From: a virus
Taxonomy: Duplodnaviria > Caudoviricetes
IMG/VR virus record: IMGVR_UViG_3300008262_003210
Length of the DNA stretch: 64,000 nt
Direction: 5' to 3' (one strand)
How positions within the stretch are numbered: position 1 is the stretch's first letter; each line of letters starts with the position of its first letter. Made by a program: the position numbers and the translations under genes. Positions 1-64,000 of the stretch are shown one piece after another. The notes under the pieces were generated by a model. It worked only from the letters and a program-made list of their open reading frames with translations, was not told the DNA's origin and ran no database searches.

Positions 1-100
1 ATTGATTGGTGGGAACATGCCTGGGCATTGGATTTTCAAGCAGACAAGAAAAAATATCTCGAAAATCAATGGAAAATCATTGACTGGAATGTAATTAGTT

Positions 101-388
101 CTAGAGTTGGTCTATCGTCTTAAGACTGCTTACGGGCATATCCCACACCTTACGTGCTTCAACGCCCTTGCTCTGAGCAAACTTTTTAGCATCACAATTA
201 CCACAAACATGATACACGTTATTAGTTAAACGTTTAGGATCCATGTTTCCCCTATCACGCTTGAACATACCGCTACAACAATCGCACTGAAATATCAGCA
301 CCGTTTTTTTACGCATATAGGCATGCATAGTACCATACTTACTCTTGCGATAATGACATTGTTGGGCGTATTCTTGTCCTAAGTACAT
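101..388 (-). CDS. hypothetical Cys-rich (possible Zn-binding) protein
   Basis: 95 aa ORF with CxCC and CxxC; TAAATA box on - strand at 394-399, divergent from the next gene. Confidence 0.55.
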   Translation of the reverse strand: MYLGQEYAQQCHYRKSKYGTMHAYMRKKTVLIFQCDCCSGMFKRDRGNMDPKRLTNNVYHVCGNCDAKKFAQSKGVEARKVWDMPVSSLKTIDQL

Positions 389-447
389 AATACTATTTAC
401 ATTAAGGTTATAAAAATCATTTGATAAATATCATATCGAGGGCAATC

Positions 448-771
448 ATGATAACAATTTCAGACTCAGCAAAGACAAAAATTAAAGATTTACTCTATGA
501 AGAGGGCAATCCTAACTTAGCACTACGTACATTTGTACAAGGCGGAGGCTGTAGCGGATTTAGCTATGGTTTTACGTTTGATGAAGTGATGAACGAAGAT
601 GATTTTGAAATTCCTTTAGATGAATTTAAATTGCTTGTAGACAGCATGAGTATGCAATATCTACAAGGCGCAGAAATAGACTACAAAGAAGAAATTATGG
701 GTAGTTCTTTTACAATCAAAAATCCTAACGCAACTACTACTTGCGGTTGCGGATCAAGTTTCGGAGTATAA
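448..771 (+). CDS. erpA: HesB/IscA/ErpA family iron-sulfur cluster carrier
   Basis: GGCSGFSY and CGCGSSF motifs; ATG at 448 (MITISDSAK) preferred over track start 421. Confidence 0.9.
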
Positions 772-774
772 TAA

Positions 775-3700
775 ATGGCAAAGCAGATAGTTGATATTGG
801 TGTTCAGGGCAACGACGGTACTGGTGACAGTATTCGTGAATCGTTCCGCAAAGTAAATGAAAACTTTGGCGAACTGTATGCAGTTTTTGGTGTTGAAGGT
901 GCTATTAATTTCACAGATTTAAGTGATGCTCCTAGTTCTTATGATGCTAATCAAGTTATTATGGCTAACCTTTCTGGCGACGGTTTGACTGCTAGAACGC
1001 TAATAGCAGAAGGCGCATTAGAAATTGATGACACCGACGAAACAAAATTAATTCTTAGTGTTGGCCAAAGAGGTCTTGCAGACGATACAAGCCCATCATT
1101 AGGGTATTCATTAAATGCCAATGGATTATCTATCTTTAATATGGCCACACCTACGTCGGCCATTGCACAGAATATCTTAGAAGACAATCCAACTATTGCA
1201 CCTAATATCAATGCTGTATTTGATAAAATGGTTATTAACAAAGAATATGCTGACGAGCATTATCTTGGCATTGATGAAAACGGAGCAGTTGTAGGAGCAC
1301 TGGCCGTAAGAAATGAACCACAGTTTCCAGAGTTTACAAATCCAAACTACAATCCTGATTTAACTGGAAACTTTCTTAAAAATGAAGCTGTTCAACGCCA
1401 ACATGTTGTTTATCGTGGTGGAGACACCATGTCTGGGCCATTGTTTTTAAATGACCATCCTACACCGTTACAAGGATACGGCACACCTAACGGTGCAACA
1501 GACTTACAAGCGGCTACTAAATTTTATGTAGACAATCAAACATTTTCAAGCGCAATAAACTTGTATGTTAGTACAGCCTCGGGCGATGATTTACAACAAA
1601 GAACTCCAGTTGGTAAAGAAGGTCGATTCTGGCAATATGCCTATAAATCAATTGGCGCAGCATGTTTAGCCGCTGAAAACTTACAAGACATTGCTAATTT
1701 TGAACCAGGTCCTTACAGACAAAGACTTAGTTATACTATTGGTCCAGATCAATTTTTTAGTACTATTTCTGATTTCGTATTACAAGATGGTAATACTGCG
1801 GTTGCTGGATATCAAGATGCGTTTGATTTATTGCAAATTAACAAAGACTTTATTCAAGCAGAAACTATTGCTTATGTTAACAACAAATATGTTAATACTT
1901 TTACCTATGACAAAGAAAAATGTCAGCGAGACGTTGCTTATATTTTAAATGCTGTTGGTTACGATATTGTTCTAAATACCACATTTAACAGCAACAGGGC
2001 CGCTACTTTTTACTTTAACGGAACAGGCGACAAGGTCATTGGATCACAACTGATACAAACTATCGAAGCCATCAAATATGCCAGAGACGAAATACTTAAT
2101 TTCCAGTATAGTAATACTGCCCTTAGTTTATATATTGGTCAAATTATTGATGCTCTTTGCTACGATTTAGTTTTAAAAACTAACTACCAAAGTTTGCAGA
2201 TAGCTAACATATTTGGATTCTCAGGTTCTAATATAAGTGTTGCTGAGTTAGTCGAAGTACTCTTAGACTTGCAGGCAAGTATTCTAGCACTTCCTTCTGT
2301 TTCATCTATACCTATAGCAGTTTCTTCTATACAAAATAACATTAATGCTATGATTAATGTTGTTACAGGAGACGAGTGGCCTGCTGTTGAGTTTACTGAT
2401 CAGCCAGATTCTTCTGTTGGCCAAACTAGTGCTAGAGATTTAATGTTAGCAAACATCGATTTCTTGCAAGCAGAAACTACAGCATTCCTTGGATCAGAAT
2501 TTCCAAACTTATCCTATGACAGAAACGCCTATAAAGACAATATTGAATATATTGCTTGGTCAGTAATTTATGACTTTATGTATGGCGGCAACAGTCAAAG
2601 TGTGTTTACAGGATTAACATTTTGGGACGGCTCGACTAGAAAAATCGAAGAGTACGAAGTTACACCATTTATAGCTCTGCTAGATTATATCAAAACTTTA
2701 ATTGTTGATATAGTCAATAGTGATAGCCCAACTACTGTTTATCAACAAAGTGTTAAACAATATAGAAATGAAACTCTTTTAAATGGTGGAGATGTTATTC
2801 CTTCTACCGATGCAAATATTGATATTATAAAAGATATTATACTTGATAAAACTGATGCTCCTTCTGTAGTATTTCCAGCATTTGTTTCTGCTGCTAGTGC
2901 GTTAAAAACAGCAAGGACATCAATTCTAACTAATAAATCTGGTTTCCAATCAGATGCAATTAACTACGTTGAAGACAATTTTCCTGTAATTAACGACCCG
3001 GATATTTTAGATGATATCACTGATAAATTTCAAATAATCATTGACTTATTAACATTTGGTTTTTCAACTAGAGTTAATTCAACATATACTGCACCAGCTG
3101 GTATATCTGATTCGTATACAGATGCAAAAATATTAGCTATGGCTAATATTGATTTCATTGCTGACGAAACATTAGGATGGTTAACTACAAATGAACCTGC
3201 TTATGTGTCTGCTCCAACGTTTGATTCAGATGTTTTCAAACAACACATTAAAGATTGTGTGGAAGCTAGCATTTACGACCTTTACTATGGCGGCAATTCT
3301 GCAGCTAGATACAAAGGCGAGCAGTTAGAAATAGACGGACTAAACGACACTTCGTTCTTAAGTGCAGTAGAGTTTGCAGGTACATTACTAACATTAAACG
3401 TTGTTCAAAATACTGCTCCAGGAACTACATATAGTTCAACTCCTCAATTTATTGACGCAGTTTTATACCCGGACGGAGGCTTTGCTTCAGCACCGTTAGG
3501 TTTGTCATTTAGCTACATTAGTATTGTTGCAGACGGTGGGGAAGGTCCTACTGTTGCTTATCCTAATTTAGCAGGATATGACAGTGACTATATCAGTGCT
3601 AAAAACATCATAGATCTTAACACTGATGAAATTAAAGTAAACACAACCGACTGGTTAGATGTAAACTATAAAGGCGGATTTAATTACGACGAAGCCGTTT

Positions 3701-6336
3701 GCTATCGCGATGTAGGGTTAATTGTTGATGCTATGAGTATTGACTTGATTACCGGCGGTACCTATCAAAGTATTAATGCAGGTAAGAGTTATTATAGAAA
3801 TGCCAGTGCTCGTGCCATTGCTATTGGTACACAATATAAAGAAACATTAGATGCCATTAATTTTGCTAAAGAACTGCATTTACAAGTACTACAACAAATA
3901 ACTGCCAATAGATTTCAAACATTAGTTCCACAAGTTTTAAATCCTGCCAAAGTTGCGTCTTCTGCATCAATTGCCGATTTAACAACAAACGTTAATACTA
4001 TGATTAGTATCATAGAAGGAGGCGTTGGTGTAGCACCAACCCCAACATTTGGTACTGGTATATGGAATGTTATAATCAGTAACGGTGGAAATGGTTATGT
4101 TGACCAAGGTGCTCCAGGAAATAATGACATTATTGCTGCTAAAGTTTTAGTTGGTATAGATACTGCGGCTTACGGAAATATTGTAAAGTACACTCCAGGA
4201 ACTAGCTCAGGCGGCGACACTATTCAAGTAAGGTTAACAAAACCAGGATTTTTTACAATTGGTGAACAAATCGAGTTCGGTGAGACTGTACAAGACCAAC
4301 ACATAACAATTTTTGTTGAAACTGGTATCTACTTCGAAGATTACCCAATCAAGTTACCTCCAAACACAAGTATTAAAGGAGACGAATTCCGTAGAACGAT
4401 TGTTCGTCCAAAGGATAGGATTAGTCAAAGTCCATGGCGTAAAGTTTTCTTCTACAGAGATGCTGTTATCGATGCATTGGAACTGGGTCCTATTAATTAT
4501 GGTACCGATTATGCAACATCTTCTAGTATAATCTTAGGCGGCACCACAGATAAAATTGTTATTACATTAGGTACCGGACAAGTTCCAAGTTCATGGGTTG
4601 GCAAAATTTTAATGGACGACAACGGAGCCAAGGAAGCAACTGGAACTTCTGTAACTAATAATAGAGTTACAACATTTACTCCGCACGGATTCGATGCAGG
4701 GGATCCTGTAATATTTAGAGGAACTACATTTGGTGGAGTTAATGAAGGAAAAATTTATTATGTATTAAGTACTCCAACTACTTCAACATTTACTATTACA
4801 GAAAAAGAAGGCAGTTCAATAGTAGTACCACTTACAACTGCAACTGGAAGTGTGCTAGTGATGAAGTCTAACAGAAGAGGTAAGGCTATTGTTGACTCTG
4901 TTAGCGGAAACTTCATGAACTGTAGCGTAATCTATCCATTCCAAACTGCAGCAACAATTTCTGGCGGTGACTGGCATTTATATGATCCGCTCAACTACGG
5001 AAGACATTATCTGTTGAACCCGCTAGATGCAACTAGCGAATCAAAAAATAATAAAGAAATCGATGCATTTTTATGTAACGATCAAACAAGAATTAGTAAT
5101 CTAACATTCCAAGGACACGGCGGTTTTGCCATGGTACTTGACCCAGAAGGTCAGATTAAAACCAAGTCACCATACGGACAAGTTTGTTCATCATTCAGTC
5201 AATCAAATAACCGTAAACGATTTGCTGGTGGACAGTTTGTTGACGGTTTCACTGGACGTCTTAGAGGAACTATTACAAAAGTTGAATACGATGGAGTTGA
5301 AAATTACGATTTAACTCAGTTAATTTCTGGTAGCGGGTATTTGCCTGCGACCGGAACAACTACTTACAACAATGTTCCAATTCAAGGAATTACTTTTACT
5401 GCTTCAAATACTTACACATCTGTAAATCAAGTTAAACTTGATACAGTAGTAAATCTTGTTGTAGGTAGTGCAATCACATTTACTGGAACAGTCTTTGGTG
5501 GAGTTGAAGAAGGAGTAAGATATTATATTACTAATATTGATTCACCAGTTGACAAATTAGTAAAAATTAGTAAAGTACAAGGTGGAACAAACGTTCAACT
5601 GACTACAGCTTCGGGTACTATGACTGCCACCACAGGAGGTACTGGAGCGACTGCAAACGTCACTGTCACTAACGGTTTAGTCACAAACGTTGTTTCTAAT
5701 GTTCCTGGAGAATATTATAAAACAGGCGAATGGATCTCGGTTGCTAATACCAATCTAGGCGGCTCTGGTTCTGGATTCCTAGTACCTGTTAATGGTGTTA
5801 ACGGTAAAGGAACAAAGATTACTGTACGAGGTTCAGTCAACAGCGGTTTAGATATTCGTCCTCCTCAACCACCATGTGCTTTCTTTGTTGAAGGTAGTCG
5901 TTATCAAATTAACGATGTTATAGCATGGAACCCTAACGCTTTTAATTACGACGAAGCTAAATGTAGCAGAGATGTAGGATACGTAGTTGAAGCGGTTATG
6001 TCAGACATTGTGTTTGACACAAATTATTCTTCTGTTGTAGCAGGTTTATCTTATATTAGAAGTTACAGCTCAGTAGTTACTACCAGTCAAAAAGAACAAA
6101 CTATTGCAGGCATGAATCGTGCTAGAGATTTAATTTACGATCTAGCTAATGACAATGCAACAAAAACTCAAATTAGAGCTAAGTTTAAAATTGTAACTGA
6201 TATAATTAATGCGGTTAGTGCAAGTGCTGCACCAGCATTAACATTTACCAATCCAACTACAACAGCTCCAGTAATTGATTCTTTTGCAATTTTAGGAGCA
6301 AATCGTCAATTTTTAACAATCTATTACTATTGGTAG
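775..6336 (+). CDS. giant tail fibre/baseplate structural protein, N-terminal part (frame break near 6320)
   Basis: N-terminus DIGVQGNDGTGDSIRESFRKVNENFGELY resembles T4 gp10/gp9 N-domain; ATKFYVD fibre motif; recurring YDxxxCxRDVxxIxxAxxxD repeats; beta-helix-like segments. Confidence 0.8.
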   Translation: MAKQIVDIGVQGNDGTGDSIRESFRKVNENFGELYAVFGVEGAINFTDLSDAPSSYDANQVIMANLSGDGLTARTLIAEGALEIDDTDETKLILSVGQRGLADDTSPSLGYSLNANGLSIFNMATPTSAIAQNILEDNPTIAPNINAVFDKMVINKEYADEHYLGIDENGAVVGALAVRNEPQFPEFTNPNYNPDLTGNFLKNEAVQRQHVVYRGGDTMSGPLFLNDHPTPLQGYGTPNGATDLQAATKFYVDNQTFSSAINLYVSTASGDDLQQRTPVGKEGRFWQYAYKSIGAACLAAENLQDIANFEPGPYRQRLSYTIGPDQFFSTISDFVLQDGNTAVAGYQDAFDLLQINKDFIQAETIAYVNNKYVNTFTYDKEKCQRDVAYILNAVGYDIVLNTTFNSNRAATFYFNGTGDKVIGSQLIQTIEAIKYARDEILNFQYSNTALSLYIGQIIDALCYDLVLKTNYQSLQIANIFGFSGSNISVAELVEVLLDLQASILALPSVSSIPIAVSSIQNNINAMINVVTGDEWPAVEFTDQPDSSVGQTSARDLMLANIDFLQAETTAFLGSEFPNLSYDRNAYKDNIEYIAWSVIYDFMYGGNSQSVFTGLTFWDGSTRKIEEYEVTPFIALLDYIKTLIVDIVNSDSPTTVYQQSVKQYRNETLLNGGDVIPSTDANIDIIKDIILDKTDAPSVVFPAFVSAASALKTARTSILTNKSGFQSDAINYVEDNFPVINDPDILDDITDKFQIIIDLLTFGFSTRVNSTYTAPAGISDSYTDAKILAMANIDFIADETLGWLTTNEPAYVSAPTFDSDVFKQHIKDCVEASIYDLYYGGNSAARYKGEQLEIDGLNDTSFLSAVEFAGTLLTLNVVQNTAPGTTYSSTPQFIDAVLYPDGGFASAPLGLSFSYISIVADGGEGPTVAYPNLAGYDSDYISAKNIIDLNTDEIKVNTTDWLDVNYKGGFNYDEAVCYRDVGLIVDAMSIDLITGGTYQSINAGKSYYRNASARAIAIGTQYKETLDAINFAKELHLQVLQQITANRFQTLVPQVLNPAKVASSASIADLTTNVNTMISIIEGGVGVAPTPTFGTGIWNVIISNGGNGYVDQGAPGNNDIIAAKVLVGIDTAAYGNIVKYTPGTSSGGDTIQVRLTKPGFFTIGEQIEFGETVQDQHITIFVETGIYFEDYPIKLPPNTSIKGDEFRRTIVRPKDRISQSPWRKVFFYRDAVIDALELGPINYGTDYATSSSIILGGTTDKIVITLGTGQVPSSWVGKILMDDNGAKEATGTSVTNNRVTTFTPHGFDAGDPVIFRGTTFGGVNEGKIYYVLSTPTTSTFTITEKEGSSIVVPLTTATGSVLVMKSNRRGKAIVDSVSGNFMNCSVIYPFQTAATISGGDWHLYDPLNYGRHYLLNPLDATSESKNNKEIDAFLCNDQTRISNLTFQGHGGFAMVLDPEGQIKTKSPYGQVCSSFSQSNNRKRFAGGQFVDGFTGRLRGTITKVEYDGVENYDLTQLISGSGYLPATGTTTYNNVPIQGITFTASNTYTSVNQVKLDTVVNLVVGSAITFTGTVFGGVEEGVRYYITNIDSPVDKLVKISKVQGGTNVQLTTASGTMTATTGGTGATANVTVTNGLVTNVVSNVPGEYYKTGEWISVANTNLGGSGSGFLVPVNGVNGKGTKITVRGSVNSGLDIRPPQPPCAFFVEGSRYQINDVIAWNPNAFNYDEAKCSRDVGYVVEAVMSDIVFDTNYSSVVAGLSYIRSYSSVVTTSQKEQTIAGMNRARDLIYDLANDNATKTQIRAKFKIVTDIINAVSASAAPALTFTNPTTTAPVIDSFAILGANRQFLTIYYYW

Positions 6337-6376
6337 TTATGACGAAGATAGAGATGTAAGCGACTTAGTTAATGCA

Positions 6377-9300
6377 ATGGCATTTGATATATTGTATGGC
6401 GGCAATTCTGCTACAATTATTGCAGCTCGCGCATATTTTGACGGAACAAATCAAAACATAATTGCATCAGAATTATCTTCCTATGTTGCTATCTTTAATC
6501 GTTTAAAAAATATTATCAATTATATTATATTAGGCGATGCTGTATCTTGGACAAAATCTACTGGAAACACATCTACTCAGACAACTACAAGCCCTGGAGA
6601 TTCTACAAATGCCACTAAGGCACAAACATTAACACAAATTGTTTTAGATATTATCCAAGGAATTTACGGAGATACTCCAGTTCTTCCATCATATGCAGAT
6701 GGTGCTGAATATGCAACAGCAGGTGATGACCAAACAACAATCCTTGGCAATATTGTTTCTGTTAAGAGCGGGGTAATAACTTTCCTTAATACAAACTACA
6801 AAGGCGGAGAAGTAGTTTTACAATTAGATAATGCAACACCTTATAATGCAGCAGGATTTTATAATAACGAAATATGTTACAGAGATACTGGTTTAATTTT
6901 AGATGCTGTAACATATGATCTTGTAATTGGTTCTAACTATCAAACTGTAACTGCTGGTATTTCATATACACGTTCTACAGCATCTCTTGTATTAACTAAT
7001 CAAAAATCTCCAACACTTGCTGGATTAAATTATGCAAGAGATTTAGCACTATCTGAATTGTCAGATGCATCAGCTATTGGGTCGTTAACAACATCTATGG
7101 CTGTCATTAATTCAGTTATAGAACAAGGTGTTGCAGCAGCACCAACTATAACATATCCAACTGCTTCTGGAATCACAACTGCTGACGCAGAAAAATTAAA
7201 GAATAATCTAGTTGCTAATAGGGCGTTTATACAAAACGAACTTGTTTCCTATGTAGCTAGCTCGTATAATCTCAAAAATTATCCCTTGTATAGTTCAGTA
7301 AATGCTTCAAGAGATTTTGGATATATGCTAGATGCTATGGTGTACGACTTCATGTACGGAGGAAACTCCATGACGTATGATGCCGCACAAGCGTATTATT
7401 CTAAAATAACAGGAGTAAGCACTATTGCTGGATTGCAGCCAATCTATATAGATGCATTTAGTAGATTGCAAACTGTTTTACAACAGATAGCAGTCAACAC
7501 AACTGTTACTAGATCAAGCGGCAATATTTTAGTTCAAACTGTAAATGCAGCTTTTGTTATTGGTTCTGGTACAGCAGAATACGCTAAAATTGCTACCTTA
7601 GTTAGTATAGCTCAAGACTACATCTTAGACGGAGACTTTGATACTCCAACTACTAGAACTAGTCCCAATATCGCTGGCTTAGATCCTACTTTAGTAGCTG
7701 AAAAGGCAGCGGTGGATAGTGCCAAGACATCTATTCAACAGTCAGTTATAAATTATCTAAATGACGGTGGACGCTTAACTATCAACATTGAAATGGGCGG
7801 TAACAAATCAATGTTGGCCAACGACTTTGCTATGATTAACGATTTGGGCTATGCTATTGTTTGTAAAAACGGTGGTGTATCAGAACAAGTGTCAACGTTT
7901 ACATACTACTGTCATACTCACTATTGGGCTGCTGACGGCGGACAAATTCGTTCCGTTGCAGGTTCAAATGCACATGGTACATACGGTCTACGTGCTTCAG
8001 GATTTGATATTACAGAAAAACCTGATTCGGTTAACCTTGCCAATGACATGGTTCAAGTTGCTCGTGTATATAAAGCAGGATCGTTCTCCAGCGAAATGAC
8101 ACCTACTGTAAACAAACAAGCTCTTAGTGTTTACATCTATGGTTACAGTTATACTCCAACTAATACTAGCGAATTTGAAATTGATCATAGTATGGCTGGC
8201 GGTGCAATTACTCGTTATGAAATAAGCAGCGTAGAACATACAGTTGTTACTATTGGCGGTGTAAACGTACTTAAATGTAATCTAAGTACAGCAGGTAATA
8301 GTGGAACATCTAGTACTGGACTAGCATTTGCATTGTACGACGGTCAGATGGTTACAATTCGTGCATTACAGAATGTTAAATTTAATAATATTGCTAACGT
8401 TAATCCAACTCGTCCAAGTACTGCACTACAATACAACGATAACTTAGCAGATATCTATCGTATTCTTGCTTATAACTTAAACGATTCAACAGGAGAATTA
8501 CTAGATAGTAATATTTCTATTCTTCAATCAGACAGTTCATTTGATTATTATAAATTTACAACAGATTTATCTAATGTTGGAACAGTAGACTGGGATGAAG
8601 CTATTTTAATTACAGGTGCAAGCGGTGATGGATCAACTGTTACTGTAACTTATGCCACACAATCAAGTGCTCCATTTATAGTTGGCAATTTTATTACAGT
8701 CAACGAAGTTATTGATAGTGGTGTTTCAACAACTGCATATAACGGTGCGTACCGTGTTACTGCCTGTACAACTACACAAGTACAATTTGCTAGTACAGTT
8801 ACAGCAACGTATGTTGGTGGTGGTTATGTTGGTTCTAAGACACAAGGTTCGCGTGTTGGCGACAATAAGATTTCTATTCTTGAACTTAGTCAAGCCACAA
8901 TTATTAATCAAATTAATAAAGGAATTTATCTGTTTGGTTGGCATGGCCGTACACACAGAATTGCAAGCTACACACCTCCATTAAAAATTGCGCAGGCCAG
9001 CACTTTAGTAAGCTGGACTCCTGGTACAAGAACTTTAGTAGTTGATGTTGTAGCTGGAACTATTGAAACAGGAGACATATTAACAGGAACAGGTTGGCCT
9101 GTTACTACCCCAGTCTATGTTGAAAGTATAACACTTCCAGTAAGTCCTGCAACTCAATATACATTAGTAATAAATTCAGCTACTGGTGTAACAACACCAA
9201 GTGGTACTATTACTTTTGGTATATCAAGAAGCGGTTATCTAAATATTGATCCAAACTCTCTTACAAATATTTTAGGCGATGGTAGTACATTACCAGCCGT

Positions 9301-12300
9301 ATCTTATATTAGTAAAACAGTACCTGCATCAGGTTTAAAATTTGCAACATACGAAGTTGCATGGCAACCTAACTCTTTACCAATTGTTGATAACTGGTAT
9401 AAATTTACTGGACAAACAACAAAGAACTATAACGACTGGAGACAGGTATCAAATGCTATTAGCGAAACACAAATTGCTGTTAGTGACATAAGCGGTCTTC
9501 AAGTTGGAATGCTTGTAACCAGTTTAAGTCCTGGTGCATATATTCCTGAAGGTACTATTATTCAAAGCATCGACAGTACAGCTAATACATTTACAGTAAG
9601 TCCTGCTTGCTGGGTACCAGCAGGGTCATTAGTTAGTTCGACTGTAGTTGCTACAGTAGCTAGTATTATAATTACTAATGCAGGTACAGGATATACAACT
9701 CCTCCAATTATAAGCATTGGTACTTTCCCTGCGACCAACGGAGAAATTGCAAGAGCATTGGCAACATGTACCGTTAAAAACGGATCTATTGAAACTGTTA
9801 CGTTGGTAAGTCCAGGTTACGGATATTCAAGTACTCCACTAATCACTTTAAGTGTTGGTAATGCTGTTCTTACTGCTGTTCTAACATCTAGTCCAACAGT
9901 TAATACAACTGCTAGTGCAGGTATTAATACCAACAGAATTACAGTTGCATATCCAACTGATCCTGGAACATTTATATTAAATGATGTTGCATCAGTAACT
10001 GGTGCTATTGCTGACTCAGTTGGTGGAGTAAGTGCTGGTACTGTTCTCAATGTCACAGCAGTAAGCTCAGGAGTACTTAAAGTAGGTATGAGGCTGAGAG
10101 GCGATGGAATAAGTCCAAACACCTTTATTACTGCTTTTGATTCTGGTACTGGCGGAATAGGAACATATACAGTTAGTGTAAGTCAGTTACTTATTTCTTC
10201 AACAATTAATCTCGAAACAACTATAACTGGCTTTACCAGCAAAACTGGTCCTGCGGCATTTGAAGGAAGCATTAGCGGAACTACACTAACTGTTTCATCT
10301 TTAACATCTGGAACAGTTGGTATTGGACAACGAGTCAAAGGTACAGGTGTTTCAAGCGGCACATACATTACCGCAGGATCGGGCTCAACTTGGACCGTAA
10401 GTGTAAGTCAAACAGTTGGAGCTGGCACTAGTCTTACAACAGACTTTGGAGTTACATTAGACATTAATACAGAAGCAGTTGCACCAACTGCTGGTGTTTG
10501 GTACGATATAGAGATGAGTAGTAATCCGTTGTACAACGGGTTGTATTATGCTGTTGTTACTACTACTAGCAGCATTACATTCAACTATTCGTATGATCCA
10601 GGCACTTGGAATTCACCTATTACTGTAAGTGCGTTTACTTCTAAAACAGGATCTGGACCATACTTAGTTACACTTGAAATTCCTCTACAAGGCCAAGTGC
10701 CACAAATAGGAACACGTTGGGTAGTAGATGGTAATGGCACAGCCGATTACAATGGAACATTTGCTGTAACAGCTGCTACATCAACATCGATTACATTAAG
10801 TTACCCAAGTGATCCTGGCGCATATGGTGCGGGAACTACAACTTTAACTCCTGTAGTGAATGTCAGAAAACTGTCATTAAGTGCAACAAGCAGTCAACTA
10901 GGTTTAACAAAACCATTTAGCTTAGGAACAGCCACAACCTTACGTGTAGGTTATCCAGCAGGTACACCTGCACAAATTACTACACGTATTAGTACATGCC
11001 GTGCAACAGGGCATGACTTCTTAGATATTGGTACTGGCGGTTATTCAACAACTAACTATCCAGTTCAGATTTATGGTAACCCTACACAAAGTAAACAACA
11101 GGCTAATGAAGTTTACGAAGAAGGTGTAGGTCGTGTATTCTACGTAACATCAGACCAAAACGGTATCTTCCGTGTAGGTCGATTCTTTACAGTTGACCAA
11201 GGCACTGGTACTGTTACATTCTCAGCGTCAATTGCGTTGAGTAACTTGGACGGTTTAGGATTTAAACGTGGTGTTGTTGTAAGTGAATTCTCAACAGATA
11301 GTTCAATGACTAACAACGCACCTGAAGTTGTTCCAGTACAAAGTGCTGTTCGTGGATACATTGATAAACGTCTAGGCCTGGATCACGGTGGCGGACCGGT
11401 TGCTTTAAGTAACTTAGTTGGTCCTGGATATATGGCCCTTAATGGTGCATTAACCATGAAGGGTAACATGAACTTAGGTACATTTGCTATTACAAATTTA
11501 GCAACACCTATTAGTACAGATCCTGGAACAAATGCTGCTAATAAAACTTACGTTGATACCGCAATAGCCGACTTCGATGAGTTTAATGAATTAAGAGATG
11601 TACAATGGACAAACTTACAAGAAGGTAATATTCCAGTATATGACCAAAGCACTTTAGTTTCTGTAGTTGGTGGTATTGGTAATGGAACAACTATTACACT
11701 TAACTTCTTAACACTAGCTAGTGCTCCGTTCCCAATTGGAAGTATTATTGTTGTAAGTGGTATCACTCCTGCAGGGTATAACGGAACATATATTGTAACT
11801 GGATGTACTACAAATAGTGTGAGTTATGCAAGCGTAGTAACCTTACCATATTCTAGTGGAGGAACTATTCTTGCTAATAAATGGCGTAATATTTTCCTAC
11901 CAGACGACAGCGCAACTAGTGATGTATTGTTAACCTACAACGGTACAACAGGAAAAATAACTAGTACAATTCAAGCTCAAAAAATTGTCAACAGCATGGT
12001 TAGCCCAACTGCTGCAATCGCGCAGAGCAAATTGGCCATGAATGCTGCAACTTTAAGAGCAAATGCCACAAGCATTGCACAAGCAGATTTAGGTCTGGCA
12101 TCGTTTAAATTAACCGAGTTTGATTCAACTAATGGTTGGATAGAATTAAAGAATGCAACTAGTTCTTCAACTGGTATTGTTTACAGCAAACTTCAATATG
12201 CTAGTCAAGGTACTGTCCTAGGCAGAGCCAAGACTGCTGGCACTGGCGCAATTGGTGAAATTGCGTTTGGAGATATTATTTCTGGCGGTGACGGTATTAA

Positions 12301-13243
12301 AAATGCAAGTTTTGGTTCTGGAGCTACTCCACTAACTGGCTATGCTATGTTAGTCAGCTACGACGGATCAACAACTAATAATAATACCTATAGTATAGTT
12401 AATGTAACAACTACTGGTCAAGCAAACAGTCTTGTTAAAACTGATGGAAGTAGTAATGTAAAAATTAACAGTGGACACGTAGATACTAGTGCAGGGTATT
12501 TTATTAGTACTAAGAAAATTATTGATGTTAATGGTTCTACAAATGCTGTACAATACTATACACCTGGCGGGCATAATTACTCATCAACAATAGGTACTAG
12601 TGCGTTAAACACTACGACAACTATGACGGGTGTTTTAGATATCACTGGCGGAACATTAAAATCAGTATCCTTAACTACTGGTGCTACTGGAACAGGAGGG
12701 ACAATAACAGGTGCATGGCAACTTTCTGCACTAAGTCAATTAGACCTTGCTACAAATAATAATAACTTCTTTAGTAAAACATTGTTAGCTGGTCCTAATG
12801 ATAACGACCCTGGATCAATTAGAGGTTACTGGTCACTAAGCGGTTCAAGTCGTTTACAAGCTACCTATGCTGACCTTGCAGAATACTACGAAGGTGATAG
12901 AGAATATAAACCTGGAATGGTATTAATATTTGGTGGTGACAAAGAAGTTACTACAACTACCACAATGAATGATACTAGAGCAGCTGGTGTTGTTACAACA
13001 AATCCTGCTTATATTATGAACCAAGATCAAAAGGGTATTAAGGTTTGTATTGCCTTAGCAGGTAGGGTACCGTGTTGGGTAGTTGGACGGGTTAAGAAAG
13101 GGGACTTGTTGACAACAGCAACTACTGTTGGTTGTGCAATGAAGGCAAATAATCCGCAACTAGGTTCAATTATTGGTAAAGCACTAGAGGATAAGGATTC
13201 AGGTGAAGCTGGTATTATTCAAGTTGCAGTAGGGAGAGTATAA
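6377..13243 (+). CDS. giant tail fibre protein, C-terminal part, ending in a Peptidase_G2-like intramolecular chaperone domain
   Basis: Frame is open upstream of the ATG (ITIGSYDEDRDVSDLVNAM) and continues the same repeat family; C-terminus ATYADLAEYY...NPAYIMN...ALAGRVP...KKGDLL...IIGKALE is typical of fibre chaperone domains. Confidence 0.8.
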   Translation: MAFDILYGGNSATIIAARAYFDGTNQNIIASELSSYVAIFNRLKNIINYIILGDAVSWTKSTGNTSTQTTTSPGDSTNATKAQTLTQIVLDIIQGIYGDTPVLPSYADGAEYATAGDDQTTILGNIVSVKSGVITFLNTNYKGGEVVLQLDNATPYNAAGFYNNEICYRDTGLILDAVTYDLVIGSNYQTVTAGISYTRSTASLVLTNQKSPTLAGLNYARDLALSELSDASAIGSLTTSMAVINSVIEQGVAAAPTITYPTASGITTADAEKLKNNLVANRAFIQNELVSYVASSYNLKNYPLYSSVNASRDFGYMLDAMVYDFMYGGNSMTYDAAQAYYSKITGVSTIAGLQPIYIDAFSRLQTVLQQIAVNTTVTRSSGNILVQTVNAAFVIGSGTAEYAKIATLVSIAQDYILDGDFDTPTTRTSPNIAGLDPTLVAEKAAVDSAKTSIQQSVINYLNDGGRLTINIEMGGNKSMLANDFAMINDLGYAIVCKNGGVSEQVSTFTYYCHTHYWAADGGQIRSVAGSNAHGTYGLRASGFDITEKPDSVNLANDMVQVARVYKAGSFSSEMTPTVNKQALSVYIYGYSYTPTNTSEFEIDHSMAGGAITRYEISSVEHTVVTIGGVNVLKCNLSTAGNSGTSSTGLAFALYDGQMVTIRALQNVKFNNIANVNPTRPSTALQYNDNLADIYRILAYNLNDSTGELLDSNISILQSDSSFDYYKFTTDLSNVGTVDWDEAILITGASGDGSTVTVTYATQSSAPFIVGNFITVNEVIDSGVSTTAYNGAYRVTACTTTQVQFASTVTATYVGGGYVGSKTQGSRVGDNKISILELSQATIINQINKGIYLFGWHGRTHRIASYTPPLKIAQASTLVSWTPGTRTLVVDVVAGTIETGDILTGTGWPVTTPVYVESITLPVSPATQYTLVINSATGVTTPSGTITFGISRSGYLNIDPNSLTNILGDGSTLPAVSYISKTVPASGLKFATYEVAWQPNSLPIVDNWYKFTGQTTKNYNDWRQVSNAISETQIAVSDISGLQVGMLVTSLSPGAYIPEGTIIQSIDSTANTFTVSPACWVPAGSLVSSTVVATVASIIITNAGTGYTTPPIISIGTFPATNGEIARALATCTVKNGSIETVTLVSPGYGYSSTPLITLSVGNAVLTAVLTSSPTVNTTASAGINTNRITVAYPTDPGTFILNDVASVTGAIADSVGGVSAGTVLNVTAVSSGVLKVGMRLRGDGISPNTFITAFDSGTGGIGTYTVSVSQLLISSTINLETTITGFTSKTGPAAFEGSISGTTLTVSSLTSGTVGIGQRVKGTGVSSGTYITAGSGSTWTVSVSQTVGAGTSLTTDFGVTLDINTEAVAPTAGVWYDIEMSSNPLYNGLYYAVVTTTSSITFNYSYDPGTWNSPITVSAFTSKTGSGPYLVTLEIPLQGQVPQIGTRWVVDGNGTADYNGTFAVTAATSTSITLSYPSDPGAYGAGTTTLTPVVNVRKLSLSATSSQLGLTKPFSLGTATTLRVGYPAGTPAQITTRISTCRATGHDFLDIGTGGYSTTNYPVQIYGNPTQSKQQANEVYEEGVGRVFYVTSDQNGIFRVGRFFTVDQGTGTVTFSASIALSNLDGLGFKRGVVVSEFSTDSSMTNNAPEVVPVQSAVRGYIDKRLGLDHGGGPVALSNLVGPGYMALNGALTMKGNMNLGTFAITNLATPISTDPGTNAANKTYVDTAIADFDEFNELRDVQWTNLQEGNIPVYDQSTLVSVVGGIGNGTTITLNFLTLASAPFPIGSIIVVSGITPAGYNGTYIVTGCTTNSVSYASVVTLPYSSGGTILANKWRNIFLPDDSATSDVLLTYNGTTGKITSTIQAQKIVNSMVSPTAAIAQSKLAMNAATLRANATSIAQADLGLASFKLTEFDSTNGWIELKNATSSSTGIVYSKLQYASQGTVLGRAKTAGTGAIGEIAFGDIISGGDGIKNASFGSGATPLTGYAMLVSYDGSTTNNNTYSIVNVTTTGQANSLVKTDGSSNVKINSGHVDTSAGYFISTKKIIDVNGSTNAVQYYTPGGHNYSSTIGTSALNTTTTMTGVLDITGGTLKSVSLTTGATGTGGTITGAWQLSALSQLDLATNNNNFFSKTLLAGPNDNDPGSIRGYWSLSGSSRLQATYADLAEYYEGDREYKPGMVLIFGGDKEVTTTTTMNDTRAAGVVTTNPAYIMNQDQKGIKVCIALAGRVPCWVVGRVKKGDLLTTATTVGCAMKANNPQLGSIIGKALEDKDSGEAGIIQVAVGRV

Positions 13244-14364
13244 TGGCTAGACTAAACATTAATATTGGAACTACTAGTAACGACAAAACAGGCGATCCGT
13301 TACGCACAGCATTTGATAAAGTTAATCAAAACTTTGTTGAATTGTATAATCATGTCAGTGCTGATACACAGATACCTGTGCAAACTGGAAATAACGGAAA
13401 GTATCTCACAACTAGCGGAACTGCCCTTAGTTGGAGTACAGTATCTGTACCAACACTAACAAGTCAATTAACTAATGACAGTAACTTTATAGTAAAAGAT
13501 ACTGTTCCTGCAACACTAACTGGTTCAGAAGGAGATGTTGAAGGAACGGTTGCTTTTGACAATACTTACATTTACTACTGTACAGATGATTATGTAAATG
13601 CAGGTGGTGGCGGAGATGGAACGGCAACTCTTGTACCTAATCAACTAGGACAATCAGTAAATTCGTTGTCAATTCAAAAAGCAGGCCCAAGTAATACCGA
13701 CTGGGCAGTACCGCAAGTTGGTTGGACATTGACTGTCAATTCTACTACTGTTACTATTGAAGAAATTACTACAGATGCAGATTTTGTTTATATAACTGTA
13801 AGCGGTTTTATAACATTGCCTATGACTGGTAGCATTACCTTTAACGAGGGCGGAGGAGTTCAACCAACTATCTGGGTAAGGCAACAGTGGGGAACTATTA
13901 CCCAACTAGTTAACTCTACTCACAATGTAACATTAGATAGTAACGGTAATGTAACGTTTCCAGGCGGAATTACTGTTGCCAATTCGGCCATGGTCTATTC
14001 CAATGATGCTTTACAAAAAGATACTGGTGCAATTAACTGCCAAGGCAACACTAGTACTGTAGTTTATACAGCATCAGGTCAATATCAACACACTATAAAA
14101 TTATTGATACAAGTTGAAGGAACTGTTGGTGCGTCTGCAGATATGGACACACAAGCGTGTGAAATGATCATAGCTAAAAGTTTTAGAGCCAATGCCATAG
14201 CCGCATCAGTGTACGGTGTTGTATATACCAGTGTAGCACCATTAGCAACATTTACAGCAGAGTGGAATGCACTAACTAACAGAGTAGAAGTGCTATGTAC
14301 TGCTCCTGGTGATAACAACGTGAATGTCAAGATATTCGCTACAGAAATTTATACATCAGACTAA
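13243..14364 (+). CDS. tail fibre/baseplate protein with gp9/gp10-like N-terminus
   Basis: NIGTTSNDKTGDPLRTAFDKVNQNFVELY; Thr/Gly-rich beta segments. Confidence 0.7.
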   Translation: MARLNINIGTTSNDKTGDPLRTAFDKVNQNFVELYNHVSADTQIPVQTGNNGKYLTTSGTALSWSTVSVPTLTSQLTNDSNFIVKDTVPATLTGSEGDVEGTVAFDNTYIYYCTDDYVNAGGGGDGTATLVPNQLGQSVNSLSIQKAGPSNTDWAVPQVGWTLTVNSTTVTIEEITTDADFVYITVSGFITLPMTGSITFNEGGGVQPTIWVRQQWGTITQLVNSTHNVTLDSNGNVTFPGGITVANSAMVYSNDALQKDTGAINCQGNTSTVVYTASGQYQHTIKLLIQVEGTVGASADMDTQACEMIIAKSFRANAIAASVYGVVYTSVAPLATFTAEWNALTNRVEVLCTAPGDNNVNVKIFATEIYTSD

Positions 14365-14391
14365 CGGTAAATATTAAAAAGAGATAATAAC

Positions 14392-14988
14392 ATGCCCATT
14401 CAAACAATTAATTTAGGTAACTATGCAAATGATGGATCTGGCGATGACTTGCGTACAGCCTTTCAAAAAGTAAACTCTAATTTTGAATTAGTCGGAAGCA
14501 CTTTAGGAATTATCAATGGAGAGAATCTTGGCTCTGGAGTTGGAATTTTTAAACGCAGGGATAACGACAACTTAACACTAGAATTTAAATCTTTAACTAG
14601 TACAGACAATAGTGTTGAAATTACTGCTAATCCAGACGGTAATACTGTAAATTTAAAAAATAATTCACTATTAGAAAACGATCCATCACCGTCACTAACA
14701 GCAGACTTAGAATTAAATGGAAATAATATTGTTGTTGGTAGCGAAGGATATGGAGATGTTCAAACTACTGTTTGGGGAATAGACGTAAGAAATGTTAACG
14801 GAATTCTTGAGATGTTGATTCAATCTGGATCAGTTACTTTAGATTTTGGATCGTTTGTAGACGGAACTACTGATATTCCAGATGCTCCAACAAACATAGT
14901 CGATATGAACGGTAATATTCCTGATTTCTTAGGATTTTCAGTTCCTGATCCATCAGGCATAAATTTAAATTTTGGATCTATTGCATAA
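14392..14988 (+). CDS. baseplate/tail protein with gp9/gp10-like N-terminus
   Basis: NLGNYANDGSGDDLRTAFQKVNSNF; TAAATA at 14368. Confidence 0.7.
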   Translation: MPIQTINLGNYANDGSGDDLRTAFQKVNSNFELVGSTLGIINGENLGSGVGIFKRRDNDNLTLEFKSLTSTDNSVEITANPDGNTVNLKNNSLLENDPSPSLTADLELNGNNIVVGSEGYGDVQTTVWGIDVRNVNGILEMLIQSGSVTLDFGSFVDGTTDIPDAPTNIVDMNGNIPDFLGFSVPDPSGINLNFGSIA

Positions 14989-14989
14989 T

Positions 14990-17869
14990 ATGTCATTAAA
15001 TGTATGGACTAAACCAACCGGTTGGAATTTTGGTCAAGAGCCAGGTACGAACGTTACTGTGCCTTCAGGAAATTTTATTCCTGGATATCAGTATGTTATT
15101 CAATCAGTAGGTACTACAGATTTTAAAAAAATAGGTGCCGAACAAAGTATAGTTGGAACTATTTTTACTGCCGTAAACAACGGTGCTAATTCAGGACCAG
15201 TACAAATTAATCCTGAAACTGGTTTGTCTTTTACTAGTCCTGGTTCTGGGACAGCATCAAGATTAGCGTTTAGTGAAAGAAGTATGCTGAACATTTTACT
15301 ACCAGTTGTAAATGAAACTGGTGTTAATTTTAATATTATATCTGGAAAATTACCCGGCGGTTTAAGATTAACTTATAACACAGAAATAAACAAGTGGGTT
15401 ATTTTAGGATCTGCATTTGAAGTTCCAAGACTTACTACTTTTCAATTTTGTATACGAGCAAGTAAAAACGGAGAAATATCTGATAGAACCTTTTTTATGT
15501 CTATAGAAGGTGAAGACAAGCCTGAATTTATAACTAACGAAGGATTATTGGCGTTAGGAGACGATAACGAGCTTTTTGTTCCTGATAGCAGTTATGTGGA
15601 TTTTCAAATTGAAGCAATTGATAAAGATACAACAACTGGTCAAAAATTAAGTTTTTTTATTGCTAAGGGCGATGGACAACTTCCTCCAGGATTAATTTTA
15701 ACAAACGACGGACGTATTGTTGGCTTTGTACAACCTATTTTAGCAATAAAACCAGTTGACGGTGACGGAACTTATTCTAATAGTTATTACGATGCAGTTG
15801 CCTATGATTTTGCATTTATTCCAACCAACGGTTACGACAGTTATATCTACGATAGTGTATTTTTTGATTTTGCTTTGCCGTCTGCAAAACCAAAAAAATT
15901 AAATAGAACTTACGAATTTTATGTTACAGTAACAGATGGCGATAGTTTTGAAAGAAGACGATTTAAAATATTTGTTGTAGGAGATGATTATTTTAGAGCG
16001 GACAACACAACGTTGTTAACAGGCGATCCTCTTTTTACAACAGACGTGACTTATCTGAGGCCGCCGACTTGGTTGACTCCTAGTTATTTAGGTTTATACA
16101 GAGCTAATAATTATATTACTCTAGTACTAGATACATACGATACAGAAAATATAATTTATGGTTTAGAACCAATAAATGCTAATTGTAAAGCTACAACAAG
16201 AAAAATTTTGTCTTCCGATAACAGTCTTTCTGGAAATAAAATTACAATTACAAGAGCATCAGCACCGCCAACAGTAGGACATTTTTTAACGTTTCAAGGT
16301 AAAGTTACTGGATTAACTCAAATTTATCAAGTTACTAATATCCTTAATTTAGGCAACAATGAATATAGATTAACTGTAAACGATACGTTAGATGCTTCAA
16401 TACCAGACGGTATTGAATTTTTAATAGGCACTATGAGTCAATTACCGCCAGGCATGCAATTTGACGAAAACAATGCTGAGGTTCATGGACTAGTTCCTTA
16501 TCAGCCAGCGATTACTAAAACTTATAATTTTACCGTAGTTGCTTCTAAACTTGGCGACGATGATGAACGTGCAAATACTTATAAAATATTTACAGTTGAT
16601 TTATTAGGAGAAGTCGATAGTGTACTTTATTGGAATTCTAATTCTCAGTTAGGAACAATTAATGCAAACTTTGTTTCAACACTATCAGTAAACGCCACAT
16701 CAAACATTGATAACAACACCATTTTGTATACATTAACGTCCGGAGAATTGCCTCCAGGGTTAACATTAGATTTAAATGGTGAAATAGTTGGTAAAGTTAC
16801 CCAATATGCAACATTAGACACAAATGGAAATATTGTTATACCAGGCCTGACAACATTTGATTTTACAACAGATGCAACTACATTCGATGGAGACTCAACA
16901 AGCACAGACAGGGTTTACGAGTTTACTGTCAAAGCACAAGACAAATACGGTTATAGTTCAATTACTAGAACTTTTTCAATAACAATTGAAACACCAAATC
17001 AGCAAGTTTTTAGCAACATCAGAGTTCAACCTTTATTAAAAACATCTCAAAGATCTTTGTGGAGAGAGTTTATTGATAATGCTTCAATTTTTACACCAAC
17101 TAGCATATATCGAGGTAACGATCCAAATTTTGGAATACAAACAGATTTATCTATGATAATATTTGCTGGAATAGAAACTAAAGAAGCCGCAACTTATATT
17201 AGTGCTATGGGATTGAATCATAAAAGAAAACGTTTTCAATTTGGCGAAGTTAACAAAGCAGTTGCATATATTCCCGGTACTAAGACAGTATTGTATGAAA
17301 TTATATATGTTGAAATGCTAGATCCTTTAGAACCCGGTGGCAAAGTTCTATCGCCAGAGTTAAAAAATCTTAGCAAAAATCCAGCAGGTATTACTGTCGA
17401 TTCAAGTAATTCATTATGGAGTAGACAGCTTAGTGATTTGACAAAGGACGAGCCGTATAGTAAACGTCCAGAAAACAGTATAACTGTTGACAGTCAGGGG
17501 TATCAGGTGTCCGATCCAAATTTTGATACATATTTCCCTAATAGTGTAAGTATATGGAGACAGCGATTCAGCGACTGGAGCAATCAAGGAGATTCGTTTG
17601 CGGTGGAAAGAAACTACTTACCGCTATGGATGCGAAGTATTCAGCCAGGCTCCAAACAAGAAATTGACTTTAAATTAGCAATTCCTTTATGTTATTGTAA
17701 AGACGGCTTAGCCGATGATATCTTGCTTAATATAAAAAATTACATAAGAACTACAAATTTTAGCTTTAACCAGCTGGACTATACTGTAGACCGATACATA
17801 ATTGATTCCGTTGAAGGATCAACCGCAGATAAATATCTAGTATTTAGAAATGATAGGATAACAATATGA
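14990..17869 (+). CDS. structural protein with putative Ig-like (He_PIG/cadherin-type) repeats
   Basis: Repeated LPGGL/LPPGL cores followed by G-x-I-x-G and F-x-V-x-A strands; ATG at 14990 preferred. Confidence 0.65.
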   Translation: MSLNVWTKPTGWNFGQEPGTNVTVPSGNFIPGYQYVIQSVGTTDFKKIGAEQSIVGTIFTAVNNGANSGPVQINPETGLSFTSPGSGTASRLAFSERSMLNILLPVVNETGVNFNIISGKLPGGLRLTYNTEINKWVILGSAFEVPRLTTFQFCIRASKNGEISDRTFFMSIEGEDKPEFITNEGLLALGDDNELFVPDSSYVDFQIEAIDKDTTTGQKLSFFIAKGDGQLPPGLILTNDGRIVGFVQPILAIKPVDGDGTYSNSYYDAVAYDFAFIPTNGYDSYIYDSVFFDFALPSAKPKKLNRTYEFYVTVTDGDSFERRRFKIFVVGDDYFRADNTTLLTGDPLFTTDVTYLRPPTWLTPSYLGLYRANNYITLVLDTYDTENIIYGLEPINANCKATTRKILSSDNSLSGNKITITRASAPPTVGHFLTFQGKVTGLTQIYQVTNILNLGNNEYRLTVNDTLDASIPDGIEFLIGTMSQLPPGMQFDENNAEVHGLVPYQPAITKTYNFTVVASKLGDDDERANTYKIFTVDLLGEVDSVLYWNSNSQLGTINANFVSTLSVNATSNIDNNTILYTLTSGELPPGLTLDLNGEIVGKVTQYATLDTNGNIVIPGLTTFDFTTDATTFDGDSTSTDRVYEFTVKAQDKYGYSSITRTFSITIETPNQQVFSNIRVQPLLKTSQRSLWREFIDNASIFTPTSIYRGNDPNFGIQTDLSMIIFAGIETKEAATYISAMGLNHKRKRFQFGEVNKAVAYIPGTKTVLYEIIYVEMLDPLEPGGKVLSPELKNLSKNPAGITVDSSNSLWSRQLSDLTKDEPYSKRPENSITVDSQGYQVSDPNFDTYFPNSVSIWRQRFSDWSNQGDSFAVERNYLPLWMRSIQPGSKQEIDFKLAIPLCYCKDGLADDILLNIKNYIRTTNFSFNQLDYTVDRYIIDSVEGSTADKYLVFRNDRITI

Positions 17870-20586
17870 GTAGCCAAATAGACAACGTAGGTATCGATAG
17901 CACATTTCCTGAAGCCGGAAAAGATAACGATAGCCAGGGTTTTAGAGATAACTTTGCTTCAATTAAAAATAACTTTGCTTATGCCAAAGACGAAATTGAA
18001 GATTTACAAAATAAAGTTATTTTAAAATCGGCATTAGAAGGTGAAAATCTTAATAATGATTTAGGCGGAAGTAATATTTCAAATGGAAATCATACTAATT
18101 TTCACGGTACTTCTTATTCTCAAACAGTATCTGGGACAGCAAACATAGATGTGTCAAAAGGATCAATGCAATCCTTTACCCTAACAACAAATTCTACTTT
18201 TACCTTTACTAATTGGCCCGATACTGGCATCCATGCTACTGTAAGAGCACATTTTAAAAATAACGGATCTATTATAAATGTTGGTAACGATGTAGTAACT
18301 GGAAAACGTTATACTATCAATGAAGTTAATAATACCAACTTTATTTCAATGGGCGCACAGCCAACTACAATTTTTGTTGGTTCTATATCCGGTAATACTT
18401 TAACAGTTAGTTCAAAATCGTCCGGAACCATTACAAAAGATACTTTCCTTATTGGAGCTGGCATAACTGCTGGAACCAAAATTATTGCTACAAGTGCTGA
18501 CAATCCATCATTAACAGGCACAGGTGGAACAGGTACATATACTATTGATATTGTACAATCTTCACCATCAACTACTATTAATGGTATTACTACTGGTATT
18601 ATTTTTACAGCTACAAATAAAGGATCTGGAACTGGTAAAGTTCAACCTTGGAGAGAGGTAATACTAAGCACAGAAGGAACAGGAACTATTGTTCCTGGAT
18701 CTGATTTTGATTTACCGTTACTGCTTAATCCTAACGGATCTGAACAAGTCATCGAAGCGTGGTGTGCAACAGGTTCAACTACTACACGAGTATTTGTTAG
18801 TTATGTCAGTAACTTAGATAGTACAAATACTAATTACACCAATTTAAATGTAGGAACACTCAGTGTTGACGAATTAACAGAGTCAACTACAACTACTTCA
18901 GGAGCTCTGCAAGTTAGAGGTGGCGCTGGCATTGTTAAAAATTTAAATGTTGGTGGAGATGTTGTTGTAGATGGAAACTTGTTAGTCAGTGGAAATACAA
19001 CCCTTACTACATCTTCTATTACTATTGCAGACATTGGAAATATCACAAACGTAGAAATCCAAGATCCAAGAAACGGTGATCTACTGAAATATGACTCTAA
19101 CTTAGATAGTTGGTCTAATAACGTTGACCTTGTAACCTATGCTGTTACCGTTGACAGTAATGTAGGTCCTGGCTTAGGCGGACAAGGCGTATTTTATATT
19201 GACGATGTTCCGTTATCAACAGATACAGGCAATCAGATCAGTAATCTTAAGAATTTTGCAATTGGTAAAAAGTATAGATTTTTACAAACTGACAGCTCAA
19301 ACATTGGATACGATTTACGATTTTCAACAACACCTGATACAACAGTCAACCCTGACAACAATCCTGGTTTAAGAACAATTTTACCGTATACTGAAAATGT
19401 TACTATAGAAGGTGAAGCAGGCGGTGCTGGGGCATATACTGAAATTTTAATTACAGAAGATACGCCAAGTCCACTATATCTATATGCAGATATGGGCAAC
19501 CCTGCGTTAGAAGTCGATAGTGGCATTGGTAATTTAAGTAATCTAGCGATAACAGGAACAGCGGGACAGTTTACTATCAGTCCATCTGCAACACTCACAA
19601 CTAATAAACCAATTCGTATTAGCGGCACATGGAGCGGATCTACAGCACCATTTGGTTATAATTCTGCTGGCACTATATATTACATTGCTGTTGGAGGAAC
19701 TGGTACTGCTTTTCAACTGTTACAGACACCTGGCGGTACTCCTGTAAACACTTCCGTTGGCACACCAAATGGAACGTTGATAACCGTTAGCCCGTTAAAA
19801 AATGTATCAGGCTATACCAATACAAATAAAATTGGTGCTGAATATCCTATTACAGTTGCAAACGGTCCTGTAAAAATTGTTACAGATTATACAGTACCAG
19901 GTAGTCAAACTATAATTGCAGATACTACTGCTGGTGATATTACTATTACTTTACCTTTAGCACCATCCGTTGGAACTATTATTAATATTTTTGATGCTGG
20001 ATATGCAGGAACCAATGGTATAGAAATAGACCCAGGAAGTGCTTCTGTACAAATCAATGGCTCAACTGGAAATGTTTTTATAAACGGTGACTACGGATCT
20101 GTTACGCTAGTAAGCGATGGCGCTAACTGGACTATTGCAAGACTTTCTTTTAGTGGAAGTGAAGATGTTGTTGCTTCTGGATCGGTAGATTTATCAACTT
20201 CTGTTAGTTACTTTAGCACATCTGGAGTAGAATCATGCACTTTGCTTGACGGGAAAGAAGGTCAAGTTAAAACACTAATAATGAAAAATGCATCTGGTGC
20301 AATGACAGTTTCAGTTGCAAATGCAGGTTGGAAAACTTCCGGCGGTGGAACTATTACTTTTACAAATACCGGCGATGCATGTATTCTTCAATACATTCAA
20401 GGAAAATGGTATGTGGTTGCTAACGATAAGTGTACTGTAGAAACCTCAACTCCTGTTCAAATAGTAACTACACCTATAACTGCATCTAGCCCAGGCACCC
20501 CAGGGCAAATGGCATATGATGCAAATTACATTTATGTTTGTGTTGCCACAAACACATGGAGAAGAGCAACTACCGCTACATGGTAA
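17866..20586 (+). CDS. tail fibre-like protein
   Basis: Thr/Gly/Ser-rich beta modules; C-terminal GTPGQMAYDANYIYVCVATNTWRR motif common in phage fibres. Confidence 0.7.
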   Translation: MSSQIDNVGIDSTFPEAGKDNDSQGFRDNFASIKNNFAYAKDEIEDLQNKVILKSALEGENLNNDLGGSNISNGNHTNFHGTSYSQTVSGTANIDVSKGSMQSFTLTTNSTFTFTNWPDTGIHATVRAHFKNNGSIINVGNDVVTGKRYTINEVNNTNFISMGAQPTTIFVGSISGNTLTVSSKSSGTITKDTFLIGAGITAGTKIIATSADNPSLTGTGGTGTYTIDIVQSSPSTTINGITTGIIFTATNKGSGTGKVQPWREVILSTEGTGTIVPGSDFDLPLLLNPNGSEQVIEAWCATGSTTTRVFVSYVSNLDSTNTNYTNLNVGTLSVDELTESTTTTSGALQVRGGAGIVKNLNVGGDVVVDGNLLVSGNTTLTTSSITIADIGNITNVEIQDPRNGDLLKYDSNLDSWSNNVDLVTYAVTVDSNVGPGLGGQGVFYIDDVPLSTDTGNQISNLKNFAIGKKYRFLQTDSSNIGYDLRFSTTPDTTVNPDNNPGLRTILPYTENVTIEGEAGGAGAYTEILITEDTPSPLYLYADMGNPALEVDSGIGNLSNLAITGTAGQFTISPSATLTTNKPIRISGTWSGSTAPFGYNSAGTIYYIAVGGTGTAFQLLQTPGGTPVNTSVGTPNGTLITVSPLKNVSGYTNTNKIGAEYPITVANGPVKIVTDYTVPGSQTIIADTTAGDITITLPLAPSVGTIINIFDAGYAGTNGIEIDPGSASVQINGSTGNVFINGDYGSVTLVSDGANWTIARLSFSGSEDVVASGSVDLSTSVSYFSTSGVESCTLLDGKEGQVKTLIMKNASGAMTVSVANAGWKTSGGGTITFTNTGDACILQYIQGKWYVVANDKCTVETSTPVQIVTTPITASSPGTPGQMAYDANYIYVCVATNTWRRATTATW

Positions 20587-20592
20587 TATTTT

Positions 20593-20823
20593 ATGCATCC
20601 ATTAATTGGCGATTTATCAAATTTAAAAGATAACGAAGTAGAGACAAGACTCAGTGAGTTGACTCGAAAATACTTCGCTACGAATAACTTTGAGCTCAGA
20701 GAACAGCTCGTTATGGTACTCAATACCTATAAAGAAGAAATGGCTAAAAGACAACAACGAGCTTACGAAAAAATGATGTCAAATCGCAATAAAGATCTTG
20801 ACAAATTGATCAAAGTCAACTAA
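20593..20823 (+). CDS. hypothetical coiled-coil protein
   Basis: 76 aa ORF filling the gap between neighbours. Confidence 0.65.
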   Translation: MHPLIGDLSNLKDNEVETRLSELTRKYFATNNFELREQLVMVLNTYKEEMAKRQQRAYEKMMSNRNKDLDKLIKVN

Positions 20824-20832
20824 TATAGTTGA

Positions 20833-21339
20833 ATGCGATTAGACAAATACAGCAATCCAATCTTTAACGAACAAGACATTTTTGAAGCCTTATACAAGGG
20901 CCAAACTTTGTCGCCTGAAATGTTTGTAGAATCAAATGACGAAATCAAAAATTTAGAAGCAACAGCAGAATTAAAGTTTTGGAAACCGTTAGATGACTAC
21001 GATCTGTCGCTTGAAGATTACGACTCGTCGTTACAAACAGATTGGAACATGCCCGATGAGTATAAAACTCTGGATATTGAACAATGGGTTTGGGAGCAAA
21101 CTCCTCCCTGGGATCCAAATCATACCAGAGTAGCAGAAGAATTAGAAGCGTACAAAGCAAGAAACATGCTAGATTTGTTGCGCTGGCTCAAATATTTTGT
21201 AGATGTTTGCTCAAAAGAAAATATAGTTTGGGGTGTAGGGCGTGGAAGTAGTGTAGCCAGTTATGTACTTTACATTATTGGGGTTCATAATATTGATTCG
21301 ATCAAATATAATTTAGACTGGCAGGAATTCCTGAGATAA
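20833..21339 (+). CDS. truncated DNA polymerase III alpha (DnaE)-like protein
   Basis: WGVGRGSSVASYVLYIIGVHNIDSIKYNLDWQEFLR matches the DnaE GPGRGS...YxLGITxxDP...FERFL segment. Confidence 0.7.
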   Translation: MRLDKYSNPIFNEQDIFEALYKGQTLSPEMFVESNDEIKNLEATAELKFWKPLDDYDLSLEDYDSSLQTDWNMPDEYKTLDIEQWVWEQTPPWDPNHTRVAEELEAYKARNMLDLLRWLKYFVDVCSKENIVWGVGRGSSVASYVLYIIGVHNIDSIKYNLDWQEFLR

Positions 21340-21366
21340 GTAAAAGCATAATCCTAGGAGATTAAT

Positions 21367-21612
21367 ATGGCAATGAAAGAACAACAAAGACAAGCATATC
21401 GCTCAATGCAAGGCAAAGAAGTAGATATGCAGAAACTAGTAATGGCTAACGAAATGACTGTAGCTGTTGGCAACGTAAAAGTTAATGCTCGCGGCGACGA
21501 ACTTGGCCCCGGTGGCAAAATTATCCGTAAACGAGAAGAAGTTATGCGTGAAGCACCAAATTCTACTGTTAAGAAAAATATTAAAGATATGGATCCAGAA
21601 GGTAACGAATGA
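21367..21612 (+). CDS. hypothetical protein
   Basis: AGGAG RBS; ATGA overlap with groES-like gene. Confidence 0.7.
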   Translation: MAMKEQQRQAYRSMQGKEVDMQKLVMANEMTVAVGNVKVNARGDELGPGGKIIRKREEVMREAPNSTVKKNIKDMDPEGNE

Positions 21613-21998
21613 AAGCCCAAGCTAGTAAAATAAGACCAATTCAAAAGCATATCTTGGTAAGAGATATGAATTTCGGTGAACAAAAAACCGCAGGCGGCAT
21701 TGTGCTAATGAGCGATGATGGCAAATCTGAAGGTGTTAAACCCAGGTGGGCAAAAGTATTTGCAGTTGGCCCTAATCAAACTGATGTCAAAATTGGCGAC
21801 TGGATACTAATAGAACACGGTCGTTGGACTCGAGGACTAGAAGTCGAAGAGGATGATGGCACTAAATTTACTATCTGGCGAGTAGATCCTGAAGGTATTA
21901 TGATGACTGCTGACGAAAGGCCTGCTGGAGCCGAGTTTGGTGTGTTTACTACAGCCTCACACGGTTCAGAAATCCGTCCAGAAGACTTTATAAGATAA
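21609..21998 (+). CDS. groES: GroES/Cpn10-like co-chaperonin
   Basis: IRPIQKHILV, KTAGGIVL mobile loop, VFAVGP, VKIGDWIL. Confidence 0.8.
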   Translation: MKAQASKIRPIQKHILVRDMNFGEQKTAGGIVLMSDDGKSEGVKPRWAKVFAVGPNQTDVKIGDWILIEHGRWTRGLEVEEDDGTKFTIWRVDPEGIMMTADERPAGAEFGVFTTASHGSEIRPEDFIR

Positions 21999-22012
21999 TT
22001 TATCTTTTGAAC

Positions 22013-22051
22013 AACAGGGCTATTGACTAGCCCTGTTTTCGCCTGTATACT
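22013..22051 (+). terminator. intrinsic terminator hairpin overlapping a sigma70-like promoter
   Basis: 9-bp stem AACAGGGCT/AGCCCTGTT; TTGACT(22023)-17-TATACT(22046). Confidence 0.65.
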
Positions 22052-22072
22052 ATATGTATAAAGGAGAAATCT

Positions 22073-22306
22073 ATGAGTACATTTGACGAAGCAGTACAAG
22101 ATATTAAAAAAGCAAAAAGCGTTTTAGAAGACCAACCAGTATCTGAAATAAAACATCCCGATCCAAAAAAACATTTATATATTAGTTTGGCTAAAAGCAT
22201 TATTCGAATCGGTGCAGGCGGGTGTTTAATAGCAGGATTTCCAATCTGGTGCGGTGCTGGACTTATCGCTGCAGAGATACTAGGTATTTTTGAAGAACTA
22301 GTATGA
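22073..22306 (+). CDS. hypothetical membrane protein
   Basis: AAGGAG RBS; hydrophobic C-terminal half. Confidence 0.7.
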   Translation: MSTFDEAVQDIKKAKSVLEDQPVSEIKHPDPKKHLYISLAKSIIRIGAGGCLIAGFPIWCGAGLIAAEILGIFEELV

Positions 22307-22737
22307 AAGTAGGATTTACTTGTAGCACATTTGATTTGTTTCATGCAGGGCATATTATGATGCTCAAAGAAGCAAAAACTCAGTGTGATTACCTAATTGT
22401 AGGACTGCAAACAGATCCAACAATAGACAGGCCAGAAACTAAAAACAAACCAATACAAAGTATTTTTGAAAGATTTGTTCAACTACAGGCCTGTAAATTT
22501 GTAGACGAAGTTGTAGTGTATGCTACAGAAAAAGAGCTAATCGACATATTGCTTTCTTATCCAGTAGATGTTAGAATACTAGGAGAAGAATATGCAGGAC
22601 AAGAATTCACTGGATGTGCTATTCCAATGGAGTTTTATTTTAATCAACGCAGACACAGTTTTTCAACATCGGAATTGCGTCAACGTGTTATAGAGGCAGA
22701 ACATGAAAGAACTATGGGTAGAAAAATATCGTCCTAA
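22303..22737 (+). CDS. cytidylyltransferase-like (TagD-type) nucleotidyltransferase
   Basis: FDLFHAGH (HxGH), LIVGLQTD, RRHSFSTSELR. Confidence 0.85.
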   Translation: MKVGFTCSTFDLFHAGHIMMLKEAKTQCDYLIVGLQTDPTIDRPETKNKPIQSIFERFVQLQACKFVDEVVVYATEKELIDILLSYPVDVRILGEEYAGQEFTGCAIPMEFYFNQRRHSFSTSELRQRVIEAEHERTMGRKISS

Positions 22738-23617
22738 AAAACTAGACGGATATGTTTTTAGAGATGAGCATCAAAAGGATCAAATCCAACGTTGGGTCAA
22801 AGACGGGACTATTCCCCATCTACTATTCAGCGGCAATGCTGGTATTGGTAAAACAACATTGGCTAAAATTTTGTTTAACGAGTTAGATCTCAATCCGTTA
22901 GACGTTTTAGAAATTAACGCATCGCGTACTAACTCTGTTGAAGATGTCCGTGATAAAGTTGTAAATTTTGTCCAAATGATTCCGTTTGGTGATTTTAAGG
23001 TAGTACTACTAGATGAAGCAGATTATTTGTCGCCTAACGCACAAGCCGCCCTACGTGGGGTTATGGAAGAGTATCACACGACCGCTAGATTTATTCTTAC
23101 TTGCAATTATCCTAACCGTATTATTCCTGCCCTTCATAGCAGATGTCAAGGCTTCCATATCGAACGGGTTGATATCGCTGAGTTTACTGCTCGCGTGGCT
23201 ACTATTCTTATGGAGGAATCTGTAGAGTTTGATTTAGATACACTAGACACATTTGTTAAAGCAACATATCCAGACTTACGTAAATGCATTAATACAGTTC
23301 AAATGAACAGTATGGATGGTAAATTACACACTCCAGAAAAAGGCGATACAGGTGAAGCTGACTACAAACTAGAAATGGTTAGTTTGTTTAAAGCAGGCAA
23401 GATTAGCGAAGCACGTAAACTTGTTTGTAGCCAAGCTCGTCCAGAAGAGATGGAGGAGATTTATCGCTGGTTATATGATAACGTGGCAATATTTGGTGAC
23501 GAAGAAAAACAAAACAAGGCTATTTTAATTATTAAACAAGGACTTGTTGATCATACATTAGTCATTGACCCAGAAATTAACCTAGCCGCAACACTAATCA
23601 GATTAGCAGCAATATGA
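22703..23617 (+). CDS. clamp loader ATPase subunit (RFC/gp44-like)
   Basis: LWVEKYRP, Walker A GNAGIGKT, EINAS, Walker B LLDEAD, SRC motif. Confidence 0.92.
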   Translation: MKELWVEKYRPKKLDGYVFRDEHQKDQIQRWVKDGTIPHLLFSGNAGIGKTTLAKILFNELDLNPLDVLEINASRTNSVEDVRDKVVNFVQMIPFGDFKVVLLDEADYLSPNAQAALRGVMEEYHTTARFILTCNYPNRIIPALHSRCQGFHIERVDIAEFTARVATILMEESVEFDLDTLDTFVKATYPDLRKCINTVQMNSMDGKLHTPEKGDTGEADYKLEMVSLFKAGKISEARKLVCSQARPEEMEEIYRWLYDNVAIFGDEEKQNKAILIIKQGLVDHTLVIDPEINLAATLIRLAAI

Positions 23618-24132
23618 AAGAAAAGTTAAAACGAGCATATATGAAGACCGCAGAAACATTTGCGGAATTAAGTCATGCACGTAGACTTCATGTAGGTGCC
23701 ATTGTAGTCAAAGATGATAGGATTATCTCTATTGGCTACAATGGCATGCCCGCAGGTTGGGACAATAACTGTGAAGACGTTAAATGGGATTCAGGAGCTG
23801 GCGGATGGCTAAGTCCTGAAGAGATTCTAGAACAATATCCATACGAAGGGTGGCATGAACAAGCAGGTCGTAATGTGAGATATGGATTAAAAACTAAACC
23901 TGAGGTACTACATGCTGAAACAAATGCGATTGCCAAACTGGCTAAGTCTAACGAGTCTGGTCTGGGTGCTACTATGTTTATTACCCATGCTCCATGTTTG
24001 GACTGTGCCAAACTTATATACCAAAGTGGTATTGGGCACGTTCTATATAGGGACTCTTATAGGGATACTGGTGGTATCACGTTTCTTGAAAAATCAGGAA
24101 TTAAAGTAGAACAAATTGAAAAGGACGCCTGA
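23614..24132 (+). CDS. dCMP deaminase
   Basis: VGAIVV, GYNG, HAETNAI, PCLDCAK zinc motifs. Confidence 0.9.
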   Translation: MKEKLKRAYMKTAETFAELSHARRLHVGAIVVKDDRIISIGYNGMPAGWDNNCEDVKWDSGAGGWLSPEEILEQYPYEGWHEQAGRNVRYGLKTKPEVLHAETNAIAKLAKSNESGLGATMFITHAPCLDCAKLIYQSGIGHVLYRDSYRDTGGITFLEKSGIKVEQIEKDA

Positions 24133-24144
24133 GCGTCCTTTTTT
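24119..24144. terminator. bidirectional intrinsic terminator
   Basis: AAAAGGACGC-ctga-GCGTCCTTTT between convergent genes. Confidence 0.8.
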
Positions 24145-24153
24145 ATTGATTCA

Positions 24154-24867
24154 TTAGTCGCCGTAAATTTCTAACACCTCCTTGACGGCATCATGTCTTT
24201 CAATATCGTTCGAATCAAATTGAACAATATCAATATGTTTAGTTTGCTTACGTGCGAGTAGGTTGCAAAAATCTATCAATCCGTTATCGCGTAATCTGTC
24301 TGCCTGAGCTAAATCGCCTGTCACTACCATCTTGGACCCTTCTCCCAAGCGTGTAAGTAGCATCTTCATTTGATTTATAGTAGTATTCTGACATTCGTCA
24401 GCAATGATGTATGCGTTTTTGAATGTGCGTCCACGCATATACGCTAATGGGCTTATCTCGATAACTCCTTCCTCCAACATTTTTTTAATGTCTGTTTGTT
24501 TATAATACTCTGCAAATACGTCAAATATGGGTCTTGTCCAAGGTGCCATTTTTTCGTTCAAGTCACCTGGTAAAAACCCTAGATCTTCGTCCACAGAGAC
24601 GGCGGGTCTTGTAACTATGATTTTGTCAACTAATCCGTCCTGGAATAGTTTAATACCGTTTTGCACAGCCAGCAACGTTTTACCTGTGCCTGCGGGCCCA
24701 ATAGCAATAACAATACTGTTTTGCTCATCGTGCAGCTTGCTTAGGTATAGTTTCTGGTTAGGATTTCGTGCAGTGATTACTACACGCTGCTTCTTCGCGG
24801 GAAGATATGGTTCAAAATCAATTACTTTAACTTCTGATGTAAAGCGTTTCTTCACTCTTTTACTCAT
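24154..24867 (-). CDS. phoH: PhoH family ATPase
   Basis: GPAGTGKT, LGFLPGDL, PLAYMRGRTF, DECQN, LLTRLG, VTGD. Confidence 0.95.
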   Translation of the reverse strand: MSKRVKKRFTSEVKVIDFEPYLPAKKQRVVITARNPNQKLYLSKLHDEQNSIVIAIGPAGTGKTLLAVQNGIKLFQDGLVDKIIVTRPAVSVDEDLGFLPGDLNEKMAPWTRPIFDVFAEYYKQTDIKKMLEEGVIEISPLAYMRGRTFKNAYIIADECQNTTINQMKMLLTRLGEGSKMVVTGDLAQADRLRDNGLIDFCNLLARKQTKHIDIVQFDSNDIERHDAVKEVLEIYGD

Positions 24868-24947
24868 CTAAGTTGTTCTCCTACTCGTAAAAGTAGGACT
24901 TGTAGCGACCGCCCTTGATAACTACAGAGGTCCTACACATTTATTTA
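24868..24947 (-). promoter_or_regulatory. late-type TAAATA box plus structured phoH 5' leader with two alternative hairpins
   Basis: TAAATA on - strand 24942-24947; stems 24893-24899/24930-24936 and 24879-24885/24892-24898 share one arm; RBS AGGAG at 24878-24882. Confidence 0.6.
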
Positions 24948-25026
24948 CTGTATTTGTCAAAAAGTAAACTGATATGTTATGATTTTAAACCAGCTAAATA
25001 AGTATAGAAACTTTCCAGGACTTAAC

Positions 25027-25617
25027 ATGTACGATATTTTAGACATTATACGCAATATTGATAACTTATACGAAAACAACACTAGCCTAGCTATTTTAAA
25101 GGATGTTGAGCGTGTTATTGATCAACTAGACATTTATGCTTATGAAAACTGGGAAAAGGGCGAGTTGGCCTACGGACCCCAGGTTGATCGTCATTGGATA
25201 ACAGCAGGATTCATGTGGCCTGCTAAAGAAATGCCAAATCCTACAGCAGCCAAACGATTACAAGAAATAGGATGCAAAATAAAGTATCAACGTAGTCATT
25301 TGGTAGAACCTCGCAAAATTAAGACACATGAAGACATTAGACCCGGAACAAAAAAAGGTAAACTTGATCGTAAACCAATTTGGATTGTAGAAATACAAAT
25401 GCCAAAAAAAGTAGCATTTGATATGTATCGTGGATACATGGATAGAATGAAAGCTGAAACTGAACCTGATAAATCAGAACAGAAAAAACAAGCAATGCCT
25501 GGAGCAATGCCAGGAGCGATGCCAGGAGCGATGCCTGGCATGCCGCCAACAGGTGGAGCAATGCCTGCCGCTCCAACACCAGGAGCAGCGCCAGCAATGC
25601 CAGGAGCACCAGTATAA
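25027..25617 (+). CDS. hypothetical protein with PGAM low-complexity tail
   Basis: ATG 25027 follows AGGA and TAAATA(24994); track start 24979 likely too early. Confidence 0.7.
   Translation: MYDILDIIRNIDNLYENNTSLAILKDVERVIDQLDIYAYENWEKGELAYGPQVDRHWITAGFMWPAKEMPNPTAAKRLQEIGCKIKYQRSHLVEPRKIKTHEDIRPGTKKGKLDRKPIWIVEIQMPKKVAFDMYRGYMDRMKAETEPDKSEQKKQAMPGAMPGAMPGAMPGMPPTGGAMPAAPTPGAAPAMPGAPV
25492..25539 (+). repeat. 4 x 12-bp coding tandem repeat (AMPG)
   Basis: GCRATGCCWGGM units. Confidence 0.9.
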
Positions 25618-26345
25618 TGATTAATGAAAGTCTCAGGGCAAATGATCTTAGAGGGTTTGTTAAAAAAATCATCGAGATCGATGCATTTAAAAGTAAAATT
25701 GGTGACGACGAAGATATTATAACCATATCCTTTACTGTTGACCAAGAAGATCCAGCAAAAGATTTAGAAAATTTTATTGAGATGGGTTTTGAGTTTGTAT
25801 TAGATGCAGACGTCAGTCCAGGTGAACTAGATGATGGTACGTACCGAGTATATGTTGAATTAGAACGAAGTCGTCATGCTGCTGAACAAATTATAGAAAT
25901 ACTTGACGGAGTTAAAAAAATTACAGGTATTGAAAATTTTAAATTTAGATATTTTAAAAATTTCAGAAGTCAAGAAGCAACGGAAGAAAATTTAAAGGTA
26001 GCTATTCCTTTAGATAAAAACAGTTATGAAATAGCAACTCAACGAAATAAAGTTGATAATTTTCAAGAATTTTTTAGCCGTAGTTATGTTGATGACATTC
26101 AACTATTAGACGAATCGATTAGTTTTAAAAGAATTTACGGCGACAAAGTAGTATTTGATATTGTAACTAGTGGTTCAAAAACCGAAGTCTATGAACAACT
26201 TAGTGGACCAATCATGTTAGAAAGTTATAGCATGGCGGAAATAATGTTTCTTACAAAATATATTGGAAACTATAATATTACAAAAGTAGATAACACTTTT
26301 GTATTCGAAAACAACGGCTGGGCCGTTGCACTTAAAAGGAAATAG
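25617..26345 (+). CDS. hypothetical protein
   Basis: 242 aa ORF coupled to upstream stop. Confidence 0.75.
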   Translation: MINESLRANDLRGFVKKIIEIDAFKSKIGDDEDIITISFTVDQEDPAKDLENFIEMGFEFVLDADVSPGELDDGTYRVYVELERSRHAAEQIIEILDGVKKITGIENFKFRYFKNFRSQEATEENLKVAIPLDKNSYEIATQRNKVDNFQEFFSRSYVDDIQLLDESISFKRIYGDKVVFDIVTSGSKTEVYEQLSGPIMLESYSMAEIMFLTKYIGNYNITKVDNTFVFENNGWAVALKRK

Positions 26346-26347
26346 TA

Positions 26348-26980
26348 ATGAGTGGATTTGAGTTTGAATTTACATTAAAAAAGTTTAAAGAATGTGTTGG
26401 TGGGAATCCTCCACACGCAGACCATTGGTATGAAGCATTATGCCAAATACTTCCAGATTATGATATTCATACAGTACCACGTGTTGCAGCGTTCTTAGCA
26501 CAAACAGCACACGAATCAGGTGGCTATCGTGCTATTAAAGAAAATTTAAATTATAAAGCAGAAAGTTTGATGAAAGTTTGGCCTAAATATTTTCCAAATA
26601 TTGATGTTGCTAGACAATACGCACATAACCAAGAAAAAATTGCTAATCGTGCTTATGGAAATCGTATGGGCAATGGTCCAGAGGAAAGCGGCGATGGTTG
26701 GAGATATTGCGGACGAGGATTAATTCAATTGACTGGTAAAAGTAACTACGAGCGTTATGCTGAAAGTTTAGAAATTTCAGTTGAAGAAGCTGGAGAACAT
26801 TTAACAACTTTTGAAGGTTGTGTTCAATCAGCCGCATGGTTCTGGGAAGCTAACAACTTAAACCAGTGGGCCGACAAAGGCGATATTTTAACAATGACCA
26901 AACGCATTAACGGTGGCACAATTGGCTTAGAAGATCGCATCAAGCATTATAATCACGCATTACATGTATTAGGACACTAA
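26348..26980 (+). CDS. glycoside hydrolase family 19 endolysin
   Basis: AAFLAQTAHESGG, YCGRGLIQLTGKSNY, SAAWFW, TKRINGG. Confidence 0.92.
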   Translation: MSGFEFEFTLKKFKECVGGNPPHADHWYEALCQILPDYDIHTVPRVAAFLAQTAHESGGYRAIKENLNYKAESLMKVWPKYFPNIDVARQYAHNQEKIANRAYGNRMGNGPEESGDGWRYCGRGLIQLTGKSNYERYAESLEISVEEAGEHLTTFEGCVQSAAWFWEANNLNQWADKGDILTMTKRINGGTIGLEDRIKHYNHALHVLGH

Positions 26981-26981
26981 A

Positions 26982-27452
26982 ATGTTTTGGCTATTAGCGT
27001 GGGTTCCTGACAGCGTATTACTATATGTAATACATACTATTTTAATTGTAGGTGCTGTAAGCTCATTTTTGAGTTTCTTTTTGCTACATAAAATAGTTAG
27101 ATGGTTTCCTGCTCTAGCACCATACCATCTTTTATTACAAATTATCAGTGCTGTACTATTAGTTGCTGGCATTTATTTTAAAGGCGGTTATGATACTGAG
27201 ACAGAATGGCGTCAGCGTGTAGCCGAACTAGAAGCTAAAATACAAGAATCAGAAGAAAAGTCTAAACAGATCAACGAAAAAATTGTTGTACAATATAGAG
27301 ACAGAGTAAAAGTAATTAAAGACACTCAAGTAGTTGTACAAGAAAAAATTAAAGAAGTTGAAAAAATTGTAGATGCAAAATGCGAAGTAGCTCCGGAGGC
27401 TATAAACATTTTAAATGAAGCAGCTAAAAAACCTGAAAGAGGGCAAAAATGA
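26982..27452 (+). CDS. putative inner-membrane spanin (Rz-like)
   Basis: N-terminal TM helices, coiled coil, C-terminal Cys; directly after endolysin. Confidence 0.6.
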   Translation: MFWLLAWVPDSVLLYVIHTILIVGAVSSFLSFFLLHKIVRWFPALAPYHLLLQIISAVLLVAGIYFKGGYDTETEWRQRVAELEAKIQESEEKSKQINEKIVVQYRDRVKVIKDTQVVVQEKIKEVEKIVDAKCEVAPEAINILNEAAKKPERGQK

Positions 27453-27715
27453 AAATAGTCCTAATTCTAGCAACTACAATATTACTAACAGGTTGTTTAT
27501 CTACTCCTGTTAAAAGAAATTTTCCAGAAGTTCCAAAGGAACTAATAGAAATTTGTCCTAATTTAAAAGATGTGCCAGAAGGTACAACTAAAATGAGTGA
27601 AGTTTTAAAAGTAGTAACTGAAAATTATAGTCAATACCACGAATGCCAATTTAAAAGCGAACTTTGGAAGGAATGGTATGAAATACAAAAACAAAATTTT
27701 GATAGCGTAAAGTAA
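27449..27715 (+). CDS. putative outer-membrane spanin lipoprotein (Rz1-like)
   Basis: Signal peptide with lipobox LLTGC, Pro-rich mature start, two further Cys. Confidence 0.7.
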   Translation: MKIVLILATTILLTGCLSTPVKRNFPEVPKELIEICPNLKDVPEGTTKMSEVLKVVTENYSQYHECQFKSELWKEWYEIQKQNFDSVK

Positions 27716-27734
27716 ATAATCGAAAGGAGCACAA

Positions 27735-28298
27735 ATGTCAGTAGTCGATTCAGTATTGAAATTAATAAACAAAGAACCTAAAGACCCGGATGCGCCAAAG
27801 CCTCCAGCGGGATCACGTTCTGAGCGTGAAGCAAAAATCAAAGACAAAGCAGGTATGGTTATTTCTATATTTGCACTATTCCTTGCAGTGAATAGTTGGT
27901 ACGGTGGTAAACTATCTAGCACAGTATTAAACAATACACTTGGGGCAAATAATGCTTGGGCACAGTATCAAGCAAAAAACAATCGTTTAGTTAGTTACGA
28001 AATTGCTAGTAAAACAACTAGCGATCCTGCATTAAAGAAAGAGTTTAAAGCAGAAGCAGAACGTATGGACAGTGACAAAAAAGAAATTGCTACAAATGCT
28101 CGAAAGATGGAAGCAGATCGTGAAGTAGCGAAAAAGTCAAGTCCTTGGATTGGATATGCATCAACAGCATATCAATTGGCCATTGTTGTATTATCAGCAA
28201 GTATCCTTGCTGTTAGTATGCCAATGTTCTGGGGTAGTTTTGTAGTAGCAGCCGTTGGAGTACTATTAAGTGCTCAAGGCGTGTTTCTATTTTTATAA
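27735..28298 (+). CDS. membrane protein, DUF4337-like
   Basis: Three hydrophobic segments; NNAWAQYQAKN motif. Confidence 0.55.
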   Translation: MSVVDSVLKLINKEPKDPDAPKPPAGSRSEREAKIKDKAGMVISIFALFLAVNSWYGGKLSSTVLNNTLGANNAWAQYQAKNNRLVSYEIASKTTSDPALKKEFKAEAERMDSDKKEIATNARKMEADREVAKKSSPWIGYASTAYQLAIVVLSASILAVSMPMFWGSFVVAAVGVLLSAQGVFLFL

Positions 28299-28312
28299 TT
28301 AGGAGTAGTTAA

Positions 28313-28816
28313 ATGGCAACAGCAGAAGAATACGCAAAAATGAGCGATGCTGAAAAGAAAAAAGAAGATTGGATGAATAACAAATGGCGTCCGATGATGG
28401 GTTGGATGTATATGTTAATATGTACTATGGACATGGTTATATTTCCAATCTTATGGAGTTTGTTACAAACAGTAACACACACTCCTATTACACAATGGAA
28501 TCCATTAACCCTTCAAGGTGCTGGATTATTCCATATCGCAATGGGTGCAGTTTTAGGTATTGCGGCGTTTGGTCGTACACAAGAAAAACTAGCAGGAGCA
28601 AACAACGGTGGAGCGGCAACAACACCAGCACCAGCGGCTCCAAGCAGTTTTAGCGCACCAAGTACGCCAAGTTTTGGAGCACCAAGTGCTTCAAGTAGTT
28701 TTGGTGGAAGCAGCACCGGAAGCGTATCTCCAGCACCGAGTTGGGGGACAACTCCTGTAGCAACTACCGCAAGTGGTAAAAAGATTGTGCCAACAGGCGA
28801 TGATCCAGTTTTATAA
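28313..28816 (+). CDS. putative holin (3TM/GTA-holin-like) with Ser/Pro/Gly-rich tail
   Basis: WRPMMGWMY motif, hydrophobic helices, GxAAFGRTQEK; lysis context. Confidence 0.6.
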   Translation: MATAEEYAKMSDAEKKKEDWMNNKWRPMMGWMYMLICTMDMVIFPILWSLLQTVTHTPITQWNPLTLQGAGLFHIAMGAVLGIAAFGRTQEKLAGANNGGAATTPAPAAPSSFSAPSTPSFGAPSASSSFGGSSTGSVSPAPSWGTTPVATTASGKKIVPTGDDPVL

Positions 28817-28827
28817 AGGAAACTAAA

Positions 28828-29040
28828 ATGAAAAAGTTATTAGCGTTATTAGCGTTATGCGTTGCTACTACAGCATTTGCAGGCGGAGAAGTTAAAGAAG
28901 TTTGTAAAGACAAAGTTGGTAAGGACGGCAAGACTGTAATGGATAAGAAAACCAATAAGCCAGTACAAGAATGCAAGAAAATCAAAGTCCATAAAAAAGT
29001 GGAGGGTGAAAAAGTTCCGGAACCAGCTAAGAAGAAATAA
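28828..29040 (+). CDS. small secreted Lys-rich protein
   Basis: Signal peptide MKKLLALLALCVATTAFA; two mature-region Cys. Confidence 0.7.
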   Translation: MKKLLALLALCVATTAFAGGEVKEVCKDKVGKDGKTVMDKKTNKPVQECKKIKVHKKVEGEKVPEPAKKK

Positions 29041-29050
29041 TTTTTAGCTC

Positions 29051-29100
29051 TTGACAGGTCCAATTAAATAGTGTAGTATACACATTATTATTGGACCTGT
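29051..29100 (+). promoter_or_regulatory. sigma70-like promoter enclosed in an 11-bp inverted repeat
   Basis: TTGACA(29051)-17-TAGTAT(29074); ACAGGTCCAAT 29054-64 / ATTGGACCTGT 29090-100, followed by T-run. Confidence 0.7.
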
Positions 29101-29110
29101 TTTTACGACT

Positions 29111-29965
29111 ATGATAGACTATTATAAAACATTAGGGGTTAACCCAACAGCTACTCCGGATGAAATTAAAAAAGCCTACAGAAGTCTAGCCAACAAACAT
29201 CATCCCGACAAAGGAGGAGATCAAGCTAGATTTAAAGATATTTCTGTAGCATACGACACACTAAGTGACGGTCAAAAACGTTCAGAATATGACCAAATGC
29301 GTATGGGCGGCGGGCCGCAAACTAGATTCCAATCTGGAGATTTTCAAGAATTTGCAGATATGTTTGGCGGAGCATTTGATCCTTTTGGTCATAGGTCTAA
29401 TCCATTTTATGATGTATTTGGCCGCGGAAGAAGAAATAGAGATTTAAACATTCAATGCCAACTTAGTTTACTCGATTCTTTTTTAGGTAAACAATTAGAA
29501 GCAAACTTTAGGTTGCCTAGCGGCAAGCCACAAACTGTAGTTATTAATGTTCCAGCAGGAATAAATCACGGAGAAACTATACGATACCAAGGGCTCGGTG
29601 ACGATAGTATTCCTAACGTACCTAGAGGAAGTTTAAATGTTACTATAATTGTTTTGCCAGATCCTAATTTTAGAAGAGAAGGCAACGATCTATATACTAC
29701 AGTAAACATAACTCCAATTGAAGCGATGATTGGTTGTAGGCGGAGAATAACATACATCACCGGTGAAGAAAAAGAACTTGACATAAGACCAGGCGTTGAA
29801 ACAGGCATTGAGTTTGCTAGCCACGGGTATGGGTTTACTGATCATAGGACTGGACAAAAAGGCAGATTTGTTATTGTAGTAAACATCAGAACGCCACACA
29901 TATCTGATCCTGAAATTATTCGTAAACTTCGAGAAATAAATGATGAAATTAGTCTTAGATCCTGA
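29111..29965 (+). CDS. dnaJ: DnaJ/CbpA-type co-chaperone lacking the zinc finger
   Basis: J-domain DYYKTLGV...HHPDKGGD, G/F region, C-terminal domain, no CxxCxGxG repeats. Confidence 0.9.
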   Translation: MIDYYKTLGVNPTATPDEIKKAYRSLANKHHPDKGGDQARFKDISVAYDTLSDGQKRSEYDQMRMGGGPQTRFQSGDFQEFADMFGGAFDPFGHRSNPFYDVFGRGRRNRDLNIQCQLSLLDSFLGKQLEANFRLPSGKPQTVVINVPAGINHGETIRYQGLGDDSIPNVPRGSLNVTIIVLPDPNFRREGNDLYTTVNITPIEAMIGCRRRITYITGEEKELDIRPGVETGIEFASHGYGFTDHRTGQKGRFVIVVNIRTPHISDPEIIRKLREINDEISLRS

Positions 29966-30431
29966 TCCAGTTTTAAAACAATTAGCCGTTGAATGGGATT
30001 TTTCAGTTGATAAAGATGCTGAAAATATTGAAAAAGAAATGATAGACCTAATGAAAACATTTCATGGTCGAGGTCTTGCAGGCAATCAAGTTGGGTTATT
30101 AAAGCGTATGTTTGTAATTAAACTTGAAAGCACAGGCCAAACTTTAGGTATGTTCAACCCAAAAGTAGTTAATCTTTCTGAAACCGAACAGAGCGCAGAA
30201 GAAGGGTGTTTAAGTTTTCCAGCTCTCTGGTTAAAAGTTAAGCGTCCAAACAAAATAGATATCGAATACCTTGACAAGCACGGAAAAGAATGTAAAATGA
30301 CATTAACTGGCATCGATGCTAGATGTTTTTTACATGAGCTTGATCATTTGAACGGAATTACATTTACAAGTAAAGTAAGCTCAGCAAGCCTTATGTTAGC
30401 CAAAAAGAACCAAAGGAAAAATAAATGGTAG
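29940..30431 (+). CDS. def: peptide deformylase
   Basis: GRGLAGNQVG, EGCLS, HELDH. Confidence 0.92.
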   Translation: MMKLVLDPDPVLKQLAVEWDFSVDKDAENIEKEMIDLMKTFHGRGLAGNQVGLLKRMFVIKLESTGQTLGMFNPKVVNLSETEQSAEEGCLSFPALWLKVKRPNKIDIEYLDKHGKECKMTLTGIDARCFLHELDHLNGITFTSKVSSASLMLAKKNQRKNKW

Positions 30432-32710
30432 AACCAAGTGATAACCTACAAGCAGTTTTTGAACGAGCTATTGAAACTGCTAAAAAACTACACCACGAGT
30501 ATTTGACAATTGAACATTTGTTATTTGCTATACTAATGGAGGAAGGGTTTAATAAAACTCTGCAAGGATACGGCACAAATGTAGATGACTTTAGGAAAAA
30601 TTTGATCAATTATCTACAAACAAAGTGTCAAGAAATCACTGTACCAGATGTAGTTGTAAAACCAAAGAAAACGCAAAGTGTTGAAAGAATTCTTAACCGA
30701 TCCTTTACTCAAGTGCTGTTCAATGGAAGACAACGTATCGAGCCAGCAGATGTCTTTTTATCTATGATGAGTGAAAAACGCAGTTGGGCGTTTTATTTCA
30801 TTCAGCAGGCTAACATTGATAAAGATAAATTTGCAGACTATCTAAACAGTTCTGTAGAAGAAACGGAAGAGGAAGAAGATCCAAGAGAGGGTATGGCTAA
30901 TAAAGCTCTTAGTGCATTTACTACTAACCTCAATGAACAGGTAAAGAAAAATAAAATTGATCCTGTCATTGGTCGTATAGATGAATTAGAAAACATTTCC
31001 CTAGCAATGGGTCGACGAAACAAAAATAATGTTATCTTAGTAGGCGATCCGGGTGTGGGTAAAACAGCTATTGCTGAAGGTTTGGCATATAATATTGTCA
31101 AAGGAGCAGTTCCCGACTTCCTAAAAGATTATACTGTTTTTAATTTAGATATCAGCAGTATGCTTGCAGGTAGCAAGTATCGTGGAGATTTTGAAGAACG
31201 ATTCAAAGCTGTACTAAAAGGTCTTAACAAAAAAGGAAAGACTATACTGTTTATTGACGAAGCGCACATGATTAGTGGAGCAGGATCTGCAAGCAATGGT
31301 GCAAATGATCTTGCTAACATGATGAAGCCTGCTCTGAGTAAGGGTAATATTAAAGTAATTGCTTCGACTACTTGGGAAGAGTACCGCAAGCATTTTGAAA
31401 AGGATCGTGCGTTGATGCGCCGTTTCCAACGCATTACTGTTGACGAGCCTACTCAAGAAGTTACTTTACAGATCTTAAAAGGACTTAAAAAATATTACGA
31501 AACGTTCCATAACGTTAAGATCAAAGACGATGCGCTCCAAGCATCTATTAAACTTAGTGTAAAATATCAAGCTGATAAGAAACTACCCGACAAAGCTATT
31601 GACTTAATCGACCTAGCTTGTAGTCGTTTCAATCTTAAACTTGCAGACGAACGAGTAGTAACTCAGCATGAAATTGAACACGAACTTTCAAAGGTTGTGC
31701 AGCTTCCTGAAGAAATAGTCAGTGAAACTGAAAGTCATAATCTTGCAACTTTACAAGATAAACTGCAAAGAGATGTTTACGGACAAGATCTTGCAGTACA
31801 AGAAGTTGTAGATAGAATCATTATTGCACAAGCTGGATTGAAAAACGAAAACAAACCCATTGGTAGTTTTGTGTTTATGGGTCCGACTGGCTGTGGTAAG
31901 ACAGAAACTGCAAAAAGTCTTGCTAAACACCTAGGAGTTAAACTGTTACGTTTTGATATGAGTGAATATCAAGAAAAGCATAGTATTAGTAAGTTGATTG
32001 GTAGCCCTCCAGGTTACGTTGGCTTTGAAGAAAATGCAGGCCAACTTATTACTAGCATTCAGGAAAATCCAAATGCTGTATTGTTATTCGATGAAGTTGA
32101 AAAATCACATCCAGATGTGTCGACTGTACTACTACAAATGATGGATAACGGTTTTATTACAGGATCAAATGGAAAACGTGCAGATTGCCGTCAATTAGTT
32201 TTAATTCTAACTACTAATGCTGGCGCACAAGAAGCCGATAAAAATGCTATTGGGTTTGGTAGTCAGCAAAAGGAATACAGCGATAAAGAACTTAATAAAT
32301 TCTTCACACCAGAATTCCGTAATCGACTAGATGGTATTGTTACTTTTAACAAACTAGGTAAGGATACTATGATAAAAGTCGTTGGTAAATTTATCGACGA
32401 GCTTAAAGAACAGGTTAAGGAAAAAGGAATCCGTGTTAAAGCTGATAAATCCGCTATTGATTGGTTAATTGAAAAAGGGTTTGACAGCAAAATGGGTGCT
32501 CGTCCTTTACAACGTGTCATTGATAAAGAAATCAAACGTGATCTTTCTAAAATGATGTTGTTTGGTGAGCTGAAGAACGGAGGCTGGTTAACTATCAGTG
32601 CAGATGATTCAAAACTCGTACTAATAGCTAAACCAAAAACTCCTAAAGTTCCGTTGTTAACTATTGAAAATATAGATACAACAATTGAAGATGTTAACGA
32701 AAACAACTAA
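30425..32710 (+). CDS. clpA: ClpA-like AAA+ unfoldase
   Basis: Clp N-domain, two Walker A (GDPGVGKT, GPTGCGKT), IGF loop, 761 aa, no ClpB middle domain. Confidence 0.88.
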   Translation: MVEPSDNLQAVFERAIETAKKLHHEYLTIEHLLFAILMEEGFNKTLQGYGTNVDDFRKNLINYLQTKCQEITVPDVVVKPKKTQSVERILNRSFTQVLFNGRQRIEPADVFLSMMSEKRSWAFYFIQQANIDKDKFADYLNSSVEETEEEEDPREGMANKALSAFTTNLNEQVKKNKIDPVIGRIDELENISLAMGRRNKNNVILVGDPGVGKTAIAEGLAYNIVKGAVPDFLKDYTVFNLDISSMLAGSKYRGDFEERFKAVLKGLNKKGKTILFIDEAHMISGAGSASNGANDLANMMKPALSKGNIKVIASTTWEEYRKHFEKDRALMRRFQRITVDEPTQEVTLQILKGLKKYYETFHNVKIKDDALQASIKLSVKYQADKKLPDKAIDLIDLACSRFNLKLADERVVTQHEIEHELSKVVQLPEEIVSETESHNLATLQDKLQRDVYGQDLAVQEVVDRIIIAQAGLKNENKPIGSFVFMGPTGCGKTETAKSLAKHLGVKLLRFDMSEYQEKHSISKLIGSPPGYVGFEENAGQLITSIQENPNAVLLFDEVEKSHPDVSTVLLQMMDNGFITGSNGKRADCRQLVLILTTNAGAQEADKNAIGFGSQQKEYSDKELNKFFTPEFRNRLDGIVTFNKLGKDTMIKVVGKFIDELKEQVKEKGIRVKADKSAIDWLIEKGFDSKMGARPLQRVIDKEIKRDLSKMMLFGELKNGGWLTISADDSKLVLIAKPKTPKVPLLTIENIDTTIEDVNENN

Positions 32711-33311
32711 AAGCCTATTTAACGGAAGGTATCAGTACAAACTAGTGTTAGTTTGTGCTGGTGCTAACTGGTTTCGCGGAGGAGATTGGGCTGGTACTTT
32801 AGAAAATCTACAAAAAATAACTTTAAATGACAGTAAAACTTCGAGGACTGGTATCAAAACTCAAGAAGATCTCGATTACGCATTTAAATTACAATCTCAG
32901 TTAAAAAAACTAAAAGACATAACTGTAAGAGTAGAAACTCCGTGGATAAGTGTTTACAGCAATAACAAAGCTGAAATTGATTCACTTATAAAACTAGATA
33001 GAGCAAGGGTCAAGTACATCAGTGTTCCGCCGAGTAATAATACCTTAACAGAAGGTGTTATTATTTCACCCAAGGTAAACTACGAATTCAAGGTCACTAT
33101 GGGTAAGTCAGGTACACAACAGTCAGCTTTTGTATCCTGGGCAGAATCAAACCCTAAAGTTAAACTCACTAAAAGTTGCAAGAAAGAACTGAGCAGAGAT
33201 CGCAGTTGGGGCGGCAGCTACTTCTATATAACGGGCGAAAAGAATCTTTTGTTAGCAAAAATGCACTTAGGCGGCTCAATAAACAAGATTGAGCGCATCG
33301 TCAAAGGCTGA
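32691..33311 (+). CDS. hypothetical protein
   Basis: ~206 aa ORF overlapping clpA end. Confidence 0.7.
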   Translation: MLTKTTKSLFNGRYQYKLVLVCAGANWFRGGDWAGTLENLQKITLNDSKTSRTGIKTQEDLDYAFKLQSQLKKLKDITVRVETPWISVYSNNKAEIDSLIKLDRARVKYISVPPSNNTLTEGVIISPKVNYEFKVTMGKSGTQQSAFVSWAESNPKVKLTKSCKKELSRDRSWGGSYFYITGEKNLLLAKMHLGGSINKIERIVKG

Positions 33312-33384
33312 ACCCTAAAACCTTTTTCCGATAAATAGTATATTAATGCAGGATAACTGTGACTATAATTTACGGGCTTAAAAT

Positions 33385-33756
33385 ATGCGAATTAGAGAAC
33401 TACTTGAAGGTAAAAAATTTAACGATTTAGATTTTGTCACCAAGGACCAGGACGGTGAAAGCATCAACTATGACTTAATTGAAGATCTTACATTCTTCAT
33501 GAATAACGACGACGATGCTTATAGACGTCATTTATACCCTAGTCTAGCTAAATGTTTAGATCAACTAAAATCAAAGAAAAACACAACACCGTCCTTTTTT
33601 GAATCAGCGGTTGAAAACAGCTACAACGATTATTGTAAAAAATATCCTATTCGCCAACTTCCGTCTAGCATAGAAAAAGAAATGTTTGAAGAAATTTGCA
33701 AAAAATTACATGACGATGTTTGCAAAGATTACGAAGACGGAAAGTACAAGGACTAA
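33385..33756 (+). CDS. hypothetical, putative internal head protein
   Basis: Starts MRIRELLE; TAAATA at 33332. Confidence 0.65.
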   Translation: MRIRELLEGKKFNDLDFVTKDQDGESINYDLIEDLTFFMNNDDDAYRRHLYPSLAKCLDQLKSKKNTTPSFFESAVENSYNDYCKKYPIRQLPSSIEKEMFEEICKKLHDDVCKDYEDGKYKD

Positions 33757-33758
33757 CT

Positions 33759-34910
33759 GTGTTACTTCGAGAATTATTTTATTTTGAAAATGCTCCGGCA
33801 AAAAAGAAGTTAGGCCGTGCATTTAATCACCTCGAAGATTTGGTATTCTTTTACGGAAGTGCAGGAACACTCGAAGCGTTAGATCATTTAAAAGATTTAG
33901 CAACAGCTGAAGGTGCAAAAAGTGTTAGAATGAAATGGGACGGCAATCCTCAAATATATTGGGGAAGAGAAACAGCCGGCGGTCCGTTAATACTTGCGGG
34001 ACACAACGGTTGGAGTAGAGGCGCAAAATATTCTAATAAAAAAGATATCTATAATTTTATTGCACATCAAAGTGGTAGACCTGGAACACCAGAGCAACAA
34101 AAAGAAAGAGAAACATTTGCTAAACAGTTTGCAAATCTCTATCCGTTGTTTGATGCTGCAACTCCAAGAGACTTTGTTGGATTTGTTTACGCAGACGGAT
34201 TATTCTTACAAAGGCCGCAAGTAGATCAAGCAGGCGTTTATACTTTTTGTCCAAACCCAAATAGCCAAACTTGTTATCATGTAAAAGCGGAAAGCGAACT
34301 AGGTCAAAGAATTAGTCGAGCACAAGTAATGGTTGTAGGACATGCTTATTTTGAAAGTTTTGGTATGGACGACAGCGAACAACAGCCCATGGACGATTTT
34401 AGTACGTTTAATCAGACTGTAGGTTTGATTGTACAAGGGCCTATCTATAATCAAGCAGAGATAAAAATAGAAACACAAGAGATAGATCAAGTTGAAAATT
34501 ATCTGCAAAAACATTCTTCACAGATAGACGGATTTTTACAAGGTGTTCCTGGTATGAGTGACCTTAAAGACATTTTGTATAAGTTTGTCAATCAGACTGC
34601 TAAAGCAAAAAACTTAGATAATATAGGAACAGATTTATTTTTCCAATGGTTAAGTAGTAGCGGTGTTAGCGGACCAAAACAACAAAAGATAAATCAACTA
34701 AGTCAACAATTTAACGGCGCATTAGAAGCAATTTTTACACTAGTAAGACAAATACAAGATATTAAAGATAATGTAATTGATCAAATCGAAGCAGGACACT
34801 CAGCAGATGTGTGGGATACTAACGGCGAAGGCCGTGTAAGATACGCTGGACCTAATAAAAAGTTTGGTAATATTAAATTAGTACCTAGAAAACGTTGGAC
34901 ACCAAAATGA
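33759..34910 (+). CDS. ligase-like covalent nucleotidyltransferase-fold protein
   Basis: GTG start gives MLLRELFYFE; motif I KWDG, motif IV-like GEGRV, motif V-like IKLV. Confidence 0.6.
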   Translation: MLLRELFYFENAPAKKKLGRAFNHLEDLVFFYGSAGTLEALDHLKDLATAEGAKSVRMKWDGNPQIYWGRETAGGPLILAGHNGWSRGAKYSNKKDIYNFIAHQSGRPGTPEQQKERETFAKQFANLYPLFDAATPRDFVGFVYADGLFLQRPQVDQAGVYTFCPNPNSQTCYHVKAESELGQRISRAQVMVVGHAYFESFGMDDSEQQPMDDFSTFNQTVGLIVQGPIYNQAEIKIETQEIDQVENYLQKHSSQIDGFLQGVPGMSDLKDILYKFVNQTAKAKNLDNIGTDLFFQWLSSSGVSGPKQQKINQLSQQFNGALEAIFTLVRQIQDIKDNVIDQIEAGHSADVWDTNGEGRVRYAGPNKKFGNIKLVPRKRWTPK

Positions 34911-35914
34911 GATTAAGAGAATTATTTGAAAACATATACGAGATAGCTGACGACACAAAACCGTTTGACGGTGGTTTAAAAACTATCGGCATTTGCTACG
35001 GGCGTTGGAATCCTCCACATCAAGGGCACAGAGAAGTATGGAAAGAAGCGTCTAAAAATCCTGTTTGGTTTGTAGGCACTAATCAAGATACAGCTGGTCC
35101 TAAAGATCCGTTGCCATATGAAGTGAAATTACAATGCATGGCTGCTGTTTGGCCAAAAGTTGCTGGGCATGTTATTCCAGAACAAGATTTATTTGTAATG
35201 GCTACTCATATATACGAACAGTATGGTGAAAACGTAAATTTAAATGTCTATACAGACGAAGAATGGTTAGTTAGTAGTTTACAAAAATACAACGGTTTAA
35301 TGAATCAAAAACACGGTGGCTATAAATTTACACAAATTGATTGGAAGAAAACAAAACGTCTAGCTCGTGCTACTGATTTACGTAATTCGGTTAGAGATGG
35401 AGATGCTGCAAAATTTTATAAAGATGCAGGTGTACCATCTAACACTATGATAGCATTAGGAGAGAAGTCATATCCTATGTTTGAGATTGTAGCACATTTC
35501 TTAAACAAATATCCTGATAAAAGTAAAAAAGCCGCAGTAGCAGAAGGTTCAGTTGGTAAGGGCGGAACAAAAACTATCGACAAAGAAAAGAAAGCTGCTA
35601 TGAAAAATGCTCTTACAATGCCTGATTTAAATATGAGCACTGGCCGCGGCGGCGCATATATGAATTATCGAATGGCAATTGCTCTAGCAGGTGCTCCTAA
35701 TTTCCCAACTAAGATGGAAGCAGACAACTGGATTGGCGGCGATCCTTTGCTTAGTTCTTATACTGAAGAAGAATTTGAAATGGTCAAAGCTGCAGCCAAA
35801 CAAGTTGGTGCTGGCACTATACAAAACTGGTCAGGCAATCGTAGTCAAGAAATCGCAGACGTAAATAAGACTAGTCCAGTTGCCAAGCCTAAAAAGAACA
35901 AATACGGAGTTTAA
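34907..35914 (+). CDS. HxGH nucleotidyltransferase (cytidyltransferase/NMNAT-like) with extra C-terminal domain
   Basis: YGRWNPPHQGH; RATDLR; starts MRLRELFE. Confidence 0.75.
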   Translation: MRLRELFENIYEIADDTKPFDGGLKTIGICYGRWNPPHQGHREVWKEASKNPVWFVGTNQDTAGPKDPLPYEVKLQCMAAVWPKVAGHVIPEQDLFVMATHIYEQYGENVNLNVYTDEEWLVSSLQKYNGLMNQKHGGYKFTQIDWKKTKRLARATDLRNSVRDGDAAKFYKDAGVPSNTMIALGEKSYPMFEIVAHFLNKYPDKSKKAAVAEGSVGKGGTKTIDKEKKAAMKNALTMPDLNMSTGRGGAYMNYRMAIALAGAPNFPTKMEADNWIGGDPLLSSYTEEEFEMVKAAAKQVGAGTIQNWSGNRSQEIADVNKTSPVAKPKKNKYGV

Positions 35915-35916
35915 AA

Positions 35917-36357
35917 GTGGAAGACGAAAAATATTTTGCAGCATTAAAAACAGCATTTGCCAGTGAATACGCTTTTGCATTAAAAGCACAAAACTTCCAT
36001 TGGAACATTGAAGGTCCAAACTTTCCACAGTATCATGCTTTGTTTGAAAAGATCTATGATGAAGTGTACGGCATAATTGATGACTTTGCTGAAAATCTAC
36101 GTAAAGTAGGAACATATACACCTGCTAGTTTTTCACGTTTTAATATGTTGACTATGATTGAAGATGAAACACAAATGCTAGACGAACGTTCTATGCTAGC
36201 CGAATTGTACGCAGACAGTGAAAAAATGGCCAATATCTTTAAAGCTATTTTTCAACTAGCCGAGGAACGCGGAGAGCATGGGTTAAGCGATTTCTTTGCT
36301 GCAAGACAAGATGCACACAAAAAACATAGTTGGATGCTAAGAGCAACACTAAAATAA
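35917..36357 (+). CDS. dps: Dps/ferritin-like protein
   Basis: HWNIEG, HALFEKIY, DDFAENLR, HKKHSWML. Confidence 0.9.
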   Translation: MEDEKYFAALKTAFASEYAFALKAQNFHWNIEGPNFPQYHALFEKIYDEVYGIIDDFAENLRKVGTYTPASFSRFNMLTMIEDETQMLDERSMLAELYADSEKMANIFKAIFQLAEERGEHGLSDFFAARQDAHKKHSWMLRATLK

Positions 36358-36358
36358 T

Positions 36359-36589
36359 ATGGATGAACTAGCTCAAATTAAAAAGTTAGCCGGCATTAAA
36401 CCTTTCCCAGGTTTAACAGAGTATTCTATCGAAGACGGTAGTAATATTAGTTTGACTGGCAACGAAAAAGGCGAGCTAATGAAAAAACATAACATCAAAC
36501 CTGGAACACCTGAATGGTTTCAATTATGGTTTAGTTTACCTAAACTTACAGGAGAAAAACCTGTTGGTCCAGGAATAAGGAAAAAGTAA
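36359..36589 (+). CDS. hypothetical protein
   Basis: 76 aa; DELAQIKKLAGI resembles motifs in neighbouring ORFs. Confidence 0.65.
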   Translation: MDELAQIKKLAGIKPFPGLTEYSIEDGSNISLTGNEKGELMKKHNIKPGTPEWFQLWFSLPKLTGEKPVGPGIRKK

Positions 36590-37125
36590 TGAAAGTTATA
36601 GAAATTTTATCAGAAATGAGAGGACGTAGAGATGCGTATCAACGTGATTACGATTCTAGCGTAATCGGAATGGGTAAGCGAGATAGCTACGCATATCAAC
36701 AAGATGGCGGTGCTAATGACGAAGGTTGGGATCGTGAAGAACCTGCTAAAGATGCGCCACACGATGTACATATCGATGGCCGCAAATGGAAAACGTTTGG
36801 GTCACGCGGCCACGCTAGTAATGTTGCTCGTAAACTACAATCTAAAGGTAAAAAAGCTACAGTACATAGATCATTAGATGAAACAGCAACACCTGGAGCT
36901 ACAAGTGCAGCTAATGTAGGTACAGTAGATGCACCACATATTAGCCCAGGAAAATCTCGTGGAAAAAAGAGTTACATTGGCAGTCCTTGGGGTGGTAAAT
37001 CGGGTACAAAATCCCCTGCACAACCCAAAGTAAAACAACCTAAAAAATCAGATGGCACAGCAGTAAACGGCTTAGACATAAAAGGCTCAAGTTTATTTGG
37101 TGGGCCGACCATTAAAAGAAGCTAA
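36589..37125 (+). CDS. hypothetical modular protein, putative internal head protein
   Basis: Starts MKVIEILSE; basic low-complexity C-terminus. Confidence 0.65.
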   Translation: MKVIEILSEMRGRRDAYQRDYDSSVIGMGKRDSYAYQQDGGANDEGWDREEPAKDAPHDVHIDGRKWKTFGSRGHASNVARKLQSKGKKATVHRSLDETATPGATSAANVGTVDAPHISPGKSRGKKSYIGSPWGGKSGTKSPAQPKVKQPKKSDGTAVNGLDIKGSSLFGGPTIKRS

Positions 37126-37149
37126 ATATACAATAACGGAGTTTATACC

Positions 37150-38862
37150 ATGCACGACGACATGCAACCAGATACATTAAATCCAGTACCAGCTGGAGCA
37201 CAACAAGATCACGAAGGCGCTATGGCCCGTGCTGATCTTTACAAATTAGCCAACTATTCGCTTAAATTATTTAAGAAATTAGATGATTCTGCTCAACTAG
37301 AAGGTTGGGTACAGGCTAAAATTACTAAAGCAGCTGACTATGTTGCCAGCGTTTATCACTATATGGAATATGAAATGAAATTCAACGAATATGGTGAACA
37401 CTTGGCCAATGCTGAAGTTATGAGCGAAGGACAAAAAGCTCAAATTATTAATAAGTTAACTGAAGCTCGTCAAAAGGTTGCAGCACTAAAGAAAATTCAA
37501 GCAGACAAGATGTCTGGTAAAAAAGTTGATGAAGGTGTACTTAGCGGTGGTGAACGTCCGTGTGCAGAGTGTGGTGGGAGCGGAATGGTTTATGAAGAAC
37601 CAAAAGCAGTTCCAGATCATGTTAAAGGTAAAGTAGACAAGTATAAGCGCCTAACTAAAGCTATGCATGCCGCCAGCAAGCGTTTGGATAGAAACAACAA
37701 CGGTATTCCTGATCATTTAGAGAACGATCAAGAAGTAGGAGAAGACCAAGGCGACCTTAAAAAAGTTGGTGATACAACTAAAACTTCTAAAGGTGGCACC
37801 GTAACTAAAACTTCAACTGGTATCAAGCACGAGCGTGATCCAAGCAGTTATGATGACGGCGGTGATGCTGACGAAAAATCTGGAAAAGGCACCAAGAGTC
37901 ATGCTAAAGCACAGTCTGCAGCTGAAAAGAAAGAACGTGCTCCTGCACAAAAACAGTCTAAGACTGGTACATGGGGCATGAAGGATGGTGCTAAGTTTGA
38001 CAATCGTAAGAAAGAAAAAGCTGTTGACGAAACATTTGGTCAAGGCGTTTACGCAGAAGGAAAAGGCAAGAAGCCAGACTTCTTAGACATGGATAAAGAT
38101 GGCGACAAAAAAGAGCCAATGAAAAAAGCTGTCGCTGATAAAAAAGCAGGTCCAAAGAAAGGTGTAAATCCTTTTGCTAAAAAAACTAATGAAGCATTAA
38201 AAGGCGGTCAACATAAACTAGATGTAGACGATGATGGCGATATCGAAGGCGACGATCTAGCAGACTTACGTGCTGGTAAGAAAAAGAAAGAAAAGAAAGT
38301 TGACGAGTCAGGTAAAAAGACTATGAGTCAGGCCGCAAAAGGAAACGAAAAATACGGCAAGGATGGCATGAAGGCACTAGCTAAAGCAGGTCGCAATGGC
38401 GCAAGTGAAAAGAAATTAGATGCTATTCGTGACAAGCACGACAACTATTCAGAGTCATGGAAGCTAAAAGCTAAAGCTCTTAAAGAAAACTTAGATGCAA
38501 TGACACCAGATCAAGATATGGAACTCAGTCTTGACGAAGCAGGTCAGATAGATTTAACAGCATTGTTACAGCAAATACAGCAAACAGATCCAAAAGGATT
38601 AGAGCAAGCCATTGCAGCTGAACAAACTACTCCTGGATCAATTGCAAAATTTATGGATTCTAAAATGAAAGGTGGCGCAAAACCTGGACAATCACCTACA
38701 CCAGATGCAAGTGCAACACCAGCAAATCCTACACCTAATCCAACAATGGGTCAAGCACCAACAGCACAACAAGATACTGCTATGGATGATCCAGCTAATC
38801 AAATCAACGAATCTTCTGAATTAGATCGCATGAAACAATTCTTAACAAGATTAAACGGATAA
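37150..38862 (+). CDS. charged low-complexity protein, putative prohead core/scaffold-like
   Basis: 570 aa, Lys/Asp-rich, DxDxDG-like loops; TAAATA at 37123. Confidence 0.6.
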   Translation: MHDDMQPDTLNPVPAGAQQDHEGAMARADLYKLANYSLKLFKKLDDSAQLEGWVQAKITKAADYVASVYHYMEYEMKFNEYGEHLANAEVMSEGQKAQIINKLTEARQKVAALKKIQADKMSGKKVDEGVLSGGERPCAECGGSGMVYEEPKAVPDHVKGKVDKYKRLTKAMHAASKRLDRNNNGIPDHLENDQEVGEDQGDLKKVGDTTKTSKGGTVTKTSTGIKHERDPSSYDDGGDADEKSGKGTKSHAKAQSAAEKKERAPAQKQSKTGTWGMKDGAKFDNRKKEKAVDETFGQGVYAEGKGKKPDFLDMDKDGDKKEPMKKAVADKKAGPKKGVNPFAKKTNEALKGGQHKLDVDDDGDIEGDDLADLRAGKKKKEKKVDESGKKTMSQAAKGNEKYGKDGMKALAKAGRNGASEKKLDAIRDKHDNYSESWKLKAKALKENLDAMTPDQDMELSLDEAGQIDLTALLQQIQQTDPKGLEQAIAAEQTTPGSIAKFMDSKMKGGAKPGQSPTPDASATPANPTPNPTMGQAPTAQQDTAMDDPANQINESSELDRMKQFLTRLNG

Positions 38863-38866
38863 AAGC

Positions 38867-39184
38867 ATGGACACAGGTTTAAAATCAGATATAACTAAGT
38901 TTTTATCTATTATAGATAAAAATGATGTTTCTATTCTGAAAGAAGAACAGGATAATAATCGTGTGCTTAATGAGGGTGCAAACCCTCATAAAGTATCGTT
39001 GCCTGTTCAAATGGCCATGCAACATTATCAAAAAGATGCTGTTAAAAAAGATTCGGTGTTAAAAAAATATTTTAAAGAAGCAGAAGAATCTGCTTTACAA
39101 ATAACAGCTGAAAGAAAAAAAATGTTGTCTCAATATGCACAAAAAATTTCTAATAAAATTTTAGAAAGATCTAGAGGTATTTAA
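38867..39184 (+). CDS. hypothetical protein
   Basis: 105 aa ORF in operon. Confidence 0.65.
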   Translation: MDTGLKSDITKFLSIIDKNDVSILKEEQDNNRVLNEGANPHKVSLPVQMAMQHYQKDAVKKDSVLKKYFKEAEESALQITAERKKMLSQYAQKISNKILERSRGI

Positions 39185-39217
39185 ACAACAAATTATAATT
39201 TGAATCAGGAAAATAAA

Positions 39218-41047
39218 ATGGATTTAAGATCACTTATTGATAAACTAGACACTATTGAACAGGAAAAACTATTGCTCGAATCTGAAGAGCTAATGGAAAG
39301 AGTTGGTCTTAGATTGTCAGACATTGAACAAGCTGTTGGAAGGGAACTTGATGGCAATAAACGTGCCGCAATAATTGGTGACTTTGCTCGCAAGTTTGGA
39401 TATGCAGGTTTGTTTGATCCTGTTTCAGGCAAGTTTGTTAATAAAGATGGAAAATTTGCTAGTTTTGGTGCTTATCAAAGTGAAGTTGAACAATTAGAAG
39501 ACGAAGGATTAATTCCTAATAGTGCAAAAACAGATGCACTACTTGGCTTCATGGGTAAAGACGAAAAAGCAGCCAAACCAAAAGCATTTGCAAGAGCCGA
39601 TTTAATGGGGGCAATTGACAAGGCAGACGGTTTACTCGACAAAGCTCTCGACGGTATGCTAGAAAGCAAAGGTATCGCTAACTCGTTATTAGAAGAGTTT
39701 GGCATTGATACACGCATATTAGAAGCCATTACGCCTGAAGAGCATCAATTCCTTAAAAAGACAGTTAAAGATGCTGAGCCAATTAAACATAAAGCCGATG
39801 CTAATAATCTTATAACAAGATATAATCAAGTATACGTGCCTGCACGAAATAGACTTATTGCAAAGATCAAAGAAGTCATTGCCACAATTAAGCCTGCAGC
39901 AAAAGCAGTTCCAGCGGCACCTGCAGCTAAAGACCAGCGTTCTGGGGCTGCTACTACAAAAGAATCTTTAACATTTGAAAATAAAGATATTTTACTTGAA
40001 ATCGAACTAACACCCAAAGGAAAACAAGCTAGAGCTAAAATTTATCAAGCAAGCTGGACGGGATATTTAAGTCCACAACAAAGTCAACATAATCTTAACA
40101 TGATTAAGAAAGGGTATGCTAGATATACTGTCGGGGATCATGTAGGACAGAACGTAAGAGATATTTTTAATGCACCTACAATGGGCGCAATGGATAAATT
40201 TCAAGCATGGGCAAGTAGTCGTAACGATCCTAACACATCGTATGAAAAAGAATTAGCAAAATTGCAAGGGCAAACTACAGCATACAACCGAAGTAATCAA
40301 GCTGGAAATCTTCGTAATGCAGTAAAAGCTGTAACAGGTTACCAGATGGATAAAGACAATCCGTTTGGTAATATTACTCCTGGGGATCTTATTGGTACGT
40401 TTGCAGGCGGAATGGGTTTATGGAACGCAGGTGTTAAAGTTGCTACAAAGTTAGGCGTACCAGGTGTAGTTGGTGGTCTTACAACTACACTTGCAGCACC
40501 GTTGGCAGTAGCACAAGTTGGCAATGGTCGACAACCTAACAATCAACAACCTAACGATCAACAACCTAACAACGGTTGGCAACCTGGCGATAATAATCAA
40601 CAATCTGGCAATGGTATGCTACTTGCTGGAAATCAATTTGCAATAATGAAAATGCAAAGAGACCTAAAAGCAGCAGGTGCAAATTTAGGTACGTATGGTC
40701 CTGACAAAGACGGTGTTGATGGTAAGATTGGTAAGTTTACTAGAGATGCAATGGCAAAATATCCAGAGATTGCCAAAAAACATGGATTCGGTGGCGGTGT
40801 AGCAACACAGCCAGACAATCAATCCGACGACGGCTCCTATGATAGAGCAGAGGCAAGAAGATTATCTAACTATCCCGCCGACAATACAGATACATATCAA
40901 ACTGATATCAATACACGAGTTAGTCCAGAACAAGTACAAACTATGATGGCCGAACTTGGGATAACTGGAACTGAAATTACACCTGATCAACTACTAGCTA
41001 GGTATTACAGATGCAGCTCCTGTAGCAGAATCAACAGACCTAGATAG
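39218..41047 (+). CDS. large virion-associated protein with peptidoglycan-binding domain, segment 1 of a frame-broken gene
   Basis: MQRDLKAAG...VDGKIGKFTRDAM matches PG_binding_1; last ~15 codons look out of frame. Confidence 0.65.
   Translation: MDLRSLIDKLDTIEQEKLLLESEELMERVGLRLSDIEQAVGRELDGNKRAAIIGDFARKFGYAGLFDPVSGKFVNKDGKFASFGAYQSEVEQLEDEGLIPNSAKTDALLGFMGKDEKAAKPKAFARADLMGAIDKADGLLDKALDGMLESKGIANSLLEEFGIDTRILEAITPEEHQFLKKTVKDAEPIKHKADANNLITRYNQVYVPARNRLIAKIKEVIATIKPAAKAVPAAPAAKDQRSGAATTKESLTFENKDILLEIELTPKGKQARAKIYQASWTGYLSPQQSQHNLNMIKKGYARYTVGDHVGQNVRDIFNAPTMGAMDKFQAWASSRNDPNTSYEKELAKLQGQTTAYNRSNQAGNLRNAVKAVTGYQMDKDNPFGNITPGDLIGTFAGGMGLWNAGVKVATKLGVPGVVGGLTTTLAAPLAVAQVGNGRQPNNQQPNDQQPNNGWQPGDNNQQSGNGMLLAGNQFAIMKMQRDLKAAGANLGTYGPDKDGVDGKIGKFTRDAMAKYPEIAKKHGFGGGVATQPDNQSDDGSYDRAEARRLSNYPADNTDTYQTDINTRVSPEQVQTMMAELGITGTEITPDQLLARYYRCSSCSRINRPR
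40532..40576 (+). repeat. ~3 x 15-bp coding tandem repeat (QPNNQ)
   Basis: CAACCTAAC-RAY-CAA units. Confidence 0.85.
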
Positions 41048-41981
41048 AATTTTAAAGTTATCTGGTTTAGAAGAAAATGCTGGTGCAGTAGCAAGTATAT
41101 TTGGTGCAGGTGAAAGAAATGTTTTAAGATGGGCTGGTGAGACTTGGAGAAGATCTGGCAATACATGGCTAAGTTCTTCAGGTAAAACAAAAACTGCGGC
41201 AAAGATGGATGACCTTCTTCAAAAGCAATACCCTAAGGGAAGTAAAGGCGGCACCAAACTACCACGCGAATACTCAAGGAAAAATATACAAGGTCAAAAT
41301 GCAAATTCCGCTGTAGATTCTATGACCAGACAGTCAATTGCAGCTCGGACAGGCAATGTAGCTGCCAGTTCTCTTGATGATGTAGCAAGGACATTACCAC
41401 AAGCGGCAAAAGGCGTTTTCACTAACCTAGCATCGAAGCTATCTGGATTAGGCGGACGTTTTGCACAATTACTTAAAAATCCAAAATTCTGGTGGTTAAT
41501 GGCGGCACTTGCTGCATTAGGAATCACAATTTACACAGTTGCCAGCGGAAATTCTGATGACAATGTTGATACACAACCAGATAATGGCGGTGGTGGTGGC
41601 GGTGGTGGTAACGGTGGAACTAATAACGGGCCGGCTGTTGTTCCACCTAATGCAGCTCAAGAAGAAGAAAGAAAACGTGAAGAAGAACGTCAGCGTCAAC
41701 TTGGCGAGCTTAACAAGTTACTCAATCAATTATACGGCGGTTGGCCTACAGATGCAGAAACTGCCCAAACAATTCAAGCTGCTGTAGCAGTCGGTGGAAC
41801 TGCTCCTACAGGATTCACACCTGGTGGTAATGGTAGCGGTGTAGCAACACAGCCTGCAAATGGGGGAGCATATCGTAGCCCAATTGATGCAAAAAGTGAT
41901 GCAGAGAGTCAAAGAATGGCAGATCAAGGATTAATGTCGCAAGGAAAAGTTTTAAATCCGGCTGAAAAAAAAACTCAGTAG
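41001..41981 (+). CDS. segment 2 of the frame-broken gene (track ORF 41205-41981 extended upstream)
   Basis: Frame open from 40998; one TM helix (FWWLMAALAALGITIYTV); poly-Gly linker. Confidence 0.6.
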   Translation, partial: GITDAAPVAESTDLDRILKLSGLEENAGAVASIFGAGERNVLRWAGETWRRSGNTWLSSSGKTKTAAKMDDLLQKQYPKGSKGGTKLPREYSRKNIQGQNANSAVDSMTRQSIAARTGNVAASSLDDVARTLPQAAKGVFTNLASKLSGLGGRFAQLLKNPKFWWLMAALAALGITIYTVASGNSDDNVDTQPDNGGGGGGGGNGGTNNGPAVVPPNAAQEEERKREEERQRQLGELNKLLNQLYGGWPTDAETAQTIQAAVAVGGTAPTGFTPGGNGSGVATQPANGGAYRSPIDAKSDAESQRMADQGLMSQGKVLNPAEKKTQ

Positions 41982-42226
41982 CATCTGATACTACAACTAG
42001 CAGAAGTTCAAATACACCTGCGGGTTCTGGTAGACCAACAATAGAGTTAACTGCTAAAGAAAAATCAAATATTGATTTGGCATTTGAATATCCTAGTATG
42101 GCTAGAGGACAAGTTAAAAAAGAATATGATAATGCTACACCAGAAAAACGTGCTGCTGTAAAAGCATATTTGGACAGCAAAGGATATGATGCTAAAAAGA
42201 CTTTCGGTATAGACTTTAGCGCATAA
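41972..42226 (+). CDS. segment 3 of the frame-broken gene (no own start; absent from ORF track)
   Basis: 84 sense codons NSVASDTTTS...FGIDFSA after an A9 run, ending just before a terminator. Confidence 0.55.
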   Translation, partial: NSVASDTTTSRSSNTPAGSGRPTIELTAKEKSNIDLAFEYPSMARGQVKKEYDNATPEKRAAVKAYLDSKGYDAKKTFGIDFSA

Positions 42227-42228
42227 TA

Positions 42229-42254
42229 AAATGGCAGATTTGTTTCTGCCATTT
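42229..42254 (+). terminator. intrinsic terminator hairpin
   Basis: AAATGGCAGA-tttgtt-TCTGCCATTT. Confidence 0.7.
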
Positions 42255-42267
42255 CCGCCTCTAAAGG

Positions 42268-42296
42268 TTGCATTTATAAAATAAGTAGTATATAAT
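42268..42296 (+). promoter_or_regulatory. sigma70-like promoter
   Basis: TTGCAT-17-TATAAT. Confidence 0.65.
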
Positions 42297-42320
42297 AGGC
42301 ATATTATTTAGGAGATTTAC

Positions 42321-42578
42321 ATGGCTGGTCGTTCATACGGTGCGGAAGAAAAGGCTAAATTGGAACGTTTAATTAGCGAAGGTTCCACAGTATTACGTGA
42401 AATCGAAGATTTACAAGAAGGCTTAAAAGAAACAGTCAAGGCAGTAGCAGAAGAATTGCAGGTCAAGCCAAGTGTTATTAATAAAGCAATTAAAATTGCA
42501 CACAAAGGCGATTGGCAGGCTTACAATGAAGATTGGGAAGAAATTGAAGCAATTTTGGATATTACAAAACGTATCTAA
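42321..42578 (+). CDS. small dsDNA-binding protein (T4 DsbA/GapR-like)
   Basis: 85 aa helical pattern LxxLI...IxxLxExLKExxxxxxEEL...INKAIKIAHK. Confidence 0.55.
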   Translation: MAGRSYGAEEKAKLERLISEGSTVLREIEDLQEGLKETVKAVAEELQVKPSVINKAIKIAHKGDWQAYNEDWEEIEAILDITKRI

Positions 42579-42663
42579 ACCTGCTATAATATAAAGGCAA
42601 GGCGGGCCATAATCCGCCGTGTTTGGTATTTGCAAGCCGTAAATTGCATGGAGAAGAAGATTA

Positions 42664-45330
42664 ATGAGCTATGTAGACGCATGGTTTGACCGCGATAATG
42701 ATATCATTCGTGTTGTCGAACGCAACAAAAAAAGTGAAAGGGAATTTAGAGATATTCCCGTACGTCACACACTTTATGTTAAAGACCCCAAGGGCAAACA
42801 TCAATCAATTTACGGCGATGCTGTAACTCGCATTGTATGTAAAAACACAAAAGAACTACGCAAAGAACAAGCTATCAATTCAGGTAAGCAATTATTTGAA
42901 GCTGATATCAATCCTATCTTTGTAACACTAAGCGAAAACTATCTTAATCAAGATGCTCCAAAACTAAATGTAGCGTTTTTCGATATTGAGGTAGACTTTG
43001 ATCCAGAACGTGGCTATGCAAGTCCCGACGATGCTTTCATGCCAATTACTGCTATTGCTGTTCACCTACAGTGGCTTGATACTATGATATGTTTGGCAAT
43101 TCCTCCAAAGAAAGTTAAAATGGAAGATGCCAAAGAAATGGTTAAAGACTTTCCTAATACATATTTGTTTGATAACGAAGCAGAACTATTAGATATGTTT
43201 TTAGATCTAATTAAAGATGCAGATGTGTTGAGTGGTTGGAATAGCGAAGGATTTGACGTTCCTTATACTGTTAATCGTATCACTAAAGTATTAAGCAAAG
43301 AAGATACACGCCGGTTTTGCTTGTTTGACCAAATGCCGCGTAAACGTGAATATGAAAAATTTGGACGTACATCGACAACATACGATTTTATTGGTCGAGT
43401 TCACGTAGATTATCTTGAACTTTACAGAAAGTATACCTATGAAGAAAGACACTCCTATCGATTGGATGCCATCGCGGAATACGAACTTGGAGAAAGAAAA
43501 ACTCAGTATGAAGGAACTCTGGACCAACTCTACAACAACGATTTTAAAACATTCGTCGAATACAACAGACAAGACTGTGCGCTATTGGACAGACTCGACA
43601 AGAAACTCAAGTTCCTGGATCTAGCCAATACATTGGCACATGAAAATACTGTATTGTTACAAACAACAATGGGTGCTGTTGCTGTAACTGAACAGGCTAT
43701 TATTAACGAAGCACACCGCAGAGGTTTTGTTGTACCTAATCGTCCTAAAATGAGTGAACGAGAAGATACAGCGGCTGCAGGTGCGTATGTTGCTTACCCC
43801 AAAGAAGGCATTCAAGATTGGGTCGGATCATTAGACATTAACAGTCTTTACCCAAGTGCTATTCGTGCGCTTAACATGGGTCCAGAAACTATTATTGGCC
43901 AATTGCGTCAAACAATGACTGAAGATTTCTTACAAAGTCAAATGGCCAAAGGCAAAAGTTTTGCAGCGGCATGGGAAGGTGTGTTTGGATCATTAGAGTA
44001 TACTGCTGTAATGAATCAAGAAATTGGCACAGACATTGCTATTGACTGGGAAGATGGAACTAGTGATGTTGTTAGTGCGGCTGAAGTCTATAGATTAATT
44101 TTTGAAAGCAATCAGCCTTGGATGCTTTCAGCTAACGGCACTATCTTTACTTACGAAAAAGAAGGTATTATTCCAGGACTACTAAAACGTTGGTATGCAG
44201 AACGTAAAGAGATGCAGGCCAAACTAAAGGAGGCTATCAATGCTGGTAACAAAATTGAAGAAGAGTATTGGGACAAGAGACAACTGGTTAAGAAGATTAA
44301 TCTTAACTCGCTCTATGGCGCCATTCTTAATCCTGGCTGTCGCTTTTTTGATAAGCGCATCGGCCAATCTACAACTCTTACAGGAAGACAGATCGCCAAA
44401 CACATGGCTGGAAAAGTCAATGAGATCATTGCGGGAGAATATAATCATGTGGGCAAAGCCATTATATATGGAGACACAGACAGTTGTTACTTCTCTGCAT
44501 ACAAGACCTTAAAGAAAGAAATTGATGCTGGTCATATTCCTTGGACTAAAGAAACTGTTGTACAGTTATATGACCAAATTGGTGAAGAGGTTAACACTAC
44601 ATTTCCTCAGTTTATGTTAGATACATTCCACGTACCTAAGTCGCGTGGTGAAGTTATTAAAGCAGGTCGTGAGATTGTTGGCAGTAAGAGTTTGTTTATT
44701 ACTAAAAAACGTTATGCTGTATTGTATTATGACAAAGAAGGCAAACGTGCTGACATCGAAGGTAAACCCGGTAAGATCAAAGCCATGGGCTTGGACCTTA
44801 AACGCAGCGACACACCAGAATTTATTCAAAACTTTTTAAGTGATATTTTAGAAATGGTGTTGACTGGTTCTACAGAACAAGATGTGTTAGACCATATTAC
44901 ACATTTCCGCACAGCGTTTAAGGCAAGACCTGGTTGGGAGAAAGGTAGTCCTAAACGTGCTAATAATATTACAGATTATCAAGAAAAAGAAAAGAAAGCA
45001 GGTAAGGCCAATATGCCTGGTCATGTAAGAGCAAGCATCAACTGGAATACTTTAAAACGTATGTACAACGACAAGTATTCTATGAATATTACAGACGGAC
45101 AAAAAGTAATTGTTTGTAAACTAAAACAAAATCCACTAGGCTTTACTAGTGTTGCTTACCCAGTTGACGAGTTGCGTTTACCACAATGGTTTAAAGACTT
45201 ACCGTTTGACCATGAAGAAATGGAAACTACTATTATCGATAATAAACTAGGAAACTTAATAGGTGTATTAAATTGGGATATTCGAAGTACAGAAGAAAAG
45301 AATACCTTTAATAGCCTATTTGAATTTTAA
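42664..45330 (+). CDS. family B DNA polymerase (gp43-like)
   Basis: ExoI FDIEV, ExoII NSEGFD, ExoIII YNRQD, DINSLYP, KINLNSLYG, YGDTDS. Confidence 0.97.
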   Translation: MSYVDAWFDRDNDIIRVVERNKKSEREFRDIPVRHTLYVKDPKGKHQSIYGDAVTRIVCKNTKELRKEQAINSGKQLFEADINPIFVTLSENYLNQDAPKLNVAFFDIEVDFDPERGYASPDDAFMPITAIAVHLQWLDTMICLAIPPKKVKMEDAKEMVKDFPNTYLFDNEAELLDMFLDLIKDADVLSGWNSEGFDVPYTVNRITKVLSKEDTRRFCLFDQMPRKREYEKFGRTSTTYDFIGRVHVDYLELYRKYTYEERHSYRLDAIAEYELGERKTQYEGTLDQLYNNDFKTFVEYNRQDCALLDRLDKKLKFLDLANTLAHENTVLLQTTMGAVAVTEQAIINEAHRRGFVVPNRPKMSEREDTAAAGAYVAYPKEGIQDWVGSLDINSLYPSAIRALNMGPETIIGQLRQTMTEDFLQSQMAKGKSFAAAWEGVFGSLEYTAVMNQEIGTDIAIDWEDGTSDVVSAAEVYRLIFESNQPWMLSANGTIFTYEKEGIIPGLLKRWYAERKEMQAKLKEAINAGNKIEEEYWDKRQLVKKINLNSLYGAILNPGCRFFDKRIGQSTTLTGRQIAKHMAGKVNEIIAGEYNHVGKAIIYGDTDSCYFSAYKTLKKEIDAGHIPWTKETVVQLYDQIGEEVNTTFPQFMLDTFHVPKSRGEVIKAGREIVGSKSLFITKKRYAVLYYDKEGKRADIEGKPGKIKAMGLDLKRSDTPEFIQNFLSDILEMVLTGSTEQDVLDHITHFRTAFKARPGWEKGSPKRANNITDYQEKEKKAGKANMPGHVRASINWNTLKRMYNDKYSMNITDGQKVIVCKLKQNPLGFTSVAYPVDELRLPQWFKDLPFDHEEMETTIIDNKLGNLIGVLNWDIRSTEEKNTFNSLFEF

Positions 45331-45331
45331 T

Positions 45332-46105
45332 ATGAAAATCATAATTGCAGGTTACGGATTTGTTGGCAAGGCTGTTGCCAGTGCCTTAGAAAAACATCAT
45401 GAAATTATTATTCATGATCCTAAGTATACAGATTATAAAATAATTGACCATTTGGATGCCGACGGTATTATAATTTGTGTACCTACACCAACTACAGAAT
45501 ACGGAATTTGCGATGCTAGTATCATAGCAGACATTTTAGATAATATACCAATTTATATGCCTGTGTTAGTTAAAAGTACTGTAACTCCTGGAGTCGCAGA
45601 AGGATTTAAAGAAATATATCCCAATCATAGCATTTGTTACAGTCCAGAATTTTTAAGGGCTAATTCAGCCAATACAGATTTTTTAAATCAAAAGTATGCT
45701 GTGATCGGCGGAGAAGATCCAGAATGTTTTTGGCAAGAACTATTTCAAACATCTTTGCCACATTGCAAAATTATTTTTAATTGTACAGAACAAGAAGCGT
45801 GTTTAGTCAAATATGCTACAAATAGTTTCCTGGCGTTAAAAACTAGCTTCTTTAATCAAATATTTGATATTTGCGAAAGAACAGGAATAAGTTATGACGT
45901 AGTTAGACAACTAGTATCACAAGATTCAAGGATTGGTAACAGTCATACACTTGTTCCAGGGCCGGACGGGTTGCGTGGTTGGGGAGGACATTGTTTTCCC
46001 AAAGACACAGAAGCATTTATAAAATGGACCCGTACAGTAGATACATCAAGTAGTTTGGTGGAATCTGCTGTAGAATATAACAAAAATATAAGAAAAAGTC
46101 CTTGA
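45332..46105 (+). CDS. ugd: UDP-glucose/GDP-mannose dehydrogenase family protein
   Basis: GYGFVG, ICVPTP, KSTVTPG, SPEFLR, KYATNSFLALK, GWGGHCFPKD; lacks the usual C-terminal domain. Confidence 0.85.
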   Translation: MKIIIAGYGFVGKAVASALEKHHEIIIHDPKYTDYKIIDHLDADGIIICVPTPTTEYGICDASIIADILDNIPIYMPVLVKSTVTPGVAEGFKEIYPNHSICYSPEFLRANSANTDFLNQKYAVIGGEDPECFWQELFQTSLPHCKIIFNCTEQEACLVKYATNSFLALKTSFFNQIFDICERTGISYDVVRQLVSQDSRIGNSHTLVPGPDGLRGWGGHCFPKDTEAFIKWTRTVDTSSSLVESAVEYNKNIRKSP

Positions 46106-46130
46106 CTTTAGACAAAAACCTAAATATAAT
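46102..46130 (+). promoter_or_regulatory. sigma70-like promoter with embedded TAAATA
   Basis: TTGACT-17-TATAAT; TAAATA at 46121. Confidence 0.7.
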
Positions 46131-46150
46131 CATTAAACATGGAGAATCAT

Positions 46151-46882
46151 ATGAAAGACATTTTACAAGACCTAGTAGCACATACACACAGCCTGGGATT
46201 TATTCCTCTAGTTAAAATCAGTTCTACTAATCAAGCAACTGAAATTGAAGCTATGGCTGAGGATCGTAGTGTTATTGTTAACGCAAAAACTAAAACGCCG
46301 GTTGACGAATTAGAGGGCGTGTTTGGCATGCCAAACCTAAATAAACTAGACATTCATTTGAAATGTCCAGAATATAAAGAAAACGCAAAGATTAGTGTAA
46401 CTAAGGCACAGCGTAATGGAGAAGAAATTCCAACAGGCTTGCACTTTGAGAATAAAGACGGCGACTTTGAAAACGACTATCGTTTTATGAGCACTGAAAT
46501 TATCAATGAAAAATTGAAAAGTGTTAAGTTTAAAGGTGCCAAGTGGGACATCGAATTTGAACCTAGCGTTGCAAGTATTCAACGTTTAAAGTTCCAAGCA
46601 AATGCACACAGTGAAGAAAGTGTTTTCCAAGTAAAAAGCGAAGACAGTAACTTAGTATTCAGCTTTGGTGATGCAAGTACACACGCAGGAGAATTTGTAT
46701 TCCATGCTGGAGTTACTGGTAAACTTAAACAAACTTGGTCATGGCCTGTTGTACAAGTTATGAGCATTCTTAATTTGTCTGGTAACATTACCATGAAAAT
46801 TGCAGATGTTGGTGCTATGATGATTACTGTAGACAGTGGTGTTGCAACATATGACTATATCTTGCCAGCTCAGAGTAAGTAA
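46151..46882 (+). CDS. putative sliding clamp (gp45-like)
   Basis: 243 aa with alternating beta/alpha pattern; near polymerase; clamp loader elsewhere in window; weak motif support. Confidence 0.5.
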   Translation: MKDILQDLVAHTHSLGFIPLVKISSTNQATEIEAMAEDRSVIVNAKTKTPVDELEGVFGMPNLNKLDIHLKCPEYKENAKISVTKAQRNGEEIPTGLHFENKDGDFENDYRFMSTEIINEKLKSVKFKGAKWDIEFEPSVASIQRLKFQANAHSEESVFQVKSEDSNLVFSFGDASTHAGEFVFHAGVTGKLKQTWSWPVVQVMSILNLSGNITMKIADVGAMMITVDSGVATYDYILPAQSK

Positions 46883-46884
46883 TC

Positions 46885-47235
46885 ATGAATAGCGTACAAA
46901 TATTATCTGGGTGTTTGGCATTCTTAGTCTTATGTGGCGCAGTTTATCGCCACATAGGATTTGATAAAATAAAAGAATGTTACGGCATGTGGTTTACAAA
47001 GGAATACTGGACTGACTACAATACTGTAGAGTTTGCTAGTTGGGCGGCAAAAGCCTGTATCATTATTCCTGGCTTAATATTTGGTATTAGTATTTGGTGG
47101 TTGTATTTCTTTACACTAGCAACAAGTCTAACACTTATCTGGGCTAGTGAAAAGAAACTATTACCTACTCTCGTAGGATTTAATACTATATGGGCATGGA
47201 TTAGCTGTATGGTACTGGCACAACATTTAATATGA
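46885..47235 (+). CDS. small multi-pass membrane protein
   Basis: 3-4 hydrophobic helices. Confidence 0.7.
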   Translation: MNSVQILSGCLAFLVLCGAVYRHIGFDKIKECYGMWFTKEYWTDYNTVEFASWAAKACIIIPGLIFGISIWWLYFFTLATSLTLIWASEKKLLPTLVGFNTIWAWISCMVLAQHLI

Positions 47236-48797
47236 ATAAAAATCTAACAGCGGCACAAAACGATTACGCATATTTCTTACCAGCAACATCAGGATTCTAT
47301 GCTACATTCATAGGAAAACAACGTTATGGTAACTATGTTGATCCTGCACGACTTCCTAAAGTATGGAAAAATGGAGTAGAAGGATTAAACTATCTAGAAC
47401 CTGAAAAAGGTTTGTTCTACTACGACCATTGTTTGTATTCAGCAGGCCATGCTAATCTCGATTTGAATAAACAAGACGAAGGTGAAGACATGTTCCGTAA
47501 TAGGGACCGTAGCACCAGTTGGGTACTTGGCGATTCGGGTGGATTCCAAATTGGTAAAGGCGTGTGGGAAGGTGACTGGAAAAATCCCAACTGTCCCAAA
47601 GCACAAAAGAAACGTGAACAAGTTCTCAAGTGGATGGATGCACTTATGGATTATGGAATGTGTTTAGATATTCCTGCCTGGGTCGCTCGCAGTCCTGCTG
47701 GTCAAAAAGCCACAGGTATTACCACATACGCAGAAGCAGTACAAGGAACTTATATTAACAACGATTGGTTTGTAAACAATCGTAATGGTAATTGTAAATT
47801 TTTAAATGTTCTTCAAGGTGAAAACCACGGCGATGCCGATGATTGGTATGACCGAATGAAAAAATATTGCGATCCTAAAGTCTATGGCGACCGTGCTTTT
47901 AACGGTTGGGCCATGGGTGGACAAAATATGTGCGATGTACACTTGGTCTTGAAAAGACTAGTGGCACTGAGATTTGATGGACTGTTAGAAAAAGGCCAGC
48001 AAGACTGGATGCATTTCTTAGGTACATCAAAATTAGAGTGGGCATTATTGCTCACAGACATTCAACGTGCTGTAAGGAAATATCATAATGAAAACTTTAC
48101 CATATCTTTTGACTGCGCCTCACCGTTCCTTGCAACAGCAAACGGTCAAATCTACGTCCAAACAGAAATCGAAGACAGAAAAAAATGGCTCTATAGAATG
48201 TTGCCGTCTATTGATGACAAAAAATATGCAACAGACTCAAGACTCTTCCAAGATGCAGTAATACAAGACAATTTCTTTAAATCATTTACTACAAGTCCAG
48301 TTATGGATGGGGTTGAAATTAAAGATATTTGCATATACAAACCTGGCGACTTAAATAAAATAGGTAAAGAAGGCCGTACATCTTGGGACAGTTTTAGTTA
48401 TGCTATCATGATGGGACACAATGTTTGGCAACATATTAATAGTGTACAAGAAGCCAATCGTCAATACGATGCAGGACTATGTCCAAATATGTTAGTCGAA
48501 GAACGTTTCCAAAGAACCTACTTCAAAGATGTTGTAGAGGCCATTTTTGCAACATCAAATCGAGCAGAAGCAGAAGCTATTATTGACGATTTTGATAAAT
48601 TTTGGCAAGCTATTCCTGGTACTCGTGGTGCAATAGGCAAGAAAACGGTTAATGCAAGTACCAAATATTTCGAATTATTTGACGAAGTGGCCGCTTCTAA
48701 TGTACAATTAGAGGAAGGACACAGTGAAGAATTCACTGAAGATGAAATTGATAAACTAGATGACCTGGAAGTACAATTACATAATGACTCTCCCTGA
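47232..48797 (+). CDS. dpdA: tRNA-guanine transglycosylase-fold protein (DpdA-like DNA base-exchange enzyme)
   Basis: LGDSGGFQ, MCLDIP, VLQG, WAMGG, HFLG, SFDCASP in TGT order; folE/queD/queE nearby. Confidence 0.8.
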   Translation: MNKNLTAAQNDYAYFLPATSGFYATFIGKQRYGNYVDPARLPKVWKNGVEGLNYLEPEKGLFYYDHCLYSAGHANLDLNKQDEGEDMFRNRDRSTSWVLGDSGGFQIGKGVWEGDWKNPNCPKAQKKREQVLKWMDALMDYGMCLDIPAWVARSPAGQKATGITTYAEAVQGTYINNDWFVNNRNGNCKFLNVLQGENHGDADDWYDRMKKYCDPKVYGDRAFNGWAMGGQNMCDVHLVLKRLVALRFDGLLEKGQQDWMHFLGTSKLEWALLLTDIQRAVRKYHNENFTISFDCASPFLATANGQIYVQTEIEDRKKWLYRMLPSIDDKKYATDSRLFQDAVIQDNFFKSFTTSPVMDGVEIKDICIYKPGDLNKIGKEGRTSWDSFSYAIMMGHNVWQHINSVQEANRQYDAGLCPNMLVEERFQRTYFKDVVEAIFATSNRAEAEAIIDDFDKFWQAIPGTRGAIGKKTVNASTKYFELFDEVAASNVQLEEGHSEEFTEDEIDKLDDLEVQLHNDSP

Positions 48798-49047
48798 TGA
48801 AAGATATCGTGCTGTAGTACAAACTCGCAGATTTTTATTTGATTTGTGTAATCCACAGCATACTCCTAGAGTTCCAAAACTCATAAGAGATACTGCTCGC
48901 AGTATGCTTCGTCATTATCCCAGCGATTGGGATATGAACCGTGCTGCCGAAGGTGCTCCTGATGTTTTTCAAGAACGCATGGAAGCAGTAACAAGACTTA
49001 TAAAACAATACGAACAATCTAAGGCCGAAAAGAATGAGCAAACGTAG
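48784..49047 (+). CDS. hypothetical protein
   Basis: ATG 48784 overlapping dpdA end. Confidence 0.7.
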   Translation: MTLPDERYRAVVQTRRFLFDLCNPQHTPRVPKLIRDTARSMLRHYPSDWDMNRAAEGAPDVFQERMEAVTRLIKQYEQSKAEKNEQT

Positions 49048-49918
49048 TTTAGTAGTGGGTATGGGCATAGGACAGTTATACAAAACTGTTCTAGAAAAGC
49101 TCGGCCACGAAGTTGTTACTGTTGACCAAGATATAAGCAAAGGTGCTATGTTGCCTAGTGTAGATTCAGCAATGCTAGTGCATGGTCCTTTCGACACCGT
49201 ACATATTTGCACACCAAATTTTACACATTTTCAGTTAGCGGCTAAGGTTGCACCTGTTAGTAAAATAGTGTTTATCGAAAAACCTGGGGTTGCTAATGCA
49301 GATAATTGGGCTACCTTATCACATACATTTAAAGATACACGTTTCATGATGGTTAAAAACAACATGTGGCGGAGTAATATAAACGAGTTAAAAGAATTAG
49401 CTACTAAAGCCAAAAAAGTTGAAATTACATGGGCAAGAAAGAATTGTATCCCTAGTCCAGGCAGTTGGTTTACTACTCGTAAATTAGCATTCGGTGGTGT
49501 TAGTAGAGACCTTATGCCGCACTTATTAAGTCTTTATATTGCTATGAATCCCACTTGGCGCAGAGAACAACAAACTGGGAAACATTCATTGCAATGCTGG
49601 AATCTAGAAAGTATTGATAGTACCGAGTATGGAATAATAAATCCAAAAGGCACATATGATGTAGATGACCGCTGTCATCTACTGTTCGGTGATAAGTGGC
49701 AGTTACTAGCAGACTGGCGCACTATGAAAGAAGATGATAGTTCTATCAAGTTTATCATGGAAGATAACAGTGAAGAACGGTTTGAATTAGGTTGGTGTCC
49801 TGAAGAGGCATATCTAAATATGATTAAAGATGCAGTTGCTAATGTAGACGATGATGATTTTTGGCAACAACAGTTAGAATACGATTATTGGATCCATCAA
49901 AGGATTGAAAACTTATGA
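49034..49918 (+). CDS. Gfo/Idh/MocA family NAD(P)-dependent oxidoreductase
   Basis: GMGIG, VHICTPNFTH, IVFIEKP, GGVSRDLMPH. Confidence 0.8.
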   Translation: MSKRSLVVGMGIGQLYKTVLEKLGHEVVTVDQDISKGAMLPSVDSAMLVHGPFDTVHICTPNFTHFQLAAKVAPVSKIVFIEKPGVANADNWATLSHTFKDTRFMMVKNNMWRSNINELKELATKAKKVEITWARKNCIPSPGSWFTTRKLAFGGVSRDLMPHLLSLYIAMNPTWRREQQTGKHSLQCWNLESIDSTEYGIINPKGTYDVDDRCHLLFGDKWQLLADWRTMKEDDSSIKFIMEDNSEERFELGWCPEEAYLNMIKDAVANVDDDDFWQQQLEYDYWIHQRIENL

Positions 49919-50811
49919 CACGCTGTTTACAAACAACAGGGCAAGGCTACTTTGAAGAAGTAGAATATAATAAGCCAGAACCAGGTCAGTATGAGATTGA
50001 AGTTAAAGCTGTAATGACCGGAGTTTGCCGAAGCGACATTGATATGATGATGGGAAATTTTGGACCATTACCATTACACATGCAAGGTCATGAAGGATTA
50101 GGAATTGTAACTAAAGTAGGCACAGGTGTTGCTAAGGTACAGGTCGGGGACATTGTTGCTACCCGCGGTGAACCTGCGTATGCCGATTATTACAACACTA
50201 AGATTGAAGAATTTGTTGTAGTTCCAGAAGCCAACCCCAAATACATATTAGAACCAGTTGCTTGTGGTATTAACCTTATTAATCAAGCCAAAGAAGAAAT
50301 TGAAAAACGTCAAGGTATCAACTCTAAGATGTTAATTTTAGGTAGCGGATTTCTTGCTTGGGTTGCGTTTCATACTATGCGGTTGAATGGTTTCATTTAT
50401 CAAGTGGATGTGTTAGGTTCTAATAACTTAGAACTTTGGGGAGATAGGCTATTGATGGCAACTACTGAAAGTTATGATGTAGTTGTAGACGTAAGTGGCA
50501 AGTACGGGCTGGGTACATACATAAACCTAAATAACAATGCATTAGTTATTGATGCAGTTGGCAAGACTATTGATAAAAAAGAAGCCGAAACAATGTTATG
50601 GAAGGCTGTCACTACTGTCAGACCTAGTCCACGTAATCAACAATTTATCGAATGTATGCATTTTGCCAAACACTGGATTGAAAACGGCTATCTAGAGGTT
50701 GATAGTTTTTGGACTAGAGCATATAATCGTGATACAGAGTGGCAACAAGCGTTTGCGGATGGTATGGATCGTCCAAACGGTTACAGCAGAGGTTATATTA
50801 AATGGGACTAA
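49915..50811 (+). CDS. zinc-dependent medium-chain dehydrogenase/reductase
   Basis: GVCRSD, GHEGLG, VGDIV, EPVAC, ILGSGFL. Confidence 0.8.
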   Translation: MTRCLQTTGQGYFEEVEYNKPEPGQYEIEVKAVMTGVCRSDIDMMMGNFGPLPLHMQGHEGLGIVTKVGTGVAKVQVGDIVATRGEPAYADYYNTKIEEFVVVPEANPKYILEPVACGINLINQAKEEIEKRQGINSKMLILGSGFLAWVAFHTMRLNGFIYQVDVLGSNNLELWGDRLLMATTESYDVVVDVSGKYGLGTYINLNNNALVIDAVGKTIDKKEAETMLWKAVTTVRPSPRNQQFIECMHFAKHWIENGYLEVDSFWTRAYNRDTEWQQAFADGMDRPNGYSRGYIKWD

Positions 50812-51374
50812 ACACTGAAGAACGACAAGACGTTGTTTACTTTACAGGGTATGAAGTCGAACATACTATTTGCTATGGTATGTTTACATTGTTTGTTGTA
50901 GGTACGCCGCCTTTAGAAGAAATTTTGCGTAAGGCAGACGACACTCAGTCAATGCTAGACGAAAACAAACGTATCAAACATATTTACTTTGGTACAAGTC
51001 AGAGTTTTAATCCAAAAGCTATGACTCATGGAGAATATAAAGCATGGGATGAAGTTATCTTTGGATGCTTAAAGAAAGACTACTGGGTGACTTTAGACTT
51101 TGGTGTCGAACACACAGAAGGCGTAATTGAATCTGGTTATTCCGAATATCCTAGATTTGTTCCTATGATTAGTGTAAAATTACCGTACATTAATCAATTC
51201 AACTATAATGCCACACTTAAACTGGATGACCGAACTTGGGGTGCTACAAATCCAGGTGTGTGGACACATCACCTACAGAGCCTGATGAGTAAAGACAAGT
51301 ATACTCATTGGGATCAGTACACTCAAGATACACAACTATTATTATCAGACAAGATCAAAGACCTAACAAAATGA
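50802..51374 (+). CDS. hypothetical protein in deazaguanine cluster
   Basis: 190 aa, coupled to both neighbours. Confidence 0.7.
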   Translation: MGLNTEERQDVVYFTGYEVEHTICYGMFTLFVVGTPPLEEILRKADDTQSMLDENKRIKHIYFGTSQSFNPKAMTHGEYKAWDEVIFGCLKKDYWVTLDFGVEHTEGVIESGYSEYPRFVPMISVKLPYINQFNYNATLKLDDRTWGATNPGVWTHHLQSLMSKDKYTHWDQYTQDTQLLLSDKIKDLTK

Positions 51375-51733
51375 TATGGGTTACCTTCCGCAAAGAAGGC
51401 ATACATAAATACCCTGCGGCGCTGACAGATTCGGCGTTGGCTACAGGAGATGAATATGATGTATCGTTTTTGGGTTATCCTCATCGCCACATCTTTCATT
51501 TCAGGGTGTGGATCAATGTGCTCCATAATGACAGGGACATCGAGTTCATCCAGTTCAAACGATGGCTCGAGTCGTTGTATAATGGTCAAGGTGCCGTTCT
51601 AAGCCTTGACTATAAAAGTTGCGAAATGATGTCAGATGATTTACATGACATTATCAGCAAAAAGTATCCAGGCCGTGAGGTTTGGATTGAGGTCTCCGAA
51701 GACGGAGAAAATGGTTCATTTATCAAATATTAA
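51371..51733 (+). CDS. queD: QueD-like (6-pyruvoyl-tetrahydropterin synthase fold) protein
   Basis: H-x(n)-HRH metal motif (EGIH...PHRHIFHF), RDIEF, SCEMM; cluster context. Confidence 0.6.
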   Translation: MIWVTFRKEGIHKYPAALTDSALATGDEYDVSFLGYPHRHIFHFRVWINVLHNDRDIEFIQFKRWLESLYNGQGAVLSLDYKSCEMMSDDLHDIISKKYPGREVWIEVSEDGENGSFIKY

Positions 51734-51747
51734 AATAAGAGGCTATA

Positions 51748-52011
51748 ATGGCTAAGAATTACAAGGATTATTCCTATTTCGAAAATCGTCCTGATGTTGT
51801 CAAAATTTTTGACGACTTAGATAAATTACTTAACTTCTGTCGATTTGAGATGCTTCCGTTTAACGAAGCGGATCTATATAACAGACAAAGCCGTGTATGG
51901 CAACAGTACGAACGATTTGGTCGTCCACGTAAGCCATGGAACGGTGAGAAAAAGCCATGGAACGGTGAACGTAAACCTTACCAAGGCAATAAGCCACGTT
52001 ATAACCAATGA
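51748..52011 (+). CDS. hypothetical protein with duplicated KPWNGE
   Basis: AAGAGG RBS; 17-bp direct repeat at 51931 and 51952. Confidence 0.7.
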   Translation: MAKNYKDYSYFENRPDVVKIFDDLDKLLNFCRFEMLPFNEADLYNRQSRVWQQYERFGRPRKPWNGEKKPWNGERKPYQGNKPRYNQ

Positions 52012-53105
52012 CAGTATTCTTAGTTGACTTAGAAGCAGTTGACACACGGTACACGGGACAATGGAAGTCCCATGTACCTGCTCTCTTACGAAAGGCTGGA
52101 CACAATGTTCAAATTATTGACGGCCCTGAAGATATCCCTCGTGCTACCACTCCAGGCGCTTTTCTCAATTTTGGTGGTACTAACATATATAAGTCTGTAC
52201 AAGTTGAAAAAATTGGCAGACTATTTTGCGATGGACGCATTCATGCTGGCGACCACTTTATTTTTACTGATGCTTGGCATCCGGGCATTATAAATCTAAA
52301 ATACATGAGTGAACTATTACAAACTCCTGTAAAAATTCACGCATTATGGCATGCTGGTAGTTACGATCCAGCAGACTTTTTAGGCAGACTTATTGGTAAT
52401 AAACCTTGGGTTAGGCATGCCGAGAAAAGTTTTTTTGCTGCTATCGATTACAATTATTTTGCTACAGATTTTCATATTAAAATGTTTGTTACAAACCTTT
52501 TAAATGATTATCCTACAGAAAATCCGTGGTTAGGTGAAGATTTAGCAGAAATACTAGACGGAGGTTGGCCTAATATAGTACGTTCCGGGTGGCCAATGGA
52601 GTATATGGGAGACACTTTACTACCATATAAAAATATGCCCAAGCGTAATCTTATTCTTTTCCCACATCGTATTGCACCAGAAAAACAAGTTGAAATATTT
52701 AGAGATTTAAAAGAACACTTGCCTCAATACGAGTTTGTTATTTGTCAAGAACGAGAATTAACTAAAAACGAATATCATAATTTATTAGGCGAAGCTAAAA
52801 TAGTGTTTAGTGCTAACTTACAAGAAACACTAGGCATTAGTTGTTATGAAGGTGCTGTAGTTGATGCTATTCCTATGGTGCCAGATAGACTCAGTTACAC
52901 AGAAATGTATTACGATACTTTTAAATATCCAAGTCATTGGACAGAAAATTTTGAAGCATACGATGCTCATCGTCCATTGTTATGCAGTAAAATTATACAG
53001 TTTATGGATAATCACTCAAAATTCATACCGACTGTACGTAAACAAGCGAGAGATTTACATGACAGATTTTTCAGCGCAACCAAGTTGCTCAGTAACATCA
53101 ATTGA
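52008..53105 (+). CDS. GT-B (GT4-like) glycosyltransferase
   Basis: FPHRIAPEKQ and QETLGISCYEG donor-binding motifs. Confidence 0.75.
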   Translation: MTVFLVDLEAVDTRYTGQWKSHVPALLRKAGHNVQIIDGPEDIPRATTPGAFLNFGGTNIYKSVQVEKIGRLFCDGRIHAGDHFIFTDAWHPGIINLKYMSELLQTPVKIHALWHAGSYDPADFLGRLIGNKPWVRHAEKSFFAAIDYNYFATDFHIKMFVTNLLNDYPTENPWLGEDLAEILDGGWPNIVRSGWPMEYMGDTLLPYKNMPKRNLILFPHRIAPEKQVEIFRDLKEHLPQYEFVICQERELTKNEYHNLLGEAKIVFSANLQETLGISCYEGAVVDAIPMVPDRLSYTEMYYDTFKYPSHWTENFEAYDAHRPLLCSKIIQFMDNHSKFIPTVRKQARDLHDRFFSATKLLSNIN

Positions 53106-53511
53106 ATCGTTAGATTTATCAGCATTAGATACTATTACTCTTACAAATACAGGATCTAGTTATTCATCGGACACTTTTGTTGTTGACTTAGGAACTGGGT
53201 CTGGTGGTGGATCTTCTTATTACACTATAAACAATTCTGGAAGTTTTGGAACTATAACTACCACAACCATAGGCGGTGGCGGTAGTGGCTATGGATCTGG
53301 CTCAATAAATATTGGTCCTATAACTTCTCTCGATTTTAAAGACATGTTTAAGAACCAAGAATGGAAAACTGGATTTCCAGAATGGAATAGAATACAAAAA
53401 ATGTGTGAACAGTATCCTGGATTAAAAATTGCTTTTGAGAAATTTAAAACAACATATAAATTAGTTCAGGACGACTACGATGCACCGCCAGAAAAAAGAA
53501 TAAAACCATAA
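53059..53511 (+). CDS. hypothetical Gly/Ser/Thr-rich protein
   Basis: ATG 53059 preferred over track start 52861. Confidence 0.6.
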   Translation: MTDFSAQPSCSVTSIESLDLSALDTITLTNTGSSYSSDTFVVDLGTGSGGGSSYYTINNSGSFGTITTTTIGGGGSGYGSGSINIGPITSLDFKDMFKNQEWKTGFPEWNRIQKMCEQYPGLKIAFEKFKTTYKLVQDDYDAPPEKRIKP

Positions 53512-53936
53512 TGAGCTATACTTATACAACAACCAACACAACAGGCGCAGGACTTAGTGGAACAGGCAGTACTGGTAATATTACACTAAATGGCGGTAGC
53601 CACATTTATACTACCAATACAGGTACAACTGGGCAATTTTTAACATCGTCTGGTAGTAATGGTACGGCGTGGACTATTGGTACTACCACTACTCCATACG
53701 ACAACGTAATGATTGTTAAAAACAGTCCGGCAGAACTAGAAGTCAAAGGTCGAATGGTTCTTAATGGTAGAGACTTAGAAGAACGATTAAAGATCATTGA
53801 AAAAGTATTGACTATTCCCGAACGAGATGTTAAACTAGAAAAGAAGCATCCAAAACTTAAAAAGATGCATGATGACTATATTAAGGAATTGTCCAAATAT
53901 AGAATGTGGGAATCAATTAAAGGAGATGACGAATGA
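53511..53936 (+). CDS. hypothetical Thr/Gly-rich protein
   Basis: Same architecture as upstream ORF. Confidence 0.65.
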   Translation: MSYTYTTTNTTGAGLSGTGSTGNITLNGGSHIYTTNTGTTGQFLTSSGSNGTAWTIGTTTTPYDNVMIVKNSPAELEVKGRMVLNGRDLEERLKIIEKVLTIPERDVKLEKKHPKLKKMHDDYIKELSKYRMWESIKGDDE

Positions 53937-54169
53937 GAGATTTACATCCTGACGTAGCACATACTGCCAATGAAATGATTATTAAAGAAAACGAAGGTTT
54001 TAGACTTCGTATGGAAAAATGGGAAAGCATAAATCCCAAAGGCTTGTTTGCCGTAGATTTGATTCAAGAAAGTCTTGATGAAGACGGAGATGTTTGTCAA
54101 ACTAGTACATATAGTTTTAATATGACTAAAGAAGAACTACAAACTCTTGCACACGGTTTAACTGCATGA
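53933..54169 (+). CDS. hypothetical protein
   Basis: ATGA overlaps on both sides. Confidence 0.65.
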   Translation: MRDLHPDVAHTANEMIIKENEGFRLRMEKWESINPKGLFAVDLIQESLDEDGDVCQTSTYSFNMTKEELQTLAHGLTA

Positions 54170-54657
54170 AGAAAGTTTATTACACTTGGCAACAAGTAGA
54201 AGGTGCATGTTTAGACATTGCTAGACAAATGCATAGTCACTATTGGCGGCCGGATTATATTGTCGGTATTACAAGGGGCGGGCTTGTTCCTGCCAATTTG
54301 CTTAGTCAATATACTGGCATTAAGATGAACAGTCTTGATATTAGCCTGCGTGATGGCGGAGATTGTGTTAGCAATCTTGGCATGGCCGAAGATGCGTACA
54401 AAGGCAAAAATATTTTAATAGTTGACGACATTAATGATCAAGGGTCAACTGTTAATTGGATTAAAAATGATTGGCCTAGCGGTTGTTTTCCAGATGATCC
54501 TAAATGGAACAGCATCTGGGGAGATAATGTTCGTTTTGCAGTATTAACACACAATCAATCAAGTCAATTTAAAGATCCTGACTATTATGTCTGGACTGTA
54601 AACAAAGCAGAAGAGGACTGCTGGTTAGTATATCCTTGGGAGGAATTTTGGTTATGA
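54166..54657 (+). CDS. type I phosphoribosyltransferase (purine PRTase-like)
   Basis: GITRGGLVPA; PRPP loop ILIVDDINDQGST; WLVYPWE. Confidence 0.85.
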   Translation: MKKVYYTWQQVEGACLDIARQMHSHYWRPDYIVGITRGGLVPANLLSQYTGIKMNSLDISLRDGGDCVSNLGMAEDAYKGKNILIVDDINDQGSTVNWIKNDWPSGCFPDDPKWNSIWGDNVRFAVLTHNQSSQFKDPDYYVWTVNKAEEDCWLVYPWEEFWL

Positions 54658-54854
54658 TAATTAAATCAATTTTTAAATTAATATTAGGTATTGTATTAAT
54701 ACTCGCTGTAATTATTCTCGGTCCAATACTAGGTATTTGGTCTTTAAATACATTATTTCCTGTACTTAATATTCCGTACACTTGGCAGACCTGGGCTGCA
54801 TTCTTGTTACTGTTTGGTAGTGTAACAGGACTAAGATTTGGATCAAGAAAATGA
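54654..54854 (+). CDS. small membrane protein
   Basis: Two hydrophobic helices. Confidence 0.6.
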   Translation: MIIKSIFKLILGIVLILAVIILGPILGIWSLNTLFPVLNIPYTWQTWAAFLLLFGSVTGLRFGSRK

Positions 54855-55027
54855 GCTTAACTATTAACGCATTAAAAGAAAAAATTGCTAAAGTAGAACA
54901 GGACATGCTAGACTTACGATCAACAGGAGATGCTAGTCGTAAATTCGAAGTGTTAAGCGAGTATAAATCTTATTTAGAAGACGAACTTAGAATGCTAAAA
55001 GATGAAGAACGTAAATCAAAAACATAA
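54851..55027 (+). CDS. small coiled-coil protein (58 aa, absent from ORF track)
   Basis: Hand-translated MSLTINALKEKIAKVE...EERKSKT; ATGA overlap; fills the gap. Confidence 0.65.
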   Translation: MSLTINALKEKIAKVEQDMLDLRSTGDASRKFEVLSEYKSYLEDELRMLKDEERKSKT

Positions 55028-55256
55028 AGCAGTAGGCGAAGAGTTTTTATTTCCTGATGCCGAAACAACTATTCGGTTAGCATGGGAAAATCAAAACAAA
55101 TATTGGTGGAACGAAGTTTGTGCCGATGTTGTTAAAGTATTTGGTTTACCTGGGGATCGTTTTACTAGTCACCCTACTCCAGACTACATGGATTTTCATT
55201 TTAAATCAAAAAAGGATGCGGATTTATGTCGTATAATGTTAAGCGAGAAACTGTAG
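55002..55256 (+). CDS. hypothetical protein
   Basis: 84 aa ORF in operon. Confidence 0.55.
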   Translation: MKNVNQKHKAVGEEFLFPDAETTIRLAWENQNKYWWNEVCADVVKVFGLPGDRFTSHPTPDYMDFHFKSKKDADLCRIMLSEKL

Positions 55257-55447
55257 AAATTTCAATAGTTATTATAGCGTCTATAATAGCTGTGCTTGTT
55301 ATGATTTTTATATTTCCAAGACAACAAGGCCGATATTACGATTGTGGTATGGCAGAATGGCATCCTGATATTCCTAATAAAGTAAAAGAAGAATGTAGGA
55401 AAATTCGAACAGAAAACTTTAAAGAAAATTTGCAAAAACCTAAATAA
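55226..55447 (+). CDS. small membrane-anchored protein
   Basis: One TM helix then C-x14-C; start uncertain. Confidence 0.55.
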   Translation: MSYNVKRETVEISIVIIASIIAVLVMIFIFPRQQGRYYDCGMAEWHPDIPNKVKEECRKIRTENFKENLQKPK

Positions 55448-55458
55448 GAGTGTATAAT
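55430..55458 (+). promoter_or_regulatory. sigma70-like promoter with embedded TAAATA
   Basis: TTGCAA-17-TATAAT; TAAATA at 55441. Confidence 0.65.
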
Positions 55459-55500
55459 ACACAAATATGGCGATCCACCGCCTTAACTCGGAGATTATAA

Positions 55501-56337
55501 TTGACAACTAAATTTACACCAGATCCTGTATTAAATGCAGACACTAACAAAGACTTTGTTGAAGAAACATTCGAAGACAAGTATGTTCCTTTACCGCAAA
55601 AAGTTTATATAAAGGCCGGCGAAATGATGAGTGACAAAGGATATGAAGAAGCATATCTAGCAGATGTCATTCGTACTAAAATGAAACGTGAAAACAAACG
55701 TTTCTGGGCTGGAGATAACATTAGCGACTTCTTACATGAAGGCGATAAAGAAAAACTAATCGACGAAGCAACAGAAGCATTTGAACTAGTGCTTGATCGT
55801 TTGCTGATTGACAGAGAAAATGATCCTAACAGCAAAGGTACAGCAAGACGTCTTGCTAAAATGTACTTTAATGAAATAATGGCAGGTAGATATGAACAAG
55901 CACCAGAAGCAACAGCGTTCCCAAATGATACGGAGGACCGTTACGAAGGTATGTTGGTTGTTCGTAGCGAGCTTCGCAGTATGTGTAGCCATCATCACCA
56001 ACCCGTTGCTGGCGTTGCTTATATTGGCATTATTGCTGCCCAGAAGCTTATTGGTCTCAGCAAGTACACACGCATCGCCCAGTGGTGTGCCCGTCGAGGT
56101 ACTCTCCAGGAGGAACTTTGCAATGACATTGCTAGGGAAATCCAAAAAGCTACAGGAGCCAAAGACATAGGCGTGTACATTCAAGCAGTACACGGTTGCT
56201 GTGAGAACCGTGGTATTATGGCACATAGTAGTTTGACTCAGACTACAGTATTAAAAGGTGCATTTAAAGACGACCATGGAACTAAGAAAGAATTCATGGA
56301 TAATATTAAACTACAACAGGAGTTTGCCCCAAGATGA
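55501..56337 (+). CDS. folE: GTP cyclohydrolase I
   Basis: SMCSHH, GLSKYTR, LQEEL, HGCCENRG; TTG start with GGAG RBS. Confidence 0.93.
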   Translation: MTTKFTPDPVLNADTNKDFVEETFEDKYVPLPQKVYIKAGEMMSDKGYEEAYLADVIRTKMKRENKRFWAGDNISDFLHEGDKEKLIDEATEAFELVLDRLLIDRENDPNSKGTARRLAKMYFNEIMAGRYEQAPEATAFPNDTEDRYEGMLVVRSELRSMCSHHHQPVAGVAYIGIIAAQKLIGLSKYTRIAQWCARRGTLQEELCNDIAREIQKATGAKDIGVYIQAVHGCCENRGIMAHSSLTQTTVLKGAFKDDHGTKKEFMDNIKLQQEFAPR

Positions 56338-56549
56338 CAACTGCAAATGAACTTACTCAACAATTAATTGACCGAGCTAAAAATTTAAAAGAATTCGTAG
56401 TTCGAAGAGAATTTGACTATATTCCAGCCGGTGTGGTCAAATTTAATGTTCAACATACACAAGGAGAACTAGCTCGTATATTTGTTCATGCTTTAACACA
56501 AGAAGAAGCAGAGCAAATGGTCGACGAATGGTTTAATGTTTATGGATGA
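56334..56549 (+). CDS. hypothetical protein
   Basis: ATGA overlap with folE. Confidence 0.6.
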   Translation: MTTANELTQQLIDRAKNLKEFVVRREFDYIPAGVVKFNVQHTQGELARIFVHALTQEEAEQMVDEWFNVYG

Positions 56550-56772
56550 TAAAAATTTAATTAATACCTATCATGAGTTTATGACACTAACTGATCGATT
56601 GCTAAGAGAAGAAGTTAGAGCAATCGAAATTGCACCGATATTAATTAAGTTAGGATTAGAAATTTACAAAACAGTTCTTCCAGAAAACGAATACGAACGT
56701 ATGGTCGATTATATCTATGCTCATAAAGACGAGATAAATGATCTAAAACATTTTTTACCGGAATTACATTAA
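56536..56772 (+). CDS. hypothetical protein
   Basis: 78 aa ORF in operon. Confidence 0.6.
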   Translation: MFMDDKNLINTYHEFMTLTDRLLREEVRAIEIAPILIKLGLEIYKTVLPENEYERMVDYIYAHKDEINDLKHFLPELH

Positions 56773-57251
56773 TGAAAGCACAAGAGCCAGCAGAAGGTAT
56801 TTTAAAAAGTAGCGATTTTGGTGATAGTAAATTCTATCAAGTTGTTTGCGGGTGTGGACAACCATATCATTCCCATCAAGTCGAAGTAGAAGCAGATGAC
56901 ACCGGTGTCAATGTTAATATCTACGCATCTGCTCATACCAGCTACTGGAGTGAATTCATTAAAAAACGATATGACATTGATAGCATTTGGTTGCAAGAGC
57001 TCGATTGGGCAATAAAGGACCTAATTAATAGTTTTGTAAATCGAATTAAAGTAACATGGGAAGTTTGGACTACTGGTTCAATTAAAGTTGAAACTACTAT
57101 TGTTATGAGTGAGCAACAGGCTTTAAACTATGCAAAGACATTAGAAAATGCTATTACTGATGTAAAGAAATTTAAAGAAAAAAATAAAACAAATAAAAAC
57201 AACATCAACTCAATAACTAAAATTTTAGCAGAGGAAGGCGATTGTGTCTAA
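56772..57251 (+). CDS. hypothetical protein
   Basis: 159 aa; CxC...H near N-terminus. Confidence 0.65.
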   Translation: MKAQEPAEGILKSSDFGDSKFYQVVCGCGQPYHSHQVEVEADDTGVNVNIYASAHTSYWSEFIKKRYDIDSIWLQELDWAIKDLINSFVNRIKVTWEVWTTGSIKVETTIVMSEQQALNYAKTLENAITDVKKFKEKNKTNKNNINSITKILAEEGDCV

Positions 57252-57513
57252 TAAAATTCAAGAAATATTAGATATATTGCAAGAAGAATGTGGCGAACTG
57301 GTTGTTGCCGCTAGTAAAGTTCGTCGATTTGGCCTAGACAACAGTTATAAGGACGGCGGTACCCAGCGAGAACACTTGACACAAGAAGCAGGCGATGTTA
57401 TGCTAATGATTAATCTATTAGTCGAACAAGGTGTGTTTAGTAAAGACGAACTGTCAGCAGCACAGCATCGCAAACAAGAAAAACTTAAAGTGTGGTCAAA
57501 AATATATGAGTAA
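57244..57513 (+). CDS. MazG-like NTP pyrophosphohydrolase
   Basis: LQEECGEL and EAGDV acidic motifs. Confidence 0.75.
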   Translation: MSNKIQEILDILQEECGELVVAASKVRRFGLDNSYKDGGTQREHLTQEAGDVMLMINLLVEQGVFSKDELSAAQHRKQEKLKVWSKIYE

Positions 57514-58369
57514 AATTAAAATAGCAGAACTGTTTTACAGTATCCAAGGTGAAGGTAGGTACATGGGTGTACCTAGTGTCTTTTTACGTACATTTGGATG
57601 TAACTTCAAATGTGCAGGCTTCGGTATGCCACGTGATACAATTAGTATTGAAGCAGACGATATTGCATACACACATGCAAATATTGAGTCATTTCAAAAG
57701 TATGAAGACTTGCCGTTAGTATCTACAGGTTGCGACAGCTATGCAAGTTGGCATCCTGCGTTTAAAGATTTATCTCCAATGCTAACTAGCGATGCTATTG
57801 CTGATCGCATTGCAGAAATTATTCCGCACGGTGAATGGAAGGACGAGCATCTCGTCATCACTGGAGGTGAGCCATTGCTCGGTTGGCAACGTGCTTATCC
57901 AGACTTGCTACGTCATCCTAAGATGGCCGGTCTTAAAGAAATTACATTTGAAACAAATGGTACTCAGAAATTAACAGAAGAGTTTAAAGAATATCTAGTA
58001 GAATGGCAAATGCCTAACTTGGATTTTGCTAGAGAAGTTACATTTAGTGTAAGTGCTAAACTTCCATGTAGTGGAGAAAAGTGGGATGAAGCTATTCTTC
58101 CAGAAGTGGTTTGCGAATATGAACAAGTTGGTACAGCATACTTGAAGTTTGTTATTGCTACAGAACAAGACTTTGCTGATGCCGAATGTGCTATCGGCGC
58201 ATATCGTGCTGCAGGATTTAAAGGACATATTTATCTAATGCCAGTAGGCGGTGTTGAAAGTGTTTATGCACTAAACAATCGTACAGTAGCAGACTTAGCA
58301 ATGAAGAATGGCTTGCGCTACAGTGATAGGTTGCAAGTGCCGTTATTTAAAAACGAGTGGGGTACTTAA
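57506..58369 (+). CDS. queE: 7-carboxy-7-deazaguanine synthase-like radical SAM enzyme
   Basis: ELFYSIQGEG, VFLRTFGCNFKC, ITGGEPL, FETNG, VSAKL, LMP, YSDRLQ. Confidence 0.85.
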   Translation: MSKIKIAELFYSIQGEGRYMGVPSVFLRTFGCNFKCAGFGMPRDTISIEADDIAYTHANIESFQKYEDLPLVSTGCDSYASWHPAFKDLSPMLTSDAIADRIAEIIPHGEWKDEHLVITGGEPLLGWQRAYPDLLRHPKMAGLKEITFETNGTQKLTEEFKEYLVEWQMPNLDFAREVTFSVSAKLPCSGEKWDEAILPEVVCEYEQVGTAYLKFVIATEQDFADAECAIGAYRAAGFKGHIYLMPVGGVESVYALNNRTVADLAMKNGLRYSDRLQVPLFKNEWGT

Positions 58370-58659
58370 TGAACCTTTGGCAAAAAGTTAAAGACTTCTG
58401 GATTCGAAGTTACACTAGTGATCGTCGTGCATTTTACTACGAGACTGTTGCCAGTGCCTGTGTATTTGTATCTATGACATGGATCAGTGTTACTGCACAA
58501 CACCCACCAATGCATTTAATTTATCCAGTAAGTTTTTTTGGTGCTGTTTTTAGTATCTTGGCATTTACTAGAAGAGGAGCTGGTTGGCCGCTAGTGATGA
58601 CTTGTTACTTTGCTTGTTTACATATATTTGGGTTCGGAAGAGCCATGGGGTGGTATTAA
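58369..58659 (+). CDS. small 3-TM membrane protein
   Basis: Three hydrophobic helices. Confidence 0.65.
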   Translation: MNLWQKVKDFWIRSYTSDRRAFYYETVASACVFVSMTWISVTAQHPPMHLIYPVSFFGAVFSILAFTRRGAGWPLVMTCYFACLHIFGFGRAMGWY

Positions 58660-58660
58660 T

Positions 58661-59092
58661 ATGAAAAAATTTTTAAAACGAATTCTTGGAATTGATAAGT
58701 TAGAAAAAGAAAAAGAAGAACTTCAAGCTGTAAGAGATAAAGCAGTAGCAGAAGCAGTAAGAGCTAAGGAAGCAGAGGAACTGGCTAAATTAACTCCAAA
58801 GGATCGTGCTACTAAAAAAGGCGAGCCTTGGGTAGCTGTACTAGATACTAAAATTAATAAAGATAATGTTCGCAACGGTTTCTTTGAATTAGATTGGAAC
58901 GAACATTTTATAACAGAACTCAAAAAAGCTGGGTATGGTTATGACGGTGATCCTGAAGAAGAAATTGTTGATCGTTGGTTCAGAGATCTTGCTGCAAACA
59001 TGCTAGCCGAAGCAGGACAAGATCCTAGTAGACACAATGCAGGTTACATAAATGTAACTAAACTTGCAGACGGAAAAGCAGTTATAGAATGA
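58661..59092 (+). CDS. hypothetical protein
   Basis: ATG 58661 preferred. Confidence 0.7.
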   Translation: MKKFLKRILGIDKLEKEKEELQAVRDKAVAEAVRAKEAEELAKLTPKDRATKKGEPWVAVLDTKINKDNVRNGFFELDWNEHFITELKKAGYGYDGDPEEEIVDRWFRDLAANMLAEAGQDPSRHNAGYINVTKLADGKAVIE

Positions 59093-59667
59093 AAATAATT
59101 GAAAGTAACGACTATATTGATTTGTACGATTGGTCTTCTTTAATAAAACAAGAAGATAACGAACAAATTAAAAATATATCTAAAGGCATTATTGATTCTG
59201 GAAACTATTTTACCAATAGTCCAAAGTTTCAAACCAAGCAAAATTTATTTGCTAGGCCAGAACGTGTTTTTTTAAAAATGCGTCAGAGTTTTATCTATAG
59301 TTGTTTTATGTATTTAGACAAAGAAGTTAAAATTAAAAACATCATGAGCTGGGTTTTTATGACTAACAACGAAACAGCCGAGGATAGGGATAATTTTTGG
59401 CACAATCATCATATCAGTGACAACAACGGAACTACTGATACACTTAGCGGTGTTTGGTATGTACACATTCCAAAAGTAGAAAATCAAGATATTACAGGAA
59501 CAGAGTTTTCTGTAAACCCAAAACCAAATTTTGAAGATACATATTTCTTAAAACCGAATCATTTGACATGGAACATATATTCTAGTAAACTGTGGCATAG
59601 ACCCGGTATTTGTGATACTAGCGAATATCGATTTGTTTTTGCCGCAGATATGGAATATTACAAATGA
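59089..59667 (+). CDS. putative 2OG-Fe(II) oxygenase-fold protein
   Basis: WHNH...SGVWYV...GTEF...LWHRP...RFV pattern. Confidence 0.55.
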   Translation: MKIIESNDYIDLYDWSSLIKQEDNEQIKNISKGIIDSGNYFTNSPKFQTKQNLFARPERVFLKMRQSFIYSCFMYLDKEVKIKNIMSWVFMTNNETAEDRDNFWHNHHISDNNGTTDTLSGVWYVHIPKVENQDITGTEFSVNPKPNFEDTYFLKPNHLTWNIYSSKLWHRPGICDTSEYRFVFAADMEYYK

Positions 59668-60650
59668 CATACATTCTGGTTGATACAGCCAATACATTCT
59701 TTCGTGCTAGGCACGTAGTTCAAGGCTCTGCTGACATTAAGTTGGGCATGGCATTTCATATTACTTTTAATAGTATTAAAAAGGCTTGGAACGATTTCGA
59801 AGGCAGTCATGTTGTATTCTGTCTCGAAGGTCGCTCGTGGCGTAAAGATTTTTACAAGCCATATAAAGCTAATAGGCAAGAAACTCGTGCGGCAATGACA
59901 CAACGAGAACAAGATGAAGATAAATTGTTCTGGGAAGCCTTTGACGAGTTTAAAAACTTCATTCAAGAAAAGACTAACTGCACAGTATTACACCATCCAC
60001 AACTAGAAGCAGATGACTTGATTGCTGGGTTTATACAAAATCATCCTGAAGACAAACATGTCATCATTTCAACTGACAGTGATTTTTATCAATTGATTGC
60101 GCCTAATGTAAGTCAGTACAACGGCGTACAGGAACATCATATCACACACGAAGGAATCTTTGATGCAAAAGGTAAACGTGTTAAAGACAAGAAAACAGGC
60201 GAAGATAAAGCAGTACCAAATCCAGAATGGCTCTTGTTTGAAAAATGTATGCGTGGTGATACCAGTGATAATGTCTTCTCGGCGTACCCGGGTGTACGTG
60301 TTAAAGGTACTAAAAACAAAGTTGGTCTTACTGAAGCGTTCGAAGATCGTAAAAGCAAAGGATTTGCGTGGAACAATCTCATGCTGCAGAGATGGGTTGA
60401 CCACAATGGACAAGAGCATAGAGTCTTAGAAGATTACAATCGTAATGTTACTCTAGTCGATTTAAAAGCACAACCAGACGACATTAAAACACTTATTAAC
60501 AAAACTATCGAAGTTGATTGCGTTCCAAAAGATGTTACACAAGTTGGCATTCGTATGCTTAAATTCTGTAATACATGGGACATGAAAAAGATTGCAGATA
60601 ACATTCAGCAATATGCTGAGCCATTCCAAGCAAAATATCAGGGAGAATAA
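59664..60650 (+). CDS. rnh: T4 RNase H-like 5'-3' exonuclease/flap endonuclease
   Basis: ILVDTAN, LEADD, STDSDF, GDTSDN acidic motifs. Confidence 0.88.
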   Translation: MTYILVDTANTFFRARHVVQGSADIKLGMAFHITFNSIKKAWNDFEGSHVVFCLEGRSWRKDFYKPYKANRQETRAAMTQREQDEDKLFWEAFDEFKNFIQEKTNCTVLHHPQLEADDLIAGFIQNHPEDKHVIISTDSDFYQLIAPNVSQYNGVQEHHITHEGIFDAKGKRVKDKKTGEDKAVPNPEWLLFEKCMRGDTSDNVFSAYPGVRVKGTKNKVGLTEAFEDRKSKGFAWNNLMLQRWVDHNGQEHRVLEDYNRNVTLVDLKAQPDDIKTLINKTIEVDCVPKDVTQVGIRMLKFCNTWDMKKIADNIQQYAEPFQAKYQGE

Positions 60651-60651
60651 C

Positions 60652-61146
60652 ATGGCAAACTGGAAAGTATCCACGTATTATAAAAAATCATGCGAAGAGC
60701 ATGAACTTTATACTAAAGACGGAATGACTATTCGCCGTAAAACAGGTTTCCGCTGGGCTAATTTCTATGTTGAAACGTCCGACGACAATCCGCCAGAATT
60801 TGAATTTGATTTTGTTCCTGGCGGTGATGGCAAAAAAGACAGCCTTGACATGTATAACTTGTCAGGACCAAATATTGAAAGTTCCGAACTCGAAGGCATG
60901 AATGACGGCTGTTGGGAAGAGTATGAGTGGCCCGAAGAGATGGACGAGGAAGAACAAGAACGATTACAAGAACTTATTGACGAAAGCAGCGCATACGAAG
61001 CATTAGAAGATGAAGAAGGTTGGATGTTAGATGAAAGCCAAGCATGGTGCTGGGGTCCAATTCTTATCGAAGATGAAAAAGGCAATCAAGTTAAAATTGT
61101 TATTGCCGACGAAGATGGAAACTGTGTAGAGTTCAAGGACGAATAA
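60652..61146 (+). CDS. hypothetical acidic protein
   Basis: GGAG RBS; very Glu/Asp-rich. Confidence 0.7.
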   Translation: MANWKVSTYYKKSCEEHELYTKDGMTIRRKTGFRWANFYVETSDDNPPEFEFDFVPGGDGKKDSLDMYNLSGPNIESSELEGMNDGCWEEYEWPEEMDEEEQERLQELIDESSAYEALEDEEGWMLDESQAWCWGPILIEDEKGNQVKIVIADEDGNCVEFKDE

Positions 61147-61149
61147 TAT

Positions 61150-61296
61150 ATGAAGTGCGAAACATGTGGCGAAAATATTAAAATGGACTGTAACTGGAAG
61201 CAAGGAAGGTGCCCGCATATTCCTCCCATGCTAACAAGTTATCACTTTAGATATTATAATTTGGTACAGTGGATCAAAGGGCTTTTTAAGAGATAA
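61150..61296 (+). CDS. small Cys/His protein (48 aa, absent from ORF track)
   Basis: Hand-translated MKCETCGENIKMDCNWKQGRCPH...GLFKR. Confidence 0.55.
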   Translation: MKCETCGENIKMDCNWKQGRCPHIPPMLTSYHFRYYNLVQWIKGLFKR

Positions 61297-61308
61297 ATAT
61301 ATGCGTAC
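61291..61308 (+). promoter_or_regulatory. 18-bp element containing TAAATA, copy 1
   Basis: AGATAAATATATGCGTAC identical to 62063-62080. Confidence 0.7.
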
Positions 61309-61349
61309 ATTACTAAGGTGCCTTAGGGGCCTGGTAAAAGGAGACTAAA

Positions 61350-61829
61350 ATGACAGAGATACATGCCAAACCCATTGTAGATGGAAAATTTTGGATCGTC
61401 GAGCAAGACGGTAATAAAATAGCTATCCTACACAAAAAAGAAAACAACAAATTTTTGTTATCTAGTTCTAACGGCGAAGTAATGTTTAATAAAAAAGACG
61501 ACCTTACTAAAGAATTTGGTAAAGATTTTTTTATTAAAAATGAAAAAATAAAAGTTACTGCTGTTGAACAAAATGAATGTCACGGATATGCAACATCATG
61601 CAAACCTTTCAATCCTATGTATGACGTTCAAAGAAGATTGCCATTGTTTACAAAATCAAATGCCAGTAAAAGTCTTTACTGTGCTGGATACTATATCATC
61701 AAGTTTGATAAAGGTTGGGTAAAAAGTCATTGCCCTAAACTTATAACTATTGAACGTTATCCGTATAAAGGTCCTTTCAAAACAGAATTTGAAATGAAAC
61801 AGGTACTTGCAAATGCAAAATCAAATTAA
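61350..61829 (+). CDS. hypothetical protein
   Basis: AAGGAG RBS. Confidence 0.75.
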   Translation: MTEIHAKPIVDGKFWIVEQDGNKIAILHKKENNKFLLSSSNGEVMFNKKDDLTKEFGKDFFIKNEKIKVTAVEQNECHGYATSCKPFNPMYDVQRRLPLFTKSNASKSLYCAGYYIIKFDKGWVKSHCPKLITIERYPYKGPFKTEFEMKQVLANAKSN

Positions 61830-62061
61830 TTTAACGCCCGTAACACAATTTATACAACAAGTTCGTTCAGCAGAACAAACTCAAAATAAAGAAGTTAAAA
61901 TGAGTATTCAACAAGCAAGGATGCTTGTTCTGACATTAGCAGAATGCATAGATAAACTTAATAAAGACTATGAAATGCTGTTTAACGACTTAAAACGTAG
62001 TGTTGATACTGAAATAGTAAGCGTTTCTATGGACGGTGGCGGGTTCGAAGAACAGAAATAA
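61813..62061 (+). CDS. hypothetical protein
   Basis: Helical ORF in operon. Confidence 0.65.
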   Translation: MQNQINLTPVTQFIQQVRSAEQTQNKEVKMSIQQARMLVLTLAECIDKLNKDYEMLFNDLKRSVDTEIVSVSMDGGGFEEQK

Positions 62062-62062
62062 A

Positions 62063-62099
62063 AGATAAATATATGCGTACTTATTTAGAGACGCATATA
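62063..62099 (+). promoter_or_regulatory. 18-bp element copy 2 plus 9-bp hairpin before the ATG
   Basis: TATATGCGT 62070-78 / ACGCATATA 62091-99. Confidence 0.7.
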
Positions 62100-62100
62100 C

Positions 62101-62385
62101 ATGAGTAGACCTAAACCAAAAGTTTTATTAGAACATACTAATAAAAAAACTTACAAATCGGAACAGATTTTAGAAGCTGACGCAATCTGGGCAGTTTTCT
62201 ACAAAAACGAGCCTTTTAATTTAAAGAGCTTTAATAGCCTCACGTCCTATCCTGGACCAAAATATAAAAAAGTTTCATTTAGTAATCCTGGCCATGCTCA
62301 CAACCTTGCTAAAAAATTAAATTTAACATTTGGAACAACAGATTTCCAAGTTGTTAAATTAACTTCTGGCACTATCATAAAATGA
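62101..62385 (+). CDS. hypothetical basic protein
   Basis: 94 aa ORF. Confidence 0.7.
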   Translation: MSRPKPKVLLEHTNKKTYKSEQILEADAIWAVFYKNEPFNLKSFNSLTSYPGPKYKKVSFSNPGHAHNLAKKLNLTFGTTDFQVVKLTSGTIIK

Positions 62386-62789
62386 TCCCAAGAGATGTTC
62401 TTACCAAAGTTTTTTTAAAACAGTGGGGTAAGAGTACAGACAACGCCAACGTGCAACTTTATTCGCATAAATGGTGGCAATCAAATCGTGTAAACAAGCA
62501 AAATGCTTTTCGATTAACAGAAGATGGTTTCAACTTTTTGGTTAACGATTTGGAATTACAAAATTACGAAATTCCATTTACTGAACCAATTGAACTTAGT
62601 CCCCAAACAATTATATTTTTGGAAAAATATATTGACTGTCCTTATTTTTTAACTAACCAAAGTATTACAGTTTTTTCCGAAAAAAAATCATTTGAACTGT
62701 ATTTGTTTTCAGACGATATACGCAAATTTGGACTAATTAAAGCCATGAATGAGCGTCAGAAAGATTTGGATAACGAAAAAAGCAGTTGA
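62382..62789 (+). CDS. hypothetical protein
   Basis: ATGA overlap. Confidence 0.7.
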   Translation: MIPRDVLTKVFLKQWGKSTDNANVQLYSHKWWQSNRVNKQNAFRLTEDGFNFLVNDLELQNYEIPFTEPIELSPQTIIFLEKYIDCPYFLTNQSITVFSEKKSFELYLFSDDIRKFGLIKAMNERQKDLDNEKSS

Positions 62790-62814
62790 CAAGACCTGCC
62801 CTGAGTGCTATAAT
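62786..62814 (+). promoter_or_regulatory. consensus sigma70 promoter
   Basis: TTGACA-17-TATAAT. Confidence 0.8.
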
Positions 62815-62864
62815 ACATACATAGCGTAACAAATTCATCCGCCCTCTTTTTGAAAGGTAATACC

Positions 62865-63956
62865 ATGGCAGAAATCGTTAGTCGTACTGTAGGCCCTAAA
62901 GGCGCTAAAAAGTCCCTACGCAAGGCATTTAAAAACAAGCGTCCAATTTTCCTGTGGGGTCCTCCAGGAATTGGTAAATCTGATATTATTAAACAACTCG
63001 GAGAAGAGTTGGATGCACACGTCATCGATGTGCGTCTTAGTTTGTGGGAACCTACAGACATTAAAGGTATTCCTTACTTTGACTCAAACTCAAATAAAAT
63101 GGTTTGGGCTCCTCCTAGCGAATTGCCAGATGCTGAAATGGCAAAGCAACATAAACAAATTGTTTTGTTTATGGACGAAATGAACTCTGCGGCTCCTGCT
63201 GTACAGGCTGCGGCTTATCAGTTGGTTTTGAACCGCCGTGTTGGCACATATACACTTCCCGACAATGTTGTGATGGTTGCAGCTGGTAACCGTGAAAGCG
63301 ACAAAGGTGTTACTTATCGTATGCCTGCTCCGCTGGCTAACCGCTTTGTTCACTTGGAAATGGCAATTGACTGGGACGACTGGCAAGAATGGGCTGTTGA
63401 AAATCGCATCCATAAAGATGTAGTTGGTTTCCTTACTTTTTCTAAAAAGGACTTGTACGACTTTGATCCTAAATCCGCTAGTCGTGCATTTGCTACACCG
63501 CGTAGCTGGTCGTTTGTAAGCGAGTTGCTGTTTGATGACGACTGCGATGTTGATACACTAACTGACCTAACTTCGGGTGCAGTTGGTGAAGGACTGGCTG
63601 TTAAGTTTATGGCACATCGTAAACATGCCAGCAAGATGCCTAACCCTACTGATATTTTGAGCGGTAAGGTTAAGAAAATGGAATCTAAAGAAATTTCAGC
63701 ACAATACTCTTTGGTTGTTAGTCTATGCTACGAACTCAAAGATGCTTGCGATAAAAATGTCAAGAATTGGAACGACCAAGTAAATTGCTTCTTCCAGTTT
63801 ATGATGGATAATTTCGAAACTGAGCTTGTTATTATGGGTACTAAACTTGCCCTAAGTACTTACAAGTTGCCTTTGGATCCGGACGAGATTCAATGTTTCG
63901 ATGATTTCCATGCAAAATTTGGTAAGTATATTGCACAGGCAACCGAAAAACAATAA
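62865..63956 (+). CDS. MoxR-like AAA+ ATPase
   Basis: GPPGIGKS, LFMDEMN, VAAGN, PLANRF, TPRSW. Confidence 0.85.
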   Translation: MAEIVSRTVGPKGAKKSLRKAFKNKRPIFLWGPPGIGKSDIIKQLGEELDAHVIDVRLSLWEPTDIKGIPYFDSNSNKMVWAPPSELPDAEMAKQHKQIVLFMDEMNSAAPAVQAAAYQLVLNRRVGTYTLPDNVVMVAAGNRESDKGVTYRMPAPLANRFVHLEMAIDWDDWQEWAVENRIHKDVVGFLTFSKKDLYDFDPKSASRAFATPRSWSFVSELLFDDDCDVDTLTDLTSGAVGEGLAVKFMAHRKHASKMPNPTDILSGKVKKMESKEISAQYSLVVSLCYELKDACDKNVKNWNDQVNCFFQFMMDNFETELVIMGTKLALSTYKLPLDPDEIQCFDDFHAKFGKYIAQATEKQ

Positions 63957-63957
63957 G

Positions 63958-63986
63958 TTGACAGGACCTTAGGGTCCTGTTAAACT
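63958..63986 (+). terminator. hairpin overlapping a sigma70-like promoter
   Basis: ACAGGACC-ttag-GGTCCTGT; TTGACA(63958)-17-TAAACT(63981). Confidence 0.65.
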
Positions 63987-64000
63987 ATACACATAGCAAA

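Follow-up and report, generated by a model that had tools for sequence, protein, structure and literature searches.

Few "auxiliary" genes are commoner in aquatic phages than phoH, which also serves as a standard marker for viral diversity. To our knowledge, neither its function nor its regulation has been established. The window analyzed here, a 64,000-nt stretch of DNA from an uncultured large ("giant") freshwater T4-like phage, raises the question of how such a gene might be controlled. A preliminary description of the window had proposed that the phoH leader can adopt either of two folds, one leaving the ribosome-binding site (RBS) free and the other burying it. We asked whether this leader is conserved as a folded RNA, which pairings its relatives preserve, and whether competition between these pairings might govern the translation of phoH.

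Genome setting of phoH

The window has 37% G+C and its genes lie nearly all on the + strand, among them T4-type baseplate, DNA polymerase and clamp-loader genes. phoH (Table 1) is encoded on the - strand, flanked by the + strand genes for a dCMP deaminase and a virion protein, and the DNA upstream of it is antisense to + strand genes. It had been singled out as the only long - strand gene. This view holds, in that family support was found for phoH alone among the - strand ORFs of the window, while the others overlap the chain of + strand genes. A terminator-like hairpin follows the dCMP deaminase gene and parts it from the convergent phoH.

Table 1. Features of the phoH locus, with their coordinates in the window
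Feature	Position	Strand	Sequence or evidence
Two-way intrinsic-terminator-like hairpin	24118-24143	both	AAAAGGACGC-CTGA-GCGTCCTTTT, flanked by A and T runs
phoH CDS, 237 aa	24154-24867 (ATG 24865-24867)	-	Pfam PF02562 PhoH, E 1.6e-74; phrog_170, E 2.3e-78
Shine-Dalgarno-like AGGAG, 10 nt before start codon	24878-24882	-	GGAG invariant in 111 leaders
Alternative hairpin P2, 8 bp	24879-24898	-	UCCUACUU (24891-24898), loop UUAC, GAGUAGGA (24879-24886)
Segment 2, GUCCUAC: 3' arm of P1 and anti-Shine-Dalgarno arm of P2	24893-24899	-	Shared by both inverted repeats
Inner helix P1a, 3' arm, GCUACA	24901-24906	-	Fold, pair counts
GGUC-G-CUAC, alternative partner of segment 1 (P1')	24902-24910	-	ViennaRNA MFE of the 72-nt leader
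Apical helix P1b (AUC / GGU) with 6-nt loop	24908-24919	-	Fold; GGCGGUC invariant in close clade
Inner helix P1a, 5' arm, UGUAGU	24921-24926	-	MFE and centroid fold
Segment 1, GUAGGAC: 5' arm of P1, RBS-like, predicted mRNA 5' end	24930-24936	-	Inverted repeat
TAAATA box, candidate late-type (T4-like) promoter element of phoH	24942-24947	-	Conservation
Divergent TAAATA box of virion-protein gene	24995-25000	+	Present in 159/159 related loci, at a fixed distance in 115

Conservation of the phoH leader

IMG/VR contained 414 phoH relatives of the window protein. Among the cultured phages of INPHARED there was no close relative, and the matches were confined to distant phoH coding sequence. In the best 80 of the 414 relatives, the leader was far more conserved than its surroundings: the TAAATA box, the hairpin and AGUAGGAG were near-invariant, and the spacers on either side varied in both sequence and length. 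PhoH itself shared just 73-97% identity, compared with the near-invariance of the hairpin and AGUAGGAG.

The position of the element was equally constant. A pattern describing the hairpin interior matched at least 120 contigs, once in each. In every IMG/VR contig examined (several hundred), the element adjoined phoH on its upstream side as a single copy, and phoH was the next gene downstream in all 206 leader copies that had enough downstream DNA. A covariance model built from 91 leaders found one site in the window, scoring 83 bits; no second copy of the leader was present within the window. When the search was keyed on the box and segment 1 alone, hairpin-bearing matches occurred solely before phoH, and the rest were chance matches with no hairpin.

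The preliminary description had assigned the leader to no known Rfam class, and we agree: cmscan of positions 24500-25300 on both strands against Rfam 15, at E values up to 10, gave no family. Its sole match was a spurious lncRNA elsewhere, which scored 12.9 bits where the gathering score is 40.

In the close clade, the CUC and GGC nucleotides of the bulge and loop were near-invariant, though the helices tolerate change. In other phoH lineages unrelated sequence of 14-35 nt took the place of the hairpin interior, only the arms and a single arm-sequence copy persisting; the interior co-diverges with the PhoH lineage. These comparisons indicate that the leader is a conserved folded RNA, uncatalogued and widespread. 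It had also been suggested that the leader might respond to an antisense RNA. Within the window neither the loop nor the arms had an antisense partner, and the suggestion gains no support there.

The P1 hairpin

The - strand reads as first reported and does contain two perfect 7-nt inverted repeats that share one arm. The first, recovered by a repeat search (24893-24899 / 24930-24936, GUAGGAC with GUCCUAC), forms the helix that we call P1. What P1 encloses had been drawn as a 5-bp inner stem with a 16-nt loop. It is instead a 6-bp helix (P1a, UGUAGU with GCUACA, including one U.G pair) and a 3-bp helix (P1b, AUC with GGU) capped by a 6-nt loop. The 5' part of this loop varies in length among relatives and its GGC is invariant.

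Considered on its own, the leader of the window folds with a z-score of -1.67, and 11 of 200 shuffles folded equally well; the surrounding 401 nt hold six perfect 7-nt inverted repeats. The finding in a single sequence is not beyond chance, and its significance comes solely from conservation and covariation among the relatives.

In a MAFFT alignment of 111 distinct leaders, 98.6% of the cells of P1 pairs were standard. The figure was 97.9% for 65 sequences including more distant members, in a model-based alignment that was fitted to the structure, which favors P1, and with which the MAFFT alignment agrees. Segment 1 paired with 24893-24899 in standard fashion in 98.7% of cases, with compensatory changes at three positions. 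Five P1 pairs had changed on both sides (U-A to C-G, G-C to A-U and A-U to G-C), and one sub-clade had lengthened P1 by two pairs, G-C and A-U, through coordinated changes on both sides. Within P1a, an A-U pair had become G-C in three sequences, and a U-A or U.G pair had become G-C in two. None of 500 shuffles reached the observed covariation score of P1, and partners slid by 1-3 columns paired in just 22-60% of cells; the shuffle test, like the permutation test applied to P2 below, treats the sequences without correction for phylogeny.

Roughly 12% of the P1 cells were G.U pairs, including one invariant U.G. On the + strand each of these would be a C.A mismatch, and the structure therefore belongs to the phoH-sense RNA. 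Taken with the compensatory changes, the G.U pairs bear out the earlier proposal of a cis-acting RNA on this strand. These data indicate that the P1 hairpin is real and that it forms in the phoH-sense RNA.

A second helix over the ribosome-binding site

The second inverted repeat (24879-24885 / 24892-24898, UCCUACU with AGUAGGA) sets segment 2 against the RBS. The resulting helix, P2, had been described as 7 bp long and as burying AGGAG. The burial is correct, P2 covering the first four bases of the motif, and the length is not, as the helix extends to 8 bp. Because the central GUCCUAC arm is shared, P1 and P2 are mutually exclusive, which confirms the two alternative folds that had been proposed.

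In the close clade, 95.7-97.3% of the P2 cells were paired. Pair 86/104 of P2 is U-A, changes to A-U in a sub-clade and is G-C in leader L445, giving three Watson-Crick types; the covariation of P2 within the close clade represents few independent events. Variation in segment 2 was nearly all C-to-U or A-to-G, which both of its partners tolerate. Conservation and covariation among homologous leaders, named at the outset as the check on such a structure, were thus found for both helices, each with compensatory changes.

Across lineages the SD flank, that is, the bases just 5' of the RBS, follows its own partner arm. The matching arms and flanks were CCUAC with GUAGG, CCUAU with AUAGG, CCUGU with ACAGG, UCCUUG with CAAGGA, and CCUUUA with UAAAGG. 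The mean energy of the P2 duplex was -6.66 kcal/mol when each flank was paired with its own arm and -5.61 kcal/mol when partners were swapped, and none of 2000 permutations, likewise uncorrected for phylogeny, was as low. Segment 2 has a G or U, able to pair with either partner, at those positions at which segment 1 and the SD flank disagree, as would be expected if both of its pairings were under selection. The GUA flank of the SD is conserved as well, beyond what SD function alone accounts for.

Some findings speak against a switch. The overlap between the P1 arm and the anti-SD was absent in several lineages (L322-326, L342, L340, L353 and L358). In the close clade, the ensemble accessibility of the SD was not below that of dinucleotide shuffles of the upstream part (0.30 versus 0.33); in distant leaders the values were 0.37 and 0.34 for the same kind of shuffle. 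In most of the distant lineages the MFE structure was P1 with the SD free.

A third pairing and the predicted energetics

The ViennaRNA MFE structure of the 72-nt leader was neither of the two folds in the preliminary description. It combined P2 with a third competing pairing that had been missed, P1', in which GUAGGACC pairs with GGUC-G-CUAC inside the hairpin. The predicted energies were -19.0 kcal/mol for state A (the P1 fold), -17.3 kcal/mol for state B (first arm free) and -22.0 kcal/mol for state C (P1' and P2 together); energy differences between states of ~3 kcal/mol are within the error of the energy model.

P1' was paired in 95.7-98.4% of close-clade cells. No covariation of P1' was found in the close clade, and the five sequences that change segment 1 restore P1, not P1'. 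Distant lineages have, within the hairpin, an exact copy of the 3' arm that varies in step with the first arm: CCUGC was present in 13 of 15 leaders of the GCAGG type and CCUAC in those of the GUAGG types, and one lineage had GUCCUAC twice. Pairing as P1' would account for the invariant GGCGGUC loop. We consider P1' plausible but unproven.

The predicted minimum depended on the length of the chain. It was P1' at 36-40 nt (-12.5 kcal/mol), the P1 fold at 44-56 nt (-19.0 kcal/mol), P1' with P2 at 60 nt and longer (-22.0 kcal/mol) and, once the first coding bases were added at 80-84 nt, P1 with a hairpin between spacer and codons (-24.1 kcal/mol). Direct-path refolding barriers were predicted to be 10-14 kcal/mol, and the predictions amount to a multistable leader RNA with slow exchange between its folds. 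A temperature scan from 4 to 37 C left the ranking of the states unchanged and gave no pointer to a thermometer.

With regard to the last of these structures, the spacer CUUUUAC (24887-24893) is fully complementary to codons 2-4, GUAAAAG (24857-24863), on the - strand, and with 15 coding nt added the spacer:codon hairpin encloses both the RBS and the AUG in the predicted minimum. Its conservation is doubtful because the spacer varies among relatives.

TAAATA boxes and the presumed start of transcription

The TAAATA box of phoH showed no variation in the 111 close leaders and read TAAATA or TAAGTA in distant phoH lineages. The box had been noted earlier as lying 6 nt upstream of the first stem. 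It is where it was said to be, and the gap in the window measures 5 nt. Among 159 distinct leaders, which represent PhoH proteins down to about 60% identity, the gap from the box to the first paired base was 5 nt in 131 and 3-6 nt in all 159. This constancy agrees with the earlier suggestion that a transcript from the box would start at the stem. Read by the T4 late-promoter rule, the spacing places the hairpin at the 5' end of the mRNA, and P1 would probably be the very 5' end of a late-type phoH transcript. The box itself is presumed to act as the phoH promoter.

The divergent virion-protein gene has a conserved layout on the + strand, with TAAATA at 24995-25000, AGGA at 25017-25020 and ATG at 25027 (M-Y/H-D-I-L-D...). 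The ATG at 24979, taken as the start by the ORF finder, was not conserved in relatives, and tblastn matches to the virion protein start at residues 6-26. The two divergent boxes stand back to back, 47 nt apart. On the + strand, 8 of the 26 copies of TAAATA fall within the intergenic 4.4% of the window and are therefore enriched there. Because the same box precedes the virion gene and TAAATA is enriched between genes, phoH appears to share a late-type promoter with the structural genes. PHROGs scans of 28 window ORFs found no late sigma factor (gp55-like) family, and the label "late" is accordingly taken from the box and the neighboring virion gene. No anti-SD sequence was seen upstream of the phoH box in the window.

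Several other structures near TAAATA boxes or gene starts were observed. In L273, L014, L043 and others, the leader of the virion gene opens with a short palindrome (e.g. GTAGAAGCTTCTAGGGAC) right after TAAATA, and the 3' half of this palindrome runs into the AGGA of the gene's RBS. At 29055-29110 (+), directly before the gene at 29111, a 10-bp hairpin (CAGGTCCAAT ... ATTGGACCTG) leads into a T-run (TTTTT) and carries a TAAATA box in its loop; the loop also contains a smaller hairpin, GTGTA-GTA-TACAC, and the whole may be a terminator with an embedded promoter. A 17-nt string, GATAAATATATGCGTAC, occurs at 61294-61310 and 62066-62082 (+), ahead of the genes at 61350 and 62101. The copy at 62066 opens a hairpin, TATGCGT ... 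ACGCATA, and the pair looks like a repeated promoter-leader cassette.

The host and its use of Shine-Dalgarno pairing

An SD-like motif was present 4-15 nt before a plausible start in just 32 of 72 window ORFs, a low share for a phage of an SD-using host. The host may make little use of SD pairing, in which case the premise of SD sequestration would be weaker. In a pattern scan of contigs from prokaryotic assemblies, 19 of 20 matches were chance; L398, the one true leader copy in these assemblies, comes from a 2.3-kb contig that had been assigned to a Flavobacteriales MAG. This copy and the low share of SD-like motifs jointly give a weak hint that the host belongs to the Bacteroidota. If the host is indeed one of the SD-poor Bacteroidota, the weight given to SD sequestration needs rethinking.

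A proposed switch and its alternatives

The explanation that we favor, with confidence a little better than even, is that the ~70-nt phoH leader acts in cis as a conserved regulatory RNA, with competing pairings that control translation initiation. Beyond the observed conservation, strand, helices and mutual exclusivity, it has elements that we infer, namely the transcription start, the effect on translation and the trigger. Transcription would start at the G of GUAGGAC, 5 nt past the late-type TAAATA box. In the ON state, segment 1 would pair with segment 2 as P1, enclosing P1a and P1b, and AGGAG would be free. In the OFF state, segment 2 would pair with the RBS and its 5' flank as P2, and segment 1 would be single-stranded or parked on GGUC-R-CUAC as P1'. 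Because predictions place the states within ~3 kcal/mol of one another, behind barriers above 10 kcal/mol, the choice between folds would probably be made during transcription or by a trans-acting factor. Candidate triggers are a protein (possibly PhoH itself), the ribosome and folding kinetics, and of these a protein, PhoH included, seems the most attractive. A metabolite is an unlikely trigger since the inner hairpin differs completely between lineages, which speaks against a metabolite pocket. It could be speculated that the leader senses PhoH activity or a cellular signal, with the hairpin remodeled by a small ligand or by PhoH, which is predicted to be an RNA-dependent NTPase, and with feedback on phoH translation as the result; we regard this as unlikely.

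The main rival is a static 5'-terminal hairpin that stabilizes the mRNA against 5'-end-dependent decay, with P2 and P1' as by-products. The purine-rich segment 1 would then make its partner look like an anti-SD by coincidence. This is a possibility to be taken seriously, although we doubt it. It would explain why a hairpin 3-6 nt past the box is the one feature common to nearly all phoH lineages, and it fits the MFE structures of distant leaders (P1 with a free SD), an SD occlusion no greater than in shuffles and the lack of the P2 overlap in several lineages. It does not explain, however, why the GUA flank of the SD is over-conserved and, in five or more lineages, keeps pace with the partner arm, why segment 2 has G or U exactly where its partners differ, or why distant lineages retain an arm-sequence copy within the hairpin; nor would a mere stabilizer need near-invariant loop sequences. 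Such loops, with CUC and GGC near-invariant in the close clade despite tolerant helices, could be expected if the switch were operated by a protein and the hairpin or its repeated GYAGG/CCURC motifs were the site of a phage or host RNA-binding protein. One version would be autoregulation by PhoH, a predicted NTPase whose family has RNA helicases among its members. The co-divergence of the interior with the PhoH lineage points in this direction, as do predicted barriers above 10 kcal/mol, which would favor a helper, and the links of PhoH-family proteins to RNA (PMC5101352; bioRxiv 10.64898/2026.10.21.760802); YbeZ, a PhoH-like protein, interacts with the RNase YbeY (PMC5101352). The RNAs reported in association with PhoH2 are, however, long and belong to PIN-PhoH proteins rather than to a 237-aa stand-alone PhoH, and P1' pairing would partly account for the conserved loops. 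We consider a protein-operated switch of this kind distinctly unlikely.

A classical metabolite riboswitch, in which P1, P1a and P1b form the aptamer and a ligand such as a nucleotide, phosphate or ppGpp stabilizes the ON state, would be consistent with mutually exclusive helices laid out like an expression platform, with the internal- and apical-loop nucleotides conserved in the close clade and with the ligand-free default fold, which is predicted to be OFF. We nevertheless think it very unlikely. Other lineages retain the arms but have an unrelated interior of 14-35 nt, so there is no conserved binding core; the element is a single irregular hairpin with neither junction nor pseudoknot, and even at E values up to 10 there was no Rfam match. 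The ligand-sensing label of the preliminary description finds no support here, as an interior that changes fully across lineages leaves no conserved pocket visible. The element might also act at the level of DNA or transcription, whether as an intrinsic terminator or attenuator, as an operator for the two divergent promoters or as a T4-type gate whose late promoter skips an inhibitory arm lying upstream. It does lie between two back-to-back TAAATA boxes, 3-5 U follow the hairpin in most close relatives, and T4 e, soc, 49 and I-TevI pair SD-sequestering hairpins with late promoters (PMC3014915). On the other hand, G.U pairs and compensatory changes point to an RNA and speak against a DNA operator. 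The U-run is not conserved, being CUACAUCCCC in one sub-clade and CUUAAC in other relatives, and an intrinsic terminator was absent from the consensus scan. The box is upstream of every arm, so transcripts from it hold the whole switch, and the DNA further upstream is antisense to + strand genes. The covariation pattern appears to have largely refuted a DNA- or transcription-level reading, which we judge to be extremely improbable.

Significance

The preservation of the leader across hundreds of uncultured phage genomes suggests that phoH is under specific post-transcriptional control. What is new is an uncatalogued RNA motif in which the promoter stands ahead of a three-arm competition, unlike the classic T4 gates with a promoter in the hairpin. 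The switch that we favor also provides an object of ~70 nt with which to ask when PhoH is made, what flips the fold and whether PhoH acts on RNA. Should the leader indeed sense PhoH activity or a cellular signal, it would be the first RNA substrate of, and a functional handle on, the most widely used phage marker gene of unknown function, and it would parallel the lineage-specific RNAs beside bacterial phoH2 genes.

Comparison with known systems

The phoH leader resembles several characterized leaders in part. In the T4 genes e (lysozyme), soc, 49 and I-TevI, the late promoter is situated within a hairpin's 5' arm or beyond it, and late transcripts lack the inhibitory arm (PMC3014915). The phoH leader shares with these genes a T4-like phage, a late-type TAAATA beside the structure and a possible SD-sequestering cis hairpin. 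In contrast to them, the phoH box stands 3-6 nt before all of the arms, and every transcript therefore includes one more 5' arm as a rival for the anti-SD arm. Such a layout leaves refolding, and not promoter choice, as the means of control. A promoter-in-hairpin gate of the T4 type is itself excluded, as the box was upstream of the first arm in 159/159 leaders.

The expression platforms of translational riboswitches and RNA thermometers consist of an anti-anti-SD, an anti-SD and an SD, the middle segment pairing with either neighbor. The phoH leader likewise has three segments, with one fold that frees the RBS and another that buries it; it differs from riboswitch platforms in having no conserved aptamer core, known ligand or Rfam match. 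The E. coli ompA leader carries a 5'-terminal stem-loop that acts as a stabilizer. Like it, the phoH hairpin is stable and is predicted to start at or within a few nt of the mRNA 5' end. Unlike that of ompA, its 3' arm is complementary to the gene's own RBS and changes with it.

Finally, lineage-specific structured RNAs, long and multistem, have been described beside bacterial phoH2 (PIN-PhoH) genes, among them a named motif of 357 nt (bioRxiv 10.64898/2026.10.21.760802). The likeness to our leader is that in both cases a structured RNA lies next to a gene of the PhoH family. Those RNAs are bacterial and accompany PIN-PhoH fusions, whereas the element reported here is the ~70-nt mRNA leader of a stand-alone phage PhoH.
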